64,000 bases of DNA. Source: an uncultured Alphaproteobacteria bacterium (lineage in GTDB: Bacteria > Pseudomonadota > Alphaproteobacteria > Rhizobiales > Beijerinckiaceae). The stretch spans positions 129,242 to 193,241 of the forward strand of contig CAVQWJ010000005.1 in assembly GCA_963717565.1 (NCBI GenBank). Reading direction: 5' to 3'. The first letter of the stretch is position 1; every line of letters begins with the position of its first letter. Positions 1 to 64,000 of the stretch are shown piece after piece. Both the position numbers and the translations under genes were made by a program. The notes beneath the pieces are model-generated. The model saw nothing but the letters and a program-made list of their open reading frames with translations, was not told the DNA's origin and ran no database searches.

Positions 1-344
1 ATGCCGTAAACGACAAGCCACTGAACCAGGACAACGAGACGACGGGTCTCTTCACGCGGAGAAACGGCGTCGACGTTGCGGTCGCGCGTCTTCCACAGAT
101 AGCCGGCAAGGCCGAGACCGGAGACCAGCTCCAGCGGGATTTCGGTCCAGAGGATCGACATCCAATACGTCTGGAACTCAGGGGCGAACGAATCCAGGCC
201 GGCGCGCCAGCCATAGATCTGCTCATAGATGCGAACGATCAGATAGAAGACGTTCAGGACCGCAAGGCCGATCCACATGCCGCGCAGGTCGACTACAGCT
301 GTTTCTGTAGCTGCGCCAGCGGCGGCGCTAGTCGTCGAGCTCAT
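1..344 (-). CDS. pmoC: Particulate methane monooxygenase subunit C, 5' part (runs off window start)
   Basis: Hand translation from ATG at 344: MSSTTSAAAGAATETAVVDLRGMWIG...YEQIYGWRAGLDSFAPEFQTYWMSILWTEIPLELVSGLGLAGYLWKTRDRN...VQWLVVYG. AGGAGGAG RBS at 351-358. Absent from the ORF track. Confidence 0.95.
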   Translation of the reverse strand, partial: MSSTTSAAAGAATETAVVDLRGMWIGLAVLNVFYLIVRIYEQIYGWRAGLDSFAPEFQTYWMSILWTEIPLELVSGLGLAGYLWKTRDRNVDAVSPREETRRLVVLVQWLVVYG

Positions 345-683
345 ATTTAACTCCTCCTATGTGCTCCCAGGGAAATGCGCGTGACCGGTTTCGCTCCGCC
401 TCCCAGAACAGAGCTGCTTCGTCCTCGTTTGATTAAACGTGAGGTCTGGAACGTTCCAAAACGTCGCCCAAAACCATCCCGCCCTTTCTTGTCGCGACCT
501 TCGAACACCCAGACCCGGAAGAAAATTCCCGAAAGAACTTCCTCCAAACACCGAACATTCGACCCTGCCGCTTGTTGTTATCGGACGAACACCGACGTCG
601 CCGCCTAAACAAAGCCCCCAAATAGCCCTCCCGGACCAATCCAGGAGACCCCGTTTAGCGTGGCCCAACCATTCCCCCTCGCC

Positions 684-714
684 AACATAATGACAATATC
701 CCTTGGGATAGCAA
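684..714 (-). promoter_or_regulatory. Candidate sigma70 promoter region of pmoC with a perfect palindrome TATCCC-TT-GGGATA (697-710)
   Basis: Minus strand reads TTGCTA-tcccaagggata-TTGTCA-TTATGTT, about 340 nt upstream of the pmoC ATG. Which hexamer is the -35 cannot be decided from sequence. Confidence 0.4.
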
Positions 715-1089
715 AATACTGTCTATCGAATAGTAAGAACAACCCCAGTGGATAGGTTTAGGACTACCCATAAGGGTCGAAAACGGGCGAGGCGCCGCGG
801 CTTGCTGCTTTGCCTCAACATGATGTTTTTATTTATTTATCGTGCGATTGGACCCAAAATGGGCGAGTAGGCGGCATTTGTGTGGCGCCATCGGATACGG
901 CCCCGCCAACAGGACTGCGGCGATTTGTCAGAGAATGTCATACCGGAGCCGGGAAGTTTGCAGATGACCGCGCCGGGCTGAGACGCAAAAAGGGCGCGCC
1001 GTGCGTCGGCGCGCCCCAATTCCTCCACAAGAGCCCCGGCCGCCGGAGACGGCTCTGCTCACCCCCGGCGGTGAAGCCAGAAATCCGCG

Positions 1090-2127
1090 TTACTGCGGGC
1101 GCGGCGTGTCCTTGGTGCGCGCGGGCAGGATCGGATAGGTCACTTTCGGCTGGTCGCCCGAGAGCGTGCCCAGGAAAGCGACGATGGCCGCGGTGTCGTC
1201 CGGCGGCAGCGCCGCGCCGAGCTGGTCCTTCGCCATGACGTTGACCGCTTCCTCCAGCGTCCAGACCGCGCCGCTGTGGAAATAGGGCGCGCGCAGCGCA
1301 ACATTGCGCAGCGGAGCCGAGCGGAACACATAGGCGTCGGCGTCGCTGTTGGTGACCTTGGCGCGCCCACGGTCGGCGACCGGCATGATGGTCGCGTCCG
1401 GCTTCTCCGCGACGCCGAAGGGATAATAGCCGTTGCCGCCGACGTTCACGCCGTTGTGGCAACCGGCGCAGCCCTTGTCGAGGAACAGGCGCAGGCCCTT
1501 CTTCTCCTGATCGTTCAGGGCGGCGGCGTCGCCGGCCAGGAACCTGTCGAACTTCGAGTTCGGCGTCGTCAGCGTGGCCTCGAAGGCCTCGATGGCGTTG
1601 GCCATATTGTCGAAGGTGACCGGGTTGGCGTCATTCGGGAAGGCGGCCCTGAACTCGGCGACATAGGCCGGCATGCTCTTCAGCGTCGCTTCGACGGCGG
1701 CCGGCGTATTGTTCATCTCGACGTCGGCCTGCACGGGGCCCTTTGCCTGCGCCTTGAGATCGGTGGCGCGGCCATCCCAGAACTGGGCGACATTGAAGAC
1801 GGCGTTCAGCACCGTCGGCGCGCGGCGCGGGCCCTTGGCCCAGCCATGGCCGATGGAGGTCGAGCCGGCGTCCACGCCGCCGGTGCCGAGATTGTGGCAG
1901 CTGTTGCAGCTGATGATCTGGCTTCTCGACAGGCGGGGATCGAAGAACAGCTTGTGGCCGAGCTCGATTTTGGCCGGGGTGATGGCGTTGTTCTTGACGA
2001 CCGTGTTCACGCTCGACGCGTCGATCGGCTTGAAGACCGCATTGGCGTCCGCACGCAGGTCCTCGGCCTGCGCAAGCAATGGAAACAGAAGCAGCGCGCC
2101 CGTGATGGCGAACCGAATTCCGGACAT
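1090..2127 (-). CDS. ccpA: Di-haem cytochrome c peroxidase (bCcP/CcpA family)
   Basis: Signal peptide, two haem motifs (CNSCH, CAGCH), QFWDGRA and PYFHSG motifs. Confidence 0.9.
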   Translation of the reverse strand: MSGIRFAITGALLLFPLLAQAEDLRADANAVFKPIDASSVNTVVKNNAITPAKIELGHKLFFDPRLSRSQIISCNSCHNLGTGGVDAGSTSIGHGWAKGPRRAPTVLNAVFNVAQFWDGRATDLKAQAKGPVQADVEMNNTPAAVEATLKSMPAYVAEFRAAFPNDANPVTFDNMANAIEAFEATLTTPNSKFDRFLAGDAAALNDQEKKGLRLFLDKGCAGCHNGVNVGGNGYYPFGVAEKPDATIMPVADRGRAKVTNSDADAYVFRSAPLRNVALRAPYFHSGAVWTLEEAVNVMAKDQLGAALPPDDTAAIVAFLGTLSGDQPKVTYPILPARTKDTPRPQ

Positions 2128-2419
2128 TTCTAATCTCCCTACCGGTCTTTTTCGTCGTTGAGGCCCCGCCGCGTGAACAGCGTGTAGCTTGCCAAGGGGC
2201 TATCACAACCCCTGACCGGGCGGAAGCCCTGCCCTTTCCTCCCAGGCTGCCCCGGCCCTGTTTGACCCGGATGCGCAGGAAGGCCGGCTAATCGCGGCGA
2301 CCAACCTCCCTCGATCCTCGAATATTTCGGCGACCGAATAGTTACCGTCCGGGCGGAGGCGTCCTGGCCGTATCCAATTAGAAACGATTGAAGCTTATCC
2401 TTGGCTTTTAGAAGAGGAT

Positions 2420-3694
2420 ATGTCGGAGATCCGCAAGGTGACGCAACTGCTCAAACGCTTCAGAGGCCTCGCGCACGACAGGCGGGGATCAATTGCAATC
2501 ATTTTCGGTCTGACGCTGATTCCGATGGCGACATTGGCCGGAGTGGCGGTCGACTACGCCAACGTCTCCCGGCTGAACGCCCGTCTGAAAGCCGCCGCCG
2601 ACGCGGCCGTGCTCTCCGCGGTTCGCGACTATGTATCCACGAGCAATCTGTCGATGGCGCAGAAAAAAGGCACGGACGTTTTCAACTCCGACCTCAAGAA
2701 AACCGCAGCTCTTCAGGACGCCACCATTAGTTTCAAGGATACGTCTTCGGGCGCGAACGTCAGTTTGACCGCCACTTACTCGGGCACAGTGAAAACCTGG
2801 TTTGGGGGCTTCATCCAAGTCGACAAGGTCCCTCTCAGCGGCTCGGCCAACGCGAGTTACGTGAAGCCGCGTTACAAGAACTTTTATTTCGTGGTCAACG
2901 CCTCGGAATCCATGGGCATCGCCGCGACTCAGGCTGACATCGACAAGCTGAAAACGCTGACGCCCGGCAGCTGCGCTCTCGCTTGCCATGTCCCGGAGAG
3001 TGGCGCCACAAAAAGCAACCAGCAGATTGCGCGTGAAAACAACGTTACGCTCAGACTCGACGTCATCAAGACGGCGATCAAAGACATTCTCACCCAGGTC
3101 GCCGCTGACCCGGTCAGCAGCGCCTACTTCAAGTTCGTCATCTATCCGTTTGCTTACTACCGCGGCGCGCTCGGCGCGCCCTCCTCGGATTTCTCAGGGC
3201 TGAAATCGCAGGTCGACGCCATCGATCTGTCCCACACGGTAAGTCCGGAAGGCTTCACCGATCACAAAAAGGCCCTCCAAAACCTGGCGGATACGATCGG
3301 CGCCGGTGGCGACGGCTCCACCGCCGCAAAAGCGCAAAACTTTATTTTCTTGATGACGGACGGCGTGGAAGACGTTGCAAATGCCGACAAGCGAGTCGAT
3401 ACGCCATATGCGTTCGATCCACTCAACGTCGGCTACATGGATTATACGGACTGCGACTATGTGAGAACGAAGACCCAAGGCACGGTCGGCGTGGTTTACA
3501 CGACCTATATTCCTCTTCCCGACTCCACCGCCTACAATGTCACCGTTGGTCAATTTGCGAGCAGTATCAAGCCGGCTCTGCAGAAATGCGCGGCCGCCAC
3601 TTATTACTACGAGGGGACCGACGGGGATCAGGTCGCGACAGCCATGAAGACCTTGTTCTCACAGGCCGCCTCCAGCGTGCGCCTGACCCAATAA
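2420..3694 (+). CDS. TadG/TadE-like pilin-type N-terminus with vWA-like domain
   Basis: RRGSIAIIFGLTLIPM...AVDY...LKAAADAAVL N-terminus; C-terminal FIFLMTDG. Confidence 0.75.
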   Translation: MSEIRKVTQLLKRFRGLAHDRRGSIAIIFGLTLIPMATLAGVAVDYANVSRLNARLKAAADAAVLSAVRDYVSTSNLSMAQKKGTDVFNSDLKKTAALQDATISFKDTSSGANVSLTATYSGTVKTWFGGFIQVDKVPLSGSANASYVKPRYKNFYFVVNASESMGIAATQADIDKLKTLTPGSCALACHVPESGATKSNQQIARENNVTLRLDVIKTAIKDILTQVAADPVSSAYFKFVIYPFAYYRGALGAPSSDFSGLKSQVDAIDLSHTVSPEGFTDHKKALQNLADTIGAGGDGSTAAKAQNFIFLMTDGVEDVANADKRVDTPYAFDPLNVGYMDYTDCDYVRTKTQGTVGVVYTTYIPLPDSTAYNVTVGQFASSIKPALQKCAAATYYYEGTDGDQVATAMKTLFSQAASSVRLTQ

Positions 3695-3866
3695 GGCGCA
3701 TGCGCCACGGGCGGCGCGCCCCGCCCGCGGCATGTCGAGACCGGCGGCTCCTCATGCTTCGGCGCTTCCGACGCCGCCCCGGCATGAGGAGCTTTCTTTT
3801 TCTCTGGAGTCTCGGGCCGCCGGGGAGCGCAGGACGCGCGCGTCGTCGGGGACGCGGCCGCCGGCC

Positions 3867-5435
<1,569 letters not shown>

Positions 5436-5484
5436 TTATCGTCGGAAAGGCAAATGGCGACGATGGGTCGCGCCGCAGGCCCGC

Positions 5485-5907
5485 CTACATCACCGCCTCG
5501 AACATCGCGGCCGTGTCGTAATATTCAAAAAACTCGACGGCCTTGCCCCCGGCGTCGAAGCGCCACACGTCGACCTTGGGCGTGTCGACCACCCTGTTGT
5601 TCGCCTTGTAGCGCCAGGACGTGCTGCCGATCATGACGACGCGGTCGCCCTGCGCGACGAAATGGTCGCGATCGTAGGAGATCATCTCCCAATCGCTGGT
5701 GAGATCGCGCAGATATAATTCGACGCCTTCCCGGGAATGCCGCTGCCTAGTGAACTCCACTGCGCTGACGCGGCCCATTGCAAGCGAGCCGAATTTGAGT
5801 TCGTCCGCCATGATGGACAGCCAGTGATCCACGCTGCCGCCTTTCGTCTCGGCCCAGAGTCGATAAGCTTCCTGCAAAATGGCTGTGTTGCGCGCTTCCT
5901 GCGACAT
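5485..5907 (-). CDS. SnoaL/NTF2-like protein
   Basis: 140 aa with NTF2-like pattern (AQGDRVVMIG, VDVWRF, EYYDT). Confidence 0.7.
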   Translation of the reverse strand: MSQEARNTAILQEAYRLWAETKGGSVDHWLSIMADELKFGSLAMGRVSAVEFTRQRHSREGVELYLRDLTSDWEMISYDRDHFVAQGDRVVMIGSTSWRYKANNRVVDTPKVDVWRFDAGGKAVEFFEYYDTAAMFEAVM

Positions 5908-6032
5908 GGCGACGCTCCCGTAAAACCGAAGCTGCGCGTTCCCGAACGACCCACTCAGCGCACGCTTCGCCGTTCAATCAATTTCAATAGCCGCAGGAAG
6001 ACTAAAACCCGTCGCCACTAGGCGCAACCAGT

Positions 6033-7841
6033 CTAACGCTCCGTGTCGAACTGCAATTTCGCCAGTCGCGCATAGAGGCCGCCCGCCGCGCTGAGGCTGG
6101 CGTGCGTGCCCTCCTCCACGACGCGGCCCTCGTCGAGGACGAGAATGCGGTCGGCTTCCAGCACCGTTGCGAGCCGGTGCGCGATGACGATGCTGGTGCG
6201 GTCCGCCATCACGTCGTGCAGCGCCGCCTGCACCGCCGCCTCGTTTTCGGCGTCTAGCGCGGAGGTGGCCTCGTCGAGCAGCAGGATGGGCGCGTCGGCG
6301 AGAATGGCGCGGGCAATGGCGAGGCGCTGGCGTTGCCCGCCGGAAAGCGTCACGCCCCTTTCGCCGAGCGGCGAGTCATAGCCCTTTGGCAGGGCGGAAA
6401 TGAAGTCATGCGCCTGCGCGCGCTTCGCCGCCGCGACGATCGCCTCGCGGGTCGCGCCGTCGCGGCCATAGGCGATGTTCTCGGCGACTGTCAGCCCGAA
6501 GATCACGGGGTCCTGCGGCGCGAGCGCCATGGCTGCGCGCAGATCGAGCGGATCGAGCGACCGCACGTCGATGCCGTCGAGCGTCACGGCGCCGCTGCTC
6601 ACGTCGTAGAATCGCAGCAGCAGCGAGAAGATCGTCGATTTGCCGGCGCCCGAAGGGCCGACGAGCGCAACGCGTTCGCCCGGCGCCACAGTGAGCGACA
6701 GGCCCTTGAGCGCGTCACGCTCGGGCGTCGTCGGATAGGCGAAATCGACGTTTTCGAAGGCGATGCGTCCCTGCCAGCGTGCGGGCGCGGGGGTCGGATG
6801 CGCCGGCGCGACGATGCGGGGCTTGATGTCGAGAATTTCAGCGATGCGCGCGGCGGCGCCGGCGGCGGCGCTCACTTCGCTCCACACGCTCGACAATTCG
6901 CCGAGAGAGCTTGCGCCGAGCACCGCATAAAGCACGAATTGCGAGAGAAGGCCGGAACTCATGCGGCCTGAGAGAACATCCTGCGCGCCGAGCCACAGCA
7001 CGCCCACGATGCTGGTGAAAACGACAGTGATGACGGCGGCGGTGACCAAAGCGCGCATCAGCGTCGCCGCCTGCGCAGCCTCAAAGGCGTTCTCGACCGC
7101 GCGGCGAAAGCGCGCCACCGTCGACGCCTGCGCGCCATTGGCCTGCATCACGCGCACGGCGGAAAGATTTTCACCTGCATAGGCGGAGGCCTCCGCCAGC
7201 GTGTCCTGCGCATGTTTCGAGCGGCGGCGCACCAGACGTCCCGAGGCGATCAGCGGCAGGACGATGACGGGAATCGCCGCGAGCGCCAGTCCCGCGAGCT
7301 TGGGACTCGTCGCCACCATCATCACAACCGCGCCGATGAACATGAAGATATTGCGCAGCGCGACGGAGGCCGAGGAGCCGAAGGCGGATTTGAGCAGCGT
7401 CGTGTCGGCTGTCAGACGCGACAGAAGTTCGCCGGTTTTAGCCGTATCGAAAAAGGCCGCATCGAGCGTCGTGAGATGCCTGAACAGATCGCCGCGCAGA
7501 TCGGCGACCACGCGTTCGCCGAGCGTCATGACGAAATAGTAGCGGGTGGCGGAGGCCACCGCGAGAGTCACGGCGACGGCGATCATGGCGCCGAAATAGG
7601 CGTTCACCGTCCCCGCGCTGTCGGTCGAGAAGCCGTGGTCGATCATGCCGCGCACGGCGGCCGGCAGGGTCAGCGTCGCGCCCGCCGCGACGATCAGCGC
7701 GGCGAGGGCGAGAACGATCGTGCGCTTGTAGCGCAGCGCATAGGGCAGCAGCGGACGCAAAGGCTCCAGCGTCGCCCCCAGTCGCCGTCTCGGTTCGGGT
7801 GCGGCGGCCGCGCCTGCCGCGGCTTCGATCGTGTTGGTCAT
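6033..7841 (-). CDS. ABC exporter, fused permease/ATPase (MsbA-like)
   Basis: Transmembrane domain plus GPSGAGKS Walker A, LSGGQRQR signature and LLLDEATSALD. Confidence 0.92.
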   Translation of the reverse strand: MTNTIEAAAGAAAAPEPRRRLGATLEPLRPLLPYALRYKRTIVLALAALIVAAGATLTLPAAVRGMIDHGFSTDSAGTVNAYFGAMIAVAVTLAVASATRYYFVMTLGERVVADLRGDLFRHLTTLDAAFFDTAKTGELLSRLTADTTLLKSAFGSSASVALRNIFMFIGAVVMMVATSPKLAGLALAAIPVIVLPLIASGRLVRRRSKHAQDTLAEASAYAGENLSAVRVMQANGAQASTVARFRRAVENAFEAAQAATLMRALVTAAVITVVFTSIVGVLWLGAQDVLSGRMSSGLLSQFVLYAVLGASSLGELSSVWSEVSAAAGAAARIAEILDIKPRIVAPAHPTPAPARWQGRIAFENVDFAYPTTPERDALKGLSLTVAPGERVALVGPSGAGKSTIFSLLLRFYDVSSGAVTLDGIDVRSLDPLDLRAAMALAPQDPVIFGLTVAENIAYGRDGATREAIVAAAKRAQAHDFISALPKGYDSPLGERGVTLSGGQRQRLAIARAILADAPILLLDEATSALDAENEAAVQAALHDVMADRTSIVIAHRLATVLEADRILVLDEGRVVEEGTHASLSAAGGLYARLAKLQFDTER

Positions 7842-8177
7842 GGCCAGACCCTATAGCCTCCGAACGCCGCGAAAACGACCCGCTGCACGAGGAAGCGAGG
7901 CCCTGGAGTCGGCCGCTCTTGTGCGCCGCAGCGTGAAATTTTTTTGGGGCTTCTGGATTAAAATCGTTCTAGTCAGGCCCGCAAATCCCGTTAAACCAAA
8001 AAGTTATGAGGTGCGACACGTTGTCGCAGAAAATTTCGCCGATGGCTGGACAGGGCCGAAACTTGTGATACCTTTCCCCTGCGTCGAAATGACGCGTCCG
8101 CCGACGGGGCGGGGGGCAAAGCGCTGGCTGATCTCAATATAAGGCGCGGCTCTGGGAACGAAAGAGGAGTGAAGGTT

Positions 8178-8345
8178 ATGGCTGATAAAGAGCTTGAAGT
8201 CACCACAAACACCTACATCTTCGCTGGCGTCGGCGCCGTTCTTCTCGGCGGTCTCGCCGCTGCTGCGCTCGGCGGCCTGCCGAACACCATCGCCGCCGCC
8301 GTTGTCGGCGCGCTTGCGGGCGGCTGCCTCGGCCTGTTCTTCTAA
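8178..8345 (+). CDS. 55-aa small membrane protein (below ORF-track cutoff)
   Basis: GAGGAG RBS at about 8164-8169. Translation MADKELEVTTNTYIFAGVGAVLLGGLAAAALGGLPNTIAAAVVGALAGGCLGLFF, two hydrophobic segments, GC-rich third codon positions. Confidence 0.75.
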   Translation: MADKELEVTTNTYIFAGVGAVLLGGLAAAALGGLPNTIAAAVVGALAGGCLGLFF

Positions 8346-8530
8346 TCGACGGTCCGGCGCACGCTGGTCTGGCCACCGGCGCTACGCCAGTCGACACCAG
8401 CCAGCAATCGTCCATACGATTGCTGGCTGTGTTGTTTTCAGGCTGATTTTGAAAGATCGCTTTTCAGTGAGGCGCTTTCCGGTTTTGGTCGGAGAGCGCC
8501 TGTTTGTTTAAGAGCGCCAATGCGGCCTGG

Positions 8531-8570
8531 TCCTTCGAGACGCGAGCTTCGCTCGCTCCTCAGGATGAGG
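8531..8570 (-). repeat. REP-like palindromic element (CTCATCCTGAGGAG...GTCTCGAAGGA type)
   Basis: Reverse complement CCTCATCCTGAGGAGCGAGCGAAGCTCGCGTCTCGAAGGA with internal hairpin; resembles intergenic repeats common in Rhizobiales. Confidence 0.7.
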
Positions 8571-8610
8571 CCCAATTGTTTCACAGAGATTCAGTAATCC
8601 CCTCATGCTG

Positions 8611-8820
8611 AGGAGGCCCGAAGGGCCGTCTCGAAGCATGAGGAGGCCCGAAGGGCCGTCTCGAAGCATGAGGAGGCCCGAAGGGCCGTCTCGAAGCATG
8701 AGGAGGCCCGAAGGGCCGTCTCGAAGCATGAGGAGGCCCGAAGGGCCGTCTCGAAGCATGAGGAGGCCCGAAGGGCCGTCTCGAAGCATGAGGAGGCCCA
8801 AAGGGCCGTCTCGAAGCACG
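8611..8820 (+). repeat. Seven tandem copies of a 30-bp unit AGGAGGCCCGAAGGGCCGTCTCGAAGCATG
   Basis: Six identical units and a seventh with two substitutions; each has a GGCCC-GAA-GGGCC hairpin; no spacers. Confidence 0.97.
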
Positions 8821-8843
8821 AGGGCGACCCCGCGTCTCCGGGC

Positions 8844-10502
8844 TTAGAGAGAAGCCGTCGACGCCCCGCCCGGCCACAACTCCTTCGCGCGATTGCGCAG
8901 GATGTATTTCTGAATCTTGCCGGTCGACGTTTTCGGCAGCGGACCGAAAATGACGTGACGCGGGCATTTGAAATGCGCGAGATGCTTGCGCGACCAGCCG
9001 ATGATCTCTTCCGGCGTCGCTTCCTCGCCCTCGCGCAGCTCCACGAAGGCGCAAGGGGTCTCGCCCCATTTGTCGTCCGGCGCGGCGACGACGGCGGCGG
9101 CGCTCACCTTGGGATGCTTGAAGAGAACGTCTTCCACTTCGATCGAGGAAATATTCTCGCCGCCCGAAATGATGATGTCCTTGGAGCGATCCTTGAGCTG
9201 GATATAGCCGTCCGGATGCATGACGCCGAGATCGCCCGAATGGAACCAGCCGCCATGGAAGGCTTTCTCTGAAGCGGATTTGTTCTTCAGATAGCCCTTC
9301 ATGACGATATTGCCGCGAAACATCACCTCGCCCATGGTGGCGCCGTCGCGCGGCACGGGCTGCATGGTTTCGGGGTCGATGACGTCGAGCTCTTCGAGCA
9401 CATTGTAGCGCACGCCCTGACGCGCCTTCATCTGCGCCTGCGCCGAATCCTCCAGAGCGTCCCAGCGCTCCTGCCATTCATTGACCGCCGCCGGACCGTA
9501 GGTCTCGGTGAGTCCGTAAAGATGCGTGACCTCGAAGCCGGCCGCCTTCATCGCCGCCAGAACCGCCTGCGGCGGCGGGGCGGCGGCGGTGAAGAATCGC
9601 ACGGTCTGCTTCAGCGGCTTCTTCTCGCTCTCGGCGGCGCCGAGCAGGGTCGACATGACGATGGGCGCGCCGCAGAGATGCGTGACGCCGTGCTCCGCCA
9701 TCAGCTCATACATATGCCCTGCCCGCACCTGCCGCAGGCAGACATGCGTGCCGGCCGCCACCGACAGCGACCAGGGGAAGCACCAGCCGTTGCAGTGGAA
9801 CATCGGCAGCGTCCACAGATAGACGGGATGCCGGCCCATATCGCCGGTGAGGATATTGCCGAGCGCCAGAAGATAGGCGCCGCGATGATGATAGACGACG
9901 CCCTTGGGGTCGCCCGTCGTGCCGGAGGTGTAATTGAGCGAAATCGCGTTCCATTCGTCCGGCGGCGGCGCCCAGGCGTAGTCCGGGTCGCCGCCGAGGA
10001 TGAAATCCTCATAGTCGATCGAGCCCAGCCGTTCGCCCGGACCGGTATATTCGGGATCGTCGTAGTCGATGATGAGCGGCCTGGATTTGCAGAGCGCCAG
10101 CGCTTCGCGGATCAGGCCGGAAAATTCGCGGTCGACGATCAGCGCCTTCGCCTCCGCGTGATCCAGCGTGAAGGCAAGGATCGCCGCGTCGAGGCGCGTG
10201 TTGAGCGTGTTGAGCACGGCGCCCATCATCGGCGCGCCATAGTGGCATTCGAGCATCGCCGGCGTATTGGCGAGCATCACGGAGACGGTGTCGCCGCGCT
10301 TGATTCCGCCCTTCTCCAGCGCGCTGGCGAGGCGCCGGCTGCGCGCGTAAAAGTCACGATAGCTGCGACGCAGGGCGCCGTGAATGATCGCCGTCCGATC
10401 GGGGAAGACCGCCGCCGCCCGCGCGAGAAAGCTGAGCGGCGTGAGCGACTGGAAATTGGCCGGGTTGCGGTCGAGATCGCGATCATAGGCGGATGCGGAC
10501 AT
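8844..10502 (-). CDS. Acyl-CoA synthetase / AMP-binding ligase
   Basis: YTSGTTGDPKGV, YGLTET, GWFHSGDLG, DRSKDIIISGGENI, PKTSTGKIQK motifs. Confidence 0.92.
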   Translation of the reverse strand: MSASAYDRDLDRNPANFQSLTPLSFLARAAAVFPDRTAIIHGALRRSYRDFYARSRRLASALEKGGIKRGDTVSVMLANTPAMLECHYGAPMMGAVLNTLNTRLDAAILAFTLDHAEAKALIVDREFSGLIREALALCKSRPLIIDYDDPEYTGPGERLGSIDYEDFILGGDPDYAWAPPPDEWNAISLNYTSGTTGDPKGVVYHHRGAYLLALGNILTGDMGRHPVYLWTLPMFHCNGWCFPWSLSVAAGTHVCLRQVRAGHMYELMAEHGVTHLCGAPIVMSTLLGAAESEKKPLKQTVRFFTAAAPPPQAVLAAMKAAGFEVTHLYGLTETYGPAAVNEWQERWDALEDSAQAQMKARQGVRYNVLEELDVIDPETMQPVPRDGATMGEVMFRGNIVMKGYLKNKSASEKAFHGGWFHSGDLGVMHPDGYIQLKDRSKDIIISGGENISSIEVEDVLFKHPKVSAAAVVAAPDDKWGETPCAFVELREGEEATPEEIIGWSRKHLAHFKCPRHVIFGPLPKTSTGKIQKYILRNRAKELWPGGASTASL

Positions 10503-10579
10503 CAAGGACGCTCCCGTTGGGGTGAGCCGGAAAACAACAACGACACTCGCAAAAGGATAGCGCAGAGCAGACGGCTTTG

Positions 10580-10631
10580 CCCCTCATCCAACCCCTCCCC
10601 CCGCATGCGGGCGGAGGGTCACGGTGAGGGG
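10580..10631. repeat. Palindromic intergenic element (CCCCTCA...CCCGCATGCGGG...GAGGG type)
   Basis: CCCCTCATCCAACCCCTCCCCCCGCATGCGGGCGGAGGG...TGAGGGG; resembles a second Rhizobiales REP-like family. Confidence 0.5.
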
Positions 10632-10677
10632 CCGGCGACCCTATGCAACTTTGCCGCCGAAAACCCTCGTGTCGGGA

Positions 10678-11385
10678 TCACTCCCCGAAATCGACGTCCT
10701 TCAGCCGACTGAAAACGCGGTCGGCGTCGAAATTGTCTTCCTCCTCCACCACGCGCGGGGCGGATTTGCCGAAGACGTCCTCATGCGTCGCCGGCTCGCG
10801 CTGGGTGGTGACGGCGGCGGGGACGAGCGTCTGGCCATGGTCCTCCACGACGGCCGGCCGATCCTTGGCCGCGCGATTTACCTCGAAGTCGAGGTCGATC
10901 TGCGAGCACAGGCCGAGCGTGACCGGGTCCATCGGCGTCAACGCCGCCGAATTCCAGTGCGTGCGCTCGCGGATCGCCTTGAGGGTCGCCTTCGTGGTGC
11001 CGACCAGACGCATGATCTGCGCGTCCTTCAGCTCCGGATGGTTGCGCACGAGCCAGAGAATCGCGTTCGGGCGGTCCTGCCGGCGCGACAGCGGCGTATA
11101 GCGCGGGCCGCGCGTTTTCTTGACCTCGGGCACCACGACCTTGGAGACCGAAAGCTTCAGATGATGCGCGGAATCGCGCTCGCCGCGGGCGATCTCCTCG
11201 CGGGTAAGCTGGCCGGAGGTGATCGGGTCGTGGCCGCGAATGCCCGCCGCGACCTCGCCGTCGGCGATTCCCTTCACCTCGAGCGGGTGGAGCTTACAGA
11301 ATTCGGCGATCTGGTCGAAGGTGAGCGAGGTGTTTTCGACGAGCCAGACCGCCGTCGCCTTCGGCATCAGGGGGGCGTTGGTCAT
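10678..11385 (-). CDS. trcR: DUF1013 family protein (TrcR-like transcription regulator)
   Basis: PLMPKATAVWLVENTSLTFDQIAEFC...RYTPLSRRQDRPNAILWL; AGGAGA RBS before ATG 11385. Confidence 0.8.
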   Translation of the reverse strand: MTNAPLMPKATAVWLVENTSLTFDQIAEFCKLHPLEVKGIADGEVAAGIRGHDPITSGQLTREEIARGERDSAHHLKLSVSKVVVPEVKKTRGPRYTPLSRRQDRPNAILWLVRNHPELKDAQIMRLVGTTKATLKAIRERTHWNSAALTPMDPVTLGLCSQIDLDFEVNRAAKDRPAVVEDHGQTLVPAAVTTQREPATHEDVFGKSAPRVVEEEDNFDADRVFSRLKDVDFGE

Positions 11386-11571
11386 CTGACGAAGTCTCCT
11401 TGAATCGGACATGGCGGGAGCGCCCGGCGCCGCGCGTCTTTTAGCGCGGCGACCCCATTAGGCTCGACCGTCCATGATGGGAATGAGGCACATATACGCC
11501 TTCCGCGGCCGGAGCGCAACGAAATTGGGCGCCCGCCTCATAGACATTCATGGGCGCCAGAGCTTTGCAGA

Positions 11572-12644
11572 TCAACGGGATTCCCGCGTATGCGCCGGCC
11601 GCAGGCCCTGGAGCGACGCCGGCAGAAGCTCGTCCAGCGCCGCGCCGATCGCCGGGCCGTATTTGTTGAAGAACAGGCCGAAGGCGATCAAAAGCACGCC
11701 TATGCCCGAGAGAGCGAAGGTGAAGAGGATCGAGTTCCTGAAAAACGGCGCTCGACAGATAGCCGAGATAGGTCGTCACTCCGATCGCCCCGAAGACCGC
11801 ATAGACCCGGCGCATGAGGAAGATCGACAGGAAAACGAGGCCGACGTTGATCGCGCAATAGAAGGCCTTGCCGAGCTCTCCGCCCGAATGCTGCGCGGTC
11901 AGCCCGCCCCAGAAGGCCATCAGCCCGAAAAGATGCAGCCAGAAGGCGAAGTCGCCGTTCCGCCATTTCTTCATATCGACAAGCCAGGCGACGGCGATGA
12001 CCGCGAGCCCGAACCAGAGACTGACCGTCGCGCGCTGATCCCAGCTGAAATGCTCCGCGCCCATCAGCCAGGGCGTCAGGTCCATTGACATGAACCACAG
12101 ACAGAAGGCGATGATCATGGTCAGGAAGGGGAACGGGAAGAAGACGAGCGCGAGCAGCGCCGCCGCGATCGTTCCCAGCTCCATCGGAAGCCAGCTCGAC
12201 TTGATCCACACGTAGAAGTCCCGATAGCCCTCCCTGGCGTCGATCGGATCGAAGCCGGCAAGCGTCTGCAGCGCGTAGATCGCCAGCGGCGCCATGCCCA
12301 CGGCGCAGGTGACGAGCAGCCCGCCCGGCGTATGCAGCCCGCGCCGCCACAGCGAGCTCCCCGCCGCCAGGAACAGCAGCCGCGTAGACGCCCGCCGTTG
12401 TCAGCAGCGCCCTGTCTCCCCACAGGCTGAAGGCGAGCGTCGAAAACATGCCCATGGCGCCGAGCACGATCAGCGCGCCGGCGTACCAGAGCACATGCGC
12501 CACATCGTAGCGCGGCGGCTGAATGGCGGGCGCCGCAATCACCGCACGCGCGGCGAGGAATTCAGCGAGCCGCTCGAATGTGTCGGGATCGATGACGCCT
12601 GCGTCGCGGGCGGCGGCTATGTCGTCGAGGGTAGAGCGTGACAT
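11572..12644 (-). CDS. Multi-pass membrane protein (DUF2157-like), two apparent 1-bp indels
   Basis: Hydrophobic reading continues across three frames, switching near 12385 and 11742; ends ...PAHTRESR* at 11572. Confidence 0.6.
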
Positions 12645-12786
12645 GATCATCCTCCAATCGGCGGGCTTATATACGCCGCGCTGCAACAAAACCTTGTACC
12701 AGCGCACATCACACGGGATATTTGACACAAGGGTTGGCATTGCCCATTAACCCCCTGCGGGCGGGAGGGCCCGACGGGACAAGGCC

Positions 12787-13851
12787 ATGCAAGAAAAAGC
12801 CAAAGGGCTCACCTATTCCGACGCGGGCGTCGACATCGACGCCGGCAACAGGCTCGTCGACATGATCCGCCCCGCCGTGCGCGCGACGAAGCGCCGGGGC
12901 GCGGATGGCGAGATCGGCGGATTCGGCGGCGTATTCGACCTGAAGGCTGCGGGCTATACGGACCCGGTTCTGGTCGCCGCGAATGACGGCGTCGGCACCA
13001 AGGTGAAGATCGCGATCGAGTCGAACATGCATGGCGCGATCGGCGTCGATCTCGTCGCCATGTGCGTCAACGACCTCGTCGTGCAGGGAGCGGAGCCGCT
13101 CTTCTTCCTCGACTATTACGCCACCGGCAGGCTCGACCCCAAGGTCGCCGCCGCTGTGGTGAAGGGAATAGCGGACGGCTGCGTCATCGCGGGCTGCGCG
13201 CTGCTCGGCGGCGAAACGGCGGAAATGCCGGGCCTTTATTCCGGCAGGGATTACGATCTCGCCGGCTTCGCCGTGGGCGCGGCCGAGCGCAAGGCGCTGC
13301 TGCCGCGCGCCGTCCAGCCGGGCGACGTCGCCTTTGGCCTGCCCTCTTCCGGGGTGCATTCCAACGGCTATTCGCTCGTGCGCCGCATCGTGAAGGACAT
13401 GGGCCTCTCCTGGGAGGCCACGGCCCCCTTCGCGCCGGAGATGACCCTCGCCCGCGCGCTGCTCGAACCGACGCGAATCTATGTAAAGCCGCTGCTCGAA
13501 GCGCTGAAGCGCACGCCGCATATTCGCGCGCTGGCGCATATCACCGGCGGCGGCTTTCCCGACAATCTGCCGCGCGTGCTTCCCAAGGGACTGGGCGTGT
13601 CGCTTGACCTCTCGGCGTTCGCGCCGCAACGCGTCTTCAAATGGCTCGCGGCGGCGGGCGAGATCGAGGAAAGCGAGATGCTGCGCACCTTCAACTGCGG
13701 CGTCGGCATGGTGGTCTTCGCCGCCAAGGACGGCGCCGCCGAGGTGGAGAAGATCCTGTCCGAATTGGGCGAGGAGCCCGTGCGGATCGGCGACGTGATC
13801 GAGGCGAAGGCTGGCGAGCGCGTCGTGATGAACGGGAAGCTGAAGCTGTAA
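12787..13851 (+). CDS. purM: Phosphoribosylformylglycinamidine cyclo-ligase
   Basis: [40 protein letters not shown]. Confidence 0.97.
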
Positions 13852-13865
13852 ACCTCAAAGGCGAC

Positions 13866-14516
13866 ATGGCCCGCTTGCGCACCGCCATTCTCATCTCCGG
13901 CCGGGGCTCCAACATGGACGCCCTGCTCGCCGCGGCGCGCGCGCCGGATTTCCCGGCGGAAATCGCGCTCGTCCTCTCCAACAGGCCGGATGCGCCCGGC
14001 CTCGCAAAGGCAAAAGCCGCTGGCGTCGCCGTCGCGGCGGTCGATCACAAGATTTATGCAGGCCGCGAGGAGTTCGAGCGCTCGCTTCAACTGGTGCTGG
14101 AAACCTACAGGATCGATTTCATCTGCCTTGCGGGTTTCATGCGGCTATTTACACCGTGGTTCATCGGTCAATGGACGGGGCGGATGCTGAACATCCACCC
14201 TGCCCTGCTGCCGTCCTATCGCGGCCTTCACACCCATGAGCGCGCGCTGGCGGATGGCGTGAAGATTCATGGCTGCACGGTGCATTTCGTCGTGCCGGAG
14301 ATGGACGAAGGCCCCATCGTCGCGCAGGCCGCCGTGCCCGTGCTCGATGACGATACGGCCGACACGCTCGGCGCGCGCGTGCTGGCGCAGGAGCACGAGA
14401 TCTATCCGCTGGCGTTGCGACTCGTGGCGTCGGGCAAGGTGCGGGTCGAAGGGAACCGGGTGATTGGCGCGCGAGGCGAATCGACAGATAAGCTTGTAGC
14501 GCCCCCGCTGAATTGA
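13866..14516 (+). CDS. purN: Phosphoribosylglycinamide formyltransferase
   Basis: ILISGRGSNM, LAGFMR, NIHPALLP, GCTVHFV...DEGPI. Confidence 0.96.
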   Translation: MARLRTAILISGRGSNMDALLAAARAPDFPAEIALVLSNRPDAPGLAKAKAAGVAVAAVDHKIYAGREEFERSLQLVLETYRIDFICLAGFMRLFTPWFIGQWTGRMLNIHPALLPSYRGLHTHERALADGVKIHGCTVHFVVPEMDEGPIVAQAAVPVLDDDTADTLGARVLAQEHEIYPLALRLVASGKVRVEGNRVIGARGESTDKLVAPPLN

Positions 14517-14525
14517 GGCGCCGAC

Positions 14526-15239
14526 ATGCTTAAAATTTATGGTTTCGGCCCGGCCCCCGGCCTCCCAGACCTTTCGCCTTTCGTCACCAAGGCGTTGACG
14601 CTGCTGAAGATGGCGGGAGTCGAATACGTCGTCGATACGACGGGCCTTCGCCGTGCGCCAAAAGGCAAGCTGCCTTACATCGACGACGCTGGCGTCATCG
14701 TCGCCAACTCCACCTTCATTCGCTTTCACCTCGAGAAAACGCGAGGGATCGACTTCGACGCGGGACTTTCTGCGATGGAACGCGCCCGGAGTTGGACGAT
14801 CGAGAAGTTTTGCGAAGATCATCTCAGTCAGATTGTCGCGCTGTGTCGCTGGCGGGACGAGGAAAATTTTGCGCGCGGCGTCGGCGCCTTTTTCGACTCC
14901 ATGCTGCCCGCGCTCATTCGCGCGCCCGCGAAATGGCTGATCCGGCGTGGCATTGTGAGACGCCTTTGGCAGCAGGGAATCGGCCGATTCACGCCGGCTG
15001 AAATCGAGGTTCTCGGGAAGCGGGACGTGGAAACGCTGGCGACGCTTCTCGGCGACAAGCCGTATCTAATGGGCGACGCCCCCTGCGCCGCCGACGCGGC
15101 GATGTTCGCCACACTCGCTTTGCTGATGGACCCGGCAAGCGCCTCGCCCACGCGCGACGCGGCGCTGTCGAAACCCAATCTCGTCGCCTATCGGGAAAGA
15201 ATGATGGGGCGCTATTTCCCGGAAACCGCGGCGCCATGA
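14526..15239 (+). CDS. Glutathione S-transferase family protein (metaxin/FAX-like)
   Basis: SPFVTK, PKGKLPYI, LLGDKPYLMGD pattern. Confidence 0.8.
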   Translation: MLKIYGFGPAPGLPDLSPFVTKALTLLKMAGVEYVVDTTGLRRAPKGKLPYIDDAGVIVANSTFIRFHLEKTRGIDFDAGLSAMERARSWTIEKFCEDHLSQIVALCRWRDEENFARGVGAFFDSMLPALIRAPAKWLIRRGIVRRLWQQGIGRFTPAEIEVLGKRDVETLATLLGDKPYLMGDAPCAADAAMFATLALLMDPASASPTRDAALSKPNLVAYRERMMGRYFPETAAP

Positions 15240-15264
15240 AGCGGCCGGGGAAGTCACTGGGGCT

Positions 15265-15333
15265 CTGGATTGCTTCGCTTAGCTCGCAATGACGGGTTGT
15301 CCGTCAGTGCGAGGAGCAAGCGACGAAGCGATC
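15265..15333. repeat. Inverted pair of REP-like elements between convergent genes
   Basis: CTGGATTGCTTCGCTTAGCTCGCAATGAC followed by GTCAGTGCGAGGAGCAAGCGACGAAGCGATC. Confidence 0.6.
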
Positions 15334-15357
15334 GGCGCCGCATCACAGTCCCTGGCC

Positions 15358-16779
15358 CTACGTCCCCTTGATCGCCTCAAACGCCGAAAGCGCCCGCGCG
15401 CGGGCCTGCGCATGGTCGACAATCGGCGGCGGATAGGTCTCTCCCAATGTCACGCCCGCCTTGCGAAGCACATCGTCGGGCGCCTCCCATGGCCGATGAA
15501 TCCAGCGCGCCTCCAGCTTCCCCAACTCTGGAACATAACGCCGGACATAATCCCCTTCCGGATCGAACTTCTCGCCCTGCAACACCGGATTGAACACACG
15601 AAAATAAGGAGCCGCATCGGCGCCGCAGCCGGCGACCCATTGCCAGCCGCCGCTATTATTGGCGAGGTCCGCGTCGACGAGCGTGTCCCAGAACCAGCGT
15701 TCGCCTTCCTGCCAGGGCAGCAGCAGATGCTTCACGAGAAAGCTCGCCGCCACCATGCGCGCGCGATTGTGCATGTAGCCGGTGAGCCATAATTCGCGCA
15801 TGGCCGCGTCGACGAGCGGATAACCCGTGCGCCCCTTTTGCCACGCTTCGAGCTGCGCCGTCTCATAGACCCATGGAAATTCGTTGAAACGCTGGTCGAG
15901 CGCGCGGTCCGGCATCTCCGGGTTGGCGACGAGGAGATGATGACAGAACTCGCGCCATCCGATCTCGCGAAGATAGGGAAGCCCGTCCTCCCCGGCCGCC
16001 GCCATGATTTCCGTCCAGACGCGACGCGGCGAGACCTCGCCGAAATGCAGGTGAGGCGACATGCGGGAGACGCCGGCCGTCGCCATGAAATCGCGTGCGA
16101 CCTTGTAGTCATTCACTGGTCCCGCCGCGAAATCCGCCAGCCGTTTACGCGCGGCCTTTTCACCTGCCTTCCATGTCTCGCGCATGACCTTGGCCCAATC
16201 GGGCTTCGTCGGCAGGAGCCGCCAGTCGTCGAGCGCCTCGCTTTTCTGCGCCGGCGCCGCTTTCAGCTTTTTGGGCGCCGGCAAAGGCGCCGGCGGGCCG
16301 CCCGTTGCGAGACAGGCGCGCCAGAAGGGCGAGAATACCTTGAAGACATCGCCCTGCTTGTTACGCAGATGCGCGGGCTCGAAGAGAAGCGAACCGTTGA
16401 AGCTCTCGGCCGCCAGCCCGCGCGCGCGCAGACGCGCCTTGATCTCGCTGTCGCGTCGCATGGCCCAGGGCTCGTAAAGCCGGTTCCAGTAAACGCCCGA
16501 CGCCCCGGTCTCCCCGATCAGTTCTTCGAGCGCGAAATCCGCGCGCCCGCGCCGCAAAATGAGCGTTACGCCGAGACGCGCGAGATCAACTGAAAGCGAG
16601 GTCAAAGAGTAATGCAGCCACCAGCGGCTGGCTGCGCCCATGCGCCAGTCGCCGGCGCTCTCGTCGTCGAGCGCATATAGGGCGACGACCGGCGCGCCGG
16701 AGCGCGCCGCCGCGTCCAGCGCCGGATTGTCGTCGAGACGCAGATCGTTGCGAAACCAGACAATGACCGGCGCGGTCAT
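15358..16779 (-). CDS. phrB: Deoxyribodipyrimidine (CPD) photolyase
   Basis: WFRNDLRLDDNPAL, SRMSPHLHFGEVS, WREF, GRTGYPLVDAAMR, GYMHNRARM, FRVFNP. Confidence 0.93.
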   Translation of the reverse strand: MTAPVIVWFRNDLRLDDNPALDAAARSGAPVVALYALDDESAGDWRMGAASRWWLHYSLTSLSVDLARLGVTLILRRGRADFALEELIGETGASGVYWNRLYEPWAMRRDSEIKARLRARGLAAESFNGSLLFEPAHLRNKQGDVFKVFSPFWRACLATGGPPAPLPAPKKLKAAPAQKSEALDDWRLLPTKPDWAKVMRETWKAGEKAARKRLADFAAGPVNDYKVARDFMATAGVSRMSPHLHFGEVSPRRVWTEIMAAAGEDGLPYLREIGWREFCHHLLVANPEMPDRALDQRFNEFPWVYETAQLEAWQKGRTGYPLVDAAMRELWLTGYMHNRARMVAASFLVKHLLLPWQEGERWFWDTLVDADLANNSGGWQWVAGCGADAAPYFRVFNPVLQGEKFDPEGDYVRRYVPELGKLEARWIHRPWEAPDDVLRKAGVTLGETYPPPIVDHAQARARALSAFEAIKGT

Positions 16780-16782
16780 TCC

Positions 16783-18225
16783 TTACCGCCTCGCGTGGCG
16801 CATACCGTAGAACAGATAAATCGCGACGCCCACAGCCGTCCAGATAAGCAACCGCAGCCAGGTGTCGAGCGGCAGCGCCAGCATCAGCGCGAGGCAGGAG
16901 AGAATTCCGAGTATCGGCATGACGGGAATGCCTGGCGCCCGGAAGGGCCGCTTCAGCTCCGGATGCATCCGGCGCAGATAAAGCACCGAAAGGCAGACCA
17001 GCGCGAAGGCCGCAAGCGTGCCGATGCTCACCATCTCGCCGAGCAGGTCGATGGGAAACAGGCCCGCAGCGAGCGCAACGATGACGCCGACGAGTATCTG
17101 ACTGACGGCCGGCGTGCGATAGCGCGGATGCAGGCGCCCGAAGATCGCGGGCAGCAGCCCGTCCTGCGCCATGGTGAAGAAGATGCGCGTCTGCCCGTAG
17201 AGCAGCACCAGAATGGCGGTGGTGAGGCCGGCCAGCGCGCCGAATTTCACGACCCATGCGAGCCAGGAAATGCCCGTGCGATCCATGACCAGCGCCATCG
17301 GGTCCGGCACGCCGAGCTCCCTGTAATTCACCACGCCTGTCGCGACCGCCGCGACGGCGACGTAGAGGATCGTGCAGATGATCAGCGAGCCGATGATTCC
17401 GATTGGAATGTCGCGCTGCGGCGTATGCGCCTCCTGCGCGGCGGTGGAGACGGAGTCGAAACCGACATAGGCGAAGAACACGACCGAGGCGCCGCGCGCC
17501 ACGCCGCTCCAGCCATAGACGCCGAAATCGCCGGTGTTTTCCGGGATCAGCGGCGACCAGTTCGCCGTATCCACATGCCCGGCGCCGAAGAAGATCACCA
17601 TCAGAACGACCGTCACCTTGATGGCGACAATGACATTGTTGAACGTGCTGAACTCAGACGTGCCGCGCACCAGCAGCGCGGTCAGAAGCAGGATGATCGC
17701 CGCCGCAGGAACATTGAACAGCCCATGCACATTCCCCGTCTCCGAGAAATAGGCGTGGGTGAATTGGGAAGGAATGTGAATACCAAAACCCTGCATCACG
17801 CGGTTGAAATAGCCGCCCCAGCCCACCGCGACGGTCGCCGCGCCGGCGGCATATTCGAGGATCAGGTTCCAGCCGATGATCCACGCGAAAATCTCGCCAA
17901 GCGTAATGTAAGTGTAAGTGTAAGTGCTGCCCGCGACGGGAATGAGAGAGGCGAGCTCCGCATAGCACAGCGCCACGAAGGCGCAGGCGGCGCCCGAAAG
18001 GACGAAGGAAATCATCACGCCAGGCCCGGCGTAATTTGCCGCCGCCGTGCCGGTGAGCACGAAAATGCCCGCGCCGATGATGCCGCCGATGCCGAGCGAC
18101 ATGAGCGAAGCCCAGCCGAGCGCGCGCTTCATCCCGTCGCCTTCGTTCTGGGCCGCGTGCGCCTCGATGACGGCGTGGACAGATTTGCGGGTGAGATAGA
18201 CCTTTTTTGCCATGACGACGGCCAA
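16783..18225 (-). CDS. APC-family amino acid permease
   Basis: GIGGIIGAGIF, YAELAS, FFAYVGFD; about 12 transmembrane segments. TTG start at 18225 or ATG at 18213. Confidence 0.9.
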   Translation of the reverse strand: MAVVMAKKVYLTRKSVHAVIEAHAAQNEGDGMKRALGWASLMSLGIGGIIGAGIFVLTGTAAANYAGPGVMISFVLSGAACAFVALCYAELASLIPVAGSTYTYTYITLGEIFAWIIGWNLILEYAAGAATVAVGWGGYFNRVMQGFGIHIPSQFTHAYFSETGNVHGLFNVPAAAIILLLTALLVRGTSEFSTFNNVIVAIKVTVVLMVIFFGAGHVDTANWSPLIPENTGDFGVYGWSGVARGASVVFFAYVGFDSVSTAAQEAHTPQRDIPIGIIGSLIICTILYVAVAAVATGVVNYRELGVPDPMALVMDRTGISWLAWVVKFGALAGLTTAILVLLYGQTRIFFTMAQDGLLPAIFGRLHPRYRTPAVSQILVGVIVALAAGLFPIDLLGEMVSIGTLAAFALVCLSVLYLRRMHPELKRPFRAPGIPVMPILGILSCLALMLALPLDTWLRLLIWTAVGVAIYLFYGMRHARR

Positions 18226-18342
18226 TGGATGTCCTCTCGCTTGCCGGGCGCGTCGTGACGCGTCCCGGTATGAGCATCCCGCGATTATGGTTGCAGCGCA
18301 AAAAGATACAAGCCGAAAAGGCTCGGCCCGCGCCGGATCGGC

Positions 18343-19477
18343 TCAGCGCCGCCCATGGGTCGCATAATCGAGCACGATGGCCGCCGCCCGTGCGCTTGGA
18401 TGACGTCCCGCCCCCAAGAGCCGCGCGCGCATGCGGGCGAAAGCCGCGATCTGGGCGGCGCGCGGCGCGCTCTTCTCCTCGAGCAGCGGCGCCAGCGCCC
18501 CGGCGAGCGCCTGCGGCGTCGCGTCCTTCTGGATGAATTCCGGGATCGCATTTTCGCCCGCGATCAGGTTCGGCAGGACGATGGAGGGCGCGGTGACCAT
18601 GAAACGCAGGAGCGATTCAGGTCCCGAGACCTTGTAAGCGACCGCCATCGGCGTCCCAGCGAGCGCCAGCTCCAAAGTCGCGACCCCGGATGTGACAAGA
18701 GCCGCCCGCGCCTGCCGGAAGGCCGGAAATTTCTCCTCCGTCGACAAAAGACGCGGCGTCATCGGCCAGCCGGCCAGCGCCTCGCGCAGCTCCGCCGCCA
18801 TGTTCGGCGCGACGGGAACGGCGACATCGAGATCCGGCCGCTCGCGCATCAGGCGCAGGACGACCTCGCCGTAAAGCGACGTCATGCGCCTGATCTCCGC
18901 GCGACGCGAACCCGGCAGCACCAGCAGCGAGGGCCGCCTGTACGGCGCGGGCTTCAGCTCGTCGAGCCGCTCGACCAGCGGATGGCCAACATAGACGCAG
19001 CGCGGCCCGCCGAGCCGATCATGCGCCTCGGGCTCGAAAGGCAGCAGCGCCAGCACGCAATCGACATAGTCCCGCATCTTGCGCGCGCGGCCCGGACGCC
19101 ACGCCCAGACGGTGGGGCTCACATAATCGACGATCGGCAGGTCCGGCAGCGCACGGCGCACCCTGCGCGCGACGCGATGCGTGAAATCGGGGCTGTCGAT
19201 GATGACGAGACAATCGGGCTTGCGCGGCGATAACCGCGCGCGCCGTTTCGTCGATGCGCGCCACGAGTTTCGGCAATCGCGCGAGAACGGGCGCCAATCC
19301 CATCACGGCGATGTCGGTGAGCGGAAATAGCGAGGAAAGCCCCTCTTGCGTCATCGCCTCGCCGCCGACGCCCGCAAACTGAAGCGACGGCCGCGCCTTG
19401 CGCAGCGCGCGCATGAGCGCGGCGCCGAGCGCGTCGCCGGACGCCTCTCCGGCAATGAGAAAGACCTGCTGCGTCAC
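18343..19477 (-). CDS. lpxB: Lipid-A-disaccharide synthase, apparent +1 indel near 19224
   Basis: IAGEASGDALGA N-terminus; YVSPTVWAWRPGR, LPFE, GHPL, LPGSR in the second frame; GTG start overlaps the lpxA stop. Confidence 0.9.
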
Positions 19478-20271
19478 GGCGTATCGGCGCGGCGTCGCGG
19501 CGCGCAAAGGGGACGCTGCGAGGGCGCGCGCAGAAATTCCACTAATACGGATATATCGGGGTCGGCGGCATGGCTGATCGCGACGTCCTCGATCTTTTGC
19601 ATCAAGGCGCGCGTATCCGCTGAAACAAATAATCGCCGATATGCTGCTTTGAGATTGGCGATGCGCTCGGCCGAAAACCCCCGTCTCTGCAGACCGATCA
19701 CATTGAGTCCGAACAGATGGGCGCGATTGCCGCCGGCCAGAGCGAAGGGAATCACATCGCCTTCCACGCCGGCAAGGCCGCCGATAAAGGCATGGGCGCC
19801 GATGCGCACGTTCTGATGGACGGCTGTGGCGCCGCCGATGGACGCCTCACTGCCGATCTCGACATGGCCGCCGAGCAGCACATTATTGGCCAGCACGACG
19901 CCGTCGCCGAGATGGCAGTCATGCCCGACATGCGAATAGGCCAGAAACGCGCAGCGGTCGCCGATGCGCGTCATCGCGCCGGCGTTGATGGTGACGCCTT
20001 CGCGAATGATGCAATCAGCGCCGATCTCTACCTCCCCCTCGGACAGCGCCGCCTTGAGGTCCTGCGACGGCGTTCCGATGGAGACGAAAGGAAAGATCCG
20101 CGCGCGGGCGCCGATGGACGTTCGCCCCGCCACCACGACGTGGGACTGCAGGACGCTGTCCGCGCCGATCTGCGCTTTCGCGCCGATATGGCAGAACGGC
20201 CCGACGACGACATTCTCGCCGAGCCGCGCGCCGGCTTCGACAATCGCGCTTGCGTGGATCGTCGCCGTCAT
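19474..20271 (-). CDS. lpxA: Acyl-ACP--UDP-GlcNAc O-acyltransferase
   Basis: Hexapeptide repeats; HVGHDC motif. Confidence 0.92.
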   Translation of the reverse strand: MTATIHASAIVEAGARLGENVVVGPFCHIGAKAQIGADSVLQSHVVVAGRTSIGARARIFPFVSIGTPSQDLKAALSEGEVEIGADCIIREGVTINAGAMTRIGDRCAFLAYSHVGHDCHLGDGVVLANNVLLGGHVEIGSEASIGGATAVHQNVRIGAHAFIGGLAGVEGDVIPFALAGGNRAHLFGLNVIGLQRRGFSAERIANLKAAYRRLFVSADTRALMQKIEDVAISHAADPDISVLVEFLRAPSQRPLCAPRRRADTP

Positions 20272-20293
20272 CGGGCGCGTCGCATGGCTTGCG

Positions 20294-20758
20294 TCACACC
20301 CCCATCATGGCGCTGATCTGCGCCTCGCAGACGAGTTGGCCGTCCACTAGCGCGCGGCCCTGATACCACCAGATGTTCCGCTTCTGCGCGGTCTTGGTCA
20401 TGTGGAATTCGACGCGATCGCCGGGACCGACCGGCTTGCGGAATTTCGCGCCGTCGATCGTCATGAAATAGACCAGCTTGGGCCGCTCGGTCTGACCCTG
20501 GTTGCGCATGACGATGACGCCGGCGGTCTGCGCCATCGCCTCCACGAGCAGCACGCCTGGCATGACTGGCCGCTCGGGGAAATGCCCCATGAATTGCGGT
20601 TCGTTGATCGTGACATTCTTCACGCCGACACAGGACTCGTCGCCCCTGATGTCGATGATGCGATCGACGAGCAGAAACGGATAGCGATGTGGCAACAGCC
20701 GCATGATTTCGAGAATATCCGCGCTCTCCAGCTTCGCGCCGGCCTCGGTCTCTGACAT
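20294..20758 (-). CDS. fabZ: 3-hydroxyacyl-ACP dehydratase
   Basis: [29 protein letters not shown]. Confidence 0.95.
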
Positions 20759-20893
20759 GGATTCCCCCCTCGTATCGTTGGGCGTCTGCGCGCCCCTGGG
20801 CAGCGTTCCGCCGAAGCGCTCGCTGGTCCGAAGACGCAAATTAGCGAGCGCCCGGGCAAGCTCCAAGCGGATAAGGAACGGCTCGGCCGTGTT

Positions 20894-21953
20894 TTATAGC
20901 GTTTCGTCGGGCTTGTCGCGGCGCGCCAGACGGTCGATGAGCGCCTCGCCGCGCAAATAGCGCCTCAACGGCCGCGCCGGGGCGCCGCCATAGCGCGCGC
21001 CGGGCGGAACGTCGCGCATGACGCCTGACTTTGCCGCGATGGCCGCCCCCTCCCCGATCTTCAGATGGCCCGCGATCGCGGACTGGCCGCCCAGCGCGAC
21101 ATAGTCGCCGATCTCGCAGGAGCCCGCGATCCCCGTCTGCGCGACGATGGCGCAGAAGCGGCCGATGACGACATTGTGACCGATCTGCACGAGATTATCG
21201 ATCTTCGATCCCTCGCCAATGATCGTGTCGCGCGTCGCGCCACGGTCGATCGTCGTGTTGGCGCCGATCTCGACATCGTCCTGCACGATGACCCGGCCGA
21301 GCTGTGGAGTCTTCAACCAGCCCTTGTCCGCCGCGCGCATAGCCGAAACCGTCCTGCCCCAGCCGCGCGCCCGGATGGATGATCACCCGATCGCCGATCA
21401 GGGCGCAGACCAGACTGACCTGCGCGCCGATGCAGCATCCGCGACCGATGCGGACATCCGGCCCGATCACGGCTTGCGGGCCGATGACCGTTCCCGAGCC
21501 AATCTCGGCGCCCGGCCCGATGACGGCGCCGGGATCGACCGTGACGCCGGGCTCCAGCCGGGCCTCGGGATGCACGACCGCGCTTGGCGAAACGCCGCTG
21601 TTTCGGAACAGCGAGCCTGGCCGCAGCGCTTCCGGAAACAGGGCCGACGCCGCGAGAGTCATGGCGCGCCGGGGATCGTCGACGATAAGGCCGATGATGC
21701 GATCTGGAAGCAGATGCGCATGTTTCGGGTGCAGAAAACAGGCCGTCGCCCGGCAAGCCGCGAGCGCCCCCTCATAGCGGGTGGAGAAGAAGAAGCAGAG
21801 GTCGCCGTGATGTCCCGCCGCCAGCGGCGCCACGCCGGTGATGACGGGCGGCGCGGCCGGTTCTGCGGCGTCCCGGATCGACGCGCCGGTGATTTCGGCG
21901 ATTTCCGCGACAGTGTAGGGCCGCGAGAGGTGGAAGAAGGCCGCAACGCTCAT
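20894..21953 (-). CDS. lpxD: UDP-3-O-acylglucosamine N-acyltransferase, apparent indel near 21340
   Basis: GQDGFGY in the first frame; [23 protein letters not shown] and [11 protein letters not shown] in the second. Confidence 0.92.
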
Positions 21954-21980
21954 GTGAGCCGCTCGCCCGACGCTGGACAC

Positions 21981-22015
21981 AAAAAAACGCGCCGGACGGA
22001 GTCCGTCCGGCGCGT
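21981..22015 (-). terminator. Rho-independent terminator after bamA
   Basis: ACGCGCCGGACGGA / TCCGTCCGGCGCGT stem followed by a U7 tract on the minus strand. Confidence 0.8.
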
Positions 22016-22026
22016 CAATGTCATTA

Positions 22027-24546
22027 TCAGAAGTTCGCGCCGCCCGAGAAGCGGAAGTTCTGCGTAATGTCCTGCTGGGCCTTGGAGGTCACGACCGCAT
22101 AGTCGAAGCGGATCGGGCCCATTGGCGAATTCCACAGAACCGAGGCGCCGACCGACGAGCGGATGCGGAAGCCGTTCGAGGCCGGAACCATACAGGTGCC
22201 CTGTCCGTAGGCCGCAGGCGCCGTGTAGGCGGCGAGGCAGGTCCAGGACTGCGGAGGCACCCCGTCGTAGCTGGGGACCGGCGCCAGATTGTTGCTGTAG
22301 TTCGTGCGGCCCTGATAGTTCCAGAGGCTGCCAGCGTCGGCGAAGACTGCGCCCCTCAGACCCAGATCCTTCGGCAAACCCCAAATCGGAAACTGCACCT
22401 CAGCGGAAGCGCCAACGTAATCGGTGCCGCCGAGAGAGTTACCCATGCGGGCGTTATAGGTGGTGTAGATGTTGGAGTCGCGCGGACCGATGCCGCCGGG
22501 CGCAAAGCCGCGAACAAGGCTCGGACCGAGATTGAAGTTATCCTGAATACGCGGCTTATATCCGCCAAAGGGCGTCAGATTGCCGCCTTGAGCACGCAGA
22601 ATTCCAACCACGTCGTCGATATAGGGGATCTCGTGGAAGTAACGGACGTCGCCCGTGGTGCGGAAATAACGGGAATAGCCGCCGGCGCCCGCCGCGTCTT
22701 GGCTCAGAGTGGCGAGCCAGCCGTTATGCGGGTTACGGAAGTCGTCGATCGTGCTGTAGTTCAGCGAGTAACCGAACGCCGACGTCAGGATCGTGCCCTG
22801 CGATTCCTTGATCGCCAATGAGGCTTCGCCGTTCGTCAGACAGTTATAGTTGATGTTCGGATACTCCGGCGGCGGTAAGAACGACCCCGGCACGCCGGGC
22901 GTCACCGCGGTCGGGACGGTACAATCGTTGTACGGCTTGCTGTTCGAGTTCGGAATCGAGATCGTCGTCTGATACAGCGAATAGCGCGGCGAGAAGCTGA
23001 TCTCATCCGTGATCGGGATGCCGAAACGGATCGTTCCGCCGACCGAGGTCGAGGAATAGATCGAGTAGCTGTAGGCGTTCTGCCGACGCGCGAAAAGATC
23101 GAAGCCCGCCGAGATTCGCTGATCGAGGAAATAGGGCTCGGTGAAGCTGAAATTCACGCCCTGCGCGATCTGGCCCGCCTGCACCGACAGTCGGACAGCC
23201 TGACCACGGCCCATGAAGTTGCTTTCCGAGACCGAGACTTCGCCGATGAAGCCCTGGTTCGTCGAATAGCCGCCGGAGACGCCGAAGTTGCCGGTCGGCT
23301 GGTCTTCGACATCGACGTTGAGAATCACGCGGTCCGGCGACGAACCGGGCTCGTTGGTGACTTTCACCTTCTTGAAATAGCCGAGACCGTTGAGACGGCG
23401 CTCCGCGCGATCGACCAGGACGCGATTGTAGGCGTCGCCCTCGCCGAGATCGAACTCGCGGCGAATGACATAGTCGCGCGTGCGGGTGTTGCCGCGAATA
23501 TTGATGCGTTCGATGTAGACGCGCGGACCTTCGTCGAGCACGAAGTGGATCGAGACGGTCTGCGTCGCAGGATTGCGCTCGCCGCGCGGACGCGCCTGGG
23601 TGAAGGCATAGCCCTTCCTGGCGGCTTCGCGGGTCAGCGATTCGACCGTCTTCTCGACGGCGTCGCCATTGTAGATGTCTCCGGGCGATAGGCGCAGCCT
23701 GTCATTCAGATCGGCGCCGTTCACGTCGGGCAGATGAGATTCGATGTCGACCGAGCCGACGCGATACTGCGGGCCTTCCTCCACCACGATGGTGATGATG
23801 TAGCCGCCCGCGGCGGGGTCGAACTGAGCGTCCGAGCTGACGACCCGAAAATCGGCGTAGCCGTTCTTCAGATAGAAGCGACGAACCAGCTCGAGATCCG
23901 AAGCGATGCGATCCGGATCGTAGACGTCGCTGGTCTTGATGAACGACAGGAAGTTCATTTCCGTCGTCTCCATCATGCCGACCAGACGGCGCGTGGAGTA
24001 GACATTGTTGCCGACGAAGCGGATTTCCTTCACGCCCGTCTTGTCGCCCTCGACGACCGTGAAGACGACGTCGATCTTGCCATTCGGCAGTTCGACGGTG
24101 CGGTAGGAAACCTTAGCGGCGGCGCGGCCGGCGCGGCGATACATTTCCTGCATCCGCGCAACGTCGGCTTCCGCAACCTGCGGACTGAAGGCGGAATGGG
24201 CGCGCGAGCGCAATTCGGGCAGCAGATTCTCGGACTTGACCTTGCTGTTGCCCTCGATGGCGACGCGATTGATCTGGTTGCCTTCGGTAACGCGAATGAG
24301 AACATTGCCGCCCTTGCGGCTCGCGGAAACCGTCGCGAACCTGCCGCTCTCGCGCAGAGCCTCCAGACCCTTTTCGACCTCCTCGGGGCTTGTTCCCGTG
24401 AAGAAGGAACGGACCGTCTCGGAGTCGACGCGCGTGTTCCCTTCCACGACGATCGCGGCCGAAGCGGGAGCAGAAAAAGCGAGCAGCGCCGCGAACACGG
24501 CGATCAGAAGGGACGAAGATTTCCAAATACCGCTGGTGGATCGCAT
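22027..24546 (-). CDS. bamA: Outer membrane protein assembly factor BamA
   Basis: POTRA repeats (GNTRTRDYVIRRE), VRGF motif, terminal FRFSGGANF. Confidence 0.96.
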   Translation of the reverse strand: MRSTSGIWKSSSLLIAVFAALLAFSAPASAAIVVEGNTRVDSETVRSFFTGTSPEEVEKGLEALRESGRFATVSASRKGGNVLIRVTEGNQINRVAIEGNSKVKSENLLPELRSRAHSAFSPQVAEADVARMQEMYRRAGRAAAKVSYRTVELPNGKIDVVFTVVEGDKTGVKEIRFVGNNVYSTRRLVGMMETTEMNFLSFIKTSDVYDPDRIASDLELVRRFYLKNGYADFRVVSSDAQFDPAAGGYIITIVVEEGPQYRVGSVDIESHLPDVNGADLNDRLRLSPGDIYNGDAVEKTVESLTREAARKGYAFTQARPRGERNPATQTVSIHFVLDEGPRVYIERINIRGNTRTRDYVIRREFDLGEGDAYNRVLVDRAERRLNGLGYFKKVKVTNEPGSSPDRVILNVDVEDQPTGNFGVSGGYSTNQGFIGEVSVSESNFMGRGQAVRLSVQAGQIAQGVNFSFTEPYFLDQRISAGFDLFARRQNAYSYSIYSSTSVGGTIRFGIPITDEISFSPRYSLYQTTISIPNSNSKPYNDCTVPTAVTPGVPGSFLPPPEYPNINYNCLTNGEASLAIKESQGTILTSAFGYSLNYSTIDDFRNPHNGWLATLSQDAAGAGGYSRYFRTTGDVRYFHEIPYIDDVVGILRAQGGNLTPFGGYKPRIQDNFNLGPSLVRGFAPGGIGPRDSNIYTTYNARMGNSLGGTDYVGASAEVQFPIWGLPKDLGLRGAVFADAGSLWNYQGRTNYSNNLAPVPSYDGVPPQSWTCLAAYTAPAAYGQGTCMVPASNGFRIRSSVGASVLWNSPMGPIRFDYAVVTSKAQQDITQNFRFSGGANF

Positions 24547-24839
24547 GTAAAGCAGGTCCTCGTCGCAACAATCCGCCGCCCGGAGCGCGGCGCGAATGAC
24601 ATCCATAAGCGCATGGCGAGCACCGCCACACCGGGTCCATCGAATCTTCTACAGGGTTTACCCTACCCTGCAAATGCAGAATAAAATCTCTGCGCCCAAT
24701 TTGTCGAAGGCGTGGCGCTAAAGCCACGATTCATGGTCACCAAAGGGTAAATATCTCTGAAAAAAGGCCATAAAAGCGCAAAACCGCGGCGCCTGGCCGC
24801 GGTCTTGTCACAAAGTTATTCGAATCGCGCGAGCGCGGT

Positions 24840-25992
24840 TCAGGATGCGCCGCCGGCAAGCCTGCCGATCAATCGCGCGAGGTCGTTGTAGGTCGAGAAA
24901 ATCATCAGGGTTCCGACCATGGCGAGGCCCAGCCGAAAGGCGACTTCCTGCGTGCGCTCATTGAGAGCCTTGCCCCGCACCGCCTCGATTCCGAAGAACA
25001 GGAGGTGTCCCCCGTCCAGCAGTGGAATCGGGAAGAGATTGAGCAGCCCCACGGAGATGGACAGGAACGCGACGAGATTCAGGAGCGGCGCAAACCCGAC
25101 CTTGGACGCGGCCTGCGCCATTTCTCCGGAAACCTGCGCAATTCCAATTGGACCAGAGAGCTGATCGGCGCTTTCGCGGCCCGTGACCAGCCCGGCGAGA
25201 TAGGAGCCCGTCCGACCGATCACCCGCCAGGTCTCCTCAACCGCCCGCCCGAGCGCCGCGACAGGACCATAGCGCTCTTCATGGATGTCGCCGGGCGCCG
25301 TCGACGCCTTCAGGCCCAGCATGCCGATGCGCACCTTGCCCACCGCGCTCTGCGACCTCCCTCCAGGCCGGCGTCGCGGGGAGCGTCACCTCTTCGTCTC
25401 CGCGGCGGACAACGAAGACGAGCCGCGTGTCTGCCGAGCCGGAAACGATTTCCTGCATTCTGCTGAAGCTCGGAATCGGAGCGCCGTCGATCGTCAGGAT
25501 GAGGTCGCCCGCCTTGAACCCGGCAGCCTCGCCGGCGCCGCCGGCAACCAGGGCCCCAACGCGCGGCGCGAGGATCGTGCTGCCGTAGAAGGTGAAAACG
25601 CCCGTGAAAATCGCAATCGCCAGGACGAAATTGGCGAATGGACCGGCGAAGACGATGGCAGATCGCTTCCAGACCGGCTGAGCGGCGAAGGTCACCGCAC
25701 GCTCGGCCTCCGGCATGTCTGCGACGCTTTCGGGGTCCGGCGCGCTCGCGCCATTCGCATCGCCATGGAACTTGACGTAACCGCCGAGCGGGATTGCCGC
25801 AACGCGCCAGCGCGTGCCGTAACGATCGACCCGCGCGAAAAGCTCCGGTCCGAAGCCGATCGAGAACGCGTCCACCTGCACGCCGCACCAGCGGCCGACA
25901 AGGAAATGGCCAAGCTCGTGGATGAAGACGACAATGCTGAGAACGATTACGAAGGGGACGACGTAGAACCCAAAAGTCGTCAATAGATTCAT
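24840..25992 (-). CDS. rseP: RIP metalloprotease RseP, apparent indel near 25355
   Basis: HELGH, AGPFANF and PDZ domain in the first frame; NLFPIPLLDGGHL in the second. Confidence 0.93.
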
Positions 25993-26041
25993 GGCTTTGT
26001 CGCCTCCAACGCTCAGCCATCCCGCGACGGTCGCCGGATGG

Positions 26042-27277
26042 TTACTGCAGCGTTAACATGCCCGATGGCGCATCGACCGCCAAGGCCGATCGCGATCTTT
26101 CTCGGACAATATGGTCAACGCCAAGCGCTTCTTCCACACTTGCCGGCTCCTGTGCGTAGCCGTCCCGCAGCGCGGCCTCACATGCCTCGGCCACATGCTT
26201 TGCTATGCCGGAAAACGGGATGCGACGATCGAGGAACGCCTGAACGGCGATCTCATTGGCGGCGTTAAGGACGTTGGTAAGTCCACCCCCATGCGCCAGC
26301 GCGTCCAGGGCCAGTCTCAGCGCGGGGAAGCGCTCGAAATCGGGCGCCTCGAAGGTCAGGGAGCCGATCTGCGCGAAATCGAGCCGCTTCGCGGGCGTCG
26401 TCAGCCGCTCGTCGGGATAGGCCAGGCAATGCGCAATCGGCACGCGCATGTCCGGCGGCGCCAGGCCGGCCGTCACTGATCCGTCCGAAAAAGTAACGAG
26501 GCCATGCACGATCGACTGCGGATGAACCACGACCTCGAGCTTATCCGCCGACACGCCGAAAAGGTGGTGCGCCTCGATCAGTTCGAGACCTTTGTTCATC
26601 AGCCCGGCGGAGTCGACCGTCACCTTCGGACCCATCGCCCAATTGGGGTGGTTGAGCGCCTCGTCCACGGTGGCCGCTGCGATGCGCTCCCGGCTCCAGG
26701 TGCGGAACGGGCCACCCGAGGCCGTGACGATCATGCGCTCGATGCGCGAGGGGTCCTCGCCGCCGAGCGCCTGGAAAATCGCGTTATGCTCGCTGTCCAC
26801 CGGCAACAGCGCCGCCTTCGTCTTTTTCGCGGTGCGCATGAAAGGGGCGCCGGCGCAGACGAGGCATTCCTTGTTGGCCAGCGCCACATTGCGGCCAAGT
26901 GAGATCGCCGCGTGGGTCGGCTCGACGCCGGCGGCGCCGACGATCGCCGAGACCAGCAGATCGGCGTCGCGCACCGCCGCCTCGATGACGGCCTCGCGTC
27001 CCGCCGCGACCTGAATATTCGTGCCGGAAAGCGCCTCCTTCAAAGCCGAATAGGCGCTTTCGTCCCGGATAGCCGCAAACTCGGCCTTTGTGCGGCGGGC
27101 GACATCCGCCAGCGCCGCCGCATCCCGCCCACCGGCGACCGCCGCCACGCTGAAGCGTTCGGAGTCGCGTTCCAGAATATCCAGGGTCGAGCGGCCGATC
27201 GAGCCCGTGGCGCCGAGAAGGACGATACGGCGCGGCTCCGGCCTGCGCCCATTCGAGTGTCCGTTCTTCAAACCCAT
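26042..27277 (-). CDS. dxr: 1-deoxy-D-xylulose-5-phosphate reductoisomerase
   Basis: LLGATGSIG, LANKE, PVDSEH, LNHPNWAMGPKVTVDSA. Confidence 0.96.
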   Translation of the reverse strand: MGLKNGHSNGRRPEPRRIVLLGATGSIGRSTLDILERDSERFSVAAVAGGRDAAALADVARRTKAEFAAIRDESAYSALKEALSGTNIQVAAGREAVIEAAVRDADLLVSAIVGAAGVEPTHAAISLGRNVALANKECLVCAGAPFMRTAKKTKAALLPVDSEHNAIFQALGGEDPSRIERMIVTASGGPFRTWSRERIAAATVDEALNHPNWAMGPKVTVDSAGLMNKGLELIEAHHLFGVSADKLEVVVHPQSIVHGLVTFSDGSVTAGLAPPDMRVPIAHCLAYPDERLTTPAKRLDFAQIGSLTFEAPDFERFPALRLALDALAHGGGLTNVLNAANEIAVQAFLDRRIPFSGIAKHVAEACEAALRDGYAQEPASVEEALGVDHIVRERSRSALAVDAPSGMLTLQ

Positions 27278-27284
27278 TCCTTCG

Positions 27285-28139
27285 TCACCAGAAAAAGAGG
27301 TTGGCGGCGGCGGACGCATTTCCCCGCGCCAGTCCGATCGCCGCCGCGAGAACGCTCGCAAAGATGAAACCGTCGAGCCTGTCCATGACCCCGCCATGGC
27401 CCGGGATGAGCTGGCTCGAATCCTTGACGCCGAAGCGGCGCTTCACCGAGGATTCGGCAAGGTCCCCCATCTGCGAGACGGCGGCGGCCGCCAGCCCGAC
27501 GAGGAAGGTCGGAACGCCGGCAAGCGCGCCGCCGCCCCCGAAATAGACAGTGGCGAGCCCCAGAGCCGCGCCGCTCAGAACCCCCGTGATCGTTCCGGAC
27601 CATGTCTTGCCGGCCGACACGCGCGGCCACAGCTTCGGCCCGCCGATCAGCCGACCGCCAAAGTAAGCGAAGATGTCGGTGCCCCAGACGACGGCGAACA
27701 GAAAGGCGATGGCGAGCAGGCCGAACTGCGGCGACTCGCGCAGCCAGCAAACGGCAAAGACCGGCGCGCTGGCGTAGACGACCCCCGCCGCCGCCCAGAG
27801 GCGCCGCTCAGGCCCGGCCAGGGCCGCGGCGGCAGCGGCGATGATGACCGTCAGGAGCGCGGCATAGGCTGCAAACCCGTGGCGTCCGAGAATCGCCGCC
27901 GCCCCGACCGCCAGGCCCCCCAATGCAACCCGCCACTGGCGATGCTCGCCCCCGACGAGGTTCTGCCATTCCCAATTGATCGCACAGCCCGCAAGAACCC
28001 AGAAAAGGACGAAAGCCAAGCCGCCGAAATAAAGCGTGACGGCCGCCGCTGCGACCATAACGATGGCCGAAACGACCCTCGGCCCGAGATCGGCGAAACC
28101 GCCGCTTCCGGCGCCCGCGCTTTTCGGAGGAGCGCTCAT
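27285..28139 (-). CDS. cdsA: Phosphatidate cytidylyltransferase
   Basis: WGTDIFAYFGG, SAGKTWSG, IPGHGGVMDRLD. Confidence 0.94.
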   Translation of the reverse strand: MSAPPKSAGAGSGGFADLGPRVVSAIVMVAAAAVTLYFGGLAFVLFWVLAGCAINWEWQNLVGGEHRQWRVALGGLAVGAAAILGRHGFAAYAALLTVIIAAAAAALAGPERRLWAAAGVVYASAPVFAVCWLRESPQFGLLAIAFLFAVVWGTDIFAYFGGRLIGGPKLWPRVSAGKTWSGTITGVLSGAALGLATVYFGGGGALAGVPTFLVGLAAAAVSQMGDLAESSVKRRFGVKDSSQLIPGHGGVMDRLDGFIFASVLAAAIGLARGNASAAANLFFW

Positions 28140-28152
28140 GACGCAGTCGTCC

Positions 28153-28926
28153 TCATGACGCGGTCTTGGCGCTGCGCGCCGGTTCGACGCGCCCGAAGCG
28201 GCGTTCCCGATGGGCATATTCCTCCAGAGCCGCGACCATCGCCGCCCGGTCGAAATCCGGCCAGAGGATCGGCAGGAAGACGAATTCGGCGTAGGCCGCC
28301 TGCCACAGGAGGAAATTCGACAGCCGCTGCTCGCCGGAGGTGCGGATGATGAGGTCCGGGTCCGGTATGTCGGCCGTGTCGAGCCTGGCCGCGATGGCGT
28401 CGGCGTCGATCTCGTCGGGCGTCAGGCGTCCCTCCGCAACCATCTGCGCCAGCGCCCGCGCCGCCGAGGCGATCTCCTGCCGCGCGCCATAGTTGAAAGC
28501 GACGACAAGGGTCAGACCCGTGTTGGCCTGCGTGACCTGCTCCGCTTCCCGCAGCAGAGACCCGATTTCGGGGGCCAGATCGTCACGCACGCCGATGACG
28601 CGGACGCGCACATTATTGGCGTGAAGCTCGCTGAGGTCGTTGCGGATGAAGCGGTGCAACAGGCCAAGGAGGCTCTGCACCTCCTCGCGCGGCCGCGACC
28701 AGTTCTCGGCGGAGAAGGAGTAGACCGTGAGGTAGGAAATCTTGAGGTCGATCGCGGCCCGGACCGCACGGCGCAGCGCCTCGACGCCGCGCCGGTGTCC
28801 CTCGAATCGCGGGAGGCCGCGGGCGGCCGCCCAGCGGCCGTTCCCGTCCATGATGAGCGCGACATGGCGTGGCGTCCCGGGAACCCCGAGAGCGGTAACC
28901 GCCATGTCGAAAATCTCGTCCGCCAT
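28153..28926 (-). CDS. uppS: Undecaprenyl diphosphate synthase
   Basis: [34 protein letters not shown]. Confidence 0.96.
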
Positions 28927-29006
28927 CCTCAATTTCCAGTTCAGAAACCCCGAGCAGGCAAGTCGGGCGGAACGCCGCCGCACTTGTGCCGTCGCCGCTT
29001 CGCGGC

Positions 29007-29567
29007 TCAGACCTGCATGATTTCCTTTTCCTTGGCGGCGAGGGCGCCGTCGATTTCCTTCACCGCCTCGTCGGTCGCCTTCTGGACCTCGGTTTCGTGC
29101 CGCTTTTCGTCATCCTCCGGGATGGCGTGATCCTTGAGGAGTTTTTTCAGAATGTCGAGACCGTCGCGGCGCACATGACGCACGGCGACGCGGGCCTCCT
29201 CGGCGTATTTATGGGCGACCTTCACGAGTTCCTTGCGGCGCTGCTCGTTGAGTTCGGGCATGCGAATGCGCAGGATCTGGCCCTCAACGGTCGGCTGAAG
29301 GCCCAGATTAGCTTCGCGAATCGCCTTGTCCACGGCGATGACGAGCGCCTTGTCCCAGACCTGCACCGAGAGCAACCGCGGCTCCGGCACGCTCACCGTG
29401 GCGACCTGATTGAGCGGCGAGTGCGTCCCATAGGCGTCGACATGCACCGGATCGAGCAAGCTCGCCGAGGCGCGGCCCGTGCGCAGGCCGCCGAACTCAT
29501 GTTTGAGCGTCGCGATTGCGCCGTGCATGCGGCGCTTCAAATCCTCAAGATCGAATTTATCCGTCAT
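29007..29567 (-). CDS. frr: Ribosome recycling factor
   Basis: [25 protein letters not shown]. Confidence 0.96.
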
Positions 29568-29685
29568 GACCTTCCAAACCTGTCCTGTATTCCCCGCCGC
29601 AACCGAAGCGCTTTCAGGCACAACCGCCGGCGCCCGGGACCGCAGGCGGCCCCTTATGGCATGTTTTCGAGGCTGATGCGCGCAT

Positions 29686-30411
29686 TTAAGGCGCAACCAG
29701 GGTCGAGCGCCCCCCGCCGGAAAGGACGGAGGCGATGGCGCCGGGTTCGCCGATCGAAAAAACGATGATGGGGATACGGTTCTCCCTCGCGAGGGCGAAG
29801 GCCGCCGTATCCATGACCGCAAGATTCTGCGCGATGGCCTCGTCATGGGTCAAGCGCTCGTAGCGCTGGGCCGAGGGGTCGCGTTTGGGGTCGGCCGTGT
29901 AGACGCCGTCCACCTGTGTCGCCTTGAGCACGGCGTCCGCCGAGAGTTCCGCGGCGCGCAGCACGGCGCCCGTGTCGGTAGTGAAGAAGGGGTTGCCCGT
30001 GCCGCCCGCCGCGATCACGACGCGCCCTTTCGCGAGATGATGCAGCGCCGCCCGGCGGGAGAAGGATTCGCACAGCGACGGCATGGGCACGGAAGAGAGG
30101 CAGCGCGCCTGCCGGCCCTGCATCTCCACCGCCTGCTCCAGCGCCAGACCGTTCATGACGGTCGCCAGCATGCCGATGGAATCGGCGCGAGCCCGTTCGA
30201 TGCCCGTCTCCGCGCCCTTGATTCCGCGAAAGAAATTGCCGCCACCGACCACCACCGCAATCTCATGGCCCGCCTCGGAGGCCGTCGCCAGGTCTTTCGC
30301 GATCCGGGCCAGCGTCGGCGCGTCGAGCCCATGCGGGGACGGGCCCTGCAGCGCCTCACCCGACAATTTGACGACCACGCGCTTGTATCTCTTCGATGCG
30401 TGGTCCGACAT
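29686..30411 (-). CDS. pyrH: UMP kinase
   Basis: [30 protein letters not shown]. Confidence 0.96.
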
Positions 30412-30488
30412 GGGCAGGTCTCGCTGTCTCGCTTGGGAAGGCGCGCCATACATACGAATGGCGCGGAACCTTCGCAAGCCGTCAACTG

Positions 30489-30964
30489 TCAGGGCCCCGG
30501 TTCGCCGCCCGTCGCACCGAAGACCTGCCCTGTGCAGAAGCTCGACTCAGTGGAGGCGAGCAGAACATAGAGCGGCGCCAGTTCCGCCGGCTGGCCGGGG
30601 CGCTTGAGCGGCGTGTCGGCGCCGAATTTGGTCAGATGCTCCTGCGTCTGCCCGCCGGAGGGCTGCAGCGGCGTCCAGACCGGGCCCGGCGCCACCGCGT
30701 TGACCCGAATGCCCTTGGAGGCGAGCTGCGCGGCGAGGCGCCAGGTGAAGTTCAGGATGGCGGCCTTGGTGGCGGAATAGTCAAGGAGCTGCTTCGACGG
30801 ATCGAAGGCGGTGATCGAGGCCGTGTTGATGATGCTGGCGCCCGGCGGCAGGTGCGGAATGGCCGCCTTGGTGATCCAGAACAGCGCATAGAGATTGGTT
30901 TTGAACGTCCAGTCCATTCTTGGATCGCGTCGGAGATCGTCTGTTCCTGCGCAGCCATCGCCAT
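30489..30964 (-). pseudogene. 5'-truncated SDR oxidoreductase fragment (YghA-like)
   Basis: Keeps YSATK and [12 protein letters not shown]; the N-terminal Rossmann glycine motif is absent, and there is no room for it before the tsf terminator. Confidence 0.75.
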
Positions 30965-31042
30965 TCTCCCGCCGTCCACCGCCGATGCGGCGAAACGCAG
31001 GGGAATGGGGAATGTTTCAGCAGGAAGCCGGTCGCAGAAAGC

Positions 31043-31068
31043 AAAAGGCCGGAGCATGCGCTCCGGCC
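31043..31068 (-). terminator. Terminator hairpin after tsf
   Basis: GGCCGGAGC / GCTCCGGCC stem with U4 on the minus strand. Confidence 0.65.
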
Positions 31069-31092
31069 CTGCAATATTCAGCGGAAGGAAAC

Positions 31093-32019
31093 TCAGCCCT
31101 TCGCGGCCGCAGCGACTTCCGCCGCGAAATCGCTGGTCTGCTTCTCGATGCCCTCGCCGAGCGCGTAGCGAACAAAGCCCTTGATGGCGATCGGCGCGCC
31201 GGCCTTGCCTTCGAGCTCCTTCACCGCCTGAGCGACGGTCTTGCCATTGTGCTCGGGATGGTTCGAGGGCTGATCGAGCAGGCAGACTTCCTTGGCGAAG
31301 GTCTTGATGCCGGATTCGACGATCTTCGCCAGCACATTGTCGGGCTTGCCGGCGTTCTTCTCGCGCAGCAGATTCGCCTCGCGCTCGACGACAGCCGGAT
31401 CGAGGCCGGCTGCGTCCATCGCCTGCGGATTGGCGGACGCGACATGCATGGCGATCTCGCGGGCCGCCTTGGCCAGCACTTCCTTGTCGCCCGTCGACTC
31501 GAGCGCCACGATCACAGCGATCTTGCCCTGGCCGTCGACCACCTGGCCGTGCACATAGCGGCCGACGACGCCGTCGCTCACCGACAGCGCGGCGGCGCGG
31601 CGCAGCGTGAGGTTCTCGCCGATGGTGGCGATGGCGCTGGTGACGTTCTCGGCGACCGTGCCGCCGCCCGGATAGGCCTGCGCGCCGAGCTCGGCCGCAT
31701 CGGTCTTGCCGGTCTTGAGCGCGACTTCGGCGATGTTCTTGACGAGCGTCTGGAAGTCCGCGTTGCGGGAGACGAAGTCGGTCTCCGAGTTGACCTCGAC
31801 GACGACGCCGGTCTTGTCGCCGGTCAGCGCGGCGACGAGGCCCTCGGCGGCGACGCGGTCGGCCTTCTTGGCGGCCTTGGAGAGGCCCTTCTTGCGCAGC
31901 CAGTCGATCGCGGCCTCGAACTCGCCTTCGGTCGCGGTCAGGGCCGCCTTGCAGTCCATCATGCCGGCGCCGGTGCTCTCACGCAGTTCCTTGACAAGGG
32001 CGGCGGTAATCGTGGCCAT
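31093..32019 (-). CDS. tsf: Elongation factor Ts
   Basis: [24 protein letters not shown], terminal DFAAEVAA. Confidence 0.97.
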
Positions 32020-32097
32020 GGCTAAATCCTCTGTTGTTTTCGCGCGCGCGCCAAGCCGAAGCGGGCTGGCGTCCTTCGCGCTCGGGAGCATGTATTG

Positions 32098-32135
32098 CGT
32101 CGGGCGCCGGCTCAGGAAAGAGCCGGCGCCCGACG
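32098..32135. terminator. 16-bp stem hairpin between rpsB and tsf (stabiliser or partial terminator)
   Basis: CGTCGGGCGCCGGCTC / GAGCCGGCGCCCGACG. Confidence 0.5.
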
Positions 32136-32162
32136 GTTAAGATCGAAAGGTGACAGTCGGCG

Positions 32163-33182
32163 TTACGCGGAAAGAAGCGCGCGCGCCTGATCGATCCAGC
32201 CGTCGCGGGCGATGCGGCCGTTGAGCTTGAGGTCGGCGTCGACCTTCTCGACGTCAGCCGGGGTCATCGCGGCAAGCTGCCAGTAATGGTAGATGCCGGC
32301 GTCATTGAGCTTCTTGACGAGCTGGGGGCCAACGCCGTTGAGCTTGGCCAGATCGTCCGGCGCGCCGCGCGGGGCGGCGAGCAGCTCGAAGGCTTCGCTC
32401 GACTCCTGCGCGTCGACCGGCTCCGCGGCGGCGGCGATAGCGGGCTCGACGACCGGCGTCTCGGCGGCGCCGAGATCCATGCCCAGCGAGCCCTGGCTGC
32501 GGGAGATGCCGTCGATCGCGGCCTTGGCGATCAGATCGCAATAGAGCGCGATGGCGCGGCCCGCATCGTCATTGCCCGGGATCGGGAAGGACACGCCGTC
32601 CGGATCGCAGTTCGTGTCGAGAATCGCCACGACCGGGATCTTGAGGCGGTTGGCCTCCTTGATCGCGAGCTGCTCCTTGTTGGTGTCGATGACGAAGATC
32701 AGGTCCGGCGTGCCGCCCATGTCCCTGATGCCGCCGAGCGCCTTTTCGAGCTTCTCGCGCTCGCGGGTCAGCAGCAGGCGCTCCTTCTTCGTCACGCCCT
32801 GAGCGCCGGCCGACAGCATGTCGTCGAGCTTGCGCAGGCGGTTGATCGAGCCGGAAATCGTCTTCCAGTTGGTCAGCGTGCCGCCGAGCCAGCGGGAATT
32901 GATGTAATATTGCGCGCTGCGCTTGGCGGCGTCGGCGATCTGGTCCTGCGCCTGACGCTTGGTGCCGACGAACAGCACGCGGCCGCCGCGGGCCACCGTG
33001 TCGGAAACGACCTTCAGCGCCTGATGCAGCAGCGGCACCGTCTGGGCGAGATCGATGATATGGATGTTGTTGCGGGCGCCGAAGATGAAGGGAGCCATCT
33101 TCGGGTTCCAGCGATGCGACTGGTGGCCGAAATGGGCGCCCGCCTCGAGAAGGCCGCGCATGGTGAAGTCAGGAAGAGCCAT
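32163..33182 (-). CDS. rpsB: 30S ribosomal protein S2 with C-terminal extension
   Basis: [28 protein letters not shown]. Confidence 0.97.
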
Positions 33183-33184
33183 TT

Positions 33185-33296
33185 ATTCTTTCTCCGGTTG
33201 AGCCGCGGCGAAGGAGTTAGAGGCCGGAAGCCGGCCACCGGAAGCGGCGTCTTGGATCAGACGTCGCGATGCCTTCGCCTGTGGGATGCGCGCGCT
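33185..33296 (-). promoter_or_regulatory. Candidate rpsB (t44-like) leader RNA
   Basis: Minus strand GCGCAUCCCAC...CCGGUG...CUCAACCGGAG directly upstream of rpsB, recalled as similar to S2 autoregulatory leaders. Confidence 0.5.
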
Positions 33297-33602
33297 TATA
33301 TGCGAAGCGCCCGAAAGGAGCAATAGTCTTCACGCCTTCGCCGCCGGCGCTTTCCGCCGCCCCCGCAGGGCCGGGCCGGGCAGTCCCGAGGCGTGCCGAA
33401 GTTTCGATTTTCGGGACGAAAAAATTTTCGGAGCCGCGACGAGTTGTCGCAGCCTATCTATATGATTTTTAAGCAAAACTACCGTATTTTGCCCCCTTGA
33501 AAATAGCTGTCTCAGGCGCATTGCCAAGCGTTTTGAATCGAGCTAGGGTTACTCCCGATGCGGCAAGCATTCTGGTTTAAAAAAACAACAGGGGGATAAC
33601 GC

Positions 33603-33797
33603 ATGGCCGTCAACGTTCACAGCTCCGGCGACATTGGCAAGATGCTGATCTGGGTTGCCGCCTTCGTCGGCTTCATCGTCGTCGCTCTCACGTGGGTTCC
33701 GGACTGGATCTCCCCCGAGGGCACCAATGGCACGGGCAACAACCGCGAAGCTATCGGCACCGCCGGCACTGGCTCCACCGCGCGCATGATCCAGTAA
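33603..33797 (+). CDS. 64-aa single-pass membrane protein
   Basis: GGGGGA RBS; one hydrophobic helix followed by a Gly/Thr-rich tail. Confidence 0.65.
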   Translation: MAVNVHSSGDIGKMLIWVAAFVGFIVVALTWVPDWISPEGTNGTGNNREAIGTAGTGSTARMIQ

Positions 33798-33976
33798 TAC
33801 CCCTGCCTAATGACTTGCCGGGAGTCACCTCCCGGCTTTGTCTTTATGCAAGGGCGGTGCGCCGATCTCGGCGAATCGATTTGGAGCCGACGCTCTCGAC
33901 TTGGTCGGGCGTCGGCTTCCGCTTTTCTGGGTATGCGATTCACGAGCGCACTGGCGCGCCGTTTGTATGAGGAAGC

Positions 33977-34953
33977 GTGAATAGATCGGTCGCCAGTCTG
34001 CTGCTCCTCTTGGCTGCGCTCATCTGGGGAGCCGGGTTCCTCGCGCAGAAGCACGCCTCAACCAACATGGGGCCTGTCAGTTTCGTTGGCGCCCGTTTCC
34101 TGCTTTCCTGGGCGTTACTCGCCCCTCTGGCGCTCTACGAGCATCGCAAAGAGCTCGTCCCCCTTTGACCATCAGGGATTTCGGCATTGCCGGACTGATC
34201 GGACTTTGTCTCTTTGTCGGCGCGATCCTTCAGCAAAGCAGCCTCCTCACGACGACGACCACCAACGTCGGATTTCTGACCGCCCTTTCCGTCATTTTTG
34301 TCCCGGCCATCGTCTGGGCGATGAGCGGGGCCAGACCGAAGGCCGTCGTTCTGGTGGCGATCATCATCTGCCTCGTGGGCAGTTGGCTGGTGACCGAACA
34401 CGGCCATTTCCACCGATGGACCCGGGGCGACGTTCTGGTCGTGATCGCCGATGTGGCATGGGCCGGCGTGATCACCCTGACGCCCCTCTTCCTCAACCGC
34501 GTCCCCCGGCCGTTCTTGCTTGCCTTCATGCAGTTCGGCGTCGTCGCGCTGCTCGGATTGGCCCTGGGGGCCAGCCTCGAGCCAGTATCGGAACAGAATC
34601 TCGCTTCGGCGTTTCCCGCCATCCTTTACTCGGGCGCCATTTCGGGGGCTCTGGCCTTCACGCTTCAGATCACCGCTCAAAAATACGTCCCTGCGACGCA
34701 AGCGGCTTTGATCCTGTCGCTCGAGAGCGTCTTTGCCGCCCTCGCCGGCGCTTTCCTTCTGTCCGAGCGGCTTACCGGCCTTGCCGCGCTTGGATGCGCC
34801 CTGATCCTGCTTGGCGTTCTGATCGCAGAAGCCGGACCGTCGGCGCGAGCCCTGATGCGGCGCGCCAATCGGCTGAATCTTCGTTATTCTTCCGCCGCTC
34901 CGGCGGTCAGTGAAGAACTGGCTGTCTTTCCTGCGGGCGTCGATCCAGACTAA
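33977..34953 (+). CDS. DMT/EamA transporter, apparent indel in the C-run near 34160
   Basis: IWGAGFLAQK N-terminus; second frame continues with EamA repeats (ESVFAAL). Confidence 0.85.
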
Positions 34954-34985
34954 ACCTCGCACCGCCCCTGGAGTAGAACGCTTCA

Positions 34986-36029
34986 ATGGACATCAACAGC
35001 GCAATCCGCTTCTCGGTAAAGAGAGTGTCGCTGGAGCTTTTTGCGCTCGGCTCGGTGTTTTCGATCTATTCCCTGGCCTCGTCGCTGACGCTGGCCTTCT
35101 GCGCATTGGCCTGGCGGCAGAGAAAGCGCCGGGGCCGCGTCAATCTTCGGGCGATACTGCGCGCGGTTCTCGCGAAGAAAGTGCTGAACCACGAATCATT
35201 CCATGCGGACGTGAAGCTGCTTGTCCTGAGCGTCGTCTTCATGCCGGCGGTCATCGGCGGTCTCGTCATCTCCGCCAGCGCCGTGTCGGCGTCGGTCAAT
35301 CATCTGCTGGCGGGCCTGTTCGGTTCGAGAGCGCCTGTCGAAGGCGGCGATCTGACGTTGAAGATCGTTTCGACGATCATTCTCTTCCTTGCATATGAAA
35401 TCGGATACTGGGTCGATCATTATCTCAAACATCGCGTTCCCTTCCTTTGGGAACTCCATAAGCTGCATCATACGGCCGATGTGCTGACGCCCCTGACGAA
35501 TTTCCGCAATCATCCGATCGACAACATCGTCTTCGGCTACATGCTTGCGATCTTCATCGGCGGCGCCTCCGGCTTGCTGGGATGGCTTTATGGCCGAAAT
35601 CCTGAAACCTTTTCCATCGACGGGAAAAACATTCTTTTCCTCTGCTTCCTCTGGACCATCGGCCATCTGCAGCATTCGGAGTTCTGGATTCCGTTTCGCG
35701 GCGTCTGGGGACGGATCATCCTGTCCCCCGCTCATCATCAGATTCATCACTCTGACGACCCGCAGCATTTCAACCGCAATCTCGGCAGCGTTCTCGCAGT
35801 TTGGGACTGGATGTTCGGCACGCTCGAAATTCCAACCGAGAAGAATCCGCGCCTTTCCTATGGCGTCCAGGAGGAAGGCGTCGATCAGCATTCCACATTT
35901 GGAATATTGGTGAGGCCGGCCCTGAAATCGGCCTCCGAGCTGGCGCGTGCGCTTGCGGGGATGGGGAAATTTCTCTCCGAGACGCTGAAGTCCGCCATGG
36001 CCCCTGAACGGAAGCGACGCGACGCCTAA
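34986..36029 (+). CDS. Sterol desaturase / fatty acid hydroxylase family di-iron membrane enzyme
   Basis: His boxes HYLKH, HKLHH, HHQIHH. Confidence 0.88.
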   Translation: MDINSAIRFSVKRVSLELFALGSVFSIYSLASSLTLAFCALAWRQRKRRGRVNLRAILRAVLAKKVLNHESFHADVKLLVLSVVFMPAVIGGLVISASAVSASVNHLLAGLFGSRAPVEGGDLTLKIVSTIILFLAYEIGYWVDHYLKHRVPFLWELHKLHHTADVLTPLTNFRNHPIDNIVFGYMLAIFIGGASGLLGWLYGRNPETFSIDGKNILFLCFLWTIGHLQHSEFWIPFRGVWGRIILSPAHHQIHHSDDPQHFNRNLGSVLAVWDWMFGTLEIPTEKNPRLSYGVQEEGVDQHSTFGILVRPALKSASELARALAGMGKFLSETLKSAMAPERKRRDA

Positions 36030-36032
36030 ACA

Positions 36033-36650
36033 TCAAAACTCGATGCCTTCCTGCGCCTTCACCCCCGCCGCGAAATGATGCTTCACCAGAGTCATCTCGG
36101 TGACGAGATCGGCCGCCGCCACGAGTTCCGGCTTCGCGTTCCGTCCGGTAACGACGACATGTAGATCGTCCCGCCGCGCGCGAAGTCGCTCGATCACTTC
36201 CGCCAGCGGCAGATGCTCATAGCGCAGCGAGATATTCAGTTCGTCGAGCACCAGCAGGCGGATCTCGGGATCGTCCATCAATTCACAGGCCTTGTCCCAG
36301 GCGCGACGGGCGGCGGCCTCGTCGCGGGCGCGGTCCTGCGTCTCCCAGGTGAAGCCCTCGCCGAGCGTATGCCACGAGACGGCGCCGAGCTTTTCCAGCA
36401 TGTCGCGCTCGCCGCTGCGCCACTGGCCCTTGCCGAACTGCACCACGCCGATTTTCCAGCCGTGACCGAGCGCGCGTAACGCCAGCCCGAAAGCCGCCGT
36501 CGACTTGCCTTTGCCGGGGCCGGTATGGACCATCAGCAGGCCTTTGTCGGCGATGCTCTTGCCCGCCACCTCGGCGTCCTGCACCGCCTTGCGCTTCTCC
36601 ATCTTCGCGCGATGGCGGCGCGCCTCTTCGCCTTCCTGCTCTTTGGTCAA
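36033..36650 (-). CDS. cobO: Cob(I)yrinic acid a,c-diamide adenosyltransferase
   Basis: HTGPGKGKST, GEGFTW, LDELN, TGRNA, AQEGIEF. TTG start at 36650 preceded by AGGAG. Confidence 0.93.
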   Translation of the reverse strand: MTKEQEGEEARRHRAKMEKRKAVQDAEVAGKSIADKGLLMVHTGPGKGKSTAAFGLALRALGHGWKIGVVQFGKGQWRSGERDMLEKLGAVSWHTLGEGFTWETQDRARDEAAARRAWDKACELMDDPEIRLLVLDELNISLRYEHLPLAEVIERLRARRDDLHVVVTGRNAKPELVAAADLVTEMTLVKHHFAAGVKAQEGIEF

Positions 36651-36666
36651 GAGAACTCCTCGCCGT

Positions 36667-36695
36667 TTGACGTCTTCGTGACCTAAGCATATGAC
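36667..36695 (+). promoter_or_regulatory. Sigma70-like promoter for the cbt/cob operon
   Basis: TTGACG-N17-TATGAC, placing +1 at about 36702, the riboswitch start. Confidence 0.55.
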
Positions 36696-36700
36696 TGGGC

Positions 36701-36867
36701 GCGACGGTCCTCCGCAAGGAGGCGAAGAGGGAATGCGGTGCGGGCCCTGCCCAAAACCGCGGCTGCCCCCGCAACTGTAACCGGGAAGGCCGCGCCTTCG
36801 GCCACTGGGCGAAAGTCTGGGAAGGCGGCGTGGATGGTGGACCCGGAAGCCAGGAGACCTGCCGTCG
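36701..36867 (+). ncRNA. Cobalamin (B12) riboswitch
   Basis: ACGGT...AAGAGGGAATGCGGTG...GCTGCCCCCGCAACTGTAA...GCCACTGGG...GGGAAGG...GCCAGGAGACCTGCCGT, upstream of cbtB. Confidence 0.93.
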
Positions 36868-36929
36868 GGGCGATCCAGCATCGCCTGTCCGAACGATAAG
36901 GCCGCCGGTGGGGCGGCAGGGAGACGATC

Positions 36930-37112
36930 ATGACGACCAACACCGCCGCCGTCCGCACGCTCGCCGCCACGAAGACCGAGACGCTCAAAGCCGCCTTCGT
37001 CGCGCTCGTTCTCGGCCTCGGCCTCGTTTACGGCGCAGGCTTCGCCAATTCGGAAGGCGTGCACGACGCGGCGCATGACTCGCGCCACGCGCTCTCCTTC
37101 CCTTGCCATTAG
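36930..37112 (+). CDS. cbtB: Cobalt transporter subunit CbtB
   Basis: One helix plus HDAAHDSRHALSFPCH. Confidence 0.92.
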   Translation: MTTNTAAVRTLAATKTETLKAAFVALVLGLGLVYGAGFANSEGVHDAAHDSRHALSFPCH

Positions 37113-37131
37113 CGCCCGCGCCCGTTTACCC

Positions 37132-37797
37132 GTGATCGCGCGCCTTTTGGCGGCCGGCCTCATCGCCGGCGTTGTTGCGGGCCTCGCCGTTGCGGCCCTG
37201 CAGCATATCACCACGACCCCGCTCATCCTCGCCGCCGAGGTTTACGAGACGGCGCAGCACGCGCATGACGCCCTCGCGGAACATGCGGCGCCCGCCTGGG
37301 AAGGCTTGCGCCGCACCGCCGCGACGAGCGTCGCGACCATCGCGGTCGCCAGCGGCTATGCGCTGATCCTGCTCGCCGCCATGTTGTTTTCCGGCGAGAC
37401 CATCGGCGCGCGCCGCGCGGCGCTTTGGGGCGCCTGCGCCTTCGCCGCCACTGGCCTCGCGACAAGCCTTGGACTGGCGCCGCAGCTGCCCGGCGCGGCC
37501 GAGAGCGATCTTGCCGGTCGCCAGCTCTGGTGGATCGCGACCGCCATCTCGACGGGCGCGGGTCTCTACGCCCTGCTGCGTCTCGACGCGGCCCCTGCGA
37601 AAGTCATCGGCGTTGCGCTGATCGTCGCGCCGCATTTCTTCTGGCCGACGCCCGCGACGCCCGAGAGCACGGTTCCGGCCGAAATCGCGGCCCGCTTCAC
37701 GGCGGCCTCGCTTACGGTGCAGGCGGTGTCATGGGTTCTCGCCGGCGCGCTCGCCGGTCTCGTCTGGCGCCTCGTGTTTCGTGAGGAGTTGGAATGA
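37132..37797 (+). CDS. cbtA: Cobalt transporter subunit CbtA
   Basis: PLILAAEVYE, GLAPQLPG, RQLWW, PAEIAARF; GTG start. Confidence 0.88.
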   Translation: MIARLLAAGLIAGVVAGLAVAALQHITTTPLILAAEVYETAQHAHDALAEHAAPAWEGLRRTAATSVATIAVASGYALILLAAMLFSGETIGARRAALWGACAFAATGLATSLGLAPQLPGAAESDLAGRQLWWIATAISTGAGLYALLRLDAAPAKVIGVALIVAPHFFWPTPATPESTVPAEIAARFTAASLTVQAVSWVLAGALAGLVWRLVFREELE

Positions 37798-38828
37798 GCG
37801 CGCCCAAAATACCGGCCACCATCGTCACCGGCTTTCTCGGCGCCGGCAAGACGACGCTGATCCGCAATCTGCTGGAAAACGCCGGCGACCGACGCCTCGC
37901 GCTCATCATCAACGAATTCGGCGACGTCGGCGTCGACGGCGACATTCTGCGCGCCTGCGGCGTCGAGAACTGTCCTGAAGAAAATATCGTCGAACTCGCC
38001 AACGGCTGTCTGTGCTGCACCGTCGCCGATGATTTCGTTCCGGCGATCGAGGCGCTTCTCGCGCATGAGAAACGGCCGGATCACATCATCATCGAGACGT
38101 CGGGTCTGGCTCTGCCCAAGCCGCTGGTGAAGGCTTTCGACTGGCCCGCCATCCGATCGAAACTCACGGTGGACGGCGTGATCGCCGTCATCGACGGCAA
38201 GGCAGTGGCCGAAGGGCGCTTTGCCGACGATCTCGACGCCATCGCGCAGGAGCGCGCCGAAACCGAAACCATCGACCACGACAACCCCCTCGAAGAGGTT
38301 TTCGAGGATCAGCTCGCCTGCGCCGATCTCGTCATTCTCAACAAGACGGACCTGCTCGACGAAACGGAAGAGCGGCGCGTCGCTGCGCAACTTGCCGAGG
38401 GCGCGCGCGCGGCGGTGAAAGTGGTGCGCGCGCGCAATGGCCGCGTCGATCCGCTCGTGCTGCTCGGCCTCGCGGCGGCGGCGGAAGACGATCTCCACAG
38501 TCGCCCGTCTCACCATGACGCCGAGCCGGACCACGATCACGACGATTTCGACAGTTTCGTCGTGGAGATCCCGGCCATCGCCGATTCCGCCGCGCTGATC
38601 GCAAAACTCGAAGCGGCCGCGCGCGCGCATGACGTGCTGCGGATCAAGGGTTTCGTCGAAGTTTCGGGCAAGCCGATGCGGCTTTTGGTGCAAGGCGTGG
38701 GCGCGCGCTTTCAGCATCATTTCGACCGCGCCTGGAAGCCGGGCGAGTCGCGCGCGAGCCGCCTCGTCGTGATCGGCGAAAAAGGCCTCGACCGCGACGC
38801 CATCACCGCCCTGCTGGCGCAGCCGTGA
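37794..38828 (+). CDS. cobW: Cobalamin biosynthesis GTPase CobW
   Basis: TGFLGAGKTT, NGCLCC, ETSGLA, His/Asp-rich linker. Confidence 0.93.
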   Translation: MSAPKIPATIVTGFLGAGKTTLIRNLLENAGDRRLALIINEFGDVGVDGDILRACGVENCPEENIVELANGCLCCTVADDFVPAIEALLAHEKRPDHIIIETSGLALPKPLVKAFDWPAIRSKLTVDGVIAVIDGKAVAEGRFADDLDAIAQERAETETIDHDNPLEEVFEDQLACADLVILNKTDLLDETEERRVAAQLAEGARAAVKVVRARNGRVDPLVLLGLAAAAEDDLHSRPSHHDAEPDHDHDDFDSFVVEIPAIADSAALIAKLEAAARAHDVLRIKGFVEVSGKPMRLLVQGVGARFQHHFDRAWKPGESRASRLVVIGEKGLDRDAITALLAQP

Positions 38829-38834
38829 CGCGCC

Positions 38835-41800
38835 ATGCATCTCCTCCCGCGCGATCTTCACAATCTCGACGACGCCGGCGCGGCGACGGACCTCGGCCAG
38901 ACTCCGGCCGACATTGTCTTCCTGTCTTTCTCGGATTCGGAGCTGCGTCTTTTATCGCGTCTTCACGAGCGTGACTCGGCGCGGCTGCCGAGCCTCCGAT
39001 GCGCGCCGCTCGCGCAGCTCAAACACCCCTACTCCGTCGATCTCTATCTCGACACGGTTGCGCGCCATGCGAAACTGATCGTCGTCCGGCTGCTCGGCGG
39101 CAAGGATTACTGGGCCTATGGCGTCGAGCAGCTCGAGGCGCTCGCCCGCACGCAGAAAATCGCCCTCGCCATCGTGCCCGGCGACACGGTCGCGGACATG
39201 CGCCTTGCGCGCGCCTCGACGCTCGAGAGCGACGCGCTCGACCGCATCTGGCGCTTTTTTCAGGACGGCGGGCCTGATAATTTTCGCTCGTTTCTGGGCT
39301 ACGCGTCGACGCTCGCAGGGCGGCCTGTGGAATGGCGCGAGAGCGTTCCCGTCGACAATGCCGGACGACTCGAAGCCGCCTGCAGGATAAGAGACAATAC
39401 GCCGCGCGCGACGATCGTCTGTTATCGCTCGCTCTATCTTGCCGACGACGTCGCGCCCATCATTGCGCTTGCCGACGCTCTGCAAGAGCGGGACTTCGCC
39501 GTCGACGCCATTTATGTCGCGAGCCTGAAAGAACCAGAGAGCGAGGCTTTCGTTACCAAGGCGCTCGATGCTTTCGCGCCCGATGTTATCCTCAACGCCA
39601 CCGCCTTTTCGGCGCGGCGCGACTCCGGCGGCGTGCTCGACCGCGCCGATGCGCCCGTGCTGCAGGTCGCGCTGGCCACCTGCGCGCGCGAGGCGTGGGA
39701 GGCTTCCGCGCGCGGGGCCAATGGCGCCGATCTCGCGATGAATGTGGTGTTGCCGGAGGTCGATGGACGTATTTTCACGCGTGCGATTTCCTTCAAGGAA
39801 ACAGCCGCGCGGGGCGCCGCCGAGCTCGAGGAACCGCGTCACGCGCCGGAAGCTTCGCGCATCGCTTTCGTCGCCGCGCTTGCGGCGAACTGGGCGCGGC
39901 TGAGGCGCAAGCCGAACGCGGAGAAAAGTCTCGCGCTGATCCTTTCGGACTATCCCGCGAGGCGCGGTCGCGGCGGCTATGCGATCGGCCTCGACGCGGA
40001 AGCGAGCGCGTTGGAAATTCTGGCCGCGTTGGATGATGCCGGTTATTCGCCAGGTCGGGCGGAAGACAATTCAGGACTATCTCTCATTCGAACGCTCGAA
40101 GAAGCGTCGGAATGCATTCACGTCGCCCTTGCCGATTACCATCGGCTTCTGGCGACGCTCCCCGCCGACTTCGTCACCAGCATCAACGAAGCATGGGGCG
40201 CGCCACAGGACGACCCGGCCGCCGTCGAGGACGCGCTTCGCTTCTCCTGCATCGTCACCGGCAATCTCGTCATCGCCCTGCAGCCGGATCGAGGCGCGCG
40301 CGCCGAGCGATATGAATCCTATCACGACATGCAGCGGCCTCCGCGCCACGCCTATGTCGCCTTTTATCTGTGGCTGCGTCACATCCGCAAAATCGACGCG
40401 GCGATTCACCTCGGCGCGCATGGCACGCTGGAGTGGCTGCCCGGCAAATCGGTGATGCTCTCGGAAAGCTGCGCGCCCGAAGCCGTGCTGGGACCCACGC
40501 CGCTCATCTATCCCTTCATCGTCAACGATCCCGGCGAGGCCGCGCAGGCGAAGCGACGCACGAGCGCCGTGACGATCGGCCATCTCACGCCGCCGCTCGT
40601 CGACGCGGAGCTGTTCGACGCGGCGCAGAGCATCGAGACATTACTCGACGAATATGCGACCGCCGCGGCGCTCGATCCGCGCCGCGCGAAGCTCATCGCG
40701 GGCGCGATACTGGACGAAGCGGAACGTAGCGGACTCGCAGGCGAATGCGGCGTGACGCGCGAAACGGACATCACCGAGACGCTCACGCGCCTCGACGCCT
40801 GGATGTGCGATCTGAAGGAAATGCGCATCGGCGACGGGCTGCATGTCTTCGGCCGCGCGGACAATGATCCCGCGCGCAACGCCTGCGCCACCGCCGAGCG
40901 CGGCGCGCTGATCGCCGCGCTCGAAGGCCGCTTCATCGAACCCGGCCCCGCCGGCGCGCCGTCGCGGGGTCGCACCGACGTCATGCCGACGGGACGCAAT
41001 CTTTACTGCATTGATCCGCGCCATGCGCCGACGCAGACGGCCTACGACATCGGGCGCCGCGCGGCGCAGGAGATCATGACGCGCCATGCGCAGACGCATG
41101 GCGACTATCCGCGCCACGTCATGCTCGACCTCTGGGGCAGCGCGACCATCCGCACCGGCGGCGAGGATTTCGCGCAGGCGCTGGCGCTGATGGGCGTCGC
41201 GCCGCGCTGGGATACGGCGAGCGCGCGGGTCATCGGCTTTGAGATTTTGCCGCAGGCGCGGCTCGATTTTCCGCGCGTCGATGTCACGCTGCATGTCTCG
41301 GGACTGTTCCGAGACATGTTCCCCGGCCTCATCGCCCTCTTCGACGACGCCGTGCGCGCCGTCGCTGCGCTCGACGAAGACGCTTCCGTCAATCCGCTGA
41401 AAGAGGCGCAGGATCTGCAGCGTATCTTCGGCGCGGCGGCGGGAAGCTATGGTCTTGGCGTGAGCGACAAAGTGGTTCGAGGCGAATGGTCATCGCGCGA
41501 CGATCTGGGCCGCGCGTTTCTCCAGGCCGGCGGCCATGCGCTCGACCGCGCCGGCGACAGCGCCCCCGCTCTCGACGCCTTCAGCGCGCAGGTCGCGCGC
41601 GCCGACGCGCATGTGCATGTGCAGGACATGGCGGAAGTCGACGCGCTCACCGGTCCTGCTTTCGCTGATTACGAGGGCGGCTTTGCAGCGGCCAATCGCC
41701 TCCTTGGCGGCGACGCCGATCTCGTTCATCTCGACGCGACGCGGCCGGAGAAACTGCGCGCCCGGCCTCTGCAGGATGAAATCGCGCGTGTCCTGCGCAT

Positions 41801-42125
41801 GCGGCTCGCCAATCCGCGCTGGCTCGACGGCCAGATGCGCCACGGCCATCGCGGCGGCGCCGAGATCGCGGAGACCATCGACAATCTCTATGCTTTCGCC
41901 GCAACGAGCGGGCTGGTTAGCGACGCGCAATTCGAGCTGGCCTTTTCGGCGACGCTCGGCGACGAACGTGTGCGCGAGTTTCTCACGCGCGAAAATCCGC
42001 GTGCGCTGGAAGCTATTGCGCGCGTCTTCAACGAGGCGCGCGCACGCGAACTTTGGCGCACACAGCGAAACAGTGTCGTCGACGTGCTGACGAGTGTCGG
42101 AGGCTCCCATGCAGCCGACGCCTGA
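38835..42125 (+). CDS. cobN: Cobaltochelatase subunit CobN
   Basis: HLGAHGTLEWLPGK, PTGRN, DLWG, ANPRWLDG. Confidence 0.94.
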   Translation: MHLLPRDLHNLDDAGAATDLGQTPADIVFLSFSDSELRLLSRLHERDSARLPSLRCAPLAQLKHPYSVDLYLDTVARHAKLIVVRLLGGKDYWAYGVEQLEALARTQKIALAIVPGDTVADMRLARASTLESDALDRIWRFFQDGGPDNFRSFLGYASTLAGRPVEWRESVPVDNAGRLEAACRIRDNTPRATIVCYRSLYLADDVAPIIALADALQERDFAVDAIYVASLKEPESEAFVTKALDAFAPDVILNATAFSARRDSGGVLDRADAPVLQVALATCAREAWEASARGANGADLAMNVVLPEVDGRIFTRAISFKETAARGAAELEEPRHAPEASRIAFVAALAANWARLRRKPNAEKSLALILSDYPARRGRGGYAIGLDAEASALEILAALDDAGYSPGRAEDNSGLSLIRTLEEASECIHVALADYHRLLATLPADFVTSINEAWGAPQDDPAAVEDALRFSCIVTGNLVIALQPDRGARAERYESYHDMQRPPRHAYVAFYLWLRHIRKIDAAIHLGAHGTLEWLPGKSVMLSESCAPEAVLGPTPLIYPFIVNDPGEAAQAKRRTSAVTIGHLTPPLVDAELFDAAQSIETLLDEYATAAALDPRRAKLIAGAILDEAERSGLAGECGVTRETDITETLTRLDAWMCDLKEMRIGDGLHVFGRADNDPARNACATAERGALIAALEGRFIEPGPAGAPSRGRTDVMPTGRNLYCIDPRHAPTQTAYDIGRRAAQEIMTRHAQTHGDYPRHVMLDLWGSATIRTGGEDFAQALALMGVAPRWDTASARVIGFEILPQARLDFPRVDVTLHVSGLFRDMFPGLIALFDDAVRAVAALDEDASVNPLKEAQDLQRIFGAAAGSYGLGVSDKVVRGEWSSRDDLGRAFLQAGGHALDRAGDSAPALDAFSAQVARADAHVHVQDMAEVDALTGPAFADYEGGFAAANRLLGGDADLVHLDATRPEKLRARPLQDEIARVLRMRLANPRWLDGQMRHGHRGGAEIAETIDNLYAFAATSGLVSDAQFELAFSATLGDERVREFLTRENPRALEAIARVFNEARARELWRTQRNSVVDVLTSVGGSHAADA

Positions 42126-43386
42126 AATCAAGGGATGGTGCCCGGGCGCCTTCGCGCCGATGCAGAGCAACGACGGCCTGCTCATCCGCGCCAAGGTGAT
42201 CGGCTCGCGCGTCTCTTCGGAGCAGCTTGCGGCGCTCGCCGCGATTGCCGAAGACTGCGGCAATGGCCTCGTCGATCTCTCGCAGCGCGCGCAATTGCAA
42301 TTGCGCGGCGTGAGCGAAGCGACCCTTCCGGAGGCGCTGGAGCGCCTCGACGCAGCCAGCCTTCTTCCGCGCGACGCCAACGCCGAGCGCGTGACCAACA
42401 TCGTCGCCGCGCCCCTCGCCGGACTCGACAGGACAGCGTCGTTCGACGCTAATTCACTTGCAAAAGAACTGGCGCAGGCGCTGCAGGCGGACGTCTTGCT
42501 GCGCGCGCTTCCTGCGAAATTTCTTTTCGTGATCGACGACGGCGGCGCGCTTTCGCTCCAGGACGTCGAAGCCGACATTCGGATTGAAGCCGAAGGCGGA
42601 GGCGTCGCCATCGGCATAGCTGGCGCGGAAGACCATGTGGCCGCCAGCGTGAACGAAGCTGTCGCTATTGCGCTTGAACTTGCCCGCGCCTTCGTCGCGC
42701 TGCGCGCCGGGGATTTCGAGCAACGGCGCATGCGCAGTCTCGTCGCCGCCATCGGCGCCGAAGCGGTGTTTAGTAAGGCGGGACTGACCGCCACTCCGAA
42801 TGTGCGTTCTAAGGTTACGCCAGCCGGCTTTCTCGGGGCGCGCGAAGCAACCGGTCTTTTTTACGCGGGCGTCGCGGCGCCCTCGGGTCGCTGGCAGGCG
42901 CGTGCGCTCAGGCGCCTCGCAGCGCTGGCGGATGAACATGGCCTTGGCGAATTGCGCTTGACGCCCTGGCGCGCTTTTCTTTTGCCAACTGCGACGCTTG
43001 CGGCGGCGCGCAAGATCGCCGCCGCCGCCGGCGCGCTGGACCTTATCGTGTCGCAGGACGACCCGCGCCTCGCCGTCGTCGCCTGCCCCGGAGCGCCCGA
43101 ATGTCCGCAGGCGCAGGGCGAAACGCGAATTCATCTTGCGCGTCTTGCGCCGCTCGCGCAAAAGCTTGCCGGGGCGGATGGGGTCGGGCTTCACATCTCA
43201 GGCTGCGCGAAGGGCTGCGCGCGGCCGCGAGGCTCGACCGTAACGCTCGTTCTCAACAACGGCCATTTCGATCTCGTCGATCACGGCCGCGCCAGCGACG
43301 CGCCGCATTTGAGGGGGCTGACGATCGACGCCGCTGAAAGCGCGCTCGCCGCGCGCGCAGAGGAATATTTATGCCTGAGGCCTTGA
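42109..43386 (+). CDS. cobG: Precorrin-3B synthase
   Basis: KGWCPG, CPGAPEC, HISGCAKGCA; GGAGG RBS before ATG 42109. Confidence 0.88.
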   Translation: MQPTPEIKGWCPGAFAPMQSNDGLLIRAKVIGSRVSSEQLAALAAIAEDCGNGLVDLSQRAQLQLRGVSEATLPEALERLDAASLLPRDANAERVTNIVAAPLAGLDRTASFDANSLAKELAQALQADVLLRALPAKFLFVIDDGGALSLQDVEADIRIEAEGGGVAIGIAGAEDHVAASVNEAVAIALELARAFVALRAGDFEQRRMRSLVAAIGAEAVFSKAGLTATPNVRSKVTPAGFLGAREATGLFYAGVAAPSGRWQARALRRLAALADEHGLGELRLTPWRAFLLPTATLAAARKIAAAAGALDLIVSQDDPRLAVVACPGAPECPQAQGETRIHLARLAPLAQKLAGADGVGLHISGCAKGCARPRGSTVTLVLNNGHFDLVDHGRASDAPHLRGLTIDAAESALAARAEEYLCLRP

Positions 43387-44003
43387 CTTATATCCGCGAC
43401 GGGGCGGCGATCTATGAGCGATCCTTCGCGATTATTCGCGCGGAGGCCAAACTTGCGCGCTTCACGCCGGAGCAGGAAAAAGTCGCCGTGCGCATGATCC
43501 ACGCCTGCGGCATGGTCGAGCTTGCCGACGACATAGAGTTTTCACCGACTTTCGTGGCGCAGGCGAAAGCCGCGTTGCGACGCGGCGCGCCCATTCTCTG
43601 CGACGCCAATATGGTCGCGCATGGCGTGACGCGCGCGCGGCTGCCCGCGCAAAATCCTGTCGTCTGCACGCTCGCCGAACCCAATGTCGCCGCGCTCGCC
43701 GCCGAGCTCGGCACGACGCGCAGCGCCGCCGCCATGGAGCTGTGGCGCAACCGGCTCGATGGGGCGGTGGTCGCGATCGGCAACGCGCCCACCTCTCTGT
43801 TCCGCCTGCTGGAAATGCTCGATGAAGGCGCGGCGCGTCCGGCGGCGGTGATCGGCATGCCGGTTGGCTTCGTCGGCGCGGCTGAATTGAAAGAGGCGCT
43901 CGCCGCCGATGGGCGAGTCCCCTACGCCATCGTGCGTGGCCGCAAGGGCGGCAGCGCCATGACCGCCGCCGCCATCAACGCGCTCGCGAGCGAAAAGGAA
44001 TGA
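43371..44003 (+). CDS. cobH: Precorrin-8X methylmutase
   Basis: RMIHACG, IGNAPT, PVGFVGA, GRKGGS. Confidence 0.94.
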   Translation: MPEALTYIRDGAAIYERSFAIIRAEAKLARFTPEQEKVAVRMIHACGMVELADDIEFSPTFVAQAKAALRRGAPILCDANMVAHGVTRARLPAQNPVVCTLAEPNVAALAAELGTTRSAAAMELWRNRLDGAVVAIGNAPTSLFRLLEMLDEGAARPAAVIGMPVGFVGAAELKEALAADGRVPYAIVRGRKGGSAMTAAAINALASEKE

Positions 44004-44764
44004 GTTTCTCCATCGAAAAATCGCGGCAACGCGACGCGACCGTTGGGACGCTGATCGGCGTCGGGCTTGGCCCCGGCGATCCGGAGCTCGTCACCGTGAA
44101 AGCGGCGCGCCTGATCGGCGAAGCGAAAGTCGTCGCCTATTTCGCCAAGCGCGGCCGGATGAGCCATGCGCGCAGCATCGCGGAATGCTATTTTTCGAGG
44201 CCGCTCGAAGAACTGCCGCTGCTTTATCCCGTCACGACCGAAATCCCTTTCGACGACCCGGCCTATGTCGCCGCGCTCGCGAATTTCTACGAGGAAAGCG
44301 CCACGCGCATTGGCTCCTTTCTCAAACAGGGCCAGGACGTGACGCTCCTGTGCGAAGGCGATCCGCTGCTCTATGGCTCTTTCATGCATATCTTCACGCG
44401 GCTCGACGGACTCTTTCGCGTGGAGATCTGTGCGGGCGTTTCGGGCATGTCCGGATGTTTCGCGGCGGCGCGACAGCCGATGACATGGGGCGACGACGTG
44501 CTGACCGTCCTGCCGGCGACGCTCGACGAAGATACGCTTGCGGAGCGACTGTCAAAGACCGACGCGGCCGTCGTGATGAAGCTCGGCGGCAACTTCCCGA
44601 AATTGCGGCGTGCGATGAAGCGCGCCGGCGTGGCCGACCGCGCGATTTATGTCGAGCGCGGCACGATGGCGGGTGAGAAGATCATGCCGTTCAACGAAAA
44701 GAGCGACGATAGCGCGCCATATTTCTCCATGGTGCTGGCGCCCGGGCAAGGTCGTCGCCCGTGA
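44000..44764 (+). CDS. cobI: Precorrin-2 C20-methyltransferase
   Basis: GVGLGPGDPELVT, EGDPLLYG, YFSM. Confidence 0.92.
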   Translation: MSFSIEKSRQRDATVGTLIGVGLGPGDPELVTVKAARLIGEAKVVAYFAKRGRMSHARSIAECYFSRPLEELPLLYPVTTEIPFDDPAYVAALANFYEESATRIGSFLKQGQDVTLLCEGDPLLYGSFMHIFTRLDGLFRVEICAGVSGMSGCFAAARQPMTWGDDVLTVLPATLDEDTLAERLSKTDAAVVMKLGGNFPKLRRAMKRAGVADRAIYVERGTMAGEKIMPFNEKSDDSAPYFSMVLAPGQGRRP

Positions 44765-45513
44765 GCGGAATTCTCTACATCGTCGGTCTGGGACCCGCCG
44801 ACGAGCGTTGGCTGACGATTGAAGCGCAGCAGGCGCTTGCCGAGGCGCAGGACATCATCGGCTACGAGCCCTATGTCGCGCGCGTCCCCATGCGCGAAGG
44901 CCAGACGCGGCTCGCAAGCGACAATCGCGTCGAACTCGACCGCGCGCGCGAGGCCCTCCTGCGCGCGCAGGCGGGACGCATCGTCGCCGTTGTGTCGGGC
45001 GGCGATCCCGGCGTCTTCGCCATGGCGGCCGCCGTATTCGAGGCCGTGGACGACGGCGCGCCCGAATGGCGCGCTCTCGATATTCGCGTCATTCCCGGCG
45101 TCTCCGCCATGCAAGCCGCCGCCGCGCGACTCGGCGCGCCGCTTGGTCACGATTTCTGCGCGATTTCGCTTTCCGACAATCTCAAGCCCTGGAACGTGAT
45201 CGAAAAGCGTCTGGAACATGCGGCGCGCGGCGATTTCGTCATCGCGCTGTACAATCCGGCGTCGCGCGCGCGGCCGACGCGCATCGCCGACGCCTTCGCG
45301 CTGTTGCGCCGGTTCCTGCCCAACGAAACATTCATCGCCCTCGCAAAATCGGTTGGCCGGACCGGGGAGGAGTTCGTCCTCACTGATCTTGGCGGCGTCG
45401 ATCCTTCTCTGGTCGATATGTCCACGCTCGTCATCATTGGCGCCAGCGGCACGAAGCGCATTGCGCGCGACGGCGCGCGGGATTGGGTCTATAGCTCGCG
45501 AAAGGCTGTCTGA
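44761..45513 (+). CDS. cobJ: Precorrin-3B C17-methyltransferase
   Basis: VSGGDPGVFAMA, GHDFCAISLSD, LYNP. Confidence 0.92.
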   Translation: MSGILYIVGLGPADERWLTIEAQQALAEAQDIIGYEPYVARVPMREGQTRLASDNRVELDRAREALLRAQAGRIVAVVSGGDPGVFAMAAAVFEAVDDGAPEWRALDIRVIPGVSAMQAAAARLGAPLGHDFCAISLSDNLKPWNVIEKRLEHAARGDFVIALYNPASRARPTRIADAFALLRRFLPNETFIALAKSVGRTGEEFVLTDLGGVDPSLVDMSTLVIIGASGTKRIARDGARDWVYSSRKAV

Positions 45514-46716
45514 ATGGAGAAATGGCTCTCCATCATCGGCATTGGCGAAGATGGCTTCGAGGGCCTCGCGCCCGCCGCGCGCGCGCTGATCGCGCAGGCG
45601 ACGCTGATCGTCGGCGGCGCGCGGCATTTGTCGCTCATCGGCGAAACAGGAGCCGAGCGGCTGCAATGGCCCTCGCCAATCACCGACGCCCTGCCCCGCA
45701 TTCTCGCGCAGCGCGGAAAGCCGACTGTCGTCGCGGCGTCGGGCGATCCATTCTTCTACGGCGTCGGCGATCTGCTGACGCGCCATGTCCCGCGTGAAGA
45801 AATTTTTTCGCTTCCCGCGCCTTCCGCTTTCTCACTTGCGGCGTCTCGTCTCGGGTGGAGTCAGCAGGACTGCGCTCTGCTTTCCCTGCATGGCCGCGCT
45901 TTCGAGCGGTTGACGCCACGCCTGCAACCCCGCGCGCGCATCATCGCACTTTCATGGGACGAGACCACGCCCGCGCGCATCGCCGAACATCTTGCCGCGC
46001 GCGGCATGGGGGGCTCGCGGATGTTCGTGCTCGAACATCTCGGCGGGCCGCAGGAACGCCTGCGCGAGACGCGCGCCGACGCCTTCGCTTTGCATGACGT
46101 CGCGGCGCTGAACACTGTCGCCATCGAGCTGGACGCCGCGCCGGGGGCGCGCGTCATTCCGCTCGCGCCGGGTCTCCCGGACGAATGGTTCGAGAACGAC
46201 GGCCAGATCACCAAACGCGATATTCGCGCAGTGACGCTCTCCGCGCTCGCGCCGCGCAAGGGAGAGCTTCTTTGGGACGTCGGCGCCGGTTCCGGCTCCA
46301 TCTCGATCGAATGGATGCTCAGCGACCCCGCCAATCGCGCAATCGCGATCGAACGGGACACAGCGCGTGCAGCGCGTATCGCGCGCAATGCTCTCTCACT
46401 CGGCGTTCCCGACCTCGAGATCGTCACGGGCGCCGCGCCGCAGGCGCTCGCAAGCCTGGCGCCGCCAGACGCGATCTTCATCGGCGGCGGCGCCAATATG
46501 CACACACTCGACGCGGCCTGGCGAGCGCTGTCGAGCAATGGGAGAATTGTCATCAACGGCGTCACACTGGAGACACAGGGGCTGCTTGCGCAAGCCTTCT
46601 CGGAGAAAGGGGGCGAGCTTGTTCATCTGCAGGTTTCGCACGCGCGGCCTGTCGGCCGCTTTCATGCGCTCGATCCGGGCATGGCCGTGCTGCAATGGCG
46701 CGGGGTGAAGCCATGA
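45514..46716 (+). CDS. cobL: Precorrin-6Y C5,15-methyltransferase (decarboxylating)
   Basis: SGDPFFYG, GQITK, LWDVGAGSGS, FIGGG. Confidence 0.92.
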   Translation: MEKWLSIIGIGEDGFEGLAPAARALIAQATLIVGGARHLSLIGETGAERLQWPSPITDALPRILAQRGKPTVVAASGDPFFYGVGDLLTRHVPREEIFSLPAPSAFSLAASRLGWSQQDCALLSLHGRAFERLTPRLQPRARIIALSWDETTPARIAEHLAARGMGGSRMFVLEHLGGPQERLRETRADAFALHDVAALNTVAIELDAAPGARVIPLAPGLPDEWFENDGQITKRDIRAVTLSALAPRKGELLWDVGAGSGSISIEWMLSDPANRAIAIERDTARAARIARNALSLGVPDLEIVTGAAPQALASLAPPDAIFIGGGANMHTLDAAWRALSSNGRIVINGVTLETQGLLAQAFSEKGGELVHLQVSHARPVGRFHALDPGMAVLQWRGVKP

Positions 46717-47105
46717 CCCGCTACGCCGCCGGCATCGGCGCACGCAGGGGCGTCGCCGCCGACGTCATCGTCGACCTCGTGCGCGGCATCACGCAGAAGC
46801 ATGCGATCGATCTTTCGCGCGTGACGCTGTGCACGCTCGAAAGCAAGGCCGACGAGCCGGGCGTGCATGAGGCGGCGGCGGCGCTTGGCGTCGCTCTCGT
46901 CTTTCTGCCGCTCGACGCGCTCAAAGCCCGCAAGGGCGCCGCGCCAACCCACTCGCCGCGCGTGCAGGCGATGTTTGGCGTCGGCAGCGTCGCGGAAGCC
47001 GCCGCGCTGGTCGGCGCGGGGCCGGGAAGTCGCTTGCTGGCGCCGCGCGTGGCGACGCCTTACGCCGCCTGCGCGCTGGCCATCAGCGCCGAGGATGAAG
47101 AATGA
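46713..47105 (+). CDS. cobE: Cobalamin biosynthesis protein CobE (CbiG C-terminal domain)
   Basis: [13 protein letters not shown]...KADEPG...[11 protein letters not shown]; ATG overlaps the cobL stop. Confidence 0.8.
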
Positions 47106-47866
47106 CCGTGCATTTCATCGGCGCCGGCCCCGGCGCCGCCGATCTTCTGACGCTCCGCGGGCGCGATCTCATCGCATCATCGCCTGTCTGTCTTTATGCG
47201 GGATCGCTCGTGCCCGCTGGCGTCCTGGCGCATTGTCCAATCGGCGCCCGCATCGTCGACACGGCGCCACTGTCGCTCGACGACATCATCGCGGAAATGA
47301 AGACCGCGCATGACGCGGGGCTCGACGTCGCGCGCCTGCATTCCGGCGATCTCTCCATCTGGAGCGCCGTCGGCGAACAAACGCGTCGACTGCGTGCGCT
47401 GGACATTCCCTATACGATGACGCCCGGCGTGCCGGCCTTTGCGGCCGCCGCCGCCGCGCTGAAACGCGAATTGACGCTGCCGGAAGTCGCGCAGTCTCTC
47501 GTCCTCACGCGCACGTCGGGCCGCGCCTCGGCCATGCCGGAGCGCGAGACGCTTGCGACTTTCGCGCAATCCGGCGCGACGCTCGCAATTCATCTGTCAA
47601 TTCACGTTCTCTCGCGGATCGTCGAGGAGCTCACTCCTTTCTATGGCGCCGACTGCCCCGTGGCTCTCGTCTATCGGGCGTCCTGGCCCGACAAGTCGAT
47701 CGTTCGCGGGACCCTTGCCGACATCGAGGCGCGCGCGGCCGATACGCCGATGGAGCGCACAGCGCTGATACTGGTCGGGCCAGCGCTCGCGGCGGAGGAC
47801 TTCCGCGAGAGCGCGCTTTACGACGCGGGCTATGATCGCCGTTTTCGTCCGCGAGGCGAGCTGTGA
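47102..47866 (+). CDS. cobM: Precorrin-4 C11-methyltransferase
   Basis: [25 protein letters not shown]. Confidence 0.94.
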
Positions 47867-49165
47867 TCGCACCGGGCCTGCTGATCGGGGCCGCGCGCTC
47901 GGGCTCCGGCAAGACTACGCTGGCGCTCGGACTGATGCGCGCGCTGGCGCGGCGCGGATTTCGAGTCGGCGCCGTGAAATGCGGGCCAGACTATATCGAT
48001 CCGGCGTTTCACGCGGCCGCCACCGGGCGCGACAGCCTCAATCTGGACTCCTGGGCCATGGAGTCTGGAATGATCGTCTCCCTGGCCGAGCAGGCGAGCA
48101 AGCGGCGCCGACATCATCATCGCCGAGGGCGCCATGGGTCTTTTTGACGGCGCCCCGGGCGGCGCGGCCGGAACCGGCGCCAGCGCGGATGTGGCGCGGC
48201 TTCTCGGCTGGCCGATCTTGCTCGCGCATGACGTTTCGGGTCAGGCGCAGACCGCAGCCGCGGTCATTCGCGGTCTTGCCAGCCATGACTCTCGCCTGAA
48301 AATCGCCGGCGTCGTCGCCAATCGCGTCGGCAGCGACCGACATCGGCGGCTGGTTTCGGAGGGCGTTTCGGAACTGGGTCTGCGTTTATTCGGGGCCCTG
48401 CCCCGCGATGACAGCCTGCAGCTCCCGGAGCGTCATCTGGGTCTGGTGCAGGCGGGAGAGACCGAAGGGCTCGACGCCCGGCTCGACGCCCTGGCGGCCT
48501 TCGTTGAAGCCCATGTGGACGTTCTGGCGATCGCACAGGCAGTCGAAGCGTCGGCTCCAAACGCCGCGTCGGCGCGCGCCCTGCCGCCGCCGGCGAAACG
48601 GATCGCCGTCGCCCGCGACGAGGCGTTTTCCTTCTTCTATCCGCATCTGGCGCAAAGTTGGGAGGCTGCGGGCGCTGCGCTCGTCTTCTTCTCGCCTCTG
48701 GCGGACGAGCCGCCCCCCGATGACTGCGATCTTTGCTGGCTGCCCGGCGGCTACCCGGAATTACATGCCGCGCGCTTGGCCCGCTCGCGGGCGTTCCTGG
48801 ACGGTCTGCGGAATTTCGCGAAGACGCGTCCCGTCCATGGCGAGTGCGGAGGCTACATGGCGCTCGGCAAATTCATTGTCGACGCAAATGGCGACGCCCA
48901 TGAAATGGCCGGGCTGCTGGACCTCGAAACCAGCTTCGCGAAACGAAAGCTGCATCTGGGATATCGGATTGGACGTCTGGCCGATCGCCACTGCCTCGGC
49001 GGCCCGGGGCAGCGGCTTCGCGGTCACGAATTCCATTACGCGACAGTCACGCGAGAATCAGGCGAACCCTTCGTCTTTGCCAGGGACGCCTATAGCGACA
49101 CCGAGACGCCAGCCGGGCTTCGTCGCGGCCTCGTCTCGGGGTCTTTCTTCCACGTAATAGGCTGA
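47863..49165 (+). CDS. cobB: Cobyrinate a,c-diamide synthase, apparent indel near 48100
   Basis: SGSGKTT and KCGPDYIDP in the first frame; [25 protein letters not shown] in the second. Confidence 0.9.
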
Positions 49166-49168
49166 CGC

Positions 49169-49260
49169 AAGAAAAGGGGCCGCCGGAAGACCAGCGGCCC
49201 AAGTCAAGGGAGGAAACGCCCAAGGAGGGCTACGGAGCGAGACAGGATCCCGCTACGTCT
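49169..49260 (-). ncRNA. mmgR: SuhB/MmgR (alpha-r8) family small RNA
   Basis: Minus strand ...CCCUCCUUGGGCGUUUCCUCCCUUGACUUGGGCCGC...GCGGCCCCUUUU: anti-SD core plus terminator as recalled for the SuhB family. Confidence 0.8.
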
Positions 49261-49264
49261 TTTT

Positions 49265-49293
49265 TTTATAATGCTGCATCGCACAAGTGTCAA
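49265..49293 (-). promoter_or_regulatory. Near-consensus sigma70 promoter of the sRNA
   Basis: TTGACA (49293-49288), 17-nt spacer, TATAAA (49270-49265); TTGTGCG in the spacer. Confidence 0.8.
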
Positions 49294-49395
49294 GGATTTT
49301 TGCTGCAGTGCAATTTACGGCCTTTTGGCAAAGCTCTCAGACGGTGAAGCAAAGGCGCCGAAGCCAAGCCCCGGGGCCGGCGGCCGGACCTGAAC

Positions 49396-50404
49396 TCATT
49401 TTGCCTGCAGAACATTGTTGACGAATGTTCCAGATTTCTTTTCCCCGTTCGGGAACACGATTGTCCCCTCCCCGTTCGCAACGCCATTGGTGAAATCGCC
49501 GCGATATGACACCCCGTCCGGGAAGGTGAAAACGCCCCTCCCATTCGGCACGCCGTCGCGAAATTCTCCTACATATTTTTTTCCGTCCGCAAATGTATAA
49601 ACTCCCTTCCCGATAATTCTGCCGTCCACGAACTCGCCGCTGTAGGACTCCTGATTAGCGATCGTGAAAGTGCCTTTGCCATGCTTTTTGCCGTTGCGAA
49701 ATTGCCCGACATATTTGCTGCCGTCCGCAAATTCCATCGTTCCCCTTCCGTTGGCTTCTCCCTTGTCCCACTGGCCCTCGTATCTGTCTCCCGAGGTCAA
49801 TGTTGCAGCGCCATAGCAATGGGACCAGGCGACATCGAGACTTTGCGGGCACTGTTGAAGACCGCCGATGGTTGGGCCTTCCGCCTTCGCAGTTTTTGTC
49901 TTGGACTGTGCAGATTTCTCCGTCTTTGAAGACGCCGGATAATTTTTTCCCATCCGGCAGTGTGATTGTCCCTTTTCCATTCGGCAGATCGTCGGCGAAC
50001 TGGCCCGTATAGACTTTACCGTCTGCCGTTGTCAGCGTCCCCTGCCCGCTGCGTTTGAAGTTTTTGAACCCCCCGGAATAGGTCTCGCCATCCGGATTGG
50101 TTACGACACCTTTGCCATTCGCCTCGCCGTCGCGAAATTCGCCAACGTATTTCTTCCCGTCCGAGAATAGGAGCGTGCCCTTGCCGTTAGGCCTGCCGTT
50201 ACGGAACTCCCCCGAGTAGGTGTCACCCGCTGGCGTCTTGATTTCAGCGAAACAGGGCTTCTTGTTATTCTCCACGTCGTCCGCCGTGCAATCTGGCGCC
50301 TTTCCTTTTCCTGCCGCTTGCGCGGGCCAGGCGGAAATCGCGACGAGCGCGCTTATACCCATCGTAAGCAGCAGCAGGGGTTTCTTATTTGAACGCGTTC
50401 TCAT
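49396..50404 (-). CDS. Secreted MORN-repeat protein, apparent indel near 49915
   Basis: Signal peptide, then YxGEFxxGxxxGKG repeats in two blocks in two frames. Confidence 0.85.
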
Positions 50405-50712
50405 CTTGGACGGCCTCACGATCACAATCTAAGTTCTAAACAGACCAGCTGACACGAATGCGTCGTGTCCGAGAAGCGACGCTTTTGAGGCGCCTCTTTG
50501 CCTTCAATGAAGCCGTCAGCATTCCTTCAACCCTTGCTCACTAGCCTTGGCGATCGGCCAAGACGGGAAACAGCGCACCGCATGCGTCTGACGAAAAGTG
50601 TGGCTAGCTTATCACCAAATCTCCGAATCTCCGGAATTCAGTATTGCGCCTTCCGGGGCCGGCGAGCATAGTAAAACGGCAATTCGGCGAGCCTGAGTTG
50701 GTGGAGGGTTAT

Positions 50713-50973
50713 ATGCGTTCGTTCAGCAGGGTGCTTTGTTTCGCGGGTTCTTTGTTTCTTGCGCTTTGCGCCGGCGCGGCTCCAGCAACAGCCCAACAAG
50801 ACACGGGAGCCGGAATGGGCATAGTCGTTCTTGAAGACATTATTGCCAAACAACGCAACCCGGAATGCGCGGCTCCGAAAACGCATTATGATCCTTGGAC
50901 CGGCGCAATCAGCTATACGTGCGAGAGCTTAGCCATTCCCGGCAAGGCGCGCCGTTTGTCCAAGCATAATTGA
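50713..50973 (+). CDS. Small secreted hypothetical protein with two Cys in the mature part
   Basis: GGAGGG RBS; signal peptide ending APATA; ECAAPKTHYDPWTGAISYTCE. Confidence 0.6.
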   Translation: MRSFSRVLCFAGSLFLALCAGAAPATAQQDTGAGMGIVVLEDIIAKQRNPECAAPKTHYDPWTGAISYTCESLAIPGKARRLSKHN

Positions 50974-51281
50974 AGTGCATCTGTTCCTGTCCAGATTAAC
51001 CTGCCGGAAAACTGTGCAATCGGGTCGTTTAAAGCATACGAGCGCGCCCTCATCCGGACCGCTTCTGAGATTCAGATCACAGCAGCTTGCACAGCAGCGG
51101 CTTTGAATTCTAGATGTGTTTCCAATCTGCTGATATCGAGAACTCCTGCTCTCGGCAAGATGACGCACAATTCGAACCGAGAGTTCCGTCGCGCCGATGC
51201 CGCGAGCCCGCTGCCGGCGCGTTTTCGTCCCCCTTTGAGAGCGACCGCGCCAAGCCAGAAGCAAGCGAACTCAGACTTCCG

Positions 51282-51308
51282 CGCCAGCGCACTTTTTATG
51301 CGCTGGCG
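51282..51308 (-). terminator. 10-bp hairpin ending the 51-55 kb cluster
   Basis: CGCCAGCGCA / TGCGCTGGCG, 13 nt after the stop at 51322. Confidence 0.55.
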
Positions 51309-51321
51309 GTGTGACACCTGA

Positions 51322-51707
51322 TCAATTAAGGGGCTGGATGATATTTGCCGTGGTGCCGTTTTTTATGGTCGGGTTGTTTGAATTCGTTGTGTTCATAGAC
51401 GCATTCGAGCTATCGACGATGCTGCCCACGGTGAAGGCTTGCTTATCCATCTGGACACCGCCGCCGTTCTGGAAGCCCACTCCTTTCATTTCATTCAAAC
51501 TGCCGTCAACGCTTCCGTTCTGAACGACGCCGACGATATTGTTAACGCCGATTTGCGTTACGGAGGAGTAGTTAGTGCCATAGGCGGAAGCCTGGTTCTG
51601 GTTCTGGTTTTGATTCTGTGGTTCTGATTTTGGTTGTTCTGATCTCCCGCAAAGGCGGAGCCAGAAGCAATGATGATCAGCAAGGCGGCGGCAGGTAACG
51701 TTTTCAT
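51322..51707 (-). CDS. Secreted QN-rich curlin-like protein, apparent indel near 51620
   Basis: AGGAG RBS. MKTLPAAALLIIIASGSAFA signal, then GDQNNQNQN; after the frame change QNQNQNQNQASAYGTNYSSVTQIGVNNIVGVVQNG...IIQPLN*. Confidence 0.7.
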
Positions 51708-51782
51708 GACAAGCTCCTGTGTTGTTCCGTGACTGAAGTTGTCGAACTTCTGTACCAGATCCACCTGATTCACAACTATAGG

Positions 51783-53388
51783 CTAGAACGCTTTCCTCAT
51801 ATATCCGAAGGCGGTCGGAAAGTCCGCGCGCACCGGAGGCGCGCTGCCGTTAGCGTAATACTGGCCACTGGCAAGCGTCCATGTATATCCGCCGTCGACG
51901 CCAAGAGCCCATCCGTCACCCATCCAATATTCGGCGTTGCCGCGCACCTGGGCGCCGCTCACCTTCGACTGGAACCCGAGAGGAAGCATTCCGAACACCC
52001 AATCCTAGGTCCTCTGGAGAAGAGCCCATATACGTCTTGAAGCCGGTAGCGGTCACTGCAGTCTTGAATACCGGCGTCCACAGATGCTCGTAGGAGCCAA
52101 GGATCGACCAACCGGACCCGCGGGACAAATTTCCGTAGGAGCCGCTGACATAGTCCAGCGCCATGTAGGGAACGCCGAGATAGGAGATCGCTCCCTGCGT
52201 CGCGCTCGCCGAAAGCATCGCCTTGCCATACATGTTGCCGCCGAGATCGCCGAGGAAATTGCTCCATTTCCAACGATATTCGCCGGCCAGCTGGGCGGCC
52301 CAGCCCCAGGTGGAGGTTTTCTGCGCAACCGGCCCCGTGAAAGTGAACGCCGCAATATCGCGGATCTGATGCATCGCGCCCGACATATGCAGCAGGAAGG
52401 ACGGCGTGCCGATGCGGGCCTGACCGACGAAGTCGGGATACTGGACGTAATTGTAGCGCGCCAAAACGCCGTCGGCATAGCGTCGCATATGCGGATCTTC
52501 CGCCGACACGCTCAGAGAGGCGCCGAGATTGTTGACCAGGCTCGGCAGAAGGCTGTCGATGCGCTTCGTATAGGAAACCGCAGGCGTGCTGACGTAGGAT
52601 TGGTAACCGGGGAAATAGGTGTAGCCCGTGCGGCTGAAGCTGAAAAGCGTGGGCTGTATGCCAACGCGCAGACCTTCGAACTGGACCCATGCCTGATCAG
52701 TGGCGCCGCGCCAGTAGTTTCCTTGGATCTGGTTCACAGTAATGCGGTTCTCGCCGAAATAGTTTGTTTCGGTTCTCGCGTAAATTCTGGCGTTCACATA
52801 GGCAGAAATGGTTCCGTAATCCGTGTTGCGGAAGGTCAGCAAATTGACCATGCTGTCCGTGCCGACGTAAGGGTGGTCCGTCTGAGCCGCCACATACGGA
52901 TTATTGTAGTAGTAAAGCATCGGCGCGGCGGCGACGAGAGCGGTTTTTCCTTGTGCGTCCAGGCGCATCGCAGGAAAACGTTGCGTCGTGAAAGCGACGT
53001 CGCTCTTCGCGCCGTCATATCCCAAAAAGCCGGTGAACTGACCATGGATGGCGGTACAGAAGCCCGTGTCGCCGATGGTGAAGAAATTGGTGTTGCCGTT
53101 CAGGTTACACGCCGACGCCAGCAAGGGCGGAGCCGGCGCGCGCGTGTAAGACTGCGCGACACTACGGACCTCCGCCTTTTTGGCGACCGGCTTCTTCTTC
53201 TGCTTCGACGCGGATCTCAGCTCTCTGAGCGCGCGCTCTGCTTCGGCGACCGAGGCGTCTGCGTCATTATTGAACGAGGCTGGCTGGGCGATCGCTCCAC
53301 CCGTTCCTGCGCTAATGGCGGCGAAAACGCCGGCCATTACGCATGCTGATTTCGGCGCCAGCCTCATAGCATTATACCTTTTCCCCAT
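51783..53388 (-). CDS. Alphaproteobacterial Omp2-type porin with N-terminal extension, apparent indel near 51995
   Basis: CNLNGNTNFFTIGDTGFC resembles the Omp2/RopA N-terminal two-Cys motif; alternating aromatic strands; second frame ends YMRKAF with terminal Phe. Alternative start at 53367. Confidence 0.7.
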
Positions 53389-53410
53389 CCGAATGGATAT
53401 TCAAAGCACA

Positions 53411-53983
53411 TTAGTGTTGACGACCAAAACCGCTCGTAACCGTCATGCCTCCAGAAGTATAGGTAACGAGATTCATGCCTCCTGTCTCGAACAGACTCAG
53501 GTAATTGCCTTCCGCGTCACGCCAGCTCTGAAAGACGGGACCTTTGGAAAAAGCCGTGTTGTCGCCGCCCACTCCGATCGAAGAAGAGGGCGAGGAAGGG
53601 GCGCCCCGACCGACGTGCGAATGCTGGACAACGCCTGCGGTGTTCGATTTGCCGACCTGGGTGAGGTCGGAACTGTTGTAAGACGCGTCCTGAGTGATAT
53701 AGGCGTTGTTGGCGCCGTTCGTGTTCACCTGCTGAACATTGGAAAAAGCCTTTATCCCGGATTGGTTCACAACGATGCTGTTTCGATCGTTGGCCGCCTG
53801 AACGCCGAAGAAGGAGTTCAGGACGCCATTCTGATTCACGCCCATCGAGGAATTATCGTTGCCGCCGACTACCGTCACGAGATAGTTGAAGAAGGAGTTC
53901 TGATTGAACGTCTGCGCGGACGCCGATCCAACAAAAGCAGCGATTAAGAATCGACTGGAGAAAGATCTGCCGGCGCATGACAA
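53411..53983 (-). CDS. Curlin-repeat (CsgB-like) secreted protein
   Basis: About six N-x5-Q-x-G-x2-N-like repeats (NSSMGVNQNGVLN, NSIVVNQSG, NNAYITQ, NSSDLTQVGKSN, NTAGVVQ). TTG start at 53983, or ATG 53978 with a 1-bp indel. Confidence 0.65.
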   Translation of the reverse strand: MSCAGRSFSSRFLIAAFVGSASAQTFNQNSFFNYLVTVVGGNDNSSMGVNQNGVLNSFFGVQAANDRNSIVVNQSGIKAFSNVQQVNTNGANNAYITQDASYNSSDLTQVGKSNTAGVVQHSHVGRGAPSSPSSSIGVGGDNTAFSKGPVFQSWRDAEGNYLSLFETGGMNLVTYTSGGMTVTSGFGRQH

Positions 53984-54083
53984 CCCCTAGGCTTGGAGAC
54001 TTTACCCTCGACATGAGAGCCGCTGCTTGAGTATCGGGCAAAAGCTCTTAATCCATCATAAAAGCCAAATGCTTGGTTTCTCA

Positions 54084-54353
54084 CTAACGTTGCCGGATGT
54101 AGTCGTAACAATGAAAATTGTACGGCGTGTTCGTTCCATCGGGAACGGGCTGAAGAACCCAGATATCATCCCTCAGGTAATCCTGGGCCTGCGTCTGTGC
54201 GAGATACCCGCCAAGACAGGCCGGGTCTTCCTGAGACGCAGCAGGCGCAGCCTGCGGCGCAATGCGTCTTGTTTTGCGAGCGAACGCTGGCGACGCAATG
54301 AAAAATCCAGCCGCAAACGCTGCGAGAACCAATACTGAAAACACACGCCTCAT
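54084..54353 (-). CDS. 89-aa secreted hypothetical protein with two Cys
   Basis: ATG 54353 after GGGGA; MRRVFSVLVLAAFAAGFFIASPAFA signal; PACLGG...NFHCYDY. Confidence 0.65.
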   Translation of the reverse strand: MRRVFSVLVLAAFAAGFFIASPAFARKTRRIAPQAAPAASQEDPACLGGYLAQTQAQDYLRDDIWVLQPVPDGTNTPYNFHCYDYIRQR

Positions 54354-54441
54354 TACTGGTCCCCGAAAGATGACGTTGAGCGTCCTGACCGACGGCGCGG
54401 AAGGGGTAAGGGCGGCGGCGACCGCCGCCCCTGAGAGATAT

Positions 54442-55473
54442 TTAGAACGGGAGGCCGAGGCCGCCGCCAGCACCACCGGGGGAGCCACCGGTGCCGCCAG
54501 CGCCGCCATTGCCGCCCGTAAGGGTAAGGTCAGCGGTGCCGATAGTGTTACCGTCCGAGCCCTTAATCGGATTGAGAGACCCGAGGACGAGAGCGTCCTT
54601 GATGCCCAGACCACCGGCGACGCCACCGTTGGTTGCGCCATTCGCGATCGAGGTCGTGGAGTTTTCGATCTTCCAGTTACCCGAATGTTCGGTATTCATT
54701 GAGACTGAGGCGCCGTTGCCGCCGTTGCCGCCATAGCCGCCGTTGCCGCCATAGCCGCCAGCGCCACCCGTGTTCGCAGAGTCAGTCTTGAGCTCGGGCT
54801 CATAGCTGACCTTGGCATCAACACTGGCCTTGAAATCGGCGCTCAGGCTGCCACCGCTGCCACCGCTGCCACCGCCGCCCCACTTGCCACCCTTGCCGCC
54901 CGTGCTGCTGGCGCTTGCAACGCCCAAGTCCGTAGGAACGCCGCCGAGTCCGGAGCTGGCAGACTGATCCTCGAGCTTGATGTCGTCAACCTTGGCAATC
55001 TGCTTAATGCGGACCTTCGCTTCGCCGCCGTTGCCGCCGTAGCCGCCATCGCCGCCCTTGCCGCCCTTACCGCCATTGCCAAAGTCAATGATATTGCCGA
55101 TCTGGAACGCCTTGCTCTCAATGTTCAAAGCCGCCCCGCCGTGATCGCCGCCACCCACGAGCGACGCCCCTTGCGGCCCGTCCGATCCTACTAGGGGAAT
55201 GCCTAAATGGTAATCGGTCACATTGCCCTGGAAGGTTTGAAGCTTGCCAAGGTCGTTAACGCTCTTGATATCGCCATCAGCGGTGACGCCCTGAACAAGG
55301 CCATTGATGTTATTGACGCCGATCTGGGTGTTTGAGCCGTAGTTGACGCCCTGAGCCGCCGACGACACGTTCACACCGCCGCCGAATGATGGGCGCGCCT
55401 GCTGAGCGTTCGCGACCGTGGCCGAAACGAGGCCAGCGGCCCCGATGATTGCGCAAAGAGAGACTTTTTTCAT
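54442..55473 (-). CDS. Secreted Gly-rich low-complexity protein
   Basis: Signal peptide ending ANA; four GGxGGx blocks separated by beta-prone spacers; N-terminal TQIGVNNI motif. Confidence 0.85.
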   Translation of the reverse strand: MKKVSLCAIIGAAGLVSATVANAQQARPSFGGGVNVSSAAQGVNYGSNTQIGVNNINGLVQGVTADGDIKSVNDLGKLQTFQGNVTDYHLGIPLVGSDGPQGASLVGGGDHGGAALNIESKAFQIGNIIDFGNGGKGGKGGDGGYGGNGGEAKVRIKQIAKVDDIKLEDQSASSGLGGVPTDLGVASASSTGGKGGKWGGGGSGGSGGSLSADFKASVDAKVSYEPELKTDSANTGGAGGYGGNGGYGGNGGNGASVSMNTEHSGNWKIENSTTSIANGATNGGVAGGLGIKDALVLGSLNPIKGSDGNTIGTADLTLTGGNGGAGGTGGSPGGAGGGLGLPF

Positions 55474-56049
55474 GGTCTAATCCTGTCGGTGTTGCAGTCT
55501 AGAGTAAACAGCAGAGACCGTTTTACTCAGGTCTCGAACGCGAGATTACATTCGGCTGGAAGAGAGTCCATGAGGATAACAACGCATCAATGCGTTTAGG
55601 CGCCGAGTGTGATTTTCCTGACACACCCAGGAAACTTGGCCATAAATATCTATTTCCCATTCTTCTAATAAGCGACCTTAATTTTTCTGACTCTGTCTTG
55701 GCTGGTGTGCTCCACTCAAATATCTGATAACAAATTGAATATTGAAGGCTCGTTGCGCTCGCGAAAGGAATAAGAAATACTCAGTTCAAGTATGTGTCTC
55801 CGCTTGTGGGATGAAATTGACGGGAAGCGCACAAACCGTCTAAAGTGAAGCTTCCAAGCAAATTTGGTGCGAGCAACTGCGTTTCTTCGGCAAAATCAAG
55901 CCAGCAAGAAGCCTTCTCGTGTTGCTTCTGGGGCCAGGGCTGCTCAACGCTCTGTGCTTCGGCTTGACTGAGAGGGGTAATTTTTCTCTTTTCAGTTTCG
56001 GAAGTCTCTAAATCTATGGCGAGCAACCCGAATCGGAGGTTGCCCCATT

Positions 56050-56239
56050 ATGACGATTGATCTTGAGGCGGCCCCTGCCAGAGCCCGATCGCGCAATTCG
56101 GTCAGCTTCTGGATGGGGACGTCGGTTTCGCGGGTTACGAGTTCATCGGCTCACTACGCAGCAGGCGGGCAACGACGGCCATTTTGCGCTGCACAGAGAA
56201 ACGCCAGCCTCCGGCGCTAACCTTCTCTTCCTTGGTCAT
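56050..56239 (-). pseudogene. Degenerate IS transposase OrfA-like HTH remnant
   Basis: MTKEEKVSAGGWRFSVQRKMAVVARLLRSEP, then in a shifted frame ELVTRETDVPIQKLTELRDRALAGAA; resembles IS3-type OrfA. Confidence 0.5.
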
Positions 56240-56496
56240 TTCCGTAGCTCCGGTTGCGGTTCAAATTACCGCAGCCGGTTGTCTAGCTAACCGTGCCGCA
56301 CCCCAATCACAACGCGATATGGTCGGTTGCGAGCATAAATCGTTCCCTCTGTCGAGTGCCGGACGTAAACTCCCCAAATGTGCCGATTGAAAATTCCCCA
56401 GTTTTCGTGACGCCCGGCCTTCCAGGGCATGCCCTGGAAGGCCGGGCGGCGCGCCGACTCACCGATGCTGCTCCCGTTGGCGGGAGGGAGGGCGCG

Positions 56497-57764
56497 GTGA
56501 TCAAACTCGGGGAAATTGTCATGATCCTGGAATTGCATCGTCAGGGTGTCTCTGTGTCCGCGATCGCGCGCCAGCTCGGAATCGACCGGAAGACGGTCCG
56601 CAAGCACATCGCCTCGGGGCTGGCGGCGCCCAGCTACAAGGCACGGCCGCCGCGCGAACGCGCGATTACAACTTTCGAGCCCTATCTGCGGGAGCGCCTC
56701 GGCGGCCTATCCGGCTCTGACCGGCCGCCGGCTATGGCGAGAGATCAAGGACCGCGGATATGCCGGCGGCTACACTGCGGTCACCGACTTCCTGCGCGAA
56801 CTTCGGCCGCCGCGCCCGAAAGGCTTCGAGGTGCGCTTCGAGACGCCGCCCGGCGAACAGGCGCAGGTCGACTTCGCCCGCTTCGATGTCGAGTTCCTCG
56901 ACGAGCCCGGCGCCAAGCGGATCGTCTGGCTCTTTTCCATGGTCCTGGGCCATTCCCGCTTCATCTGGGCGCGCTTCGTCCTGCACCAGGATATGCAGAG
57001 CGTCCTGCGCTGCCATATGGCCGCCTTCGAGGCGCTCGGCGGCGTCCCGCGCGAGATCCTCTACGATCGCATGAAGACCGCCGTCATCGGCGAAGACCCG
57101 GACGGCCTCGTCGTCTACAATCGCGCGCTGCTCGATCTGGCGCGCCATTACGGCTTTCAGCCGCGCGCCTGCAAGCCCTACCGCGCCAAAACGAAGGGCA
57201 AGGTCGAGCGGCCCTTCCGCTACATCCGGGAAGATTTTTTCCTCGGCGGCGCCTTCCGCAATCTCGATGACCTGAACGCCCAGCTCCGGACCTGGCTCGA
57301 TACGGTCGCCAATCCGAGGGTCCACGCCACGACCAGGCGCGTCGTCAATGAGGCCTTCGCCGAAGAGAAGGCGTCGCTCCAGCCGTTGCCGTCCACGCCC
57401 TATCAGGCGGTGCTTCGGCTCGAGCGGCGCGCCTCGCATGAAGGCATGGTCAGCGTCGGCGGCAATCTCTACAGCGTCCCGGACACCACCCGGCGGCGCG
57501 TCCTCGACGTCCATGTCTTCGCCGACGCCATCCGCATCTTCGAGGACGGCGCATTGATCGCCGCCCATGCGCCGCTCGAAGGCCGCGGCGAAAAACGCCT
57601 CGATCCGGCGCATCGCAAAATGCCGTCGCAAGCGCAGCGTCGCCGGCCGCCCGACGCATCGCCGCCCCTCGTGCTGCGCGCCGGCGATCACGCCGCGAGA
57701 CGCCCGCTGGCCTTCTACGACGCCGTGGGCCGTCGCCTGGCCATGCAGGGAGGGCTCGCGATGA
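56497..57764 (+). CDS. istA: IS21 transposase IstA, apparent indels near 56701 and 57750
   Basis: N-terminal HTH; RFETPPGEQAQVDF, YDRMKTAV, KTKGKVER. Confidence 0.88.
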
Positions 57765-58627
57765 ATGCGACGCCCTCCGCCATCATCGACCGCGTCAAAC
57801 GCAATCTCGTCGGCCTGAGGATGCCGCGCGCCCTCGAAATCCTCGACGTCACCCTGCGCGGCATCGAGCGCGGCGAGACCACCGCGCTCGACGCGCTCGA
57901 CATTCTGCTCACCGAGGAGCTGACGCTGCGCGAGAACCGCCGCGTCAGGATGGCGCTTCAGATGGCGCGCCTGTCCGCCGTCAAGACGCTCGCCGGCTTC
58001 GACTTCGCCTTCCAGCCCTCGCTCGACAAGAGCCGCGTCATGGCGCTGGCCGAATTGCAGTTCATCGATCGCGCCGAAGCCGTCCATCTCATCGGACCGC
58101 CCGGCACGGGGAAAACCCATCTCAGCCTGGCGCTCGGCGTCGAAGCGGTCAAAGCCGGCCGCAGCGTCTACTTCGCCTCCCTCGCCGACATCATCGCGAC
58201 GCTCGCCAGGGCCGAACGCGAAGGGACGCTTCGGGAGAAGATCCGCTACTTCTGCCGCTTCTCGCTGCTGATCGTCGACGAGATCGGCTATCTGCCCGTC
58301 ACGCCCGGCGGCGGCAATCTGTTCTTCCAGCTCGTCAACGCCCGCTACGAAAAAGGCGCCATGATCCTCACCTCGAACCGCGGCTTCGCCGAATGGGGCG
58401 AGATCTTCGGCGATCCCGTCGTCGCCACCGCGCTGCTCGACCGCCTCCTGCACCACGCCGTCGTCTTCCAGATCGAAGGCTCAAGCTATCGGCTCCGCGA
58501 GCACGCCGATCTGCTGCCCGAACATGTTCGCATGAAAGCGAGCATCCAGCCCGCGCCAATCCCGCCGACGCTCCGGCGCCGCGGACGGCCGCCAAAAAAC
58601 GGAGGCGCCGATCAAGACATCGGCTGA
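57761..58627 (+). CDS. istB: IS21 helper ATPase IstB
   Basis: FDFAFQP, GPPGTGKTHL, IVDEIGY, LTSNRGF, LDRLLHH. Confidence 0.93.
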   Translation: MNATPSAIIDRVKRNLVGLRMPRALEILDVTLRGIERGETTALDALDILLTEELTLRENRRVRMALQMARLSAVKTLAGFDFAFQPSLDKSRVMALAELQFIDRAEAVHLIGPPGTGKTHLSLALGVEAVKAGRSVYFASLADIIATLARAEREGTLREKIRYFCRFSLLIVDEIGYLPVTPGGGNLFFQLVNARYEKGAMILTSNRGFAEWGEIFGDPVVATALLDRLLHHAVVFQIEGSSYRLREHADLLPEHVRMKASIQPAPIPPTLRRRGRPPKNGGADQDIG

Positions 58628-58695
58628 TCGCCAGGCCCGCCAGACTGGGGAATTTTACTTCGGCGCTTCTGGGGAATTTAAAGTCGGCATTTACA

Positions 58696-58891
58696 GCACG
58701 GCTCGGAGGAGTGTCGGGATTATCTGGCTGTGCTGCTGCGCCGGTCCTACCTCTCGCCAGAGATTGTCCGGGCGATCCTGGCCGGCCAGCACCCCGTCGA
58801 GCTGTCGCCAACGCGCCTTATTGCCCTGTCGAGAGGTCTGCCGCACGACTGGCGGGAGCAAAAGCGCGTTCTTGGTTTTTCCGTAGCGTGA
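58696..58891 (+). pseudogene. C-terminal remnant of a large serine recombinase, cut by IS21
   Basis: YLAVLLRRSYLSPEIVRAILAGQHPVELSPTRLIALSRGLPHDWREQKRVLGFSVA* resembles the C-terminus of Rhizobiales island recombinases. Confidence 0.65.
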
Positions 58892-59132
58892 CTGGGGCCT
58901 GGAAACCACCAGCAAAGCTGCACAACTGACGGTCCGAAAACCCGTCCGAGAGCATTCGCGCCTTTCAGGCGTCGAAAGTCCCGGGCTTGCGTCTCCGGGA
59001 AGCGGTCGGTGCAAGACCCTCTCGTAACCTACGGAATATCGGGCGCTCCTCTCAGCCGCGAGCCATAAGAGACACAGGAAAACAGGAGGTTAGCTGGCTG
59101 ACGAAACAGTCAATAGCGAACCGGTCTCGACC

Positions 59133-59339
59133 AAAAATTCCCTGCGAACACGGAAAACAACAGGGAATTCGATTGCAAATTGAACATTTCGACTGAGACT
59201 AGCCCTCGATCGCATTAAAAATCAGGTGTCTGCACTAAAATTCCCTAAGATACATAACAGGGAATATCATCGTCGGATCAGGGAAGCTGTCTCGTCGATC
59301 ACCGTGCCAAACAGGGAGGCTGTAAGAAGGCCTCCCTGG
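59133..59339. repeat. Array of direct and inverted CAGGGA(A) motifs
   Basis: AATTCCCTG...CAGGGAATT, AAAATTCCCT...AACAGGGAAT, ATCAGGGAA, AACAGGGAG, CTCCCTG. Confidence 0.75.
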
Positions 59340-59460
59340 GCGAATCCCGGACGCTAAGACACGCAGAGTTCGTAAATTGGAAGTCACTTATTCGAGCGAT
59401 AACTCGCTCTCCAGTCAGCTTCGTCGGTCGGGGCCGACGAAGCAACGCTGCTGACGATGA

Positions 59461-60929
59461 TCACACATCCTCAGTTCTTGCCGAGGAGAATGTCACGGAA
59501 CGGGTGATCTGGATTATGCGCGTCCCAGCATGACCTTTCCGTTCGAAGGAGATCTCAATTCCGACCGCGCGAAGAAAGGTCTGCGCCCGGCGCAATCGAC
59601 CGGCGAGCGCTCGAGAGGAGTTGGGCCACTCTTTCGAGCTTTTGCTGCGCCCGTCCCGCAGACGAAGAGTGCGTCCTGAAGCTCACTGGCGGTTCCCCTC
59701 CAAGTCTCGCGCATCGATATCAAACCGCAGACTGCGCTCGCAACAGCATCTGCGGCGATGACATCCGCAATAGCCTCCTGACGATTTTGATCATATGCTT
59801 CCAGAAACCGACCTCTTGGCCAGAACGCTGTTTCGCAGGCGGTTCCCCAATGGGCGAAATCGGCCATCCGTGGCGGGTTGGACAATCGAATTTCTGGAAA
59901 ACGCTTCAAACCCATGGCCACAGCGTCGAGCAAAGCGCCGAGAATGCGTGGCCGCGCGGCCTCAAACTCCGCCCAAAATTCCCCCTCTGCGCGTCGTCGG
60001 TCGGTTGCGATTGGGCCGAGGGTCAAGAAGATCGAACGATCTGCAAGGTCCGGCTGAGCCACTATGTCCTCAATCCCGTTTAGGATTATGGGCCGAGCCG
60101 CGTCGAACAATGTCTCATCATCGTCGGTGCGAAGCCGTCGGGTCGCGAAGCCGCCACCACTCGCAAGGCGGCAGAGTGTGTCAGAAATGCCGTGCGGCAG
60201 TCGTGAAACATTGTCGAACACCAGAACGTGGGCGTTATGTGCTGCAATGAAAAGATCCCGATCATCTCGCGGCAACGCGCGTATTGGCGCAGTGCTAGGA
60301 TCGGTAAGCTGTCGTGAAATTTTCGACAGCGTCGATTTAGACGATCCCTGCTCGCCAGATAAAGCCAAGACTGGATAAGGGCCACAGTCACGGTAGCTTC
60401 CTAGCAGCCATGTTACCAACAACACAAAATCGTCGTCGGATTGCAAATTCACAAAGGGCCGCAAGGCCGTTATTGAGCCGCCAGCAATAGGCTCCGGCAA
60501 TGGAGCCATGCCAAATGCGCGGCGAAACCGCACTGGCGGACGGCTGATGATCCTCCAACCGTTCGCAGTAACCTCGATTGCTCGCCACGTCGAGTCACCC
60601 AGGTCGACGTAAAGTCGATCACTTTCACCACCAACACGAACAGAGACGCTACGCTCAGGCGCATCAAATTGCGCGCAAGCTTCGATAGCGTCGAGCGCGG
60701 CCGTCATGGCACTAGAGGAAGGTGTGCCGCCTGTTTTATTAAACCACCAGTGGCCAAGCAAACGCTTAAAAGATTTCGAGCGAACGCGCCATGTCTCGCG
60801 ATGGCCATTAATATAGATGTCAGCATAGGCGACCCCGTCAGGTGTATGGAAAAGTTCGGCCATGCTCGCCAAATCGATCAACTTACCGGCCTGAGACGTT
60901 GCGCCAGCAGAGGAGAAGTCGGAGCTCAT
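59461..60929 (-). CDS. Mobile-element P-loop ATPase (helicase/primase-associated type), apparent indel near 59630
   Basis: Walker A GEQGSSKS, LVFDNVS, RPIILNGI, PRMADF; second frame continues WPNSSRALAGRLRRAQ to TGA at 59461. Confidence 0.7.
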
Positions 60930-61578
60930 TGTAACCTCACAATTACGCGCGAGCGGTCATAGACGACAATTGATGTCGCCAGCCAATCCGCAGCTTTTCG
61001 ATCGCAATGTAAGGGAAATGTTTCGGACGGCACCTCGTCGACTGCCGACAAGTTATGAAATTGGCACGAACCTAAACATATTTTAGCGCGCGGCCTCTTG
61101 CAATTCAAGAGATCTCCGCATCTTCGATAGCCGCCTCTCACCCGCGTAACGGAGCCATCGATCGACAAGGCATTATTGGGCAGTCCTAACAAACGTGGTG
61201 GAACAGCCAACTCGGCTCCAAGATCATCCCCGCGGCGGCAGCCGCCTTCAAATTTGTCTTTGAAAAGCCACTTGATGTTTTCTTAACGCGTGATATAAAT
61301 AGTGCAAGTGTAGATTGCCGGCAGCTGCTTTGTGCAGCTATTATGCCGATCCCCCTTCCCAAGACCGAGTTTATCCGATCACAGCCGTTCGGGGGCGCTG
61401 AGTGGGGGTGATTGCGTGAAGCGGCGTGTCTCGGTCGTCAGAGGAGCAGCTCACAAGGCGTTACGCGTCTGTGAAGTAGCCTTTCCAGGCGGAGCAACCT
61501 ACCAGCCGCTATCTCAAGGTCTTGCCTCTCCCTCAGGTCTTCCGGCCTATCCGCTCAACTGCGAGGGACGAGAAGAAG

Positions 61579-62900
61579 ATGGACGTAATTCATAACATAC
61601 CTCAATGGCAAACTGTCCCAATCGATTCGATTAAGCAATATCCCGGACGGGCGCGCGTGCACAAAAAGACGCAGCAGTCGAAGCTGGAGAAGGTGGTCGG
61701 GCACTACGGGCAAGTAGTGCCCATTGTCATTGATAGCAAAAATGAAATTATCGATGGACATGCCGTTTGGGAGGCCATGAAGGCGCTGGGACACGATGAA
61801 ATTGCTGTTGTTGTAGTGGCCAACTACTCCGAGCCGGAGATCAAGGCGCTCCGGCTCGCGCTTAATCGGATCGCCAGCGACGCGGGGTGGGACAATGAAG
61901 TGCTTCACGCGGACTTTGAGCTCTTCATTTCGGTTGGTTTCGACTTGGAATTGACGGGCTTCGACGCCGTCGAAATCGACGGGCTTCTCGACGTCGACAT
62001 CCAAAAGCTCAATGTCGTCGAGGAAGAGGCGGAAATCCCACCCCCACAGCAGTTTGCCATTTCGGCGGCCGGGGACATTTGGAATTGTGGGCCTCATCGG
62101 ATTGGCTGTGGCGACGCCTGCGATCAGTCCTTCGTCGACAAGCTGCTCGCTGAAAAAAAGGCAGCGCTTTGTTTTGTTGACCCTCCATATAACGTCCCAA
62201 TTTCCGGTTTCGTCACGGGCAAGGGCCGCGCAAAACATCGTGAGTTTGTTGCGGGGGCCGGCGAGCTGAGCGCAGAGCAATTCGCCGCGCTCCTCCAAAA
62301 GTCATTGAGCATTCTAAAACAATCGGCGAGTCCCTCCGCGTTGATTTACGCGTGTATGGATTGGCGGCACATCTATGAGCTTCTCGTCGCCGGCCGTCAG
62401 AACGAGCTGGAGCTCGTCAACTTATGCGTCTGGGCGAAGACGAATGCCGGCATGGGATCTTTTTATCGCTCCCAACATGAGTTGATCTGCTGTTCAAGGC
62501 CGGGAACGCCAAGCATTCGAACAACGTCGAGCTCGGGTGCCATGGGCGAAACCGGTCAAATCTTGGACGTACCGGGGGATGAATTCATTCGGGAGTGGCC
62601 GCGATCAGCTTCTCTCCTCCCACCCGACGGTAAAGCCCGTCCTCCTGATTGCGGACGCGATCCGCGATGTCACCAAACGGGGAGACCTTGTCCTCGACAC
62701 TTTCCTGGGGTCGGGATCGACCATTATGGCCGCAGAGGAGACCGGCCGCGTCGGCGTCGGGATCGACCTTGACCCCATTTATGTCGACGTCGCCGTGCGC
62801 CGCTGGCAGGCGCAGACCCGGCGGGACGCAATCCACGCCGAGACGGCGAACTCTTCGACGAACGCGCCAAGCGCCTGGCGTCCCCAGAGAGGAGGGCTGA
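61579..62900 (+). CDS. ParB-like N-terminus plus N6/N4 DNA methyltransferase, frameshifted
   Basis: VPIVID...IIDGH ParB motif; DPPYN; second frame HPTVKP and VLDTFLGSGST. Confidence 0.85.
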
Positions 62901-62901
62901 C

Positions 62902-63264
62902 ATGGCCACCGATGATGACGATCGCGTTGGCTACAAACGCCCGCCGAAGGCGTCGCGATTCAAGCCTGGCCAAAGCGGCAACCCGAAGGGACGCCCGAAG
63001 CATGCGCGGAATCTCACGACGGAGTTCCGGCAGGAGCTCAGCCAGGTCATTCGCGTGCGCGAAGGCGATCGCGAGATGAAGATTTCGAAGCAGCGCGCCT
63101 TCGTCAAGGCGCTTGTCGCCGCGGCGATCAAAGGCGACATGCGAGCGGCGAACGCATTGGTCTCGTTTTGCACTCGCGCCTTTGGCGACGAGAACGACGA
63201 GTCGCTGAAAGGGCCCGCGACCGCGGATCTTGAATCCTCGAGGAGTTTGTCGGACGGGAGGTGA
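62902..63264 (+). CDS. DUF5681 family protein (putative terminase small subunit-like)
   Basis: VGYKRPPKASRFKPGQSGNPKGRPK. Confidence 0.8.
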   Translation: MATDDDDRVGYKRPPKASRFKPGQSGNPKGRPKHARNLTTEFRQELSQVIRVREGDREMKISKQRAFVKALVAAAIKGDMRAANALVSFCTRAFGDENDESLKGPATADLESSRSLSDGR

Positions 63265-63329
63265 GGAAGCGCGCCAATCAAGGCGACGATGAAAGCATTA
63301 ACGAACCAACATCATTGCAGGAGAAAAAA

Positions 63330-64000
63330 ATGATTGATAACCGCCTGAAAGCCGTTCTGCGCAAGGACTTCCTTGCGTTTTCCCGCAAGGCGATCCAGGA
63401 GCTCGAGGCAACGAGGATTGATAAAGATCCCTACCTGGAGATCTCGCGACCGAGCTCACCGCCTTCGTTGATGGTCCGAGGAACAGGCTCCTCGTCAATC
63501 TACCGCCACGGCATCTGAAGACGCTGCTATTTTCAGTCTGCCTTTCCGCCTGGACGTTGGCACATAATCCATCAGCAAAGATTATGGTCGTCACCTATTC
63601 AGAGCAGCTCGGGAGCATCGCCCGCAAATCCGCGCGATCTTACAAGCTGGTTGGTTCAGGGAGACTTTCGCAACCAGGATCGCCAAGGACCACGCGGCGG
63701 TCATGGACTTCGGCACACAGCCGGCGGGCAACTCTACGCCGCCTCCTTCTCTGGCAGCATCACTGGTCGCGGCGCGGATATTATCGTCATCGACGACCCT
63801 CATGATATAAAGGACGCAGCAAGCCCCGATCAGCTGGAGCGCACGGCTGAGATATTCTACACGATCGTATGTCGCGCCTGAACAATCAGGTGACCGGAAG
63901 GTTGTCGTCATAGCCCACCGCATCCACGATAATGATTTGTCTGGGCGTCTTCTCAGACATGGCGGTTGGCGTCATGTCGCGTTACCAATGGTTGGGGTTA
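63330..64000 (+). CDS. Phage terminase large subunit, 5' part, several apparent indels, runs off window
   Basis: Across frames: VNLPPRHLKT, AHNPSAKIMVVTYS, GSITGRGADIIVIDDPH, VVVIAHRIHDNDLSGRLL. Confidence 0.82.

Follow-up and report, generated by a model that had tools for sequence, protein, structure and literature searches.

A conserved gene cluster of wetland Methylocystis pairing a curlin-repeat protein with a Porin_2-family barrel, and its possible part in a curli-like surface structure

How could curlin-repeat proteins be handled at the cell envelope by a gene cluster in which the only outer-membrane protein is a porin? The curli of Enterobacteria and other Proteobacteria combine CsgA/CsgB subunits with the CsgG channel, CsgE/CsgF and CsgC/CsgH, and the Fap system of Pseudomonas comprises FapA-F, of which FapF is a trimeric barrel with an N-terminal coiled coil. 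Many Alphaproteobacteria carry curlins without CsgG, which has been taken to imply an alternative biogenesis pathway (Dueholm et al., PMC3521004), and CsgG is missing in about 2% of the genomes that bear CsgA (PMC10192328). The DNA analysed here, a 64-kb stretch referred to as the window, contains in its ORF listing five co-oriented genes (g1 to g5) on the minus strand at 51322-55473, as a preliminary description of the locus had reported. With a probability of about 0.45, just short of even odds, they may be read as a self-contained operon for the cell envelope, whose products build a curli-like surface fibre or coat with a porin-family protein as its platform.

Five genes and their products

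The protein that ties the cluster to curli is g3 (53411-53983, minus strand), a curlin-repeat beta-solenoid protein of 190 aa according to its ORF and profile search. Residues ~24-121 hold about 4-5 curlin repeats and are followed by a Pro/Ser/Gly linker and a conserved, family-specific C-terminal domain of ~45 residues, which ends in SGFGRQH here and in FGRxH across the family. The curlin repeats had already been noticed in the preliminary description, and the homology proved real in profile searches: the Pfam Curlin_rpt model (PF07012, cut-off 20.7) gives a sub-threshold 18.4 bits on the window copy and 26.3 bits on the Methylocystis rosea (M. rosea) orthologue, the family profile (A4) retrieves from the PDB the curlin-repeat protein 8C50 (E 6e-35) and E. 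coli CsgA (8ENQ, E 1e-7), and hhalign against CsgA gives 92%. NCBIfam returns weak CsgB/CsgA matches, with CsgB outscoring CsgA both there and in phmmer. AlphaFold2 (AF2) predicts a solenoid (pLDDT 79-89), for which Foldseek gives a non-significant match to CsgA (E 0.14) and E 2.2 to FapC. Judged from these profile comparisons, g3 is a genuine curlin homologue, of a family with only 10 representatives among 1.84 billion. With the transcript levels described below, it resembles a CsgB-type nucleator or anchor more than a major product.

Two further products carry a repeat of this type. The secreted 343-aa protein g1 (54442-55473, minus strand) consists of a signal peptide MKKVSLCAIIGAAGLVSATVANA, a single curlin-type repeat SNTQIGVNNINGLVQGV and a motif AFQIGNIIDFGNGG, and continues beyond this N-terminal module with a body of variable sequence, rich in Gly/Asn/Ser, and a conserved C-terminal part with GGVAGGL. 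It matches its family HMM at E 7e-120 and has no match in Pfam, NCBIfam or PDB. The secreted protein g5 (51322-51707, minus strand; ~125 aa) combines a signal peptide and a (QN)n run with a single curlin-type repeat YGTNYSSVTQIGVNNIVGVVQNGS and a motif DKQAFTVGSIVDS; its HMM match (E 7e-40) spans model positions 22-119, and its family numbers only 24 clusters. The N-terminal module of g1 is homologous to g5 (hhalign 98.9%) and g5 aligns with the last g3 repeat (hhalign 93.8%). By sequence, g1 and g5 are thus paralogues with one curlin-type repeat each, and as this repeat resembles the last one of g3, repeats of this kind, which could stack on one another, occur in three of the five products. 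Two earlier labels need revision accordingly: "Gly-rich" is not a conserved trait of g1, the M. rosea orthologue not being Gly-rich, and "QN-rich" describes a run that g5 does possess, in a protein better characterized as a short paralogue of the N-terminal part of g1 that bears a curlin-type repeat.

The 89-aa secreted protein g2 (54084-54353, minus strand) is the small two-Cys protein of the preliminary description; both cysteines are invariant (C-L-G-G-x-L ... D-Y-L ... C), the C-terminus is basic, and the invariant positions in alignment A8 are C46, G48, G49, Y59, L60 and C82. Its HMM finds a match at every locus of clades A, B and C. No relative was found in Pfam or NCBIfam, nor, with the family profile, in the PDB at E < 1, where structures of CsgC and CsgH are present; g2 is therefore not CsgC, CsgH or CsgE by sequence.

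The sole outer-membrane protein of the module is g4 (51783-53388, minus strand), which Pfam and alignment place as a divergent beta-barrel of the Porin_2 family; its main ORF covers 51916-53388 and a split-off C-terminal part lies in the ORF at 51783-51998. Besides its signal peptide it has an N-terminal helix VAEAERALRELR, a linker of Lys/Pro type and a loop of the form Cys-x16-Cys CNLNGNTNFFTIGDTGFC; the helix is limited to clade A and absent from clades B and C. Against Pfam Porin_2 (PF02530, cut-off 22) the window ORF scores 24.1 bits, its homologue P0003 (78% identical) 27.0 and the clade B protein P0011 42.8. AF2 models P0003 as a helix followed by a barrel, the latter at moderate confidence (pLDDT 69), and Foldseek places DcaP (6EUS) at the top of its matches, together with Omp38, PorB and OmpF (E 1e-11 to 1e-7), OmpF-type 16-strand porins being among the top matches. 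The best 50 of 177 significant matches are all general porins, and neither FapF nor CsgG occurs among these 50. Intact homologues end in ...RKAF, the C-terminal aromatic residue expected of a Porin_2 barrel; the window copy has that end out of frame. The proposal of a different barrel family was thus borne out: g4 has the Porin_2/general-porin fold and is neither CsgG nor FapF.

A Sec-type signal peptide can be read in g1, g2, g4 and g5, and in g3 only across a frameshift, which qualifies the earlier statement that all five products carry one. The terminal hairpin of that description is present 14 nt past the g5 stop codon (51282-51308, minus strand), with a perfect 10-bp stem in which 51299-51308 pairs with 51282-51291 around a 7-nt loop; as folded, one extra flanking pair gives 11 bp and a loop of 5 nt (-26.7 kcal/mol, z = -4.9). 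No T-run follows it, and the equivalent spot of the M. rosea locus folds into a canonical hairpin with a U-tract. Another hairpin, with an 11-bp G+C stem, lies just past the g1 stop codon (54408-54432, minus strand), and a relative's locus (L003) has a comparably strong one after g1 (z = -4.2).

Conservation, neighbours and transcription

The cluster is confined to a small number of bacteria from wetland soil, chiefly methane-eating Methylocystis, in three Hyphomicrobiales clades (Methylocystis, Roseiarcus-like bog genomes and a peat clade). Gene order is the same in 27/27 loci scanned with family HMMs and was seen again in clade C (two loci) and in loci of strain SC2. All clade A loci and clade C show g1-g2-g3-g4-g5, with g1 always first, and 10/10 clade B loci show gB1-g2-g3-g4, where gB1 has no detectable kinship to g1 or g5; a "major subunit" of the g1 type is therefore not universal, and the core is g2, g3 and g4. 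The conserved loci occupy several different genomic contexts, and the arrangement is far beyond chance. Had the genes failed to co-occur elsewhere, the preliminary proposal would have fallen; their co-occurrence is strict.

Several neighbours accompany the cluster. A secreted MORN-repeat protein (49396-50425, minus strand; Pfam MORN E 1e-24 to 1e-36), is read as two ORFs by frameshift, and 14 clade A loci have a homologue immediately past g5, in either orientation; on the basis of sequence and position, it is a conserved neighbour in all clade A loci. A small secreted two-Cys ORF (50713-50973, plus strand) adjoins the cluster and has no Pfam match; phmmer finds counterparts beside the cluster in the closest relatives (L004/L005, E 5e-34; L003, E 2e-16). 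An IS21-family element (56293-58627, plus strand; istA and istB, with Pfam HTH_29, rve, Mu-transpos_C_2 and IstB_IS21) starts 0.8 kb upstream of g1, its two genes frameshifted and fused as assembled. Compared with L003, the block of g1-g5 and the MORN gene is inverted relative to the cob operon.

In three sediment metatranscriptomes, RNA of the g1 orthologue stands 20-50x above that of g2-g4, as roughly measured by depths taken from assembled contigs; it starts ~25-30 nt 5' of the ATG and reaches a k-mer depth of 1e3-1e5, compared with 0-30 immediately upstream. The depth drop after g1 in the M. rosea orthologue matches the position of the post-g1 hairpin, a candidate attenuator or mRNA-stabilising stem. 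A gene for a major subunit with assembly genes behind it shows this kind of profile, and the excess of g1 RNA over g2-g4 suggests that g1 is the major structural product. The division of roles first proposed needs revision, since the transcripts point to g1, not g3, as the major product.

Known export components were sought around the cluster. With phmmer, E. coli CsgG had a best E of 2.2 in the six-frame ORFs of the window and of eight relatives' loci (L001-L008), and CsgE and CsgF (E >= 0.7) and CsgC returned noise in the window and the same eight loci. Pfam labels around eleven relatives' loci include no CsgG (PF03783), CsgE or CsgF, none of the genes called up to 6-8 kb from the cluster in eleven loci is a FapD-type Peptidase_C39, and FapF and CsgH are absent from the window and the vicinity of eleven relatives' loci. 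The earlier statement that csgE/F/G and C39 are missing at the locus is therefore upheld for the window and the relatives' loci, and of the features of curli, the curlin-repeat subunit is present and CsgG, CsgE/CsgF and CsgC/CsgH are absent at the level of locus and window. A Fap system was rejected, g4 matching only Porin_2 in Pfam and no FapF-type barrel, FapB/FapC subunits or FapD peptidase being found at the loci searched; chaperone-usher pili were also rejected, as Pfam and NCBIfam reveal no Ig-fold chaperone or ~800-aa usher among the five products.

Possible assembly and competing readings

From these features we infer fibre formation, a role for each protein and passage through the porin as follows. 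All five products would be exported by Sec to the periplasm, where g2, as a small disulfide-bonded protein, may keep subunits export-competent or gate the barrel. The dedicated 16-strand-type Porin_2 barrel g4 would provide outer-membrane passage, an anchoring site, or both. The short solenoid of g3 would be tethered at the barrel through its conserved C-terminal FGRxH domain and expose an open edge, as the nucleator CsgB does, on which the single repeats of g1 and g5 could dock or be templated. As g1 is the very highly expressed first gene and its repeat would dock on g3, it is proposed as the bulk surface material, with g5 as a minor subunit or cap. The amyloid and export idea is plausible and apparently undescribed. 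Its strongest form is that of a third Gram-negative functional-amyloid export/assembly route, with a dedicated barrel of the porin family in the place of CsgG or FapF and with a CsgB-like curlin protein fixed through a novel C-terminal domain; this form is somewhat unlikely. If it is true, the resulting surface protein would rank among those most strongly transcribed in wetland Methylocystis, and the route would answer how CsgG-less Alphaproteobacteria handle curlins, a question open since 2012.

The barrel itself invites another interpretation, in which g4 is a solute channel, general or substrate-specific, and the small secreted proteins assist it in the periplasm or outer membrane (as plug or modulator, stabiliser or cell-wall tether), no extracellular fibre being made. 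No protein secretion is known for the general 16-strand porin fold, and g4 shares its fold with the diffusion porins DcaP, OmpF, Omp32 and PorB and falls in Pfam Porin_2. Moreover, its probable SC2 orthologue BN69_1226, whose detection in a pure-culture proteome also speaks for the operon reading, is ~5-fold lower at high ammonium, behaving as a regulated porin does. Against this, RNA of g1 at 20-50x the level of the porin's is odd for a channel accessory, stackable curlin-type repeats are common to 3/5 products, and the other known occurrences of curlin repeats are in extracellular amyloid subunits (PMC10192328), which together render a mere solute channel improbable. A fibre or coat could also be made and exported by distant machinery (CsgG/HfaB-type or type II secretion), with the porin serving only to anchor or nucleate it. 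The strongly conserved C-terminal domain of g3 would suit an anchoring contact as well as an export signal, porin pores are normally narrow and constricted, and the search for CsgG covered the locus and window level. The module nevertheless moves as a unit between contexts, beside IS elements, without another export gene, and in the tables of Dueholm et al. (2012) neither Methylocystis nor Methylosinus has csg genes listed, a weak argument; export from afar is accordingly judged unlikely.

Whatever the role of the family, the window copy could be a decaying, non-functional remnant of an IS-flanked island. Three of its five genes are frame-interrupted: g3, whose true start, the ATG at 53978 (MRRQIFLQS...), lies in a different frame from the body, the break falling in the signal-peptide region; g4, in which a one-base frameshift near 51995-52000 separates the final ~70 residues, with the terminal ...RKAF, from the rest (alignment A2); and g5, interrupted inside the QN repeat near 51611-51625. 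The MORN gene, the IS21 element and cobB are frameshifted too, G+C is 55-60% in this region compared with 65-70%, IS21 is adjacent, and cobN, bamA and dxr, large genes in other parts of the window, are intact. On the other hand, g1 and g2 are unbroken, soil metatranscriptome contigs ~97% identical to the window carry g5 in frame, an 8-nt deletion at 51611 restoring it, and the frameshift in the housekeeping gene cobB alongside indicates local assembly error. The frameshifts are thus probably assembly errors and possibly decay, and a dead copy appears a less favoured, somewhat unlikely explanation.

Comparison with known systems

The curli-like fibre or coat on a porin platform, as read here, resembles curli in the true curlin repeats of g3 (S-x5-Q-x-G-x2-N-x-A/F-x3-Q) and their predicted beta-solenoid, in several paralogous repeat proteins per operon, Sec export and a small extra periplasmic protein, and in one subunit gene expressed far above the others. 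Unlike curli, the locus has a Porin_2 barrel as its only outer-membrane protein and no CsgG, CsgE, CsgF or CsgC/CsgH; g3 has an additional conserved C-terminal domain, g1 and g5 each combine one curlin-type repeat with unrelated sequence, and g2 is not CsgC/H/E-like. The orphan curlin clusters (csgA/csgB with csgH) of Bradyrhizobium and Agrobacterium (atu4766-4768) are likewise alphaproteobacterial curlins without adjacent csgG; they have CsgH and are not described as containing a porin, whereas the present cluster has no CsgH-like gene and always contains the porin and the two-Cys protein. HfaA, a curlin-like protein of the Caulobacter holdfast anchor (bioRxiv 10.64898/2026.01.20.700542, where the proteins are written "HfsABD"), belongs with HfaB and HfaD to another alphaproteobacterial surface-attachment module, which differs in that HfaB is a CsgG homologue, a protein with no counterpart at the cluster in the window and the relatives' loci.

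With Fap the cluster shares repeat subunits and a dedicated beta-barrel in one operon, and the N-terminal helix and flexible linker of the clade A barrel recall FapF. It differs from Fap in that FapF and FapC are matched neither in sequence nor in fold, and in having no FapD-type C39 peptidase, a 16-strand porin-type rather than 12-strand barrel, and no N-terminal helix in clades B and C. The Porin_2 porins of Hyphomicrobiales (Brucella Omp2a/b, Rhizobium RopA/RopB) share with g4 PF02530, the general porin fold and, in intact homologues, the usual terminal aromatic residue. RopA and RopB are reported to form amyloid themselves (PMC6920782), a different phenomenon from the role proposed for g4, which, unlike these porins, represents a divergent, rare subfamily (24-43 bits) whose members exceed typical porins in size and always lie within this operon.

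Gene order of the cluster and its distribution

The cluster comprises five co-oriented minus-strand genes, g1 to g5 (window 51322-55473), followed by a hairpin of 10–11 bp on the same strand (51282-51308, z = -4.9), as the preliminary description had proposed. The first gene, g1 (54442-55473), encodes a likely major product of 343 aa, whose classical Sec signal peptide precedes a body rich in Gly, Asn and Ser, and the gene has its own 11 bp, G+C-rich hairpin on its 3' side (54408-54432, minus strand). It is followed by g2 (54084-54353; 89 aa, with a signal peptide and two cysteines), g3 (53411-53983; 190 aa, with curlin-like repeats), g4 (from 53388), a barrel of the Porin_2 family, and g5 (51322-51707), which encodes a small, secreted, QN-rich protein. 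The cluster region has a G+C content of 55–60% vs 65–70% in the adjoining cobalamin genes, and it is bordered by an IS21 element (56293-58627). No known RNA or riboswitch was detected in or 5' of the operon (no Rfam match with E ≤ 1 in 50900-56400), and consensus scans for sigma-70 promoters and intrinsic terminators gave scores not above those of shuffled sequence.

A porin (g4) alignment used as query against 185,579 species genomes retrieved 19 loci, 10 of them in Methylocystis (about 60% identity) and nine in bog genomes of Roseiarcus or other Hyphomicrobiales (about 43%). Gene order was identical in each of the neighborhoods examined separately around porin homologues. Family-specific HMMs, one per gene, were then applied in a six-frame search of 27 loci: clade A (Methylocystis and the window) harbors g1-g2-g3-g4-g5 in every locus, as far as the contig extends, and clade B (Roseiarcus-like bog genomes) harbors gB1-g2-g3-g4 in 10/10 loci, gB1 being its first gene. 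A third clade from peat metagenomes carries g1 (212 aa), g2 (140 aa), g3 (161 aa), g4 (495 aa) and g5 (124 aa), again in another context. The co-occurrence elsewhere on which the preliminary description had staked its proposal is thus found in these loci, and the invariant core across loci is g2-g3-g4. The flanking genes differ between groups of loci and transposases adjoin the cluster; therefore, the module moves as one unit. In the third clade (L029/L030:4524-8375), the divergent cluster, with its longer g2, is flanked by an mgtC gene on one side and DPBB_1/rsmA/pdxA genes on the other.

Cultured carriers include Methylocystis sp. SC2, M. rosea, M. hirsuta, M. suflitae and strains H4A, H62 and L43, and the cluster is also present in a metagenome-assembled genome of M. 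silviterrae. Existing annotation everywhere consists of hypothetical proteins and a "porin", with the exception of a UniProt "Curlin" label for g5 of M. hirsuta. The families are small, with 10 representatives of g3 (E ≤ 1e-3) among 1.84 billion cluster representatives and 24 clusters of g5 among 5.8 billion proteins. A secreted MORN-repeat protein (330–405 aa, paired cysteines) is encoded directly past g5, on either strand, in every clade A locus (window 49396-50425, minus strand; L001:10240-11238; 13 other loci), and clade B lacks it. The protein may belong to the module as a sixth component or simply reflect Methylocystis synteny.

Several other features of the region were recorded. The block of g1-g5 and the MORN gene (window 49396-55473) is inverted with respect to the cobalamin operon when compared with the syntenic contig L003 (L003:6249-11481), and the IS21 element of the window lies on the g1 side of this block. 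A small secreted two-Cys ORF without family match (50713-50973, plus strand) has homologues that adjoin the cluster, after g5 in L004 and L005 and before g1 in L003. Past the IS21 element, two ORFs of 471 and 416 aa (59514-60929, minus strand; 61522-62772, plus strand) have no Pfam match with E ≤ 1e-5. At the window start, an ORF with a TadE/G-like Flp-pilus assembly domain (2420-3694, plus strand) may belong to a Tad pilus locus.

Properties of the encoded proteins

Judged by its sequence profile rather than by Foldseek, g3 is a genuine curlin-repeat protein, in agreement with the curlin-like subunit of the preliminary description. Over residues 21–123, the family profile matches the curlin-repeat protein 8C50 in the PDB (E 6e-35) and E. 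coli CsgA (E 1e-7; hhalign 92%), the NCBIfam CsgB and CsgA models both match weakly with a better score for CsgB, and the M. rosea orthologue lies above the Pfam Curlin_rpt threshold. AlphaFold predicts a strand-turn-strand solenoid (residues 24–121, pLDDT 79–89), then a disordered linker and finally three strands in the C-terminal region; the top Foldseek match, not a significant one, is the CsgA fibril 8ENQ (E 0.14, TM < 0.2). The C-terminal region (GYLSLF.T.G.S....T..G.T...SFGRxH) is the most conserved part in all clades and is without known relative.

An N-terminal module is common to g1 and g5 (hhalign 98.9%) and holds a single curlin-type repeat, which can be aligned to the final repeat in g3 (93.8%, E 1.6e-7). 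The middle of g1 is hypervariable between loci, so that the "Gly-rich" character first assigned to this protein is not conserved. The QN repeat of g5 is encoded by a (CAGAAC)n run (window 51590-51640), whose units vary among L001, L003, L004 and L013 from none or about three up to ten; in L003 the run is replaced by GDGGNKAQAGG. In Methylocystis sp. H62 (L012:5137-5550), about 410 bp within g1 are inverted relative to M. rosea SV97, from right after the ATG to near codon 140, so that the operon's most strongly expressed gene is disrupted. Clear inverted repeats flanking this inversion were not found, and it may represent a genuine event, either an off-switch or a mutation, or else an assembly artefact.

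The invariant residues of g2 are C-L-G-G...Y-L...C. No relative was found in Pfam, NCBIfam or the PDB, and an identity with CsgC, CsgH or CsgE was rejected since no sequence relation was detected (phmmer; g2 profile against the PDB). The gB1 protein was likewise rejected as a distant g1/g5 homologue, the alignment being confined to the signal peptides.

The Pfam match of g4 to Porin_2 is slightly over the cut-off (24.1 vs 22 bits). An intact homologue (78% identical) was modelled as a helix and a disordered linker followed by a beta-barrel (pLDDT 69), which in Foldseek falls among the 16-strand general porins (DcaP at the top with E 1e-11, then Omp38, PorB and OmpF). FapF and CsgG do not appear among the 50 Foldseek matches listed, and both identities were rejected by Pfam and the fold search; the beta-barrel porin originally called is upheld. 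The N-terminal helix is confined to clade A and a Cys-x(14-17)-Cys loop at the barrel start is universal.

Transcription of the locus and state of the window copy

Contigs of four metatranscriptomes were aligned to the M. rosea SV97 locus (L023), with RNA depth taken as k-mer depth of the assembled contigs, a rough measure. In the sediment runs X6, X13 and X12, g1 reaches depths of up to 1.3e5, 1.9e4 and 4.6e3 with 0–30, 0 and 0 directly upstream, and in X11, whose RNA label is uncertain and which was used in fine-scale runs only, up to 5.4e3 with 0 upstream. Coverage of g1 starts at about 5105-5112, some 25–30 nt 5' of the ATG; depth drops 20–50-fold over the stop codon and the next intergenic region, the lower level persists through g2-g4, and g5 rises again in two runs. 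Since the changes in depth are abrupt and span two to three orders of magnitude, these data indicate that a strong promoter precedes g1 and that transcripts are partly terminated, or differ in stability, behind it. Such a profile is typical of a gene for a major structural subunit with the assembly genes after it. Over L023:5105-5960, sediment depths of 1e4–1e5 come with many micro-variant contigs, and the g1 transcript may rank with the most abundant mRNAs of Methylocystis there. Relatives of the window's own g1 and g5 are present in soil metatranscriptomes. In the published SC2 proteome, a porin tagged BN69_1226, probably g4 of SC2 according to accession numbering, was detected at about 5-fold lower levels at high ammonium; this probable orthologue is the only product of the cluster found in the table of regulated proteins, in which the tags of g1, g2, g3 and g5 were not found.

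Three of the five genes (g3, g4 and g5) are broken in the window assembly, a feature that the preliminary description had missed. The frame of g4 shifts near 51995-52000, leaving the last ~70 residues with the terminal ...YMRKAF in an ORF at 51783-51998; g5 shifts within its QN repeat, at the (CAGAAC)n run; and the true start of g3 is an ATG at 53978 (MRRQIFLQS...), preceded by a Shine-Dalgarno sequence and out of frame with the body. Frameshifts cluster at 47863-58627, affecting also cobB (split at ~48134), the MORN gene (~49950) and the IS21 genes (istA/istB fused, HTH in a different frame), and the large genes cobN, bamA and dxr, located in other parts of the window, are intact. This concentration suggests either a locally error-prone assembly stretch or true decay of the segment. 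That the window copy alone is a defunct, decaying IS-flanked island is rather unlikely: the housekeeping gene cobB next to the cluster is also frameshifted, and soil metatranscriptome contigs of ~97% identity have a deletion of 8 nt, which brings g5 back into frame. Local assembly error is favored for these reasons as the more likely cause.

Proposed assembly route and relation to known systems

The best-supported reading, to which we assign a probability of roughly 0.45, is that a porin-family protein serves as the platform on which a curli-like fibre or coat is built at the surface. Its basis is synteny, curlin homology, repeat relationships, the porin fold, the RNA pattern and the absence of csg or fap genes nearby; from these we infer the fibre, the protein roles and the passage through the porin. 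In such a system, g3 would nucleate or anchor the fibre much as CsgB does, its C-terminal domain fixing it to the barrel. The bulk material would come from g1, templated via its single curlin repeat, and g5 would contribute a minor subunit or a cap; g2 would assist in the periplasm or act as a gate there, and g4 would serve for passage, anchoring, or both. It is improbable that g4 is an ordinary channel with the small proteins as its accessories, and just as doubtful that export is performed by machinery encoded elsewhere with the porin as anchor only.

If the fibre reading holds, curlin-type amyloid subunits could be managed by a wholly different outer-membrane protein family, which would add to the known routes for aggregation-prone proteins across the Gram-negative outer membrane. 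Methylocystis-type bacteria are a major biological methane sink, and g1 is transcribed in situ at such high levels in sediment Methylocystis as to suggest an unrecognised, abundant constituent of the surface or matrix, with possible consequences in wetlands for aggregation, attachment, or resistance to desiccation and predation. The interest of the system lies in a five-gene module strongly expressed in environmentally important methanotrophs; being that small and also found in cultures (SC2, M. rosea, M. hirsuta), the module lends itself to direct tests of the hypothesis.

The absence of csgE/F/G and of a C39 peptidase at the locus, as originally noted, is borne out: phmmer searches with E. 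coli CsgG, CsgE, CsgF and CsgC gave no match anywhere in the window or in the loci of eight relatives, and Pfam labels around eleven loci include no CsgG, CsgE, CsgF or C39 peptidase. The tables of Dueholm et al. (2012; PMC3521004) contain no csg entry for either Methylocystis or Methylosinus, which is weak evidence. The same study found many Alphaproteobacteria with curlin subunits only (plus CsgH), implying other biogenesis pathways, and CsgG is missing in 2% of CsgA-containing genomes (Sleutel et al., PMC10192328). On the fibre reading, the module would be a concrete candidate for the "alternative pathway" inferred in Alphaproteobacteria without CsgG, a stated open question. A link to spinae, the amyloid-like tubular appendages reported in Methylocystis echinoides (PMC3517982), is unsupported, as no genome of this species is among the 19 genome matches.

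No description of a curlin-porin operon was found in the literature searched, and on its gene content the module appears to be a curlin system with a different outer-membrane partner, not yet described there. The subunit family is common to curli and the module, whereas CsgG, CsgE/F and CsgC/H are missing from its locus; with Fap it has the general logic only in common, and its barrel, g4, is a member of Porin_2.

Follow-up and report, generated by a model that had tools for sequence, protein, structure and literature searches.

Curli biogenesis is understood almost wholly from the CsgG/E/F pathway, and the Fap system of Pseudomonas comprises the repeat subunits FapB/FapC together with FapF, an outer-membrane channel with an N-terminal extension. 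The curlin kernel itself is described as two N-$-psi1-$-psi2-$-Q motifs with an X-G-X-X turn, centred on Q-x10-Q (Sleutel et al., 2023, PMC10192328). Many Alphaproteobacteria possess curlin genes without other csg genes, and alternative biogenesis routes have been inferred for these organisms (Dueholm et al., 2012, PMC3521004). Methylocystis is absent from the tables of the latter survey, and the word "porin" occurs nowhere in its text, so that a porin partner is not described there. Our own search for literature on curli or curlin in Methylocystis or methanotrophs, likewise by accession, retrieved nothing relevant.

The locus considered here lies in a stretch of 64,000 nucleotides, referred to as the window, and consists of five genes in the order A-E-B-C-D, all on the minus strand and running from position 55473 down to 51322. 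Gene A (54442..55473) encodes a Gly-rich protein of 343 aa, and gene E (54084..54350, minus strand) an 88-aa secreted protein with two Cys (ACLGGYLAQTQAQDYLRDDIWVLQPVP...) that is orthologous to an 89-aa gene of Methylocystis sp. SC2 and found no match in Pfam, NCBIfam or PDB searches. They are followed by gene B (53411..53983, minus strand), a curlin-like protein of several repeats whose conserved C-terminal domain ends in FGRQH, by gene C (51783..53388, minus strand), a Porin_2-like outer-membrane protein with a charged N-terminal extension (PF02530; 24.1 bits at a cut-off of 22), and by the small gene D. The cluster adjoins a gene for a secreted MORN-repeat protein (49396..50425, minus strand), as it does in all relatives. 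An IS21-like element is located directly upstream of the cluster (56293-58627, plus strand); its 325-aa ORF (56293-57270) overlaps a 693-aa ORF in another frame (56546-58627), and its two genes look fused or frameshifted. Scans of the cluster for consensus promoters and terminators gave results at or below shuffle expectation.

Gene D (51322..51707, minus strand) encodes a small, predicted secreted protein with one curlin kernel and is split across two frames in the window. The gene call is based on ORFs and a three-frame translation, on intact orthologues of 115-126 aa and on RNA contigs that are 97-98.5% identical. The start codon is an ATG at 51707 with AGGAG, a good Shine-Dalgarno sequence, 6 nt upstream, and the N-terminus reads MKTLPAAALLIIIASGSAFA/GDQNNQNQN, in which the first part (51648..51707, minus strand) can be read as a typical Sec signal peptide that would be cleaved at an A-x-A site and lacks a lipobox. 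The orthologues show the same signal-peptide layout, ending in ALA/DG. Behind the cleavage site follows a (CAGAAC/CAGAAT)n tract coding for (QN)n (51592..51635, minus strand), which Tandem Repeats Finder describes as a hexanucleotide array of period 6 with 7 copies and 10% indels, and which holds the frame break at about 51611-51620. Past this tract the first frame continues as RIKTRTRTR... and then stops; the second frame, entered at 51618, reads QNQNQNQNQASAYGTNYSSVTQIGVNNIVGVVQ...KQAFTVGSIVD...IIQPLN up to the stop at 51322 (in full: QNQNQNQNQASAYGTNYSSVTQIGVNNIVGVVQNGSVDGSLNEMKGVGFQNGGGVQMDKQAFTVGSIVDSSNASMNTTNSNNPTIKNGTTANIIQPLN). A mature protein of about 100 residues would result, nearly without charge and with a high content of N, Q, S, T and G. 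RNA folding predicts a GC-rich hairpin directly 3' of the stop codon (51283..51309, minus strand; -28.3 kcal/mol, z = -3.17) that has no U-tract; since RNA contigs extend past it to at least position 51250, termination at this hairpin is without support.

For the break in gene D, two different causes can be imagined, namely that (i) it is an assembly error, which we consider highly probable, or (ii) the frameshift is real and gene D is, in this strain, a pseudogene or switched off by a mutation of the repeat tract, which we consider unlikely. The sequence-only reading had joined the two frames into one protein, and this repair is borne out by the intact frame of the relatives: in Illumina-type assemblies, every D orthologue has the signal peptide, a low-complexity stretch and the mature part in a single frame. 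Two soil Illumina metatranscriptome contigs, X3 (445 nt, 11 mismatches) and X8 (422 nt, 12 mismatches), cover the whole of gene D at about 97% identity, and as both lack 8 nt at 51611, they read ...GDQNNQNQNQNQNQNQASAYG... in frame; contigs from three further runs of soil and sediment are 98-98.5% identical to the D coding region. The version of the tract that is present in the window was found in none of the Illumina-derived contigs. The genome of the window itself was not found in public runs, the best share of words being 0.10.

Gene D is also not the only broken gene in this region, as cobB, the MORN gene and the porin gene C, all within about 4 kb, are frameshifted as well, which makes an assembly error the likeliest cause of the D break. 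The cobB gene (47863-49165, plus strand), encoding a cobyrinate a,c-diamide synthase, is split into ORFs of 94 and 343 aa; at about 48098-48102 the window has one base more than a close relative, the Logan contig L019 from DRR627331, whose 433-aa gene is intact (GCAAGCGGCGCC vs GCAAGGGCGCC). The MORN gene is distributed over two overlapping ORFs that both match Pfam MORN, and tblastn places it in two frames of the window, with intact homologues of 334 aa in SC2 and 405 aa in L019. Gene C is frameshifted near 51994-51998, where DNA contigs of relatives lack 1 nt at 51994 or 51997; its true C-terminus, ...GYMRKAF, lies in the ORF 51783-51998, and tblastn again finds two frames.

A real lesion would be in line with the observation that the difference from the 97% identical relative amounts to 8 nt, which is unlike a simple homopolymer error, and with the mutation-prone nature of repeat tracts. 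In addition, the closest relative of D, contig L005, is likewise one base short in its QN tract. However, slippage of a hexamer would preserve the frame, L019 is intact in both cobB and the MORN gene, and L005 is full of frameshifts in its own A gene, which is spread over three frames, so that both the window record and L005 look like error-prone assemblies. Programmed -1 ribosomal frameshifting was considered, as one and the same shift would repair the window and L005, but it was rejected: the sequence offers no slippery heptamer, the frame is intact in the relatives, and the L005 record is frameshifted at many other places. Slippage of the repeats as a means of phase variation was rejected as well, since a 6-nt unit keeps the frame. 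The idea of long-read errors at CcrM sites (GANTC) is not supported: a GAATC is present in the tract at 51612, and none occurs in the scanned interval 48100-48170 at the cobB break. The interval 51322-51707 is to be annotated as one gene, frameshifted probably by an assembly error, and not as two small ORFs.

The sequence-only reading had ascribed a prion-like (QN)n tract to the repaired protein, but this tract is not a defining feature. Across the D orthologues the pure QN tract varies between about 4 and 12 residues, and it is absent from the orthologues P0019 (GGSNGSGSNANG) and L019 (GDGGNKAQAGG). The share of Q and N in the mature chain is about 30% in most orthologues and 17-32% across the family, and D lacks the long conserved domain expected of a prion-like Q/N-rich protein. 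Judged by this variation, the (QN)n tract is best read as a variable spacer or linker behind the signal-peptide cleavage site and not as a conserved prion-like domain.

D shares several segments with the long protein A. In BLASTP, the 98-aa mature D aligns with the 343-aa A over a segment with 19 of 39 residues identical (E 2e-7) and over a second, collinear segment (SMNTTNSNNPTIKNGTTA vs SMNTEHSGNWKIENSTTS) with 10/18 identities (E 0.007); comparison of the D-family and A-family profiles, signal peptides included, gives a probability of 98.4% and an E-value of 4.6e-15 over 93 columns. The joint alignment resolves into three collinear blocks, namely GxNYxxxTQIGVNNxxxxVQ (I), DKQAFxIGSIxDS (II) and SxNxxIxN (III). 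In D, block I occupies 51520..51573 on the minus strand and its counterpart in A, NYGSNTQIGVNNINGLVQ, lies at 55291-55344. Block II of D (DKQAFTVGSIVDS, 51409..51447, minus strand) corresponds to SKAFQIGNIIDF in A and has the invariant columns D78, Q80, A81, F82, G85, S86 and S90 in the D family, and block III of D (SMNTTNSNNPTIKNGTTA, 51346..51399, minus strand) corresponds to residues 258-275 of A. Relative to D, protein A adds GNGG-rich inserts between blocks II and III as well as a C-terminal extension.

These alignments show that D and A are true paralogues, which define a small family. The two D/A alignments quoted in the sequence-only reading are present in the order given there (16/23 and 5/11 residues identical), and the paralogy it had proposed is confirmed by both BLASTP and the profiles. 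Its restriction to the N-terminal domain of A, however, does not hold: since the three blocks span A, D is a minimal version of the whole of A and not of its N-terminal domain alone. Gene D thereby shares the features of the Methylocystis D/A family, i.e. a signal peptide, blocks I, II and III in this order and a place in an A-E-B-C-D cluster, and searches with the family profile returned E-values of 1e-29 to 1e-53 for the closest members.

Block I is the segment that links the family to curlins. It agrees exactly with the kernel pattern that we scored, N-x-psi-x-psi-x-Q-x-G-x-x-N-x-psi-x-psi-x-Q, reading N-Y-S-S-V-T-Q / I-G-V-N / N-I-V-G-V-V-Q in D (NYSSVTQIGVNNIVGVVQ), an assignment that was examined by regular expression, shuffle test and hhalign. 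The kernel is complete, with two strands joined by the x-G-x-x turn and with Asn and Gln in the ladder positions. All 15 D-type proteins that were checked carry it in exact form, as do the A proteins of the window type; in A proteins of the SC2 type, an Asn replaces the first Gln. Within the D family the fixed kernel positions Q43, G45, N48 and Q54 are invariant and the psi position A50 is nearly so. In composition-preserving shuffles the kernel arose in 78 of 20000 cases for D (0.39%) and in 8 of 20000 for A (0.04%), and the six-frame translation of the whole 64-kb window contains three matches only, which are A, B (53624-53677) and D; in B this kernel forms the last repeat. Hence the segment common to D and A is, by this pattern, one canonical curlin amyloid kernel.

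The neighbour B is a true curlin-repeat protein by its family profile, which matches PDB entry 8c50, a "Curlin associated repeat-containing protein", at an E-value of 6.1e-21. Its scores against the NCBIfam models for CsgB (E 5e-5) and CsgA (E 6e-4) are both below the cut-off, as is its score against Pfam Curlin_rpt (18.4 bits, cut-off 20.7). B carries four Q-x10-Q units and D a single one. By hhalign, a D-only profile recognises this repeat protein in its last repeat with a probability of 70-80% and E-values of 1e-5 to 4e-5, the match of block I being given 80% and E 1.4e-5, and in BLASTP the D protein of SC2 aligns with B of the window from this last repeat into the start of the B C-terminal domain (29/91 identical, E 9e-5). 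The M. hirsuta orthologue of D is listed in UniRef under the name "Curlin". The merged D+A alignment, when compared with B by hhalign, matched in the signal peptides only.

An alternative to a curlin function would place D and A at the cell surface, in the outer membrane or in the periplasm without any amyloid role; the kernel would then have arisen by low-complexity convergence or persist as an old relic of a partial duplication of B. The curated models are in agreement with such a reading, as none of the Pfam and NCBIfam models matches D or A, including CsgA/CsgB of NCBIfam, and Curlin_rpt has no match in any of 29 D/A members at E <= 10. It could further be supported by the presence of one kernel only, by the biased composition, with about 30% Q+N in most D-type proteins and 17-32% across the family, and by the AlphaFold2 predictions, which give no fold. 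For D (29-row alignment) the model has a pLDDT of 48.5 without secondary structure or a confident fold, and for the A protein of SC2 (26 rows) a pLDDT of 42.5, likewise without secondary structure; such low values are compatible with folding only upon assembly and equally with a shallow alignment, and support neither. However, convergence or a relic is difficult to reconcile with kernel positions that are exactly the invariant columns of the family, with shuffle rates of 0.04-0.4%, with the confinement of the kernel to the cluster within 64 kb and with the strict linkage to the true curlin B across genomes. We hence regard a non-amyloid role of D and A as unlikely.

With the shared segment being a canonical curlin kernel, a role in polymerisation or templating is reasonable, as is an analogy to the major and minor subunits CsgA/CsgB. 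The segment had earlier been proposed to be either a targeting or a polymerisation motif that defines a subunit family resembling such major/minor pairs. Polymerisation and the subunit analogy are what we retain, whereas a function in targeting or export received no support from anything tested.

The profile search for homologues that had been suggested along with this proposal was carried out and found intact D orthologues, in Methylocystis genomes and metagenomes only. A word-indexed search yielded 13 relatives of D from Methylocystis sp. SC2, other Methylocystis and metagenomes, the complete ones being 117-126 aa long and in a single frame; the SC2 proteins D, A and B have the accessions CCJ06678, CCJ06674 and CCJ06676. 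Among 1.84 billion representative proteins, the profile recovered 10 clusters at E <= 0.001, nine of them D-type or of the longer A-type and the weakest an unrelated 1560-aa repeat protein, and in GTDB, with one genome per species, 13 of 13 D loci came from Methylocystis. The gene order A-E-B-C-D, followed by the MORN gene and an SLT_2 transglycosylase gene, is kept in every locus with enough flanking sequence, with typical sizes in the relatives of about 89 aa for E, about 190 aa for B and about 500 aa for C, and D and A occur together in those Methylocystis genome loci whose contig spans both genes. In Methylocystis sp. H62 (NZ_JADNQZ010000056.1, 3441-4245), the 5' half of A (residues 2-131) and its 3' half (residues 117-271) match on opposite strands, which could be due to an inverted segment or a misassembly.

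Where they can be aligned, the cluster proteins of the window share only about 38-61% of their residues with the SC2 proteins. In L019, the same cob-gene neighbours are present and the cob proteins are 84-96% identical to those of the window, whereas the proteins B, C and D, compared over 46695-55473 of the window, are just 51-64% identical, so that the cluster diverges much faster than its surroundings. In addition, the whole block from A to the MORN gene is inverted relative to cobB in L019. As such, the locus shared by L019 and the window is fast-evolving or exchanged.

The pairing of a porin with a curlin extends beyond Methylocystis. Three metagenome contigs (L020, L022 and L023) encode distant Porin_2-like relatives of C, 29-33% identical, which are convergent to a gene for a 175-aa curlin-repeat protein with a B-like C-terminal domain ending in ...MGRAH. 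Two GerE-type regulators are encoded nearby, and L022 also contains the start of a CsgA-like gene (7310-7507). At none of these three loci was a D- or A-like gene seen. With a distant porin and curlin occurring without D and A, B and C seem to form the core of the system, to which A, D and E were apparently added in the Methylocystis lineage.

Gene D is transcribed in nature, in soils and sediments, as D RNA is present in the two best soil metatranscriptomes and in three further runs, from two studies in all. In the two best soil metatranscriptomes, contig depth, which is a poor measure of expression, is highest for D (6-11) and for the 5' part of A, where it reaches about 20, with gene C covered patchily and B and E at nil; these depths fit D and A as abundant products and B as a low-level one. 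The raw-read metatranscriptome X28 contributed no reads. Several RNA contigs from two runs end at 55519-55521, where they pass into Illumina adapter sequence, so that an RNA 5' end may lie some 46 nt ahead of the ATG of A.

One could speculate that D is a periplasmic or cell-surface regulator of B, which by mimicry of the kernel would cap the growing end or keep B soluble in the manner of CsgC/CsgH or CsgE. A lone kernel can dock on the end of a solenoid and offers little surface for further growth, and D is small, secreted and always encoded beside B and C. Moreover, alphaproteobacterial curli loci are known to use accessory proteins of their own such as CsgH (Dueholm et al., 2012, PMC3521004). 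However, none of the solved chaperone structures resembles D in sequence, and a folded domain is not predicted for it: a search of the D-family profile against all PDB sequences gave three chance-level matches to molybdenum-pterin-binding proteins (E 0.13-0.35) and no likeness to CsgC/CsgH, which are folded beta-sandwiches, nor did D, A or E yield a usable match when searched against PDB sequences. D had no match to CsgF (Pfam PF10614) at E <= 1 or E <= 10. The RNA depth of D, moreover, exceeds that of B and C, which would be unusual, albeit not impossible, for a substoichiometric inhibitor. A regulator of this kind therefore appears improbable to us, and quite distinctly so.

The remaining components of the classical export pathway were likewise searched for. 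No CsgG, CsgE or CsgF domain was detected by Pfam in seven proteins (A, B, C, D, the two MORN ORFs and the 109-aa ORF 50644-50973), by NCBIfam in A, B, C, E or a D orthologue, or in the precomputed Pfam matches for genes called in the related loci.

Our preferred reading, for which we see the arguments on either side in rough balance, is that the multi-repeat curlin B would template the single-kernel subunits D and A, or assemble together with them, on the cell surface, and that the porin-family protein C would replace CsgG as their export route or anchor. In such a scheme D and A would be exported by Sec and would then cross or dock at the outer membrane via the dedicated Porin_2-like C. The single kernel of each would be templated onto the beta-solenoid of B, which may act as nucleator or anchor, and a surface fibre or matrix resembling curli would arise without CsgG. 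The segment common to D and A would accordingly serve polymerisation (templating) and not export, with the (QN)n tract as a variable spacer. The exactness of the kernel in D-type proteins, its confinement to the cluster, the match of D to the last repeat of B and the curlin nature of B were counted for templating. Against it stand the silence of Curlin_rpt, Pfam and NCBIfam on D and A together with the failure of the merged D+A profile to match B, the single canonical kernel of D, compared with the at least four that known curlins stack, and the AlphaFold2 models, which leave a beta-solenoid or hairpin structure of D and A unsupported.

A more far-reaching version, which we put forward tentatively and consider possible but rather doubtful, is that A and D represent a new class of amyloid subunits with a single kernel that form no solenoid alone and polymerise only when templated on a B protein anchored at a Porin_2-type protein. 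Such a route would be independent of both CsgG and FapF, and its B-C core would have spread beyond Methylocystis, with A and D as a lineage-specific elaboration.

Irrespective of the role of D itself, the cluster provides a concrete and compact candidate for an alternative curlin route, consisting of the curlin B, the porin C and the single-kernel proteins A and D. As Methylocystis species, such as SC2, M. rosea and M. hirsuta, are cultivable methanotrophs, the idea is directly testable, and the cluster may be relevant to how methane oxidisers aggregate and attach to surfaces.

Compared with known systems, the Fap system of Pseudomonas resembles the present locus by analogy only, in that it combines secreted subunits of unequal length with a dedicated, N-terminally extended beta-barrel protein of the outer membrane; the sequences revealed no relation, C is a member of Porin_2 and not of FapF, and the repeats are of the curlin and not of the Fap type. 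With the alphaproteobacterial curlin and csgH loci (PMC3521004), the cluster shares curlin genes without the full csg machinery as well as small, lineage-specific accessory genes, but a CsgH- or CsgC-like protein was not detected here by the PDB profile search. From CsgA/CsgB (PF07012), D and A differ by having one canonical repeat instead of 4-60, no HMM match, no predicted beta-solenoid and, in D, no tandem repetition, by blocks II and III and the Gly-rich inserts of A, which are not curlin-like, and by a locus that lacks csgG, csgE and csgF and in which a Porin_2-like outer-membrane protein takes their place. Like CsgA/CsgB, however, D and A carry the exact kernel with its Q-x10-Q spacing, are N/Q/S/G-rich proteins predicted to be secreted by Sec and are encoded beside the multi-repeat curlin B, and as a short and a long paralogue they recall the pairs of major and minor subunits.
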